A stretch of 32,000 nucleotides of DNA, taken from the NCBI GenBank assembly GCA_003056265.1, contig NBVN01000004.1, positions 390,001 to 422,000 on the forward strand. The letters run 5' to 3'. This DNA comes from Zestosphaera tikiterensis. Lineage in GTDB: Archaea; Thermoproteota; Thermoprotei_A; Sulfolobales; NBVN01. A program made the position numbers and the translations under genes. This document shows positions 1 through 32,000 of this stretch, one piece after another. The notes beneath the pieces are model-generated. The model did no database searches. It saw only the letters and a program-made list of their open reading frames with translations, and was not told the DNA's origin. Positions within the stretch are counted from its first letter, which is position 1; each line of letters opens with the position of its first letter.

Positions 1-480
1 GTTTAAAGCTGATGCGTACGCAAAGTATATGCTATGCCTAACCCCGCCGATCTCAACAACGGCTTCAAAAGTTTCCTCACTACCTACGTAAACCCTAGTA
101 TTGGAGATCCTCACGTGAGATTTTAAAGCGTTTAAAACTGCGTTGCTGAAAACACCTTCATCAGCTATAATTACATGAGTTCCTCTAAAAGTCAAGTCTT
201 CAATTACGTTTAATTCATAACTGTAGTAAGGCTTCTCAGGGGATATTATCATCAACACATTACATGACCCCTCAACATTCGGCCTGGCAAGGAAATCCCA
301 ACCTTTAATCACGTAAGTGTTGTAACCCCACATCCTCAAAAGCTGTATTAAGTTGCTAGTGCCGTCATACTCTACGTTATCAGGTGAAGCACCTGAATAT
401 CTTACACCAACTAGTAAAGGCTCTAAAGACAGAGCAATCACCAACATCAACGTAAGGAGGTAAGTGGTTGACCTACGCAT
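1..480 (-). CDS. DUF4350-like membrane-anchored protein (3' end lies outside the window)
   Basis: Absent from the ORF track because it runs off the edge. My translation of the minus strand from ATG 480-478 gives 160 stop-free codons down to position 1 (MRRSTTYLLTLMLVIALSLEPLLVGVRYSGASPDNVEYDGTSNLIQLLRMWGYNTYVIKG...VLMIISPEKPYYSYELNVIEDLTFRGTHVIIADEG...). It has an N-terminal TM helix followed by a DUF4350-like layout. Its ATG overlaps the stop of the upstream 74-aa ORF (ATGCGTAG). Confidence 0.6.
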   Translation of the reverse strand, partial: MRRSTTYLLTLMLVIALSLEPLLVGVRYSGASPDNVEYDGTSNLIQLLRMWGYNTYVIKGWDFLARPNVEGSCNVLMIISPEKPYYSYELNVIEDLTFRGTHVIIADEGVFSNAVLNALKSHVRISNTRVYVGSEETFEAVVEIGGVRHSIYFAYASALN

Positions 481-697
481 GCTCTCTACAACCTTCACTT
501 CTTAAATACGTTAGTAAAGCTAACCCGCTAAGTAGTGAGATTATAGAAGATACGTATCTCTGAATTAAAGAGAGCCCCACCGACAATATTAAAAGAGCAA
601 CACCGACGAAGAGTAGGAGTGACCTATACCTAACTTTAAATAAGTCCGTCAAACCTACGTAACACCTCCTCAATAATAGACTCTTCATAACCCTCAA
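473..697 (-). CDS. small two-TM membrane protein, hypothetical
   Basis: 74-aa ORF with two hydrophobic helices. It overlaps the downstream gene by 8 nt (start/stop overlap) and lies in the same strand string as the neighbouring membrane genes. Start is uncertain (Met1 or Met4). Confidence 0.4.
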   Translation of the reverse strand: MRVMKSLLLRRCYVGLTDLFKVRYRSLLLFVGVALLILSVGLSLIQRYVSSIISLLSGLALLTYLRSEGCREHA

Positions 698-1454
698 AAT
701 AGCTTGCTGTTATATAGTCGTAATTCAAAATTAAGAGAGTTAGGATCAAAACGTAGGTAACGATGTTTAAACCTTTTTTAAAGATCATGATTGAAAAAAC
801 CGTAGTTAAAGCTAAGGAAACCCAGACAGAGTTGAAAAACCCTAATGGAGTAAACCTAAAAACAGTTAAGAAAAGCAGGTAGGTAAGCAACCCTACGAAA
901 AACGCTCTACTTAAGTATTGAAACAACGAATTTAAGCTAGGCAATCTTAAGTCCAGCAAGTTTAAAACTTTAAACTCACATTCCAGGCCGTAGAGAAACG
1001 TCTGAAAGCCTGTTAAACCATAACCTGAAATTAAAGATATGAAGACTAAAGTGAGTGCGTTAAAGATGTTGAACTCATAAATAGAGAATTTTAAGAGCGA
1101 TAAACCACATGCTATAAGTACTGGGGTTATATACGTTATTGAGGCTTTTTTAAAGCCTATGAAGGTTCTAACTATTAAAATAATGACGAAATACGTTAAA
1201 AACTCAGTGAAAAACTCCGTAGGCCTGAAAGCTTGAGTTATTAAAGCAAGCATCGTAATGACTAATACATACCTATATGAAGTCCTTAACGTAAAGTATG
1301 TAGCAACTACGGAAAGCGTTAACCACGTGAGTAGGGGGTTGCTTGAGATGTAGGCTATAATTAACGAGGAAATGAAGAAAAGCGCTTCAATAAAGTCTTT
1401 ATTAATTGATGCTAAGCTTTTTGAGTTTCTCGCCAATTCTCTTAACAGTTTCAA
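636..1454 (-). CDS. polytopic integral membrane protein, hypothetical
   Basis: 272-aa ORF, hydrophobic throughout (at least 7 predicted helices by eye). It overlaps both flanking genes in an operon-like string. No family recognised. Confidence 0.6.
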   Translation of the reverse strand: MKLLRELARNSKSLASINKDFIEALFFISSLIIAYISSNPLLTWLTLSVVATYFTLRTSYRYVLVITMLALITQAFRPTEFFTEFLTYFVIILIVRTFIGFKKASITYITPVLIACGLSLLKFSIYEFNIFNALTLVFISLISGYGLTGFQTFLYGLECEFKVLNLLDLRLPSLNSLFQYLSRAFFVGLLTYLLFLTVFRFTPLGFFNSVWVSLALTTVFSIMIFKKGLNIVTYVLILTLLILNYDYITASYFEGYEESIIEEVLRRFDGLI

Positions 1455-3054
1455 TCACCTCCCCATTTTCCTCACGTCGAGCAAACCTAATTAATTCATA
1501 GTAGAGTGTGATCCTATCGATATCAGCTATTAAATCACTATGTCTAAATCCTTTAACTTTTAATTTATCAACAATTCTGTTTTTTATCTCCCTATGTGTT
1601 TCGTGATCTTCAACAACTATACCCAGCTTATGAGCTAACGAATCCACAACCTCCCAGAAAGTTTTAATAACCTCGCTAAGGTTCTCCATAACTACGAACC
1701 TATTCCTCGACGAGATACCGCCTTTGAAGCCTTTAAGGTTTAGGTTTGAGGTTAAATACCTGAATATTAAAGCTATGGAGGCTATAGCAGGGGCTATGAG
1801 GAGTATTACTGGGGTTAAACCCTCAAAAGCGGTTGTGATTGAGGGTTTACCGCCGATAATCCCTACCTCTACGTAGGGTTTACTCGAATAGTTTTCAAAG
1901 GTTTTAATCGTAGGTCCTAACTTGTTAATGTTCTCCAGTAAGGGCGCGATCTTCTGAAGTATTGCGTAGCCGAACTCATCACTTAAAGTTAAGTCTTCTA
2001 GGTTTTCATTATATAGTACGCCCGAATTAATCAATACTGTAGTGTATGGTCTGCTTTCATTTCGTTGAGTGCTTACGTTTAAATACCTTCTGCTTAGTAA
2101 GTCTTCACTTAAGTAGTCGTGTAATTCGTTAAGAAGTAAGTCTTCATTCATTAATATCTCTAACATGTTAGGATTCTTCAGAAGCTCCTCCACAACCTCA
2201 GGCGGTAATCTACTAAGTATTTCTAAAACCTCCTCACTTAAGCCAGTTAGATTTAGATCCTTCAGGAGTTTCTCAACGTCTTTCTTACTTGCTTGAGGTT
2301 GTTGCTGCGGTGTTTGCCATAAATAGTTGTAAAGTGGTTTAACGTTCCCGGCTATTATAAACATTAAAGAACCGATTATCAGGGATTTATTGTATGATAC
2401 ATCCATACTTAGCTTTAAAGCCTTCTCTCCATGCTTCATATCCACTAAGTCTAGAAAGTTAAGTATGTCCTGCCTTAAGCTCTTTCTGAGGTCCTGACTT
2501 ACGGAACGCGTTAGTCTATCATCTGAAATTAACAATATGAACTGAATTAAAACATCACTGCTTAAATCTCCACTCAAGTCTAAAATGTTAAGCAGTAACT
2601 TAGCGAATGCTTGATTACCGCTCAAATTTAAGTTGTTAGCTAAGACGTTAACCAATATTAAATAATCTGAAAACCTAACCGTAGATGTATTTAAACCGCT
2701 TAAGACTTTAGCGGATATTAAGTGCTTACCACCTATGAATAAAGGTAACACACCACTATTGTTTGACACGTAAAGCTTAAGTATATGTTTAGCTATGGTG
2801 TTTAACGTGTTTAAGTCTTCATTTTTTAAAGCTTCATCTATAGTTAAGCTTAGGTTGTAGTAGCCTACGCTTTCAAGCCATTCCTTTAAGATCTTAGCTG
2901 AGGTTTCGATAATGAGGGCTTTCTTAACTAACTCAAGTGAGTGTCTAGTTTCAACGTTTGAAGCTAAAGCTACAGGCGTGGTAGAGGCTATTAAAACAGC
3001 TATAATTAATAACGTCGTTAAAGTCATTAAGCGTTTACTGATGTCCTCCACCAA
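1402..3054 (-). CDS. large extracytoplasmic helical protein with N-terminal signal anchor, C-proximal TM and DUF4129-like cytoplasmic tail
   Basis: 550 aa. N-terminal hydrophobic segment LMTLTTLLIIAVLIASTTPVALA. About 9-10 N-x-S/T sequons in the long middle part. TM segment LTPVILLIAPAIASIALIF. The tail ...DHETHREIKNRIV...ITLYYELIRFARREE resembles DUF4129 (T-P-x-E ... Y-E-x-x-R-Y pattern). Confidence 0.7.
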   Translation of the reverse strand: MVEDISKRLMTLTTLLIIAVLIASTTPVALASNVETRHSLELVKKALIIETSAKILKEWLESVGYYNLSLTIDEALKNEDLNTLNTIAKHILKLYVSNNSGVLPLFIGGKHLISAKVLSGLNTSTVRFSDYLILVNVLANNLNLSGNQAFAKLLLNILDLSGDLSSDVLIQFILLISDDRLTRSVSQDLRKSLRQDILNFLDLVDMKHGEKALKLSMDVSYNKSLIIGSLMFIIAGNVKPLYNYLWQTPQQQPQASKKDVEKLLKDLNLTGLSEEVLEILSRLPPEVVEELLKNPNMLEILMNEDLLLNELHDYLSEDLLSRRYLNVSTQRNESRPYTTVLINSGVLYNENLEDLTLSDEFGYAILQKIAPLLENINKLGPTIKTFENYSSKPYVEVGIIGGKPSITTAFEGLTPVILLIAPAIASIALIFRYLTSNLNLKGFKGGISSRNRFVVMENLSEVIKTFWEVVDSLAHKLGIVVEDHETHREIKNRIVDKLKVKGFRHSDLIADIDRITLYYELIRFARREENGEVIETVKRIGEKLKKLSIN

Positions 3055-3092
3055 ATATTTTATGTATTCAGTAAATATATTTTGGGTCGAAC
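3055..3092. promoter_or_regulatory. 38-bp divergent promoter spacer between the membrane-protein operon and moxR
   Basis: The AT-rich spacer aaatattttatgtattcagtaaatatattttggg holds two TATA-like boxes facing opposite ways. The distances to both start codons imply leaderless or near-leaderless mRNAs. Confidence 0.4.
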
Positions 3093-4037
3093 TTGAGCAA
3101 AGTTAAAAACATAGTTGACTTAGTAGTTAGGGAGGCTTCTAAAGTCTTAGTTGAGAGGGAGAAAGACGTAAAACTTATAACTCTTGCGATCATAGCTGGA
3201 GGTCATGTGTTAGTTGAAGGTATACCGGGCATAGCTAAAACATTAACTGCCAAGACCGTAGCTAAGTTAATGAATTTAAGATATAGTAGGATACAACTAA
3301 CTCCAGATCTGCTTCCAGCAGATATCATAGGAACTAAGATATACAATCAAAAAACTGGGGAGTTCGACATAGTTGTAGGTCCTATAAACGCAAACTTAGT
3401 TTTAGCTGACGAGATAAATAGGGCTTCCCCAAGAACTCAAAGTGCTTTACTGGAGGCTATGCAGGAAAGGCAAGTAACTATAGAGGGTGTGACGATTAAA
3501 CTACCTGAGCCTTTTACAGTCATAGCTACTATGAACCCTATAGAGATGGAGGGTGTTTTCCCGCTACCTGAAGCTCAGTTAGATAGGTTCTTCATTAAAG
3601 TTAATATGACGAGCTTAAGCAGGGAGGGTCTAAATAAGCTACTTAAGAGAAGCTTCCACGACATAGAAGCTAGTTTTGAAGAGTTAAAACCTGTGACTAA
3701 CGCCTTAGATATCCTAAACGCTAGAAACGACTTAAACCACGTAATAGTTGAAGAATCGATTATTAACTACGTAGTAAGGATTTCAGAGTTTATCAATAAA
3801 CATAAAGCCGTTAGATTGGGGATAACCCCAAGGGGGTTGATGATGTTGCTTACGTTAGCTAAGGGCCTAGCACTCTTAGATGGTAGGGACTACGTAATAC
3901 CTGACGACGTTAAGGAAGCAGCCATCCCAGCATTAAGTCATAGGGTGTTCCTCAAGCCTGAGTACGTAGCTGAAGGCATGGATGGGAGTGACGTAGTAAC
4001 TCAAGCGATAAATAACGTGGAAGTGCCTAGGCCTTAA
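3093..4037 (+). CDS. MoxR-family AAA+ ATPase
   Basis: 314 aa, TTG start. Walker A GIPGIAKT, Walker B LVLADEINRA, then SPRTQSALLEAMQERQVTI and ATMNP, the typical MoxR core. Confidence 0.95.
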   Translation: MSKVKNIVDLVVREASKVLVEREKDVKLITLAIIAGGHVLVEGIPGIAKTLTAKTVAKLMNLRYSRIQLTPDLLPADIIGTKIYNQKTGEFDIVVGPINANLVLADEINRASPRTQSALLEAMQERQVTIEGVTIKLPEPFTVIATMNPIEMEGVFPLPEAQLDRFFIKVNMTSLSREGLNKLLKRSFHDIEASFEELKPVTNALDILNARNDLNHVIVEESIINYVVRISEFINKHKAVRLGITPRGLMMLLTLAKGLALLDGRDYVIPDDVKEAAIPALSHRVFLKPEYVAEGMDGSDVVTQAINNVEVPRP

Positions 4038-4065
4038 CGACACATCCCAATGAGGCTTAAGCTTT

Positions 4066-5394
4066 ATGAACGCGGTTAAAGTTAAGGAAGTCTGCGGAGT
4101 TAACGCATATGTTACAAACCTTGACGGGCTTTATGCCTTAATAGTTACTACTGTAGTTATTTTAGCTGTTGCTGTAGGCTACGCTTCAATAACTTCGTAT
4201 ACGTTAGTAAGTACTGTTTTAGCATCCCTTATTACTGGGTATGTAGTAACTCTAGCCAGCGTTGTTAATCGAATTACTCAAGTTGAAGTAGTTAAGGATG
4301 CCTCATTAACTGTTGGTAGAGATGAGGTTCTCATAACTGAAGTGATGATACGACACACCGTAGTGAGGTTTCTAAAGTTTTACGGGGTTCAGATAGTTAC
4401 GGATAACGGCTTGAAAATAGTTGATTACTCGCTAACCCGTAGAAGCGGGGATGAGGAGGTCGTAGTCTCTATAAAACTTAAGTCGTTCGTTGGTAGGCAT
4501 AGGTTAGGTCCCTTAACGCTTAAGTATTCCTTAGGCGGCGGGTTAGTGAGAGGTGAGTTTCTCGTTAATACGTACGTTGACATAACTACTTTACCTAGCA
4601 TTAAGACGTTACGGACTTCATTAAGCGTTAGAGGGTTGCAAAGCATAGGGGCGATGCCTTCTAGGGGGAGGGGCGTTGGAACGCAGTTCTTTGAAGTGCG
4701 GGAATACGTGCCTGGAGACGACTTTAAAAGGATTGAATGGAAAACAACGGCAAGGCTTTCTAAGTTAGCTGTTAAGGAATTAGAGCATGAGTCTTTAAGA
4801 GGTGTGGTTATGGTTCTAGCTTTAGATGACGATTACTTCATGAGGGAAGTCAATGCTTACGATCACATAGCACGTGAAGTAACTAACGTAGTTGAAAACT
4901 TCTTAAGAAATAACCTATACGTTAAAGTCCTCGTAGTTACTGAAAGAGGTTATACAGTTAGTGAAAAACTAACTTCCTTAAACCACATATCTAAGCTTTT
5001 AAAGGCTTTAGCAGATGTTGAATGGCCTATCGAATTATCCGCAACGTCTTCAGCGCTTAGGGTATCCACATGGTTGATTACGTCGATAGTTAAGACATCC
5101 TGTAAAGATAGGTGTTTAGTCGTTTATTTATGTAACGTAAAAAGCGATGTAGACGTCATATCATTAAATAAAGTTTATAGGGAGTTAAAGGCCTTAGGCC
5201 ATGACGTAATGTTCATAATAGCGCCTCCAGCTTTAATGAAGATACTTAAAGAACCCGCAGGTAAAACAGACCTAGCCTTAGCTAAGTATGAGTTAAGGCA
5301 TGCCATATCTCTAAGTAGGAAAATCCCCAAAACAGTGTTAACGTCTAACATATCAGCTGAAATCTTGAAAAGGATATTAAGCATATACACTTAG
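4066..5394 (+). CDS. DUF58 family protein (vWA-like MoxR partner) with N-terminal TM helices
   Basis: 442 aa. DUF58 signature FFEVREYVPGDDFKRIEWKTTARL. Two N-terminal hydrophobic helices. Starts 28 nt after moxR. Confidence 0.9.
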   Translation: MNAVKVKEVCGVNAYVTNLDGLYALIVTTVVILAVAVGYASITSYTLVSTVLASLITGYVVTLASVVNRITQVEVVKDASLTVGRDEVLITEVMIRHTVVRFLKFYGVQIVTDNGLKIVDYSLTRRSGDEEVVVSIKLKSFVGRHRLGPLTLKYSLGGGLVRGEFLVNTYVDITTLPSIKTLRTSLSVRGLQSIGAMPSRGRGVGTQFFEVREYVPGDDFKRIEWKTTARLSKLAVKELEHESLRGVVMVLALDDDYFMREVNAYDHIAREVTNVVENFLRNNLYVKVLVVTERGYTVSEKLTSLNHISKLLKALADVEWPIELSATSSALRVSTWLITSIVKTSCKDRCLVVYLCNVKSDVDVISLNKVYRELKALGHDVMFIIAPPALMKILKEPAGKTDLALAKYELRHAISLSRKIPKTVLTSNISAEILKRILSIYT

Positions 5395-5593
5395 CTAACG
5401 ACTTAACTTAATTCCTCTGTAAGTCAAGAGTAAGTTGCAATGCCTTAAGGATATACATATCCCTCAAGAATTTTAGATTCTATTACTTTCTGAGTAAATA
5501 CAAAGGTCTATGGTGGGATAATCTACGGATCGTAAGTTAAACTTATTAGTTTAGTTTTGAGTTAACCATTTAAACAAGGGAGGAAACAGTTAA

Positions 5594-5839
5594 ATGAAAA
5601 CGGTATTGAAAGTTGGTAGAAAGGGTATTGTGGTGTTACCTAAGGCCTTTAGGGAAAAAGTCTGTATTGAAGAAGGTGGCAAGGTAGTTTTAGAGATTGT
5701 TGGCAACTCTCTTGTGTTGAAACCTTTAAAACCTTTGGTTGTTGATATAGATCCTGAAGTGCTTCGTAAAGTTATATTGGAAGAGAAAAGAGAATGGGAA
5801 GAGAGGATAGATAGAGTTGCCAGAGAAGTTAGTTCTTGA
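5594..5839 (+). CDS. vapB: AbrB/SpoVT-fold antitoxin (VapB-type)
   Basis: 81 aa. N-terminus KVGRKGIVVLPKAFREKVCIEEGGKVVLEIVGNSLVLKP is a swapped-hairpin AbrB motif. GGAGG lies 10 nt upstream of the ATG. Overlaps the PIN gene by 23 nt. Confidence 0.85.
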   Translation: MKTVLKVGRKGIVVLPKAFREKVCIEEGGKVVLEIVGNSLVLKPLKPLVVDIDPEVLRKVILEEKREWEERIDRVAREVSS

Positions 5840-6191
5840 TACAAGCGTATTAGTGGAATTCATCATCACTAAATCACCATTTAGAAAAACAATTGCTGAA
5901 CTGTTCGCAAAGGCTGAGCGTGGAGATGTAGATCTTTATGTAAACACTGTTACATTAGCTGAGACCTTCTATATCGTGGCCAGAGTCTATAGGATCGCTG
6001 GTATTGATGATCCTAATAAAGAAGCTGAGAATTTTATAACGTGGATTACGTCTAACGTTAACGTAGTGAATATTGATGTACGATTATCGAAGTCCGCTGG
6101 AGAACTTAAAAAGAGGTTGGGGATAGCTCTGCCGGACTGCCTACTTATAGCTTCAGCAAGTGCTATAGGAGATGCCTCTCCCCGCTTTTAA
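5817..6191 (+). CDS. vapC: PIN-domain toxin VapC, C-terminus replaced by repeat sequence (probably disabled)
   Basis: TTG start. LVLDTSVL (acidic 1), TLAETFY (acidic 2) and LPDCLLIASA (acidic 3) are present. The reading frame enters the IS-derived repeat at about 6172 and ends ...GDASPRF*, so the usual last T-x-D motif is absent. Confidence 0.75.
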   Translation: MPEKLVLDTSVLVEFIITKSPFRKTIAELFAKAERGDVDLYVNTVTLAETFYIVARVYRIAGIDDPNKEAENFITWITSNVNVVNIDVRLSKSAGELKKRLGIALPDCLLIASASAIGDASPRF

Positions 6192-6387
6192 GGGCGGGGT
6201 TTCACTGCTGGGTCTTGGGCGATACCCCTCCTTAAGGGGGTTACGGAACACCTCCATCAATCATCGACCTCTAAAGGCCTCAAAACTTCATGTGGGAGGC
6301 ATAGTATGGGTTGTGTGTATGCCTTCTCAAGCAAATCAATCGCTTATAAACCTCCATCCCCGCCCTAAAGAGACGAGGCTTTCAGTT
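6172..6387 (-). mobile_element. 216-bp tnpB-less miniature IS200/IS605-type element (MITE-like) carrying LE and RE/omega-RNA-scaffold-like ends
   Basis: The reverse complement of 6175-6246 matches tnpB 3' end 18327-18400 (73 aligned nt; I count 3 substitutions plus 1 single-C indel). The reverse complement of 6351-6387 matches left-end hairpin 16879-16915 (about 80%). Only about 100 bp lie between them, with no transposase. Confidence 0.8.
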
Positions 6388-8290
6388 GTAAGAACTCTAG
6401 AGACTTGTAAATGAACGCTAATATATCAAGAACTTCTTTAATTTTAACGTCGGGCGTTGATCCTAGATGGCCGCTTTTAAGTTCAGTTCTTAGATACACG
6501 GGTGCCCCCACCTCCTCAAGTTTCGCTACGAATTTAAACGCGTGGGCTGGGTGGACTCTATCGTCGTAAAGGCCTGTGAGTACAATCGTTGGCGGGTACT
6601 TCACGTCAGGCCTTACGTTGTGGTAGGGGGAATACTCAAGCAGAAACTCCCTCTCTCTAGGATCTTCTGGATTACCGTACTCTGTCGTCCAGAGCTTACC
6701 TATGTAGAGTTTATGGAAACGTAGCATATCAATTACGGGGTATCCCACTACAGCAACGTCAAGTAGTTCCGGGCTCTGAGTTAACGTAGCCGCTATTAGC
6801 AAACCGCCGTTGCTTCTGCCCATACCAACGGTTTTATAGCCTAATTTCTTGAAGTGTTTGAGCACCGCTTTAAAGTCTTCGAATACGTTCTGCTTGTTTT
6901 CCCTCATGCCTGCCTTATGCCATAGCTTCCCATACTCCCCACCACCTCTTAAATTAGTTACTACGAAGATCGCGCCATCCTCCAGTAATGGAAGTACCTC
7001 TGGAAAGTACCTAGGTTTTATAGATACGTTAAAACCGCCGTAGCCGTACACTAAAGCGACGCGTGTTTCTTGATTGGAAGTTCCCTGACGTTTAACTACG
7101 AACGAATGTATCTGCGTGCCGTCATATGAAGACACCCATAGATCTTCAACTCTTAACTCACATCCTTCTAGCTTAAAATCTAACACCTTACTTAAGCTCA
7201 GGTCTCCATCCAATACGTAAATACTTGAAGGTACGTTAAAAGACTCATATTTGATTATTAATCTATTATTCAATTTATTGAGTAACGTTACGCTTCCAAC
7301 ACCTCCAACCTCAAGATTCGATATTAACTTACCGTCGGCGTCATAAACGGTTAAAGCGTTTGAACCGTTAACAACGCGATTAACTACGACATAGTTACTC
7401 ATCATTACGGCTTCCTCTATAGGATACAGTCCGAAAACCCCCTCAGCAATTACTTCCTCCACATGAGATCCGTTCCTGGCCTTGACGATCCTCCCTAAAC
7501 CTCTGTCCCCCTCATGAAGGATGTAAGTCCAACCGCTGTAGTGTCCTACCGGGCGTGACATGCTCTCGCCGCCATCAAACACTAAACGCCATTTACTGGG
7601 GTCGTTTAAAGGACCGCTGAGTATCTTAGATTTTAACCAACCATACTGTATGACAACGAAAGCTATGTTCTGGTCGTAGTCGGGAACTACGTTAACCATG
7701 TAGTTAGTTCCTAAACCATCCCCGAAGACTATCTCCTCCTTCCCGCCGATCTCCTTAAGGAATACCCTCTCGGCAGGAGCTTCCACACCGTCGGGAGTTA
7801 ATCCAGACCTGTAGAAAAGCTCGTAGTAGATTTTATCCCTACTTAACCATACGACGTTGGAGATATAGCCTTCAAACCTCTCCACGGTTTCGCGTGTGTT
7901 TAGATCTATGATTACTATCTTACCTAAGTCTGAGCCAGCTAAACTATATCTAACGCCTACCAAACCACCTTCTGGGGAGGGGTAAACCTCATTAATCATG
8001 ACATCCTTGCCTAAATCAACAGCTCTCAAGAGAGTCTCTGACGAGCCGTCGAACCCCACGATAACAACTTCGTATCCTTTATCCCCTCGAACCACAGCAA
8101 ATATACCATCACGCCCAAGCGAAGCGGTAGTTACGTAGGGAACGTTAAAGTATTTAATTACTTTATGCGATAGCTTGCTGGATACCCCCTCTATAAAATT
8201 TTGAAATTTCCTGTTCCTTTCAGTAATCCACTCAACGGTTTTAATGTTTGAAAGATCTTCAAGCCATAAGTAATGATCCTCAGCGCTCAT
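6365..8290 (-). CDS. prolyl oligopeptidase (S9A serine peptidase)
   Basis: 641 aa. N-terminal beta-propeller-type region, catalytic GRSNGGLL (Ser), GLYDDRV (Asp) and SGHLG (His). The last ~7 codons and the stop lie inside the miniature element. Confidence 0.93.
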   Translation of the reverse strand: MSAEDHYLWLEDLSNIKTVEWITERNRKFQNFIEGVSSKLSHKVIKYFNVPYVTTASLGRDGIFAVVRGDKGYEVVIVGFDGSSETLLRAVDLGKDVMINEVYPSPEGGLVGVRYSLAGSDLGKIVIIDLNTRETVERFEGYISNVVWLSRDKIYYELFYRSGLTPDGVEAPAERVFLKEIGGKEEIVFGDGLGTNYMVNVVPDYDQNIAFVVIQYGWLKSKILSGPLNDPSKWRLVFDGGESMSRPVGHYSGWTYILHEGDRGLGRIVKARNGSHVEEVIAEGVFGLYPIEEAVMMSNYVVVNRVVNGSNALTVYDADGKLISNLEVGGVGSVTLLNKLNNRLIIKYESFNVPSSIYVLDGDLSLSKVLDFKLEGCELRVEDLWVSSYDGTQIHSFVVKRQGTSNQETRVALVYGYGGFNVSIKPRYFPEVLPLLEDGAIFVVTNLRGGGEYGKLWHKAGMRENKQNVFEDFKAVLKHFKKLGYKTVGMGRSNGGLLIAATLTQSPELLDVAVVGYPVIDMLRFHKLYIGKLWTTEYGNPEDPREREFLLEYSPYHNVRPDVKYPPTIVLTGLYDDRVHPAHAFKFVAKLEEVGAPVYLRTELKSGHLGSTPDVKIKEVLDILAFIYKSLEFLQLKASSL

Positions 8291-8451
8291 TACTCACGTC
8301 CAAAATATATTAATTTTCCGAACTAAATAAATTTTAATCACAACATCTATATGATTGAAATCTATCTGTATGCGAGAACGCAGGCAACTATGTAATCACT
8401 ACTTGAGCAACGCCTTTTAAATATATGGGTTTATAGTGTGTTATTAAGCAA

Positions 8452-9879
8452 TTACTGCGCGTACGCTATTAGCAAGTTAACGTCTATATCAGGTTTCGAC
8501 GGTTGCGGTGCCTCAGCTTTAGGTGTGGTTTCCTGTTTAGGTGGTGGTGCGCCACTGAAGAATTCCTTAGCGGTTTCAGGGAATAGACAGTAAGTTAACA
8601 CGTTTTCGTCTGTAGCCGGTACGCCTAACTTCATAACCTGATCCACACATTTACTTAGCTCCGGTTGTAGTAAATCTGCAGGTCTAACTGTAATTTCTTT
8701 AACGTTTTTCAACGCTACCTTCTTTAACTCCTCATTTATAGGTGCTGGTGGCTTCCCGTAAAGCCCGGCTATGTAGTTAATAACTTCTTTAGTTATTACC
8801 TTATACTTACCTACGACTACGTTTAACACGGCTTGAGTCCCAACTATTTGAGAGAGTGGAGTTACTAAAGGAGGCCATCCTAAGTCCTCCCTTACCTTAG
8901 GGACTTCATTAAGTACTTCTTTAAGTCTGCCTTCCGCTTTCAACTCCTTCAGCTGAGATATTAAGTTGGATATCATACCGCCGGGTATTTGATGTATTAA
9001 CACACCGTGATCAGGTATTAAAACCTTCAAATTAAGTAGTCCTGAATATCTTTCGCTGATTACTCTATCTAAGTATTCTGAAACCTCATTTATAACGTTT
9101 AAATCCACGTCAGGCCTTCTAGTTGGTGGTAAAGCAAAGTAAACTGTTTGAATCCCTGGTTGCGCCGACCCAAAAGCTAACGGACTTATGGCTGTATCTA
9201 TGAAATCAGCTCCGGCTTCAACAGACTTAACATACGTTGCTACCGACATACCACTTGTGTTATGTGTGTGAACGTTAACCGGGACTTTAAACCTCTTCTT
9301 CAACTCCGTAACTAATTCGTAGGCAGTAGTTGGGTCCAATATACCGGCCATATCCTTAATCGTAAGCATATCCACATCTAAGGCTATAAGTTCCTCAGCG
9401 AATTTTACGTAGTACTCAATCGTATGTACAGGACTTATAGTATAGCATATAGCTCCCTGCACTATAGCACCTAAGCTCTTAGCTTTCTTAACGCTAACGA
9501 TTAAGTTCCTAACATCGTTTAACGCGTCGAAAACTCTAAATATGTCAATACCGTTTTTAAATGCTGTTTCAACGAATTTCTCCACTACATCGTCTGGATA
9601 ATGTCTATAACCAACTAAGTTCTGACCTCTTAAAAGCATTTGAAGCTTAGTTTTTCTAACACCCTCCCGTATTAACCTCAACCTCTCCCAAGGATCTTCA
9701 CGAAGGTAGCGTATAGCTACATCGAACGTAGCCCCACCCCACACTTCAAGACTGTAGAATCCAGCCCTATCTAACTTATCTAGGATCGGCAGCATATCCG
9801 CAGTTCTAAAGCGCGTAGCAAGAAGTGATTGATGAGCATCCCTTAAGGTAGTGTCTATCACCCTCACCACAACTAACAC
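8452..9879 (-). CDS. HMGL-type carboxyltransferase (pyruvate carboxylase B / oxaloacetate decarboxylase alpha-like) without biotinyl domain
   Basis: 475 aa. Motifs DTTLRDAHQS, HTHNTSG and a conserved C-terminal carboxyltransferase region. It ends in a Pro/Lys-rich tail with no AMKM biotin motif. Confidence 0.88.
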   Translation of the reverse strand: MLVVVRVIDTTLRDAHQSLLATRFRTADMLPILDKLDRAGFYSLEVWGGATFDVAIRYLREDPWERLRLIREGVRKTKLQMLLRGQNLVGYRHYPDDVVEKFVETAFKNGIDIFRVFDALNDVRNLIVSVKKAKSLGAIVQGAICYTISPVHTIEYYVKFAEELIALDVDMLTIKDMAGILDPTTAYELVTELKKRFKVPVNVHTHNTSGMSVATYVKSVEAGADFIDTAISPLAFGSAQPGIQTVYFALPPTRRPDVDLNVINEVSEYLDRVISERYSGLLNLKVLIPDHGVLIHQIPGGMISNLISQLKELKAEGRLKEVLNEVPKVREDLGWPPLVTPLSQIVGTQAVLNVVVGKYKVITKEVINYIAGLYGKPPAPINEELKKVALKNVKEITVRPADLLQPELSKCVDQVMKLGVPATDENVLTYCLFPETAKEFFSGAPPPKQETTPKAEAPQPSKPDIDVNLLIAYAQ

Positions 9880-10353
9880 ACCTCTTACGTAAAACTACAG
9901 TCTTAAGTTAATAACCTTTTTAATAAATAACTCAATTAAGAATCTCATAGTTTAATTAACCTGAAGCACCTCAACATATCCTGCCCTAGATAAGAGTTTT
10001 AAACGCTTTTGAAGAGGGTTCCCACATCTACTTGATTTGTGGTGAACTTAAAAACCCTTAAGACCTTCTGAGATTAATTAATGTACCTTAAGAACGAGGT
10101 CAACACCCGACGGAAATGATGTATGATTAGAGTTACTGGGATGTGGGGAACATCACCTCTTAGAAGGTAGTGAGGAGGTCTTACTGACGTTGAAAAACTT
10201 ACGCGGATTAAGCTTCTCCTAAAGCACTTAAAGCATAGGTCGCTAGTGCTGTAGTTTCAAATGTTTATACGTTTTAACTAAAACCCAGGCAACTTCAGTA
10301 GTTACTTTAACTTTAATATTTAAATTATCCCCTATCGTAATTAGGAAGCTAGG

Positions 10354-11676
10354 ATGGAGAGGAAGGGACTTGCTAAGGTTTCGCTATCGTTAGAGGCTTT
10401 CTTCGGCAACTTCTATGTTGCTGTTTCTAGAGGTTTGTTCATTCCTATGCTTACGTATTCTGGCTACCCGCTTGATAGGGTCTCAACCATTACGTTTATC
10501 GCAGCAGTTTTTAATGTGGTGGTATCATATTTAATTTACTATAATCCGAGGTTTATGAGTAGGAATACCAAAGCGAAACTGCTTTTGTTTCACTTCATGG
10601 AACGCATTATTTGGACTTCGTTACCTTTCACGCTTTACTCACCCGATTTACTCACGTTGTTTTACGGGTTGGCTCAAGTAGTTACTATACCAGTAGGTGT
10701 TTTACTTAATATAGCTATGTTAGACGTTTTTAAAGATGAGGAGTTCGTAGAGGTAAACGTGCTTAGATCTGCCGTAGCTTCAGCAGCGTCTTTAATAGGA
10801 TCTCTATTCACAATCTACATCACCGCGTTATTAACCCCTCCCCAATCCTACTACGTTGCTTACGTGGTTTCCGGCCTTGTTGGTTTACTGGCTTCGTTTT
10901 CGCTAATACCATATGGTATGTCTAAATACTTTATCGAGAGGGAAGGCGAGAAAGTACCTGAGGAGGTTGAGATAAGGAAGGTTAACACGTTCTTAATGCT
11001 TGTCTTAATGATGAGCGGTGGTAACTTGCTTGGCCTAGCTTGGCCTCAAACGCTTAAGTTATTAGGTGCTCCTTTATACATAACTATAGCCCTCAACTTA
11101 GCCGGTAACATAGGAGGTATTTTAGGACCTTACTTATGGAGAGGCTATAGAAGCTACGTAGTAGCTATAGCTATAAATACGGCGTTTACTGCTTCAATAC
11201 CTTTAATAACAGTCTCATACGGTCATATAGTTGTTTCAGCTATTCTTTCAGCTACGTTTATAGGTGCTAACTTAATAGCCTCATCCATATACTCTAAGTA
11301 CGTTAAATCCTTAGGTGTTGTAAGGGCTTCCACATTCTTAACGTCTTCAAGCGCCGTAGGATTACTGACGGCTTCGTTAATTGGTAAGTACATACCTCAA
11401 AACCAGTTTCTTATTTACGGGCTAGCCGCATTTCTTAAAGCCCTAGCTTTACTAGTGGTTTTAATAGCTATTCCTGAAACCGCTGTAGTGCCTGTTAAGA
11501 CAGCCTACGGTTACGGCAAGTTAATCTATACCGCAAGCGTTTTAGGATATACGTTCACCGTTGAGACCTCGTTTAAGATCTTTAAGATATTTCTGCAGGT
11601 CTTAGCCTTAACTGCTTTAGCTTTGCTGTTGTTATTTATCTATGGTGTAGTAATTATTTTAACGTCGGGTGTGTAA
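10354..11676 (+). CDS. polytopic membrane protein (about 12 TM, MFS-like transporter architecture)
   Basis: 440 aa, hydrophobic throughout, with a central charged loop (IEREGEKVPEEVEIRK) splitting two 6-helix halves. Confidence 0.65.
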   Translation: MERKGLAKVSLSLEAFFGNFYVAVSRGLFIPMLTYSGYPLDRVSTITFIAAVFNVVVSYLIYYNPRFMSRNTKAKLLLFHFMERIIWTSLPFTLYSPDLLTLFYGLAQVVTIPVGVLLNIAMLDVFKDEEFVEVNVLRSAVASAASLIGSLFTIYITALLTPPQSYYVAYVVSGLVGLLASFSLIPYGMSKYFIEREGEKVPEEVEIRKVNTFLMLVLMMSGGNLLGLAWPQTLKLLGAPLYITIALNLAGNIGGILGPYLWRGYRSYVVAIAINTAFTASIPLITVSYGHIVVSAILSATFIGANLIASSIYSKYVKSLGVVRASTFLTSSSAVGLLTASLIGKYIPQNQFLIYGLAAFLKALALLVVLIAIPETAVVPVKTAYGYGKLIYTASVLGYTFTVETSFKIFKIFLQVLALTALALLLLFIYGVVIILTSGV

Positions 11677-12319
11677 GTTGGTTAATGAGTCGACTTTAGG
11701 AGGGTTGGCGCAAGCTTTCAAAACGTTATTGCTGGAGTTTGCTAACCTCATTCCATACGTGTTACTCGCTGTAGTTGTGCTTGTAGCTTCAGCTTTTCTA
11801 ATCAAGCTAGTTAATAAAGTGATTAGGTGGGTGTCTAAAACATTACGTCTTGATGAATTCGTTCGTGAGTTAGTACCGGGTGGTCTCAGGCTTTCAGTAA
11901 CGTCGTTAGTGATTTTACTGACTGACGTAGGCATAGCTTTAATTACTTTATTAATTGTGGTTCGCATATTTTATTTAATAGTGCCTTCAACAGCGTCTGA
12001 GATAATACCTTACGTGTCTAAATTGGGTAGCGTTACTGTAATGCTGATATTATTTGTTGTTGCTTTAGACCTCTTAAGCAAGGTAATAGTCTTTGAGAGG
12101 AAGACCGAGAGCTTATTCTTTATAGTGCTTTTCTTCTTGGGGTTAGCTATGATAATCGACCTTACAGGGCTTAGCGCTGACGTGAAGGCAGCTCTAGGTT
12201 GGGGTTTAGCCATAGGAGTTGGGTTGGCGTTAGGTATATTCGTTGCTTGGTTCCTATTCAGTGAGTATCTAGATAGGCTAGTTAAAGAGAAGGAGAGAAC
12301 CTCCGAAAAGTCTCCATAA
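11669..12319 (+). CDS. membrane protein, hypothetical (4-5 TM)
   Basis: 216 aa. The GTG start overlaps the upstream stop by 8 nt. Hydrophobic helices with a charged C-terminal tail. Family not recognised with confidence. Confidence 0.55.
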   Translation: MCKLVNESTLGGLAQAFKTLLLEFANLIPYVLLAVVVLVASAFLIKLVNKVIRWVSKTLRLDEFVRELVPGGLRLSVTSLVILLTDVGIALITLLIVVRIFYLIVPSTASEIIPYVSKLGSVTVMLILFVVALDLLSKVIVFERKTESLFFIVLFFLGLAMIIDLTGLSADVKAALGWGLAIGVGLALGIFVAWFLFSEYLDRLVKEKERTSEKSP

Positions 12320-12353
12320 AGATTGGAGGTTGTGTTTCTCACGAATGTGCAAG

Positions 12354-13040
12354 TCAATCACCGCGTGTCTTTAGGTAATACTTTAACACATCGTTAAAGT
12401 AATTCTGTAGCGAGCGTTTAGGACGCCCAATAGGGAAAACGTAGAGAGGCACCTCCTCAGGCGTTAGATTTAGTGTGGTCTTTACCTGATCATCTTTAAA
12501 AGCGCCTACGGCCACCGTTCCTAAACCTAAAGCGGTAGCCGCTAAATATATGTTCTGCCCTGCATGACCTACTTCAAAGTGAACGTATTGAATGCCCCGC
12601 CTACCGTAGTAACCTGTAGTCCTCTCATAAACGGCCGCAATGACTAAGCTTACAGGTGCTTCAGCAATGAATGTTTGATTTAAGCAAGCGCTAGATAAAG
12701 CTTCCCTGAAATCACCTGATTTAACAAGTTTTAAAGCATGGTTAGTCACGAGATATTCGTAAATACCTGCGGGTAGATCTCCACCCACGATAGCTTCCTC
12801 ACCAACAACTACGTATATGTTTAGAGGGAACGTCGCTCCAGCGCTTGGAACCACTCTAAAACCTCTACGTGGGTCTGAAATACCTTGAGAAGCCCATAGA
12901 ATTAAGCTTAACTCATCTAGTGTAAGTGGCTCGCGAGAAAAAGACCTAACGCTTCTACGAATCGCTAAAACCTCCCATAAGTTGGAGGTCTTTTTAGCTT
13001 CGGGTAGCGGTAAATAGTAAAGATTCATTAACTTCACCAC
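12354..13040 (-). CDS. SagB-type nitroreductase-family dehydrogenase
   Basis: 228 aa. RRSVRSF motif, LILWASQG, SAGATFPL. Typical FMN nitroreductase fold of the SagB/ThcOx subgroup. Confidence 0.85.
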   Translation of the reverse strand: MVKLMNLYYLPLPEAKKTSNLWEVLAIRRSVRSFSREPLTLDELSLILWASQGISDPRRGFRVVPSAGATFPLNIYVVVGEEAIVGGDLPAGIYEYLVTNHALKLVKSGDFREALSSACLNQTFIAEAPVSLVIAAVYERTTGYYGRRGIQYVHFEVGHAGQNIYLAATALGLGTVAVGAFKDDQVKTTLNLTPEEVPLYVFPIGRPKRSLQNYFNDVLKYYLKTRGD

Positions 13041-13117
13041 AGTTAATCTAGTGATTTAACGTAATATACGTTTCTAATCAATAAGCTGTAATTACGTTAT
13101 TATTAACATATTTTAGT

Positions 13118-13966
13118 GTGGATAACCATAATTTCAATGGGTATGTTGTTTTGAAGTTCGCTATAGATTTCCTAGATAGGAAACCTTTAGGCAAGAGCGG
13201 CGAATTAATACCGGCTGTAGGCATCGGTACTTGGGCTATAAGAAATGAAGCCAACGCTGAGAAAGCGTTGGTGAAAGCTGTTGAGTTGGGGCTGAACTTA
13301 ATAGATACGGCTGAAATGTATGGTAATGGACGGGCTGAAGAACTCGTGGGTAAGGTTATTAAACAAGTTGGGAGGGAGTCTGTCTTCATCGTAACTAAAA
13401 TGTTGCCTCAACACTTAATCGATAGGTATGAAGTCATTAAAGCGGGTAGGGCCTCTTTAAGAAGGTTAGGGGTTAGGGAGGTAGATCTATTCTTGATTCA
13501 TTGGCCTAACGAATTCATAAGCATTGAAAAACAGGTTAAGAACTTCGAGGTCTTAATAGATGAGGGTTTAACTAGATATATCGGCGTAAGCAACTTCGAC
13601 GTTGAAGCGTTGGAAGAGGCGGTTAACGCTACTAAGAAAGCTGATATCGTAGCTGATCAAGTTCATTACAGCGTCCTACATAAAGAAGTGGAAAAGCGTT
13701 TACTTCCTAAAGCGCTTGAGCTGTTAATAACGATTCAAGCATACACACCCCTCGAGAGAGGTGCGGTCTTAACACACCCTAAAGTTGTTGAGGTAGCGAA
13801 GCAAGTTAATAAAACACCCACGCAAGTCGCTTTAAATTACCTTATATCAAGGCCTTACGTAGTAGCTATAGTTAAGTCTGAAAACGAAGAACATGTTAAA
13901 GACATCGCTGGATCTCTAGGTTGGAGGTTAACCAAAGAACAGATTGAAGCCCTTGAGATGGTGTAG
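13118..13966 (+). CDS. aldo/keto reductase
   Basis: 282 aa. GIGTW, IDTAEMYG (Asp/Tyr), VTKM (Lys), LIHWP (His). Start is uncertain (GTG 13118 or in-frame TTG 13151). Confidence 0.9.
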   Translation: MDNHNFNGYVVLKFAIDFLDRKPLGKSGELIPAVGIGTWAIRNEANAEKALVKAVELGLNLIDTAEMYGNGRAEELVGKVIKQVGRESVFIVTKMLPQHLIDRYEVIKAGRASLRRLGVREVDLFLIHWPNEFISIEKQVKNFEVLIDEGLTRYIGVSNFDVEALEEAVNATKKADIVADQVHYSVLHKEVEKRLLPKALELLITIQAYTPLERGAVLTHPKVVEVAKQVNKTPTQVALNYLISRPYVVAIVKSENEEHVKDIAGSLGWRLTKEQIEALEMV

Positions 13967-14043
13967 CGTCAGTCCCGAAACCGTACATCACCTTTCAGAC
14001 AATCTAACCTACATCATTACTATATTTAAGTAAGTTAAGCAGT

Positions 14044-15216
14044 TTAAAAACCGTATTTAAAGAGTACTTCTTGCGTTTTGGCCAGACCATCACCAAATTT
14101 GAAGTTATAGCCATGTTTATACAGAGCTCTTTCAATAGCGGCTACCGTAGCTATTATGTCGTTAGCGTTTACAGAACCCATATGACCTACTCTGAAGTAA
14201 TTAACCTCCTTAAGTAACCCTCTAGCTATTAAGACACCCATACCCCTTACCGACGATACAAACGACGTTAAATCCACGTTCGGCGGTAGCTTTACGGCCG
14301 TGACGGTATGCGCGACATTCTCCTCTTTAGGTAGAAGCTGAAGACCTAACGCCTTAACACCCTCTCTAAAAGCTTCTGAGATCTGCTTATGTCTAGTGAA
14401 TCTCCTATCAAGCCCCTCCTTAAGAATCAACTCTAAACTCTTTTTAAGAGCTACGATCAAATTCACTGCTGGGGTACCGAAGTAGGAAGGTTTCCGGCTT
14501 TCGTAAGATCTCATAACATCGACCCACTTCCTTAAGTCGGTATAGTATGGTGAGAGATTATTGGAGACGTTCTTCAACTTCTCTAACGCTTTAGGTGAGA
14601 GCCAAAGAATGGCTAACCCGGGTGGAACCCCTAAAGCTTTTTGAGAGCCTGTAAACAGAACGTCTATGCCGTCTTCAACGATATGTATTTCCTCGCCACC
14701 AACGCTGCAGACGCCGTCAACTACTAGTAACGTATCTTTATTCCTTAACGCCTTGCCCACCTCCCTTACGGGCTGAAGTACTGCGGTGCTAGTGTCTACG
14801 TGAGTTAACGTAACTAAGTCATAGCTTTCTTTCTCAACGGCTGCTATGATTTTCTCAGGGCTTACAGCATCTCCTAAAACCTCAGGTTTAATCATATCAA
14901 CGTGTACCGGATATCTAGATAGCAACTCTGCAAACCTGTCGCCGAAATACCCGTTTGAAACTATAAGAACTTTAGAATCTTTTTTAAGGAAGTTAGTTAC
15001 CGAGGCTTCCATAGCTAAGGTTCCAGAACCTGCTATCACTATAGGTTGATATCCGTCAGTAGCGTTGACGACCTTTCTTAACATAGCTAAGGACTCGGCA
15101 AATGCGTCGACAAACTCTGAAGAGGTATGGTCTAACCCCTCCACAGCCATCTCTCTTAAAACGCTTGGCTCGAAGTTTATTGGACCTGGAACCATAACAA
15201 GTCTTCTTTCACTCAC
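14044..15216 (-). CDS. class-V aminotransferase (alanine-glyoxylate / serine-pyruvate aminotransferase family)
   Basis: 390 aa. PGP near the N-terminus and the PLP-lysine motif TGSQKALGVPPG. Confidence 0.9.
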   Translation of the reverse strand: MSERRLVMVPGPINFEPSVLREMAVEGLDHTSSEFVDAFAESLAMLRKVVNATDGYQPIVIAGSGTLAMEASVTNFLKKDSKVLIVSNGYFGDRFAELLSRYPVHVDMIKPEVLGDAVSPEKIIAAVEKESYDLVTLTHVDTSTAVLQPVREVGKALRNKDTLLVVDGVCSVGGEEIHIVEDGIDVLFTGSQKALGVPPGLAILWLSPKALEKLKNVSNNLSPYYTDLRKWVDVMRSYESRKPSYFGTPAVNLIVALKKSLELILKEGLDRRFTRHKQISEAFREGVKALGLQLLPKEENVAHTVTAVKLPPNVDLTSFVSSVRGMGVLIARGLLKEVNYFRVGHMGSVNANDIIATVAAIERALYKHGYNFKFGDGLAKTQEVLFKYGF

Positions 15217-15418
15217 GTTTAACGCACCATCACATAATTACTTAAATAACTTAATAAAGGGTGAATGTGTACAGAATTTAAAAACGCTTCAAACAACCCA
15301 CACTCAGAAATGCTTTTTAATATGTCATAAGCTAGTCGTACCTGACCTATGCTTGCTTAAAACTATTCACGCATCAGTTTCTGGGTGGGTAGTTTTGAGA
15401 GGTAGTAAGTTAAACATT

Positions 15419-16279
15419 ATGTTGTTGTTTATTGCGTGGTTAAGTATATCGATGGCTTCAGTTCTTGTTGTTTTATCCGGTACTTCTCCGGAGGTCTGTG
15501 CTTTCTGGAGGTTACTCATATCCTTTACTGTTATTTTATGTTATAGCGTAGTTTTCGATGTTGAAGCTTTAAGCTTCAAGGCCTTAAGCTTAAGGCAAGC
15601 TGTTAAATCCATGTTTTCAGGGGTTTCACTAGCTTTACATTTCCTCTTATGGATGAGGTCTCTGTTTTTAATACCTGTAGCGTTATCTACAACTTTAGTG
15701 GTTACGTATCCGTTGATAAACGTTCCTATTGAGAGGTACGTAACCCAACGTAAGCCCTCAATTAGGGAGTTGCTTGGATTAGCGCTTGCTTTCGCAGGCG
15801 TTGTAGTGGCTGTTAGGCCTTATTCCTCCACAACCGGAGGTTTAGAGGGGGTTTTCTTAGCTGTTGGTGGAGCGGTTTTAGCTGCTATATACTTTAGCTT
15901 AGGTAGGGATTTGAGGGTGTCGGGTGTAAAGCTAACTACCTATACGATACTTAGCTATGGTTTCGCGTCGTTGACTTTACTCACTTATGGATTGCTGAAT
16001 AGCGTAAGTCTAGTACCTGAGAGGACGTCTTCGTGGGTTTATCTAATTTTACTGGCTTTAATCCCTATGTTAGGAGGCCATACTGTAATGAACTATTTGC
16101 TAAAACACCTTAAATCATATGTAGTTACGTCAATTGCTTTAGGTGAGCCCTTAGGCGCTTCATTACTTGCTGCTTTATTCTTAGGTCAGGTACCCTCAAA
16201 TGAAGTGTTTATAGGGATGGCGTTAACTCTTTGTGGGATATCGATAACGATACTCTACGGTGGAGGCAGCGGAAGCTGA
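15419..16279 (+). CDS. EamA/DMT-family transporter
   Basis: The track ORF 15065-16279 is trimmed to the in-frame ATG at 15419, because its first ~118 codons run antisense over the aminotransferase gene and its promoter. From MLLFIAWLSI onward it is a 10-TM two-repeat DMT-like protein. Confidence 0.78.
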   Translation: MLLFIAWLSISMASVLVVLSGTSPEVCAFWRLLISFTVILCYSVVFDVEALSFKALSLRQAVKSMFSGVSLALHFLLWMRSLFLIPVALSTTLVVTYPLINVPIERYVTQRKPSIRELLGLALAFAGVVVAVRPYSSTTGGLEGVFLAVGGAVLAAIYFSLGRDLRVSGVKLTTYTILSYGFASLTLLTYGLLNSVSLVPERTSSWVYLILLALIPMLGGHTVMNYLLKHLKSYVVTSIALGEPLGASLLAALFLGQVPSNEVFIGMALTLCGISITILYGGGSGS

Positions 16280-16333
16280 GCATTCTCATCTGCTCTAACC
16301 TAGTTTAATACCCTGTTTAAAGTTGAAGCGTGT

Positions 16334-16777
16334 TTATAAGAGCTTTCCATACTTAAGTAAGGCGATGGACATATCCAGGAATTTACTGTCATCTATTAAA
16401 AGCTTTAACTCAGTAATAACTTTCTCGACGTCGTAAGCTATCCTAATGAATTTAACGCTTTCTTCATCCACATCCAGTAAAGTAGCGGAAGCTCTGAAGT
16501 CACCGTCTCTGGGTTGACCAACGCTTCCAGGGTTTACTACCTTAAGTTTCTGAAGTGAGCGGTAGAAAGGTATGTGTGTATGTCCTATGAATATGAAGTC
16601 GTAAGGTATGTCTTCACACCCTCCTCTTCTGGCGTTAAGTCTAAACTGCTTCTTAGCACTGAATAAGCTGCATAACTCCTCGTTTTTAAGCCAAGGATAT
16701 GTATAGCCGTATAGTGGAGATTCTAGGTTACAACTGAAAGCCCCGTCATATAACATCTTGGTTAAAGGGTTATCCAT
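16334..16777 (-). pseudogene. C-terminal fragment of a YfcE/MJ0936-type metallophosphoesterase
   Basis: The 147-aa ORF carries IGHTHIPF and NPGSVGQPRDGD (late metallophosphatase motifs). It lacks the N-terminal D-x-H, G-D and G-N-H-D/E motifs. The 5' end abuts IS-related repeat sequence at 16788. Confidence 0.65.
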
Positions 16778-16787
16778 AACCCCAAGT

Positions 16788-16870
16788 CCCCTAGAAGGGA
16801 TAGGGGTAACGGGCTGGAGACCCAGCCTAGGGCTAAACGAAGCGGATGTAACCCTAAACCTCCCCGCCTT
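16788..16870 (+). repeat. remnant resembling the RE/omega-scaffold of a diverged sibling IS element
   Basis: cccctagaagggatagggg...gagacccagcc...aaacctccccgcc parallels ccccttaaggagggg...aagacccagca...aaacccccgcc at 18335-18385, with the same order and orientation. Confidence 0.45.
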
Positions 16871-16917
16871 AGTAACACCGAGAACCCTCGCCTCTTTAAG
16901 GCGGGGATGGATAGGTT

Positions 16918-16935
16918 AAACTTATAAAGCTTTAA
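16918..16935 (+). promoter_or_regulatory. TATA-like box upstream of tnpB
   Basis: aaacttataaagctttaa lies about 35-45 nt upstream of ATG 16965, inside the left end. Confidence 0.35.
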
Positions 16936-16964
16936 ACTTACATAACAGTTAGGTTGGGAACTCT

Positions 16965-18413
16965 ATGGCTGGCCAACAAAAACAGCGGATGTCCCTGGTG
17001 GGGGGAAACCCCACCGTAATGCCAGCCATGGAGGTTCCCAACCTCCTTAAATCAAAGAAAGAAAGTGTTAGGACTGTCAGGCTTAGACTTCTACCAACAA
17101 AACAGCAGGACAAACGCCTACGTAAAATCGCCGGCACATGCTCCAAACTTTGGAACCAAATCAACTATGCTAGGAGAAAAATGTTCTTCGAAGAGAAGAG
17201 GATTAATATAGAGGAAACCTATAAGGAATTCTACGAAAGATATAAGAAACTTGTTGGGAGTGTTACAACACAGCAAGTATTAAATAAGAATAATGAAGCA
17301 TGGAATTCATTCTTTAAACTCTTAAAACTTAAGAAGGAGGGTAAGCTACTGCCCTCCATTAAGAAACCCACACCACCAGGATATTGGAAGGATAAGATCT
17401 TAGGAAAAAGAATTAGAGGAATCATCATCAGAAGCGATAGGTATTACGTAGAGCAAGTCAATAATGGTGAAGGATACATCATCCTTAAAGACTTTAGTGT
17501 GAAGGTTAAATACGTCGGTAGGATTAAGTGGTCCGGTAGGCAGGGCAGGCTTGAAATAAAGTATGAATTTAACAGGTGGTTCGCATACATACCAATAGAA
17601 GTTGGTGTGATGCCTTCGAAGAACAATCCGAGAGGTTATGTTAGGGGTGGGTGTGATATAATTCAGCGAAAGAAGCCCAGAGGGGAGGAGGCGGCATTCA
17701 TTGATATGGGTTTAAACAACTTGTTTGCTGTGATGACTACATGTGGTGATGCTATACTGGTGAAGGGTGGTGTTGTTAAGTCTGAGTATTACTGGTGGAA
17801 GTCCGAGAAGAGAAACGCGCAATCCACTAGAGATTCAATGAGGAATGACAGTCTCGAAGTTTGGAGGAGATTCCACCGTAGGTATTTAAGAGCGTTATTT
17901 AAAAGTAGCGAGAGGTTAAGACACCTCTACAGAACCGCTGTTAGGTTCTTAGCTAAGGAGTTGCATGAGAGGAGTGTTAAGAATGTGTATTTAGGATATC
18001 CCTACATGATCACTCAGGATAACGGTAACGAATACAACACGAACATTTGGTGGTTTAGAAAATTAACTCAATGGTTGCATGACGTGTTAAAAGAGTATGG
18101 TATTGAGTTACTCATAGTATTTGAGGATAATACTAGTAGGGAGTGTTCAATATGCCACGTTATTCACGAAAACGCTAGAGTGCATAGGGGGTTGTACGTA
18201 TGTAGTGTAAGTGGGAAGAAGATAAACGCTGATTTAAATGCCGCTACGAACATCGCTTATAGGGTCGGTTACGTTGTTAGCGTTAAAAAGATTGAGAGTT
18301 TCGTCGTAACTCATAACGGTGTTAAGCCCGTAACCCCCTTAAGGAGGGGTATCGCTCAAGACCCAGCAGTGAAACCCCCGCCCTTCAGAGCGGGGAGAGG
18401 GTCATATCCTTAG
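16965..18413 (+). CDS. tnpB: TnpB (IS605 OrfB-family RuvC-like, RNA-guided-nuclease-type protein)
   Basis: 482 aa. N-terminal RTVRLRLLPTKQQ...LWNQ motif, FIDMGLNN (RuvC-I Asp), NTSRECSIC...C...NADLNAATNIA (zinc finger plus RuvC-III). The true start may be an internal Met (Met9, 19 or 22). Confidence 0.93.
   Translation: MAGQQKQRMSLVGGNPTVMPAMEVPNLLKSKKESVRTVRLRLLPTKQQDKRLRKIAGTCSKLWNQINYARRKMFFEEKRINIEETYKEFYERYKKLVGSVTTQQVLNKNNEAWNSFFKLLKLKKEGKLLPSIKKPTPPGYWKDKILGKRIRGIIIRSDRYYVEQVNNGEGYIILKDFSVKVKYVGRIKWSGRQGRLEIKYEFNRWFAYIPIEVGVMPSKNNPRGYVRGGCDIIQRKKPRGEEAAFIDMGLNNLFAVMTTCGDAILVKGGVVKSEYYWWKSEKRNAQSTRDSMRNDSLEVWRRFHRRYLRALFKSSERLRHLYRTAVRFLAKELHERSVKNVYLGYPYMITQDNGNEYNTNIWWFRKLTQWLHDVLKEYGIELLIVFEDNTSRECSICHVIHENARVHRGLYVCSVSGKKINADLNAATNIAYRVGYVVSVKKIESFVVTHNGVKPVTPLRRGIAQDPAVKPPPFRAGRGSYP
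18327..18412 (+). ncRNA. candidate omega-RNA (reRNA) scaffold overlapping the tnpB 3' end
   Basis: Two stem-loops (cccct-taagg-agggg and ccccgc-ccttcaga-gcgggg) lie in the segment where characterised TnpB elements encode their guide RNA. The segment is conserved in the tnpB-less copy at 6175-6246. The 5' extent is unknown and probably reaches further into tnpB. Confidence 0.4.
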
Positions 18414-18424
18414 CTCAAGACACG

Positions 18425-18727
18425 ATGGAGTCCATTGCTGGATCAGGTGTCGATCCGGAAATTAAGTATAGAATTATTGAGAAACTTAATAGGTTAGGAG
18501 GGATTGAAGTTGGCAACGTCGACGTTAGGAAGGTGGGTTCTTTCTATGTGGTCAGTATAACGGTTTCGCTAGATCCAAACACCACCTTACTTAAAATACA
18601 TAGGCTCCGCAAGAAGATAATAAGCCTTTGCAGGGAGGTTTCAGAGCTGATATACCACGTGGATGTAGTCTTCTTACCTAAGAAGACGTGGGTTAGAAGC
18701 AGGTCTTCAGGTTTTACCGTTAAGTAA
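18425..18727 (+). pseudogene. C-terminal cytoplasmic domain fragment of a cation-diffusion-facilitator (CDF) transporter
   Basis: The 100-aa ORF begins 12 nt after the tnpB stop. ...IIEKLNRLGGIEVGNVDVRKVGSFYVVSITVSLDPNTTLLKIHRLRKKI... matches the CDF C-terminal dimerisation domain pattern. No six-helix membrane domain lies upstream. Confidence 0.6.
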
Positions 18728-18886
18728 TGTTTGAAATGATCGTAAGAATTTCTATAAATAAAATAATTTATATTAGCCTAACCTCTATTCTTAAGGCATC
18801 GATACTTAGCTTTGGAAAGTCTTGAGAACTCTCTACGCCCATAACCCTTCACATAAAGTCAGCAAAACGTAATTAAGTTTCAATTA

Positions 18887-19382
18887 TTAGATATTAATCT
18901 GAAGATGGAAGCTTTTAACCTTTCTTAAGCAATCAACTAAGAATAAATTAAGCCCTTCGACAGCAACGGCCTTCACAAGGTTCAACACCTTCATTACTTC
19001 ATCAGGTTCTAACCCCATATTGAGATCCGTTAACATGCACAAATTAGTTAAGTATTTAGTTTGTGTGGCATATCTACATCCAACTAAGCCATTTTCATCG
19101 AAAACGCATTGGGTTGGGCTTAAATCAAGGAACGGGAAGAAATAACCTATGAATACCTCCGCGTAATCCCCTTCAAGTCCTCCAGGTGTTACGCCTTTTA
19201 AATAAACTCCCGTAAGTGGGGAGCAGGAATCGTCTACGTCAGCTCTACCTACGACTTCAACATCAAAGTTTTTAGTGAGTGCTTTAGGTAAAGCCTTAAC
19301 TAAAGCATCTAAGCACGTCGACGGCGTTATAAAGAATGAGTTGAAGGTTGTGATTCTACCGAATAAAACCTCCAGAGTACAT
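18887..19382 (-). pseudogene. frameshifted (or mis-sequenced) ~165-codon ORF immediately downstream of the AAA ATPase gene, hypothetical Cys-containing protein
   Basis: The minus-strand frame 19381->18887 is stop-free for 165 codons, and its first ATG/GTG/TTG lies about 45 codons before its stop. An ATG at 19382-19380 is in the neighbouring frame and stops after 8 codons. Deleting one T of the T4 run (plus-strand aaaa 19365-19368) fuses them into MYSGGLFGRITTFNSFFITPSTCLDALVKALPK.... Confidence 0.5.
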
Positions 19383-19401
19383 CAACTCAGCGAACTCGGC
19401 C

Positions 19402-20853
19402 TTAGATCTCATTCTCGCTTGGTGTATACGTCAAAACTATTCCTTGAATCTTCCTAGACCACCACGTCAGATATTCTTGCGTGGTTCTACGTTCTTCAGG
19501 ACTAACGTTGAATTTCTTCTTAGCCCATTGAATCTCCTCATAACCTATTGAGCCGTTGCCCTTACCAGCCGCAAGCCTTAAGAAAGCATCTACTTCAGCT
19601 AGTGAATACCATCTAGTCACCTTAACCAGCTCTTCTAATACGTCATCTCCAGCCAGTTTAATCGAATAGTTTTTAATGTTCGTAAGTATGGCTTTCCTCC
19701 TCATGTCTTTATCTGGATATCCTAAAACTACGGCGACATCTATCCTGCCAGGCCTTAGAACGGCAGGGTCTATTAAGTCTGGGTTGTTAGCGGTTAATAT
19801 GGTGAATGGCCTATCCGTTCTCTGTAAATGGTAAAGTATCGTTGAAATCTCGCTTATATGGGCTTCATGTATCGTGTACTTCCTAGATGATATGAATTCA
19901 GCATCATCTATAACTAAAGCAACTTCATTTCTTCTCTTTATGATCTGCTGGAAAACGGCGTTTAAAGCCTTCTCCGTAGCTCCATACCACATAGACCTAT
20001 AGTTCTGAGGCCTTAACTCAACTATATTAAGTTTTAAAGCTGACGCTAAGGCCTCAGCCATAACCGTCTTACCAACGCCAGGTGGTCCAGTTATGAAAGC
20101 TCCCTTAGCAGAGAAAGGCAGACCTTTAGCGATCGGATTTATTAAAGCCGCCTTTATATCTTCAATAAGCTTCGGGGGAAGGTCTTCCAACCTCCACGAA
20201 GGTTTCTTCACCGGTATTCGAATATCTCTATATTCGCTGCCGTCACTCACAACAACTCTAAGTTCGTTTAGTTCAGACCCTTTAGTGCTTAAGCTAGCTA
20301 ACACTATAGGTGAGGCAACGCTTAAGTAGGCTACGTCGTAATGTTTAAACCCTGGAATCATTAAGTCCTTCTTTATAGAGTTCCATAGATTAACTGAAAC
20401 TCTATAAGACATTTTCTTCATAAGGCCTTCTTCAACGTCGGGGTTGAGGACAATCATAACGGGTCTTAAACCTTCGACTTCAGAGTTTTTATTTACCGTT
20501 ATGGAGGCTGAGAGGAGTTTCGGCTTCTTAAAGCCTTTAATTACAAGGCCTAATATACCTAAGTACTCCTTCTTAGATACGACTTTAGAAAAGACGTTTA
20601 TTGAGAGGGGGATTAGAGCATGTGTTAATTCCCTTTCTGTTACATTACCTCTAGACCTGATTTTAAGGAAGAGCCCGAATTTTCTGTCGTCTAAGTTGTT
20701 TAAATACCTATAATTCTTTATGAAAGTCGTCAACAATCTATACGAGATATATGACTCACGGTATTTATCGTATGCTATAAATATATTCTTCACGTTCCTG
20801 TAGAGGTTACTCCAAAGCACTTTAATCTCAGCAGACGCTCTCTCCATCCTCAA
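19402..20853 (-). CDS. classical-clade AAA ATPase with an unrecognised ~250-aa N-terminal domain
   Basis: 483 aa. Walker A GPPGVGKT, Walker B ALVIDDAE, second region of homology ANNPDLIDPAVLRPGRID. No family recognised for the N-terminal half. Confidence 0.9.
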   Translation of the reverse strand: MRMERASAEIKVLWSNLYRNVKNIFIAYDKYRESYISYRLLTTFIKNYRYLNNLDDRKFGLFLKIRSRGNVTERELTHALIPLSINVFSKVVSKKEYLGILGLVIKGFKKPKLLSASITVNKNSEVEGLRPVMIVLNPDVEEGLMKKMSYRVSVNLWNSIKKDLMIPGFKHYDVAYLSVASPIVLASLSTKGSELNELRVVVSDGSEYRDIRIPVKKPSWRLEDLPPKLIEDIKAALINPIAKGLPFSAKGAFITGPPGVGKTVMAEALASALKLNIVELRPQNYRSMWYGATEKALNAVFQQIIKRRNEVALVIDDAEFISSRKYTIHEAHISEISTILYHLQRTDRPFTILTANNPDLIDPAVLRPGRIDVAVVLGYPDKDMRRKAILTNIKNYSIKLAGDDVLEELVKVTRWYSLAEVDAFLRLAAGKGNGSIGYEEIQWAKKKFNVSPEERRTTQEYLTWWSRKIQGIVLTYTPSENEI

Positions 20854-21015
20854 CCCGAGTTATTCTTAGCTTAAACACAAAATAAGTGTTAACGTAAATA
20901 GGTGCTCACTTTATTACTTCGGTAGTTCTCAGAAAGTTAATAATACGTTTCAGCGATTGATTACTGATTAAAACCTACTTAAGACACAACTATTTATAGC
21001 TGTTAACGAAGAATT

Positions 21016-21930
21016 ATGTTGGTGTGTTACGCCGTGTTTAAAGGTATTATAACCCCGTTAATAACCCCGTTCAAGAGAAGTTATGAAATAGACTTTAACG
21101 GTGTTGAGTGGCTTATTAAACATTTAATAGAAGGAGGTGTACATGGGGTTTTCCCTGTATCGACGACTGGTGAGTCGGCACATCTTACGTTTGAGGAGAA
21201 GAAAACCATCATACGTAAGGTTGTTGACTTAGTTGATGGTAGGGTTAAGGTACTGCCGGGGGTGGGCACGACCTCAACTCTTGAAACTATAGAGTTAGGT
21301 AGGTTTGCTAAAGACGTTGGCGTTGATGGTGTGGTGGTTATAACGCCTTATTTCTTTAAGTTAAGGCCTGAAGATCTTAAAAAGCATTACTCGTTGATTG
21401 CTGGATCTTTAGATCTGCCGATCATGATCTACCACATACCCTCCATAACCGGTGCTAACCTACCTGTTAAGGTGGTTAAAGAGCTAGCTTTAGAATACAG
21501 TAATATAGCAGGCATTAAAATAACTTACGACAGCTTAACATACATTAAAAACGTTATTGACGAGTTGAAGGAGGTAAGGAAAGACTTTTCCGTGTTTACC
21601 GGTATGGATCAACACCTACTGGTAGCGCTTATGATGGGTGGCGATGGTGGTGTCTTAGCACTCTCTAACGTCTTCCCTAAACTTCACGTGAGCATATATG
21701 AAGCTTGGTTAAGAAGGGACTTCCTTAAAGCTTACGAGCTGTATAAAGACTTACTAGAGTTAAGTAAAGCTATAGAGGTAGGCACTTCATACCCAGCTTC
21801 AATTAAAGCATGTTTAAGACTTGCTGGAGCTCCGATAGAGGATATAGTGAGGCCTCCATTAACTGAAGAAACTAAGGAAACAATCGCTAGAATCGAACCA
21901 CTGATTAAAAAGTATTTAACGTATTTTTAA
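21016..21930 (+). CDS. DapA-family class-I aldolase (dihydrodipicolinate synthase / KD(P)G-aldolase-like)
   Basis: 304 aa. ITPLITPF, STTGES, ITPYFF and the Schiff-base lysine context IAGIKITYD. Start may be the in-frame GTG at 21034. Confidence 0.9.
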   Translation: MLVCYAVFKGIITPLITPFKRSYEIDFNGVEWLIKHLIEGGVHGVFPVSTTGESAHLTFEEKKTIIRKVVDLVDGRVKVLPGVGTTSTLETIELGRFAKDVGVDGVVVITPYFFKLRPEDLKKHYSLIAGSLDLPIMIYHIPSITGANLPVKVVKELALEYSNIAGIKITYDSLTYIKNVIDELKEVRKDFSVFTGMDQHLLVALMMGGDGGVLALSNVFPKLHVSIYEAWLRRDFLKAYELYKDLLELSKAIEVGTSYPASIKACLRLAGAPIEDIVRPPLTEETKETIARIEPLIKKYLTYF

Positions 21931-21953
21931 TTTAAACGTAAAGCTATTTACAA

Positions 21954-21988
21954 CCGAAAGCCTCGCCCTTTAAGGTGGGGAGGAGATC
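21954..21988 (+). repeat. solo copy of the IS-end hairpin (preceded by TTACAAC)
   Basis: ccgaaagcctcgccctttaaggtggggaggagatc aligns with the LE/RE hairpins at 16879, 18369, 6351 and 6175. It starts 24 nt after the DapA-family gene's stop. Confidence 0.7.
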
Positions 21989-22084
21989 AGGCTGGCGGTG
22001 CTATAGAAGCTACGTAATCGTTTATGAATACGTACCTATTTTTAGCTAGGGTTCGTACCTACGTAAGCTTTAATCTGCTTACGT

Positions 22085-22260
22085 AGGTTTTCATCACCCC
22101 TATCCATGCCTTAACCCCCGTTTTTCGAGAGCCTAGCTTCACCACTTAGGCTCCATCATTGCTCCGCTAGACTCCCTCAAGCGAGGGTAGGGCCTCATTG
22201 AGTGGGTTTCATCCTTACCTCCGTCTCCTCATTGGATCGTCCACACACCCTCACTTTACG
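22085..22260. ncRNA. candidate structured non-coding RNA (GC-rich island in an AT-rich gene-free interval), identity and strand unresolved
   Basis: It has no ORF, is markedly more G+C-rich than its flanks, and has several local stems (gagccta..taggctc, ccctc..gaggg, gagggt..accctc). A TATA-like box (cttataaa, 22276-22283) lies about 25 nt from its right edge. Confidence 0.3.
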
Positions 22261-22400
22261 ATAGCACTAACAAAACTTATAAACTTAATTACTGAATGAA
22301 GCACTATCAATAACTATCAACACCTATAAAACTTGAAACTGCTTTGCTAGGCTTATAACCTTACTTCAATTGGTGCTTTTATAGTGTGATTATCTACTCA

Positions 22401-22433
22401 CCTCCTCCTCGTCCTGAAGGGCGAGGGTTTCCC
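22401..22433 (-). repeat. solo copy of the IS-end hairpin, inverted relative to 21954-21988
   Basis: The reverse complement gggaaaccctcgcccttcaggacgaggaggagg aligns with 18369-18403. It carries a compensatory C:G to T:A change in the stem. It lies 65 nt downstream of the sufS stop, in the same orientation as sufS. Confidence 0.65.
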
Positions 22434-22497
22434 TTTTCAGGCGGTTTATCGGTTTGGAGGTGAAGAGTGAGGGAGAGTTTTTAAATCGTTGGGAAGC

Positions 22498-23772
22498 TTA
22501 AGTTCCTGTACATACTTCCTCTACGGGTTCTTTAGCTAGCCTATCTTTCAGCGAGATAATTAGTTTTAAGGTATTTACGAATTCGTCAACCTCCTCTATT
22601 GTGTTGTATATGTAGTAACTAGCTCTTACGGAGCCCTTAAACCCTAGCCTGTAGTGAAGTGGGTGTGCGCAATGGCCGCCGCTCCTCACGGCAATTCCGA
22701 AGAGATCTAACGCTTTAGCTACTGTGTGGTGGTGTAGGTCTTTAACGTTGAATGAAACTAATCCCGTCCTCGATTCTGGGTCTTTAGGCCCTAAAACCGT
22801 TAACTCACTACCTAACTCCTCAAACCTTTTGAACGTATGCCTCACCAACCTAACGTCGTGTTCCCTCACGTTCTCCATACCTAACCTCATCAGGTATCTA
22901 GCCGCTTCAGCAAGGCCTATAACTCCAGCAATGTGTGGGGTTCCTGCGTCAAACCTCCAAGGTAGATCATGCCAAACCACATCATCTAGTGTGACGTCTT
23001 TAATCGTGTCACCACCGACTTTAAAAGGCTTCATCTCCTCTAGGATTTCCCTCTTACCCCATAAAACGCCGGTTCCTGTAGGTCCAAGCATCTTATGACC
23101 GCTGAAGGCTAGGAAGTCTAACTCAAGCTCCCTAACGTTTGTCGGTACGTGAGGTACGTACTGAGCCCCGTCCCCAACGGCTATAGCCCCTACCGAATGA
23201 GCTAACCTGGAGATCCTCCTCACGTCATTTATAGTGCCTACTACGTTGCTAGCTAAGCAGAAAGCAACGACTTTAGTTCGCTCGCTTAACTTACTTTCTA
23301 AGTCTGTTAAGTCTATCCTCCCATCATCGGTTATGTCTACGTACTTTACTTTAGCACCGACTCTTTCGGCTATAACACGCCACGGTAACATATTGCTGTG
23401 GTGTTCCATCACAGTAACTAATATTTCATCGCCTTGTTTTAAGTTGCTAAGGCCCCAACCCCACGCGACGAGGTTTAAAGCGTCTGTAGTGTTTAAGACG
23501 TTAACTATTATTTCATCCCATGAATAAGCGTTTATGAAGTGGGCTAACACCTCATGAGCTTCTTCGAAGGCTTGACTGGCTTCCTGTGATAACGTGTGAA
23601 GACCTCTATGTACGTTAGCGTTGTAGTTGAAGTAGTACCTAGCTATCGCCCCCACTACCTGCTTAGGTTTTTGAGTGGTTGCTGCGTTATCAAAGTATAT
23701 CAATCTCCTCCCGTTGACCTTCCTCTGAAGTATTGGGAAGTCCTCCCTAATCCTATATACGTCAAACATCAT
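22498..23772 (-). CDS. sufS: cysteine desulfurase, SufS/CsdA-type (class-V aminotransferase)
   Basis: 424 aa. PLP lysine in FSGHKMLGPTGTG and catalytic cysteine in RSGGHCAHPL (group II signature). Confidence 0.93.
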   Translation of the reverse strand: MMFDVYRIREDFPILQRKVNGRRLIYFDNAATTQKPKQVVGAIARYYFNYNANVHRGLHTLSQEASQAFEEAHEVLAHFINAYSWDEIIVNVLNTTDALNLVAWGWGLSNLKQGDEILVTVMEHHSNMLPWRVIAERVGAKVKYVDITDDGRIDLTDLESKLSERTKVVAFCLASNVVGTINDVRRISRLAHSVGAIAVGDGAQYVPHVPTNVRELELDFLAFSGHKMLGPTGTGVLWGKREILEEMKPFKVGGDTIKDVTLDDVVWHDLPWRFDAGTPHIAGVIGLAEAARYLMRLGMENVREHDVRLVRHTFKRFEELGSELTVLGPKDPESRTGLVSFNVKDLHHHTVAKALDLFGIAVRSGGHCAHPLHYRLGFKGSVRASYYIYNTIEEVDEFVNTLKLIISLKDRLAKEPVEEVCTGT

Positions 23773-24316
23773 CTTTAGAAACCCCCTTCAACAACTTACT
23801 AAGTAAGCTAATCAACGTATCTTCCTTACTTAACGGCGGCTTAACAGGCTCTCCCTTTAAAGCCTTACGCACTCTATCCGGGAATGAGGGGACAACGATG
23901 CTTAAGTCTATATCGCTTAACACCCCTTCATACTTCTCTTTGTAAGCTATCTTCCCATCAACCCAACTCAAAAGAACTGTGGTCGGTGATGAATGAACGT
24001 CAAAGTATGTGAAAGTTGCTGACGCAGGTATGGAATTACATTCCCTCGCGAACCAATCACATAAAACTATGTAGAAGTTGAAGTTCGTTGGACCCATGCG
24101 TAACTTCCTTACGAAGGGATACCAGTAAATATCGTATCTCCTACACGCAGAGCATTTAGTATTATCGAAATACATTACAGCGTACATGTCCTTAGGGATG
24201 AAAGGATCTGCACCAGCAACATCTACGTAGACCCACACATCGTTAGCTTTATCATATTTGTAAATTCCGTGTTTGTCGTTAGGCGTTACTTCCTTCACAG
24301 CGTAGTCAACGGTCAT
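23762..24316 (-). CDS. thioredoxin-fold protein with CxxC motif, hypothetical
   Basis: 184 aa. AVMYFDNTKCSACRRY has a strand-CxxC-helix arrangement. Downstream SSPTTVLL..DGKI resembles the cis-Pro/beta region of thioredoxins. Its stop overlaps the sufS start by 11 nt. Confidence 0.6.
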   Translation of the reverse strand: MTVDYAVKEVTPNDKHGIYKYDKANDVWVYVDVAGADPFIPKDMYAVMYFDNTKCSACRRYDIYWYPFVRKLRMGPTNFNFYIVLCDWFARECNSIPASATFTYFDVHSSPTTVLLSWVDGKIAYKEKYEGVLSDIDLSIVVPSFPDRVRKALKGEPVKPPLSKEDTLISLLSKLLKGVSKDDV

Positions 24317-24409
24317 TCAATACCCCAAAGATCTTAAGTCTACGTTAAAATAAACTTAAAGCAACGAACATATTACCTCATCAAGATAAAGTATCGTGGG
24401 TGGTTCACC

Positions 24410-25270
24410 GTGAGATTAGGTCCAGCTCTAATTCAGGGTGTGTCTAAGAACTCTGTGTTAGTTTCGTCTGTAAAGCAGTATATAATCATTAGGAGGACTA
24501 AGTATCAGGAAGCTCAAATATTAGAGTTCGACGACTTCGGTAAGGCTTTAGTGTTAGATGGCTATATTCAATCCACTGAGTTCGACGAGTTTATGTATCA
24601 TGAATCGCTTGTACATCCGGCTATGGTAGCACATCCAAGGCCTGAGAATGTGTTAATAATTGGGGGTGGTGAGGGAGCTACATTACGTGAGGTTTTAAAA
24701 CATAACGTCGTTAAGAAGGCTGTCATGGTGGATATAGACGGTGAGTTAGTTGAGTTAGCTAAAGAGTATTTAGGATTTATGCATCAAGGCTCCTTCAACG
24801 ATTCTAGGGCGGAGGTAATTATTGAAGACGGCCTTAAGTACGTGGAAAAAGCCCCTAAAAACTTCTTCGACGTTGTAGTTCTTGATTTAACCGATCCTTA
24901 CGGTCCTGAAATAGGTAGGCTGCTTTACTCAACGGAGTTCTACGCTAAAGTAAAGACGTTGATTAAGACTCCAGGCATAGTAGTTACGCAAGCAGGTAAT
25001 TCATTCTTCTTCCCCGAAGTTTACGAGGACGTTTTAAACAGCATGAAAAGAAACTTCAGCGTGGTTAGAGAGTATTGGACTTGGATACCTTCGTTTGGCT
25101 ACGCATGTAACTTCATAGTTGGTTCAGACGGGTTAGATCCTCGAGCGCTAACCGAATCTAAAGTTAATGAAACACTGAAGTTAAGGGGGGTAGCAACTAG
25201 GTATTATGACGGAAGACAGCATGAAGCGTTTTTCAAGAATAAAGTGGTCGTCGGTGTGAGAAAAGGATAA
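24410..25270 (+). CDS. speE: spermidine synthase / aminopropyltransferase
   Basis: 286 aa, GTG start. GGGEGATLREVLKH, VDIDGELVELAKEY, VLDLTDP. Confidence 0.9.
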   Translation: MRLGPALIQGVSKNSVLVSSVKQYIIIRRTKYQEAQILEFDDFGKALVLDGYIQSTEFDEFMYHESLVHPAMVAHPRPENVLIIGGGEGATLREVLKHNVVKKAVMVDIDGELVELAKEYLGFMHQGSFNDSRAEVIIEDGLKYVEKAPKNFFDVVVLDLTDPYGPEIGRLLYSTEFYAKVKTLIKTPGIVVTQAGNSFFFPEVYEDVLNSMKRNFSVVREYWTWIPSFGYACNFIVGSDGLDPRALTESKVNETLKLRGVATRYYDGRQHEAFFKNKVVVGVRKG

Positions 25271-25290
25271 GGAATCTTCATTATGTTTTA

Positions 25291-26178
25291 CTATTGCCCT
25301 TCTAACGCATTTCCTTCCTTCAGATATTCTAAGATTTTCGAAGCGATCTCATCGAATACCTTAGTAACTGGGGAATCTGGATATTTCAACACGTAGGGCG
25401 TTCCCTCATCATTTGCCTCAGCTATTCTAGGGTCTAAAGGTATCTCACCTAAGAAAGGTATTCCATACTTCTCAGCTATTCGTCTTCCGGTTCCTGTGCC
25501 TAAGACTTTATACGTTTTTCCGGAATCAGGGCAGTAGAATGATGACATGTTCTCAATAACGCCCAACGGCTTCATACCTATTCTCCTGGCGAAGGCTATG
25601 GACCTACCTACGACAAGTATAGACACTTCAGAAGGTATCGTTATGAAGATAGCGCCGTCAAGTTTAGGTATTTCCTGAGCTACGGTAATTGCTTCATCGC
25701 TGGTTCCTGGAGGCATGTCAATCACTAGAAAGTCGAGCGGACCCCAATACACGTCAGTTAAGAATTGAAGTAAGGCTGAGGTTTTTATAGGGCCTCTCCA
25801 AATGACTGGGGTATCGTCGTCAGGTAGGAGGAAATCTAGAGATATGACCTTTAGGTCTAGGGGCCCTACAGCAGGTAAAATCCCTTCGGAAGTCGCTATA
25901 AGCCTCTGACCTCTAATCCCAAGCATCTTAGGTGCTGAAGGACCGTGGAAATCAACATCCATAAGACCTACTTCAAAACCTAACTTCCTTAAAGTTAAGG
26001 AAAGGTTTGAAGCTATGAAGGACTTGCCTACACCGCCCTTACCTGACATCACAGCTATGACATGCTTTATCCCCTGCATCCTCTCAAGGACTTTCTGTTT
26101 TCTAGCATCTTGAGGCCTTGGAGGTAGTCTAACCGAAGGTTTTCTACTCTCGCCTTCTCCACTCAAGCACTTCCCCAA
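25291..26178 (-). CDS. Mrp/NBP35 (ApbC-like) P-loop ATPase
   Basis: 295 aa. Deviant Walker A SGKGGVGKS, DMPPGTSD. The usual C-x-x-C reads YCPDSG here (second Cys replaced by Ser). Start is uncertain (TTG 26178 or ATG about 26079). Confidence 0.9.
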   Translation of the reverse strand: MGKCLSGEGESRKPSVRLPPRPQDARKQKVLERMQGIKHVIAVMSGKGGVGKSFIASNLSLTLRKLGFEVGLMDVDFHGPSAPKMLGIRGQRLIATSEGILPAVGPLDLKVISLDFLLPDDDTPVIWRGPIKTSALLQFLTDVYWGPLDFLVIDMPPGTSDEAITVAQEIPKLDGAIFITIPSEVSILVVGRSIAFARRIGMKPLGVIENMSSFYCPDSGKTYKVLGTGTGRRIAEKYGIPFLGEIPLDPRIAEANDEGTPYVLKYPDSPVTKVFDEIASKILEYLKEGNALEGQ

Positions 26179-26445
26179 AACCTATTTTAACGCAGTTAAA
26201 AAGCTCTTTAAACAGTAGGTTAAACTTAACTAATTAACTACGTAAAACTTAAAACATGTTTCGTGGCTGAAGACCCACAGATTCTTTAACTCATTAAAAG
26301 TAGTTGATGAGGTAACTTTTACGCTTCACCTTAACTTATTAGAGTTAATCTATGGAGTCAAAGCCCTGATAATTCCAGCTGTTTAGATGCTTTATAATCG
26401 GTCGTTATTATCTACCTAGTAAAACTTTTAGAGGTGGTGTAAGCT

Positions 26446-27078
26446 ATGGTGGATGTCTTAGATTTAAGTTTCGTTAAAGAGTATTTAGATAAGCTTGACT
26501 CGGCTAGGGAGGTCTTAATTAAACGTAGTAGGGAGTTAACGCAGATGTCAAAACGAGTGATTAGCTACTGCTTAAGAGGACAAATGGATAATGCTTACGA
26601 AGAGTTAACTAGGCTTTCTAAGGCGTATGAAGAGTTGATAAGCGCTTTATCAGATAGTGCCGAACTTCAACATTCGCAACTCCTCTACTCCGTGGTTGCG
26701 GAGTATGTCGAAGCTTTAACGTTCTTTGAAGTTTTAAGGAACGGTAAGCTACCTAGCGTAGGTGAAGTTAAAACGCACGTCATACCTTACGTTTTAGGTT
26801 TAGCCGATCTTATAGGAGAACTTAAGAGATATTCGCTTGAGTTAGTTAGGTTAGGTAAATATAATGAGAGTATGAAATACTTAAAACTTTCTGAAGATAT
26901 TTACGAATCGCTGACGTCATTAACATACCCTGACGTTATCCTTCCAGGTCTTAGGAGGAAGTTAGACATATACAGGAAAGTTATAGATGATTGGAAGGAG
27001 TTTCTACTAGATTTAATATCGAGAAAAGAACTTAAAGACCTGCTAAGAAAACACTACGGTAGCGTTAATGAATTATAA
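26446..27078 (+). CDS. translin-family protein (archaeal COG2178-type)
   Basis: 210 aa, all-helical, with YVEALTFFEVL and YVLGLADLIGELKR motifs reminiscent of translin/TRAX. A GAGGTGG motif lies upstream of the ATG. Confidence 0.6.
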   Translation: MVDVLDLSFVKEYLDKLDSAREVLIKRSRELTQMSKRVISYCLRGQMDNAYEELTRLSKAYEELISALSDSAELQHSQLLYSVVAEYVEALTFFEVLRNGKLPSVGEVKTHVIPYVLGLADLIGELKRYSLELVRLGKYNESMKYLKLSEDIYESLTSLTYPDVILPGLRRKLDIYRKVIDDWKEFLLDLISRKELKDLLRKHYGSVNEL

Positions 27079-27150
27079 GTTCTGAAGTTTTCATTACGCT
27101 TAAGTTATGGTTTTATGCTTATGGATATGTTGGGTTTTAACGGCTGACGG

Positions 27151-27226
27151 CCCCTGTTGTTTTTTAACAGGGGTTCTCCCCCTAGGGCTTCCATCACCTC
27201 TCTGAAGCCCCTCATCGAGGGTGATG
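27151..27226. other. pair of GC-rich stem-loops between convergent genes (possible bidirectional terminator or small RNA)
   Basis: A perfect 8-bp stem cccctgtt/aacagggg has a T-rich loop (27151-27173). It is followed by catcacc...ggtgatg (27192-27226), which encloses ccctc-atc-gaggg. Confidence 0.3.
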
Positions 27227-27257
27227 AGCTGTTGCTAGATAAGTATGAGGTTATGTT

Positions 27258-28256
27258 TTAAAGCCATTTAAGTACGTTATCTACGTATTGAAATGTTATG
27301 GGTGACCCACCGGTGTGTATGAATACGACGTTTTCATTTCTCCTTATCTCACCCTTATGGATTAAATCTATGAGTCCATACATGCCTTTAGCTGTGTATA
27401 CAGGGTCTAGTATGAGGCCTTCAGTACGTGCTACATACTTCATGGTGTCAACAACTTCTTTAGTTATTACTCCATAACCTCCAAACACATAATCATCATA
27501 CACTATGACGTCATCTGAGGTTACTTTAACCTCTATGTTGAAGGCTTTGCTGGCTTGATTAACGAGCTTTAACACCCTAGCTTGTTCCTCTGAAGCTTTC
27601 CTACCGTTGCTAATCCCTATGACTTTAACGTCATCTACGCCTAAGGCTTTTAAACCAAGTATAAGTCCTGCTTGAGTAGCTCCAGTACCTGTTGTGTGGA
27701 TTATATACTTAGGTCTTACGTTGAGGGCTAGGGTCTGTTGAATTATTTCTAAAGCTGCTAACGCATACCCTAAAACCCCGTATTCCGAAGCCCCACCTGC
27801 TGGGATGATATATGGTCTTCTACCGGAGGATTTAAGTTCCTCAGCTATTCTCTCCATAACCGCGTCAGCGTCCTCACCGTTTTCAACGTATGTTATCTTA
27901 GCTCCTAAGAGGGAATCCAGCAGTAAATTCCCTTGAATCACTTCCTTACTCCCAGGAGGGGTTAAAACCAAATGTGCTTCAAGACCTGCTTTCCTAGCGG
28001 CTGCCGCTGTTAACCTAGCGTGGTTTGAGTGAATCGCCCCACGCGTTATTAAAACGTCCGCTCCCTTACTCAAGGCATCAGCTAATATAAACTCAAGCTT
28101 CCTAACTTTATTACCGCCGAGAGCTAATTCCATCACATCATCTCTCTTAATTAACAGGTTAACCCCTAAATCCCTACTTAAGTTTGAAGCTTTCTCAATA
28201 GGTGTTGGGAGGGTAGTGAGCTTAAACCTAGGCATGGTTAAGACACGCCACATCAA
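27258..28256 (-). CDS. PLP-dependent ACC deaminase / D-cysteine desulfhydrase family enzyme
   Basis: 332 aa. The LGGNKVRKLEF lysine motif and HTGG. The likely real start is the Met of MPRFKL (about 28235). Confidence 0.9.
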   Translation of the reverse strand: MMWRVLTMPRFKLTTLPTPIEKASNLSRDLGVNLLIKRDDVMELALGGNKVRKLEFILADALSKGADVLITRGAIHSNHARLTAAAARKAGLEAHLVLTPPGSKEVIQGNLLLDSLLGAKITYVENGEDADAVMERIAEELKSSGRRPYIIPAGGASEYGVLGYALAALEIIQQTLALNVRPKYIIHTTGTGATQAGLILGLKALGVDDVKVIGISNGRKASEEQARVLKLVNQASKAFNIEVKVTSDDVIVYDDYVFGGYGVITKEVVDTMKYVARTEGLILDPVYTAKGMYGLIDLIHKGEIRRNENVVFIHTGGSPITFQYVDNVLKWL

Positions 28257-28304
28257 GACCTACACCCTATAACCATAGTGGATTAGGTTTAAATTCCTTA
28301 CCGA

Positions 28305-28505
28305 TCAGAAGTAGCCAGGTGGCACGCCATCCTTCAGCAGAAGATGTTTAAATCTATCATCCTCAACGCTTAAGAACACGTACATGAAGCCATTATTAGA
28401 AACGAAAACCTCCCTAACTAAAGCGGCAGATACTTCAACACCCTCTAAGAAAAATGAACCTCCACCGTATGTTACCCATTTAAAAGGGCCGTACCATGGA
28501 GTCAT
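28305..28505 (-). CDS. hypothetical small protein
   Basis: 66-aa ORF on the same strand between flanking genes. No recognisable motif. Confidence 0.35.
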   Translation of the reverse strand: MTPWYGPFKWVTYGGGSFFLEGVEVSAALVREVFVSNNGFMYVFLSVEDDRFKHLLLKDGVPPGYF

Positions 28506-28549
28506 TCACACTTACCGTTAACTTAAATTTCCAACAGAGTTTAAACGCT

Positions 28550-28783
28550 TTAGAAGTTTTGACTTAAGAGCTCCTCAACTTCTTCAAGGGACATGAACAC
28601 CTCAGCTAACTTAATCACGTTGGATAACGTAGGCTCTTTACGTGTTTTAGAAGCTAACGGTTTATACTCTGGATGTTCATATATTAGAAACCTCAGCATC
28701 TCCTCCAACAGCTTACGTCCTTCAGAGTTTAAAACACCGTTTTTATCGAAGTACAGCCTATACTCGGTTAGTAACTTCCTCAT
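28550..28783 (-). CDS. hypothetical small helical protein
   Basis: 77 aa with charged, helical composition. Preferred over the Ser/Leu-rich antisense ORF 28593-28850. Confidence 0.45.
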   Translation of the reverse strand: MRKLLTEYRLYFDKNGVLNSEGRKLLEEMLRFLIYEHPEYKPLASKTRKEPTLSNVIKLAEVFMSLEEVEELLSQNF

Positions 28784-28857
28784 TAAAGACTTAACGTCCT
28801 TACCTACGGCTTTAAACCCTTCGTTGACGAAGGTTTTTCACCTGTGTTAACGCGTCG

Positions 28858-29097
28858 CTACCTAGACGTTATTAAAGTCGACGTTCTCTGAACCCCCGGT
28901 ATTTTCCTTAACTGGGTTACTACCCTATCTACTTCCTTAAGTTCTGTGGTTTCAACTATTACGACTAGATCGTATTCGCCGAAAACTACGTCGACAGATA
29001 CTTTAGTTTTCTCATTGCCTAGCTTAAGTATTTCCTCAGCTATTTGATATTCGGTACCTAAGGAAACAACTGTTAGTATGTATGCTTTAACAGACAT
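28858..29097 (-). CDS. stand-alone Lrp/AsnC ligand-binding (RAM) domain protein
   Basis: 79 aa. AYILTVV...VDVVFGEYDLVVIVE...IPGVQRTSTLI is the beta-alpha-beta-beta-alpha-beta RAM pattern. No HTH is present. Confidence 0.8.
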   Translation of the reverse strand: MSVKAYILTVVSLGTEYQIAEEILKLGNEKTKVSVDVVFGEYDLVVIVETTELKEVDRVVTQLRKIPGVQRTSTLITSR

Positions 29098-29217
29098 TTT
29101 AATTACCTATTTCCTAGGTTAATGAACGTTAATAAAGTTGATTCAGGTCTTAACGTATGAAGCATTGATAGTTAAGCTTTTAAAGCGTTAATTACGTTAT
29201 TTAGGAGGTCGGGCATA

Positions 29218-30204
29218 ATGTCAAGAGTTGTTTATACGTTTAAACCTAATAAAGCAGCGTTCGACGTCTTAAGTAAAGAGGGTATAGACTACACGTACTT
29301 CGACGGAAATCAACCGGATATCGAATGGTTGGCTAAGAACTTAAAAGAAGCTGAGGTTGTTGTTGTGCCTCCATGGCAGTTCTTCACAGCAGAGCACTTC
29401 AACTTAGCGCCGAAGCTTAAGTTGTTGTTTGTAGGTGGTTCAGGCCTAGATAAAATAGATTTAAATGAAGCAAGTAAGCGCGGCGTCTGCGTTGCTAACG
29501 CTCCGGATGCCATAGCTAAAGCCGTAGCGGAGCATGCGTTAGCTTTAACCCTAGCGGTGCTTAGGAACGTAGTTAGAGGTGATAGGATAGTTAGGTCTGG
29601 TGGTTGGGGTAGCGATACTCAAAGGTTGTTACTAGCTACTTCCATAGCCGGTAAGCGAGTGGGGATTATCGGTTTAGGTAGGGTGGGTGCTGAGGTAGCT
29701 AAGCTGTTTAAAGCTTTAAATGCTGAGGTGGTTTACTGGAGTAGAGCCAGGAAGACTGAAGTTGAGCATGCTCTAGACATTAAATACGTAACTCTAGACG
29801 AGTTACTTACGTCTTCAGATGTAATAATCGTGTCTATAGCCTTAACCAACGAGACTAAAGGATTGATAAGTCACAGGGAATTCTCGTTGATGAAGCCCGG
29901 CGCTATAGTGATTAACGTATCTAGAGGAGCTGTAATAGATGAGGAAGCCTTGATTAAAGCTTTAAGTGAGGGTAGGGTGAGGGCAGGTCTTGACGTATAT
30001 GTTAAAGAACCCCTACCTAAAGATTCGGAACTCACTAGGTTTGATAATGTTGTATTAACGCCTCACATAGCTGGGTTTACTTTAGAGGCTTTACGAGATA
30101 CGGCGATCTTCGTCGCTACTGAAATAGTAAACTTCCTAACTAGGAAATCCCTACCATACACAGTAGTTAATAGGGATTCGTGCGTAGAGGAAAAACCCCG
30201 TTAA
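29218..30204 (+). CDS. D-isomer-specific 2-hydroxyacid dehydrogenase (glyoxylate/hydroxypyruvate reductase-like)
   Basis: 328 aa. NAD motif GLGRVGAEVAK, SRGAVIDEEAL, TPHIAG. GGAGG lies upstream of the ATG. Confidence 0.92.
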   Translation: MSRVVYTFKPNKAAFDVLSKEGIDYTYFDGNQPDIEWLAKNLKEAEVVVVPPWQFFTAEHFNLAPKLKLLFVGGSGLDKIDLNEASKRGVCVANAPDAIAKAVAEHALALTLAVLRNVVRGDRIVRSGGWGSDTQRLLLATSIAGKRVGIIGLGRVGAEVAKLFKALNAEVVYWSRARKTEVEHALDIKYVTLDELLTSSDVIIVSIALTNETKGLISHREFSLMKPGAIVINVSRGAVIDEEALIKALSEGRVRAGLDVYVKEPLPKDSELTRFDNVVLTPHIAGFTLEALRDTAIFVATEIVNFLTRKSLPYTVVNRDSCVEEKPR

Positions 30205-30264
30205 GTAATTTAAGAGGTGTGAATGTTTTTTAACCTCGTTTAAATTTGAACCTCTCTTAAGTTT

Positions 30265-30891
30265 TTAAGTTAAGGTTATGTATATGCCTACAGACAGTAA
30301 CAACATAGCTATCCACTCTATAGGCGATGCCCTAAATATTTTAAAGCCGTCTAAAGGAGGTATAGGTAGTAAGTTAAATAATGCTATCCAAGAATTAACT
30401 GTAGCTACGTAATAAAGCGTTAAGTAAGGTATGCCCGTTAAGATACTCGCTTTTAAAATAACCCAAGCGATTATAGCTAGGACTATATTAGATAGGGGGC
30501 CTGCCTCAGCAATTCTGAGTTCGGCTTTCAAATCTCTAAATCCGTAGTAACCGTAGACTATTACAGCTCCTGGGGCTGCGAAGACTAAAGGTCTGCCTAA
30601 CCTGCTCGTGATGAGCGCTATAGCTAATGCTATAGCTAGTCCTAAATACCATGCTCTATACCTAGCTATTAAACCGTACCTCCTAGCTACCTCTCTATGG
30701 GCTACTTCATGAACTACGAAGGCTGTTCCCACAGCTACCGCCGAGTAGAGTAGGGCCGTAAGCTCCTGCCTCGTCATTAAGCTATCTATCGAGAATACAA
30801 CACTCAACACAAGCCAGGATATAATTAAGTCGATAGTTTCATTTCTAAAACCTACCCTCACGTAACGTCCATACCACATATTCAGCATCAC
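30265..30891 (-). CDS. M50-family site-2-protease-like membrane metalloprotease
   Basis: 208 aa. HEVAHREVA (HExxH) within a TM helix and NLLPIPPLDG. Confidence 0.85.
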   Translation of the reverse strand: MMLNMWYGRYVRVGFRNETIDLIISWLVLSVVFSIDSLMTRQELTALLYSAVAVGTAFVVHEVAHREVARRYGLIARYRAWYLGLAIALAIALITSRLGRPLVFAAPGAVIVYGYYGFRDLKAELRIAEAGPLSNIVLAIIAWVILKASILTGIPYLTLYYVATVNSWIALFNLLPIPPLDGFKIFRASPIEWIAMLLLSVGIYITLT

Positions 30892-30954
30892 CTTACTTAA
30901 TTTAAAATTAACTTCTAAGTTTTTAAGGTAGGACGGCTCTACATTATGGAGTAG

Positions 30955-31386
30955 TTGATGGGTAGGTACGGTTTACTTACGGAGAAGCAGTATTTAATAC
31001 TTAAGCTGAGGTTGGAGGGGAAAACCCAGAAGGAAATAGCTGAGTTGATAGGGACGTCTAGAGAGAACGTATCCATAATAGAGAAGCGAGCCTTAAGGAA
31101 GGTTAAGCTTGCTGAGGAAACGCTTAAGGCTTATAGAGAACTTACCTGCGTATCTAAGTTTTCCATACCTTCAGGAACGCACTTAGCTAAAATACCTTCG
31201 ATTGTAATAGACGCTGCGTCTAAAGCTGGCGTCAAGTTAAGAGGTAACTACGCCTTAATATATGAAAGCATTAGATTTAACGCTAGGGATTGCGTTGAAG
31301 GCACTGTTTTAGTGAAGCCCGTTGAAGTTCGGATATTTAGAGACGGGTCTTTTGAGATAAATTCTCTACAAAAAACTGAGGAATAA
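30955..31386 (+). CDS. tfx: Tfx-family DNA-binding transcriptional regulator
   Basis: 143 aa. LTEKQYLILKLRLEGKTQKEIAELIGTSRENVSIIEKRALRKV is a LuxR/sigma-70 region-4 type HTH. It is followed by the Tfx C-terminal domain. Confidence 0.85.
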   Translation: MMGRYGLLTEKQYLILKLRLEGKTQKEIAELIGTSRENVSIIEKRALRKVKLAEETLKAYRELTCVSKFSIPSGTHLAKIPSIVIDAASKAGVKLRGNYALIYESIRFNARDCVEGTVLVKPVEVRIFRDGSFEINSLQKTEE

Positions 31387-31439
31387 GACGTTAAAACTTG
31401 AAACTAGGTTTTTAAAGTGTGGATAAGGAGGTGGTTAGA

Positions 31440-32000
31440 ATGCTTCAAAACTGTGTTTTAGTGGGTGGTGTTAACATAAGGTTTGAAGGGGAACTTCAGG
31501 ACGGATTCCTACAAGGTTTTCAACATACGTTTTCACGTAGGTACCTACCTGAGCCGATCTTAAATGAAGGGTGTTTGAGCGGGTATAACTCCATTGTTGA
31601 GAGGTATAGGGGTATTGAGTTTAAGGTTTTAGAATCTAAGTATGACGTGGATGGAGTATTAGACTACTTTAAGGTTGTCTCGGATATTCCGCAACCTTAT
31701 TTAAATGAGTCGCCTGTTTTCTTTCTGCTTCAGGTTGCTGCCCGTGGAGGTGCTAAAATAGGTAGGTTCTTTCTTACAGATTCTGTAGCTGTTGTAGATT
31801 CTAATGGTGAGGCAATACTCTTTCTTGGATATCCACATACCGGCAAGAGCACTATAGCGCTTATGGCTTATTCCAAAGGCTTCGAGGTTTTAAGTACAGA
31901 AAACACCGTAGTTGAGTTACGTGAGGGTAAGTTACACGTGGTTGGAGGTACTAAAGTACTGGTATACGATCCTTGGGTTGCTAGGGTATATAACATTAAA
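31440..32000 (+). CDS. P-loop protein resembling the HPr-kinase C-terminal (HprK-like) fold, partial (3' end outside window)
   Basis: Not in the track because it runs off the edge. From ATG 31440, preceded by AGGAGG, there are 187 stop-free codons. GEAILFLGYPHTGKSTIALMAYSKGFEVLSTEN resembles the G-x-S-G-x-GKS-x-x-A...L-x-x-D-D core of HprK-like kinases. Confidence 0.55.
   Translation, partial: MLQNCVLVGGVNIRFEGELQDGFLQGFQHTFSRRYLPEPILNEGCLSGYNSIVERYRGIEFKVLESKYDVDGVLDYFKVVSDIPQPYLNESPVFFLLQVAARGGAKIGRFFLTDSVAVVDSNGEAILFLGYPHTGKSTIALMAYSKGFEVLSTENTVVELREGKLHVVGGTKVLVYDPWVARVYNIK

What the first reader, a model, noticed from the sequence alone, without database searches (positions are those of the whole stretch)
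6172..6387. tnpB-less miniature IS element that preserves a near-identical copy of the putative omega-RNA scaffold (orphan guide-RNA locus?)
Read on the minus strand, 6246->6175 reproduces the tnpB 3' end 18327-18400. Over 73 aligned nt I count 3 substitutions and one single-C indel, both stems are intact, and two substitutions fall in the terminal loop (ccttcaga to ccttaaaa). 6387->6351 reproduces the left-end hairpin 16879-16915 less well (about 80%). Only about 100 bp of weakly related filler lies between them. In characterised TnpB elements (for example ISDra2) this 3'-terminal/RE segment encodes the guide-RNA scaffold, and the guide is the DNA just outside the RE. This locus could therefore still produce a scaffold loadable in trans by TnpB from 16965-18413, with a guide antisense to vapC (6171 downward, ctcctatagcacttgc...). 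The RE-type end is much better conserved than the LE-type end. That asymmetry would fit selection on the RNA rather than on transposition. The element also rewrites both convergent neighbours: it replaces the vapC C-terminus and supplies the last ~7 codons plus stop of the prolyl oligopeptidase gene.
Basis: partly seen in the sequence, partly recalled or inferred. Interest (0 to 1): 0.75.

Follow-up and report, generated by a model that had tools for sequence, protein, structure and literature searches.

The report
Protein-less relic of a TnpB transposon
A 216-bp gene-less copy of the two ends of a nearby TnpB insertion sequence sits between two converging genes in a hot-spring archaeon; this is an already described kind of element (a PATE), and this copy is damaged, so it probably no longer makes a working guide RNA.

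Summary
On the minus strand, 6172-6247 matches the last 78 nt of the tnpB element at 16877-18405 (local score 132; shuffles 18.6±2.1). 6351-6387 matches its left-end hairpin (44 vs 18.6±2.1). The 103 nt between them match nothing in nine full-length relatives.

The element is a PATE-type, protein-less derivative of an IS200/IS605-family, tnpB-only insertion sequence. The source is Zestosphaera tikiterensis (Desulfurococcales). Its ends fit the family: TTAC before the left end, same-orientation subterminal hairpins, no inverted termini and no target duplication.

It keeps the block where third-codon-position identity rises in the family (~18321-18405). That is only positions ~45-120 of a 120-position right-end model (66.9 bits; parent 136.7). 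It also lacks 2 nt of the family-invariant terminus GGGTCAT.

The flanks were never contiguous. vapC lacks ~30 C-terminal residues, and removing the element leaves the peptidase gene without a nearby stop codon.

The left/right conservation asymmetry is not significant and is the same among full-length copies.

PATEs that make right-end RNAs, and their possible use in trans by TnpB, are already published. This is a new member of a known kind. Guide function is untested and I rate it unlikely (~0.15).

The parts
6172..6387 (-). Whole protein-less element (PATE-type derivative of an IS200/IS605-family, tnpB-only IS), 216 bp
   Evidence: Ends match the full-length IS. The boundaries come from where 9-10 copies diverge. 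No Pfam hit for its 80-aa ORF.
6388..6391 (-). TTAC directly 5' of the left end; presumed target site, and TAM for the cognate TnpB
   Evidence: TTAC precedes the LE in 5 of 11 LE or LE-like junctions; the others are TAAC (window IS and L009), AAAC, TGAC, AGAC and GGAC. The TAM role is inferred from the IS200/IS605 model.
6351..6387 (-). Left end: AACTG-AAAG (6379-6382, presumed DNA guide) plus an imperfect hairpin CCTCGTC/GGCGGGG (6358-6378)
   Evidence: Score 44 vs shuffles 18.6±2.1. 79.5-86.8% identical to the LEs of four close full-length copies (window IS, L009, L010, L011). The DNA fold is only -2.5 kcal/mol.
6343..6350 (-). TTTATAAG, a TATA-box-like remnant of the tnpB promoter region of the LE
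   Evidence: Aligns with the CTTATAAAG conserved upstream of tnpB in full-length copies. Promoter activity is inferred only.
6248..6342 (-). Core with no detectable relation to the IS family
   Evidence: No significant alignment to eight full-length elements (z -1.4 to 1.0).
6172..6247 (-). Right-end module: hairpin 1 (6225-6240), GACCC (6210-6214), GAAAC foot plus hairpin 2 (6180-6203), tail AGAGG--CAT (6172-6179) with a 2-nt deletion
   Evidence: Covariance model R1 gives 66.9 bits, E~1e-15, with real matches only at positions ~45-120. 91% identical to the window IS. Rfam HgcC is sub-threshold at 13.9 bits.
6156..6171 (-). Flank that would be the 16-nt guide (CTCCTATAGCACTTGC), antisense to vapC codons ~113-118
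   Evidence: Position relative to the RE end. Unique in the window. No match in viral contigs for the 20-mer. The guide role is inferred.
5817..6191 (+). vapC (PIN domain) truncated at residue 118; the last 6 codons and the stop come from the element
   Evidence: Pfam PIN. 13 of 15 aligned homologues continue ~30 aa past the junction (AxPLFxxxExEM...LRKxGVxFL). The missing part is not found elsewhere in the window.
6365..8290 (-). Prolyl oligopeptidase (S9); the last ~7 codons and the stop come from the element's LE. Its transcript runs into the element.
   Evidence: Pfam. Seven homologues end 3-9 aa after FIYKxL or its variants. 100% identical to the Zestosphaera tikiterensis protein B7O98_07635.
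16877..18405 (+). Full-length IS of the same family (canonical LE to RE end). tnpB is 16965-18413, and its stop codon lies in the flank.
   Evidence: Pfam OrfB_IS605, Cas12f1-like_TNB and HTH_OrfB_IS605. RuvC D247/E356/D423 and zinc-finger Cys are invariant in 26 homologues. R1 gives 136.7 bits.
18321..18405 (+). Block of the IS where third-codon-position identity rises: the presumed 3' module of the omega-RNA plus the TnpA-recognised RE
   Evidence: Third-codon-position identity is 0.47-0.58 here against 0.15-0.59 (mostly 0.3-0.5) upstream, where a few other windows reach similar values. Rfam HgcC gives 23.2 bits, E 0.002, at 18296-18418.
22384..22450 (-). Third, more diverged RE-like module without tnpB, downstream of sufS
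   Evidence: Rfam HgcC 22.4 bits, E 0.006. R1 13.1 bits. 80% inverted match to 18368-18402.

Best explanation
6172-6387 (minus strand) is a palindrome-associated transposable element (PATE). That is a protein-less relative of the IS200/IS605-family, tnpB-only (IS1341-type) insertion sequence whose full-length copy lies at 16877-18405.

What is shown:
- Its two ends are homologous to the family's left and right ends.
- The ends have family anatomy: TTAC before the left end, an AAAG/AAAC foot 5' of a subterminal hairpin at each end in the same orientation, no inverted termini and no target duplication.
- Its 95-103-nt core is unrelated to the IS.

What is inferred:
- It, or a precursor, was mobilised in trans by a Y1 TnpA encoded elsewhere and landed 3' of a TTAC.
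- A later deletion or recombination between copies removed the 3' ~95 nt of vapC and the peptidase's own stop codon. The element now supplies both stop codons.
- It is transcribed as the 3' UTR of the peptidase mRNA, and possibly also from its own TATA-like box. The RNA would carry the 3' ~76 nt of the family's omega-RNA scaffold followed by vapC-antisense flank.
- I judge it a decaying relic, not a working guide locus. The 5' ~45 or more nt of the scaffold are missing. The invariant GGGTCAT terminus has lost 2 nt, which damages both the presumed TnpA cleavage motif and the helix that closes the terminal hairpin. The DNA target that the guide would protect (TTAC + CTCCTATAGC...) could never have existed as an empty site.
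For: - Homology of both ends, against shuffles.
- Family anatomy and boundaries from nine full-length copies (window, L009-L011, L013-L017).
- The right-end model scores 66.9 bits for this element against 93-141 for full-length copies, and it matches only positions ~45-120.
- The 2-nt deletion lies in a motif that is invariant in all nine full-length copies.
- The core is unrelated to the IS.
- No transposase or other domain in its ORF.
- vapC is truncated relative to 13 of 15 aligned homologues.
- Removing the element gives the peptidase a 54-codon run-on, whereas homologues stop 3-9 residues after FIYKxL.
- The partner TnpB looks catalytically intact.
- PATEs with exactly these properties are described in archaea: PMC3119063 and PMC4615843.
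Against: - Copy number and mobility could not be tested. The source genome was not found in the searchable DNA collections. Without further copies, 'PATE family member' cannot be separated from 'unique local relic'.
- No Y1 TnpA is present in the window.
- The kept block coincides with the family's region of raised third-codon-position identity. Outside the variable loop and the terminal deletion it is nearly identical to the family consensus, while the core is unalignable. That pattern would also fit continued selection on the right-end module.
- The minimal scaffold of this TnpB clade is unknown. The protein is only distantly related to any solved TnpB or Cas12f (best E 2.7e-7).
Confidence: 0.75

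Rival explanations
1. Functional orphan guide-RNA locus. The element's RNA folds into enough of the omega-RNA scaffold to be loaded in trans by the TnpB encoded at 16965-18413. Its vapC-antisense flank would serve as the guide, for example to re-cut the donor joint if the element is excised and so keep the element in place.
For: - The kept 76 nt are the part of the family's right end with raised third-codon-position identity. They are 91% identical to the parent with both hairpin stems intact.
- TnpB has intact RuvC and zinc-finger residues.
- Transcription is very likely, because the peptidase gene reads into the element.
- An archaeal TnpB works with a guide RNA expressed from a separate locus (PMC11043419).
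- Meers et al. say PATEs 'often encode omega-RNAs' that would be used in trans.
- A PATE RNA is expressed in Halobacterium.
Against: - Only ~76 of 120 model positions are matched. SisTnpB7 loses activity when the coding-derived part is cut below 113 nt.
- There is a 2-nt deletion at the scaffold-guide junction, inside an invariant motif.
- The TTAC + guide target cannot have existed as an empty site, because the flanks are not contiguous.
- The guide has no other match in the window or in viral contigs.
- The conservation asymmetry is not specific to this element.
- Covariation support for the RNA structure is weak (2 compensatory cells; 78 of 500 shuffles reach this).
Confidence: 0.15
2. In-situ remnant. 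A full-length IS once sat here and decayed by internal deletion. The small element never moved as such and has no sister copies.
For: - The flanks show a local rearrangement or deletion.
- Core deletions of IS1341-type elements into terminal-only PATEs are documented (PMC3119063).
- The damaged right-end terminus suggests immobility.
Against: - A single internal deletion would leave IS-derived sequence on both sides of the junction. Instead ~95-103 nt of core are unrelated to any of eight full-length elements.
- The ends resemble the family consensus, and L010 for the left end, more than the neighbouring IS.
Confidence: 0.2
3. Not transposon-derived: a generic GC-rich hairpin repeat (terminator or REP-like) that resembles the tnpB 3' end by chance or convergence.
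For: - GC-rich hairpins of this type recur in the window (21948-21987, 22384-22450).
- The element lies between convergent genes, where terminators are expected.
Against: - 72 aligned nt with 3 substitutions, scoring 132 against a shuffle maximum of 25.
- The match extends beyond the hairpins into linkers.
- A left-end-type and a right-end-type sequence occur in the correct order and orientation, with TTAC at the left junction.
Confidence: 0.02

Closest known systems
PATEs (palindrome-associated transposable elements) of haloarchaea, e.g. Haloquadratum walsbyi HqIRS families; HqIRS71 keeps part of the tnpB C-terminal coding region (Dyall-Smith et al. 2011, PMC3119063)
   Same: No inverted termini, near-terminal palindromes at both ends, no target duplication, too short to encode a transposase, ends homologous to IS605/IS1341-type elements, and insertion next to a 4-5-nt targeting sequence.
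   Different: The host is a hyperthermophilic member of Desulfurococcales (Thermoproteota) rather than a halophile. Only one copy could be examined. The core is unrelated to the IS, whereas some halophile PATEs are simple fused ends.
VNG_R0052, a PATE-derived intergenic ncRNA of Halobacterium salinarum, and the sotRNAs at tnpB 3' ends (Gomes-Filho et al. 2015, PMC4615843)
   Same: Left-end sequence fused to a right-end stem-loop without tnpB. The parent right-end hairpin has the UUCA loop motif (CCC-UUCA-GAG) reported there.
   Different: VNG_R0052 is shown to be expressed and has an overexpression phenotype; nothing is known here. In this element the loop has changed from UUCAGA to UUAAAA.
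PATE-like elements of Geobacillus stearothermophilus that encode omega-RNAs (Meers et al. 2023, PMC10055086)
   Same: The concept is the same: protein-less IS200/IS605 derivatives carrying the right-end/omega-RNA region, needing TnpA and TnpB in trans.
   Different: Those are bacterial, the TnpB clades differ, and the elements have intact ends and many copies. Here the terminus is damaged and the scaffold is partial.
Rfam HgcC family RNA (RF00062), GC-rich ncRNAs of Methanocaldococcus
   Same: The 3' half of the HgcC consensus (CccCGcccUUuAgggCGggGAGGAGGUCAG) is almost the same as this family's right end (CCCCGCCCUUCAGAGCGGGGAGAGGGUCAU). Gomes-Filho et al. linked HgcC to the RE-like tetraloop.
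   Different: Scores are far below the gathering threshold of 50 bits: 23.2 (IS), 22.4 (22384-22450) and 13.9 (this element). This is resemblance, not membership.
SisTnpB7 reRNA of Sulfolobus islandicus (PMC11043419)
   Same: An archaeal TnpB whose guide RNA spans the tnpB 3' coding end plus the right end, with the guide starting right after the conserved terminal motif. It works when the RNA is expressed from a separate locus.
   Different: Its TAM is TTTAA and its terminal motif is TTCAC; here they are TTAC and TCAT. About 150 nt of scaffold are required there, and only ~76 homologous nt are kept here.

Membership tests
PATE (protein-less IS200/IS605-family derivative) | No terminal inverted repeats; palindromes close to both termini, in the same orientation | tested here: met
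   The first 30 nt do not match the reverse complement of the last 30 nt at the termini. Hairpins lie at 6358-6378 and 6180-6199, both on the minus strand, each preceded by TGAAA(G/C).
PATE (protein-less IS200/IS605-family derivative) | Ends homologous to those of a full-length IS200/IS605-type element | tested here: met
   RE score 132 and LE score 44 against shuffles of 18.6±2.1. R1 gives 66.9 bits, E~1e-15.
PATE (protein-less IS200/IS605-family derivative) | Insertion 3' of a short conserved target sequence, without target duplication | tested here: met
   TTAC at 6388-6391. TTAC, or NNAC variants, precede the LE in all 11 junctions compared. The flanks TTAC / CTCC show no duplication.
PATE (protein-less IS200/IS605-family derivative) | Too short to encode, and not encoding, a transposase | tested here: met
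   216 bp. Its 80-aa ORF has no Pfam hit and no database homologue.
PATE (protein-less IS200/IS605-family derivative) | Evidence of mobility: several copies, or filled versus empty sites | not testable with these tools
   The source genome was not found by the genome or metagenome scans. The nearest peptidase orthologue is 50% identical. Rejoining the flanks does not restore intact genes.
PATE (protein-less IS200/IS605-family derivative) | A Y1 (HUH) TnpA available in trans | tested here: inconclusive
   None among the window's ORFs.
MITE in the strict sense | Terminal inverted repeats and target-site duplication | tested here: not met
   No inverted termini and no duplication. 'MITE' applies only in the loose sense of a miniature non-autonomous element.
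omega-RNA / reRNA (TnpB guide RNA) | Derived from the tnpB 3' end plus the right end, with the guide read from the adjacent flank | tested here: met
   The kept block corresponds to 18328-18405 and abuts the flank at 6171.
omega-RNA / reRNA (TnpB guide RNA) | Complete scaffold | tested here: inconclusive
   Only positions ~45-120 of the 120-position family model are really matched. The family's raised third-codon-position identity starts only at ~18321, so the essential part may be short. SisTnpB7, however, needs ~150 nt. The true 5' end in this clade is unknown.
omega-RNA / reRNA (TnpB guide RNA) | Intact scaffold-guide junction (conserved terminal motif) | tested here: not met
   GGGTCAT is invariant in nine full-length copies; here it is GG--CAT.
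omega-RNA / reRNA (TnpB guide RNA) | Conserved secondary structure supported by covariation | tested here: inconclusive
   93.4% of cells are paired, but there are only 2 compensatory cells (78 of 500 shuffles reach this). Helix 3 never varies.
omega-RNA / reRNA (TnpB guide RNA) | Expressed as a discrete RNA, bound by TnpB, directing TAM-dependent DNA cleavage | not testable with these tools
   No transcriptome or biochemistry is available.
Rfam HgcC (RF00062) | Score at or above the curated gathering threshold (50 bits) | tested here: not met
   13.9 bits for this element, 23.2 for the IS right end and 22.4 for 22384-22450.
TnpB (partner protein, 16965-18413) | OrfB_IS605 RuvC-like domain plus zinc-ribbon TNB domain, with catalytic D-E-D | tested here: met
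   Pfam 63.3 and 52.4 bits, above the cut-offs. D247, E356, D423, C394, C397 and C413 are invariant in 26 sequences.

The most novel reading that the evidence does not exclude
In this deep-branching archaeal TnpB clade the functional guide-RNA scaffold may be only the ~80-nt right-end module. The protein-less element, transcribed as the 3' UTR of the peptidase gene, would then be a working trans-acting guide locus that recruits the TnpB of a different element. That would be the first such case in Thermoproteota. It would mean gene-less PATEs can persist by borrowing both transposase and nuclease.
Probability: 0.12. Interest if true: 0.55.

Novelty: new member of a known kind. Interest (0 to 1): 0.27.

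Why it matters
If the element's RNA were shown to load TnpB, it would give an archaeal, hyperthermophilic example of the guide and nuclease being separable between elements. Meers et al. proposed this for bacterial PATEs. It would also suggest an unusually short minimal scaffold, which interests people building compact genome editors.

As it stands, the locus mainly documents three things:
1. IS200/IS605 PATEs and right-end-derived (HgcC-like) modules occur in Desulfurococcales.
2. They sit at gene-truncating rearrangement scars; here a vapC toxin gene has lost its C-terminal ~30 residues.
3. Conservation asymmetry between the transposon ends is a family-wide property. It cannot be used alone to argue for RNA-level selection on a miniature copy.

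Tried and rejected
1. Copy count and tnpA in the source genome. The 19-mer CAAGACCCAGCAGTGAAAC returned only chance hits in genome contigs and metagenome contigs (checked). A degenerate 25-mer and the 20-nt guide found nothing in viral contigs.
2. Finding sister copies through spuriously called ORFs. A protein search with the element's 80-aa ORF gave nothing.
3. Exact-protein look-ups for TnpB, the peptidase and P0121 were not on record. Only SufS was found, on a 4.7-kb Logan contig.
4. Empty-site comparison was impossible, because the next-best peptidase homologue is 50% identical. The in-silico empty site gives an implausible peptidase (+54 aa) and a vapC tail (GGKNSRDL*) unlike its homologues. 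I therefore rejected 'clean insertion'.
5. TnpB relatives in viral contigs: one irrelevant 27%-identity hit.
6. I suspected the family targets vapC genes because the L009 flank also contains CAGTCCGG. I rejected this: the L009 flank is an aminotransferase gene.
7. Defining the omega-RNA 5' end by covariation failed. RNAalifold on 7 sequences gave no compensatory pairs upstream of the right-end block. On 10 sequences covariation is weak.
8. Single-sequence RNA folds of the element and of the IS are only modestly better than shuffles (z -2.3 and -2.2) and differ from each other. They are not informative.
9. Region 22080-22270 shows no structural signal on either strand.
Full report
**Source.** The peptidase gene of the window is 100% identical over 641 aa to B7O98_07635 of a Zestosphaera tikiterensis MAG. 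That organism belongs to Desulfurococcales, Thermoproteota.

**Neighbouring genes.**
- 5594-5839 is a MazE/AbrB-type antitoxin.
- 5817-6191 is a PIN-domain vapC.
- 6365-8290 (minus strand) is an S9 prolyl oligopeptidase.
- 16965-18413 is a 482-aa TnpB with OrfB_IS605, Cas12f-like TNB and HTH domains.
- The RuvC residues D247/E356/D423 and the zinc-finger cysteines of this TnpB are invariant across 26 homologues.
- The closest TnpB relatives (80-93% identity) come from hot-spring-type JGI metagenomes. Relatives at 55-60% are from Vulcanisaeta, Caldivirga and Conexivisphaerales.
- Solved TnpB/Cas12f structures are only distant relatives (best E 2.7e-7).

**Observation.** It is confirmed.
- Revcomp(6162-6253) aligns to 18318-18414 with score 132, against 18.6±2.1 for shuffles.
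- The left-end (LE) hairpin match scores 44 against 18.6±2.1.
- The middle ~100 nt match nothing in the window IS or in seven further full-length elements (z -1.4 to +1.0).

**Family anatomy.** I fetched eight further full-length copies (L009-L011, L013-L017) and aligned their ends.
- All nine full-length copies end in GGGTCAT and diverge immediately afterwards.
- The tnpB ORF runs through the whole right end (RE), and its stop codon comes from the flank.
- The LE begins right after TTAC in 5 of 11 LE or LE-like junctions. The others are TAAC (twice), AAAC, TGAC, AGAC and GGAC.
- Each end has a subterminal GC-rich hairpin in the same orientation, preceded by TGAAAG (LE) or TGAAAC (RE).
- There are no inverted termini and no target duplication.
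- This is the architecture of IS200/IS605 'peel-and-paste' elements. By analogy with IS608 (established knowledge), TTAC is the target site and TAM, and TCAT is the RE cleavage motif.
- None of the loci has an adjacent Y1 tnpA, so the family is IS1341-type (tnpB only).

**What the small element keeps.**
- A covariance model of the last 120 nt of seven full-length copies (R1) scores full-length copies at 93-141 bits and the small element at 66.9 bits.
- The alignment shows real matches only from model position ~45 onward, i.e. CCGUAACCCCC....
- Within that block hairpin 1, the linker, GACCC and the stem of hairpin 2 are intact.

**What it has lost.** The terminal GGGUCAU is GG--CAU.
- This deletion removes the T of TCAT.
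- It breaks two of the five pairs of the predicted helix GACCC/GGGUC that encloses hairpin 2. That helix is invariant in all nine full-length copies.

**Is the kept block the functional module?**
- Across TnpB genes at 55-60% protein identity, third-codon-position identity is 0.47-0.58 from ~18321 to the RE end. Upstream it ranges 0.15-0.59, mostly 0.3-0.5, and a few other windows reach similar values.
- So the small element keeps the block where this identity rises at the RE. Upstream of ~18321 the RE-proximal region shows no such rise, and conservation there looks like ordinary protein coding.
- Against it, covariation cannot confirm RNA structure. There are 2 compensatory cells, and 78 of 500 shuffles do as well.
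- In the one archaeal system with a truncation series (SisTnpB7), activity falls when the coding-derived part is shorter than 113 nt, for a total of ~176 nt including a 38-39-nt RE and the guide (PMC11043419).

**Rfam.**
- Nothing reaches a gathering threshold in the window.
- Below threshold, the IS right end hits HgcC (RF00062) at 23.2 bits, E 0.002. The small element scores 13.9 bits.
- The HgcC consensus 3' half is nearly the same sequence as this family's right end.
- This ties the family to right-end-derived RNAs long known in archaea (PMC4615843). It is resemblance, not membership.

**Asymmetry argument.**
- The small element is 79.5% (LE) and 91.1% (RE) identical to the window IS. Against L010 it is 86.8% and 88.5%.
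- Neither contrast is significant (Fisher p 0.085 and 0.77).
- Full-length copies show the same or a larger gap between themselves, for example 74% vs 89% and 68% vs 87%.
- The window IS and L009 carry a variant LE (ACCGAGAACCC instead of AACTGAAAGCC).
- The 'C indel' is an extra C unique to the window IS.
- The small element is therefore closer to the family consensus than to its neighbour, and it is not a direct derivative of that copy.

**Flanks.**
- vapC homologues found in the representative library mostly continue ~30 residues beyond residue 118, with the motif AxPLFxxxExEM...LRKxGVxFL. Residue 118 is exactly the junction.
- The missing part is nowhere in the window.
- Deleting 6172-6387 in silico gives vapC ...AIGGKNSRDL* and a peptidase that runs on for 54 extra codons.
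- Seven peptidase homologues stop 3-9 residues after the FIYKxL motif or its variants.
- The two flanks were therefore not adjacent before the element arrived. A deletion, or recombination between two copies, is implied.
- The donor joint 'TTAC + CTCCTATAGCACTTGC' that a guide would protect never existed.
- The 16-mer is unique in the window.
- In situ it is preceded by GCAT and not by TTAC, so self-targeting is not expected. SisTnpB7 likewise does not cut TTCAC-flanked native sites.

**Expression (inferred).**
- The peptidase gene is on the same strand and reads straight into the LE.
- A TATA-like TTTATAAG survives at 6343-6350.
- The first T5 run downstream lies at 6108-6112, ~60 nt past the right end.
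- A minus-strand RNA over 6150-6250 is therefore expected whatever its function.

**Prior art.**
- PATEs were defined in Haloquadratum. One of them keeps part of the tnpB C-terminal region, and 'terminal-only' forms arise by core deletion (PMC3119063).
- A PATE-derived RNA (LE fused to the RE stem-loop) is expressed in Halobacterium. Pyrococcus intergenic repeats resemble tnpB 3' ends (PMC4615843).

**Limits.**
- The genome and metagenome scans did not find the source genome.
- No close relative of the locus exists in the protein database.
- All exact-protein look-ups except SufS failed.
- Copy number, presence of TnpA, empty sites and expression remain untested.

**Verdict.** This is a real element with correct coordinates. 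It is a PATE-type, protein-less member of an IS200/IS605 (IS1341-type) family, lying at a deletion scar that truncates vapC. It carries the 3' module of the presumed omega-RNA, but with a damaged terminus and without the upstream part. Working guide-RNA function is possible but unlikely (~0.15). The kind of element and the trans-guide idea are already known.

Noticed in passing
window 22384-22450 (minus strand): A third right-end-like, HgcC-like module without tnpB lies ~65 nt downstream of the sufS stop. Its hairpin is CCUCGCCC-UUCA-GGACGAGG, which is compensatory relative to the IS hairpin. Its tail is GGAGGAGGTGAG rather than ...TCAT. Scores are Rfam HgcC 22.4 bits and R1 13.1 bits. A Logan contig carrying the identical SufS breaks 20 nt past the stop, as expected at a repeat.
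   Followed up: partly
window 21948-21987 (plus strand): There is a left-end-like terminus, TTAC|AACCGAAAGCCTCGCCCTTTAAGGTGGGG, just after the stop of the DHDPS-family gene. It is on the opposite strand to the right-end-like module at 22384-22450, so the two are not the ends of one element. The 568-bp intergenic region between them shows no structural signal.
   Followed up: partly
window 16728-16876: Upstream of the canonical left end of the full-length IS there is a second LE start (TTAC|AACTGAAAGCCCCG). About 130 nt of other sequence follow, then a duplicated-looking 5' hairpin arm (CTAAACCTCCCCGCCTTAG|TAAC). At least the last 90 nt are shared with L009, which has a different right flank. 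The IS therefore seems to travel with an extended or composite left end. This recalls the small repeats that insert into near-terminal palindromes in Haloquadratum.
   Followed up: partly
window 16334-16777 (minus) and 18425-18727 (plus): Both ORFs flanking the full-length IS look like gene fragments. One has only positions 94-153 of the Metallophos_2 profile. The other has only a sub-threshold ZT_dimer domain (the C-terminal domain of a cation-diffusion transporter). This suggests a rearrangement junction at this copy too.
   Followed up: no
right flanks of 10 copies (window 18406-18415, 6162-6171; L009, L010, L014, L017): (A/T)TAG occurs 5-10 nt after the right-end terminus TCAT in 6 of 10 copies, and ATAG in 5. 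A post hoc binomial test gives p ~8e-6. The intervening bases are not conserved between near-identical copies, so this looks like a target-site preference or an unrecognised cleavage-site feature. It is unexplained.
   Followed up: partly
window 18376-18380 and 18403-18413: The window's tnpB has a unique extra C (CCCCC vs CCCC in all nine other copies) that shifts its last ~12 codons. In the whole family the ORF runs through the right end and takes its stop codon from the flank. The C-terminal ~15 residues are therefore not conserved as protein, although the DNA is.
   Followed up: yes
L009 1619-2015: In a metagenome relative (93% TnpB identity) the same IS interrupts a class I/II aminotransferase gene. 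The gene caller extended that gene through the antisense of the right end (...DDPLPALKGGVSLLGLERYPSLRGLRA*). The peptide is nearly the same as the one encoded by the small element's spurious ORF at 6172-6414.
   Followed up: yes
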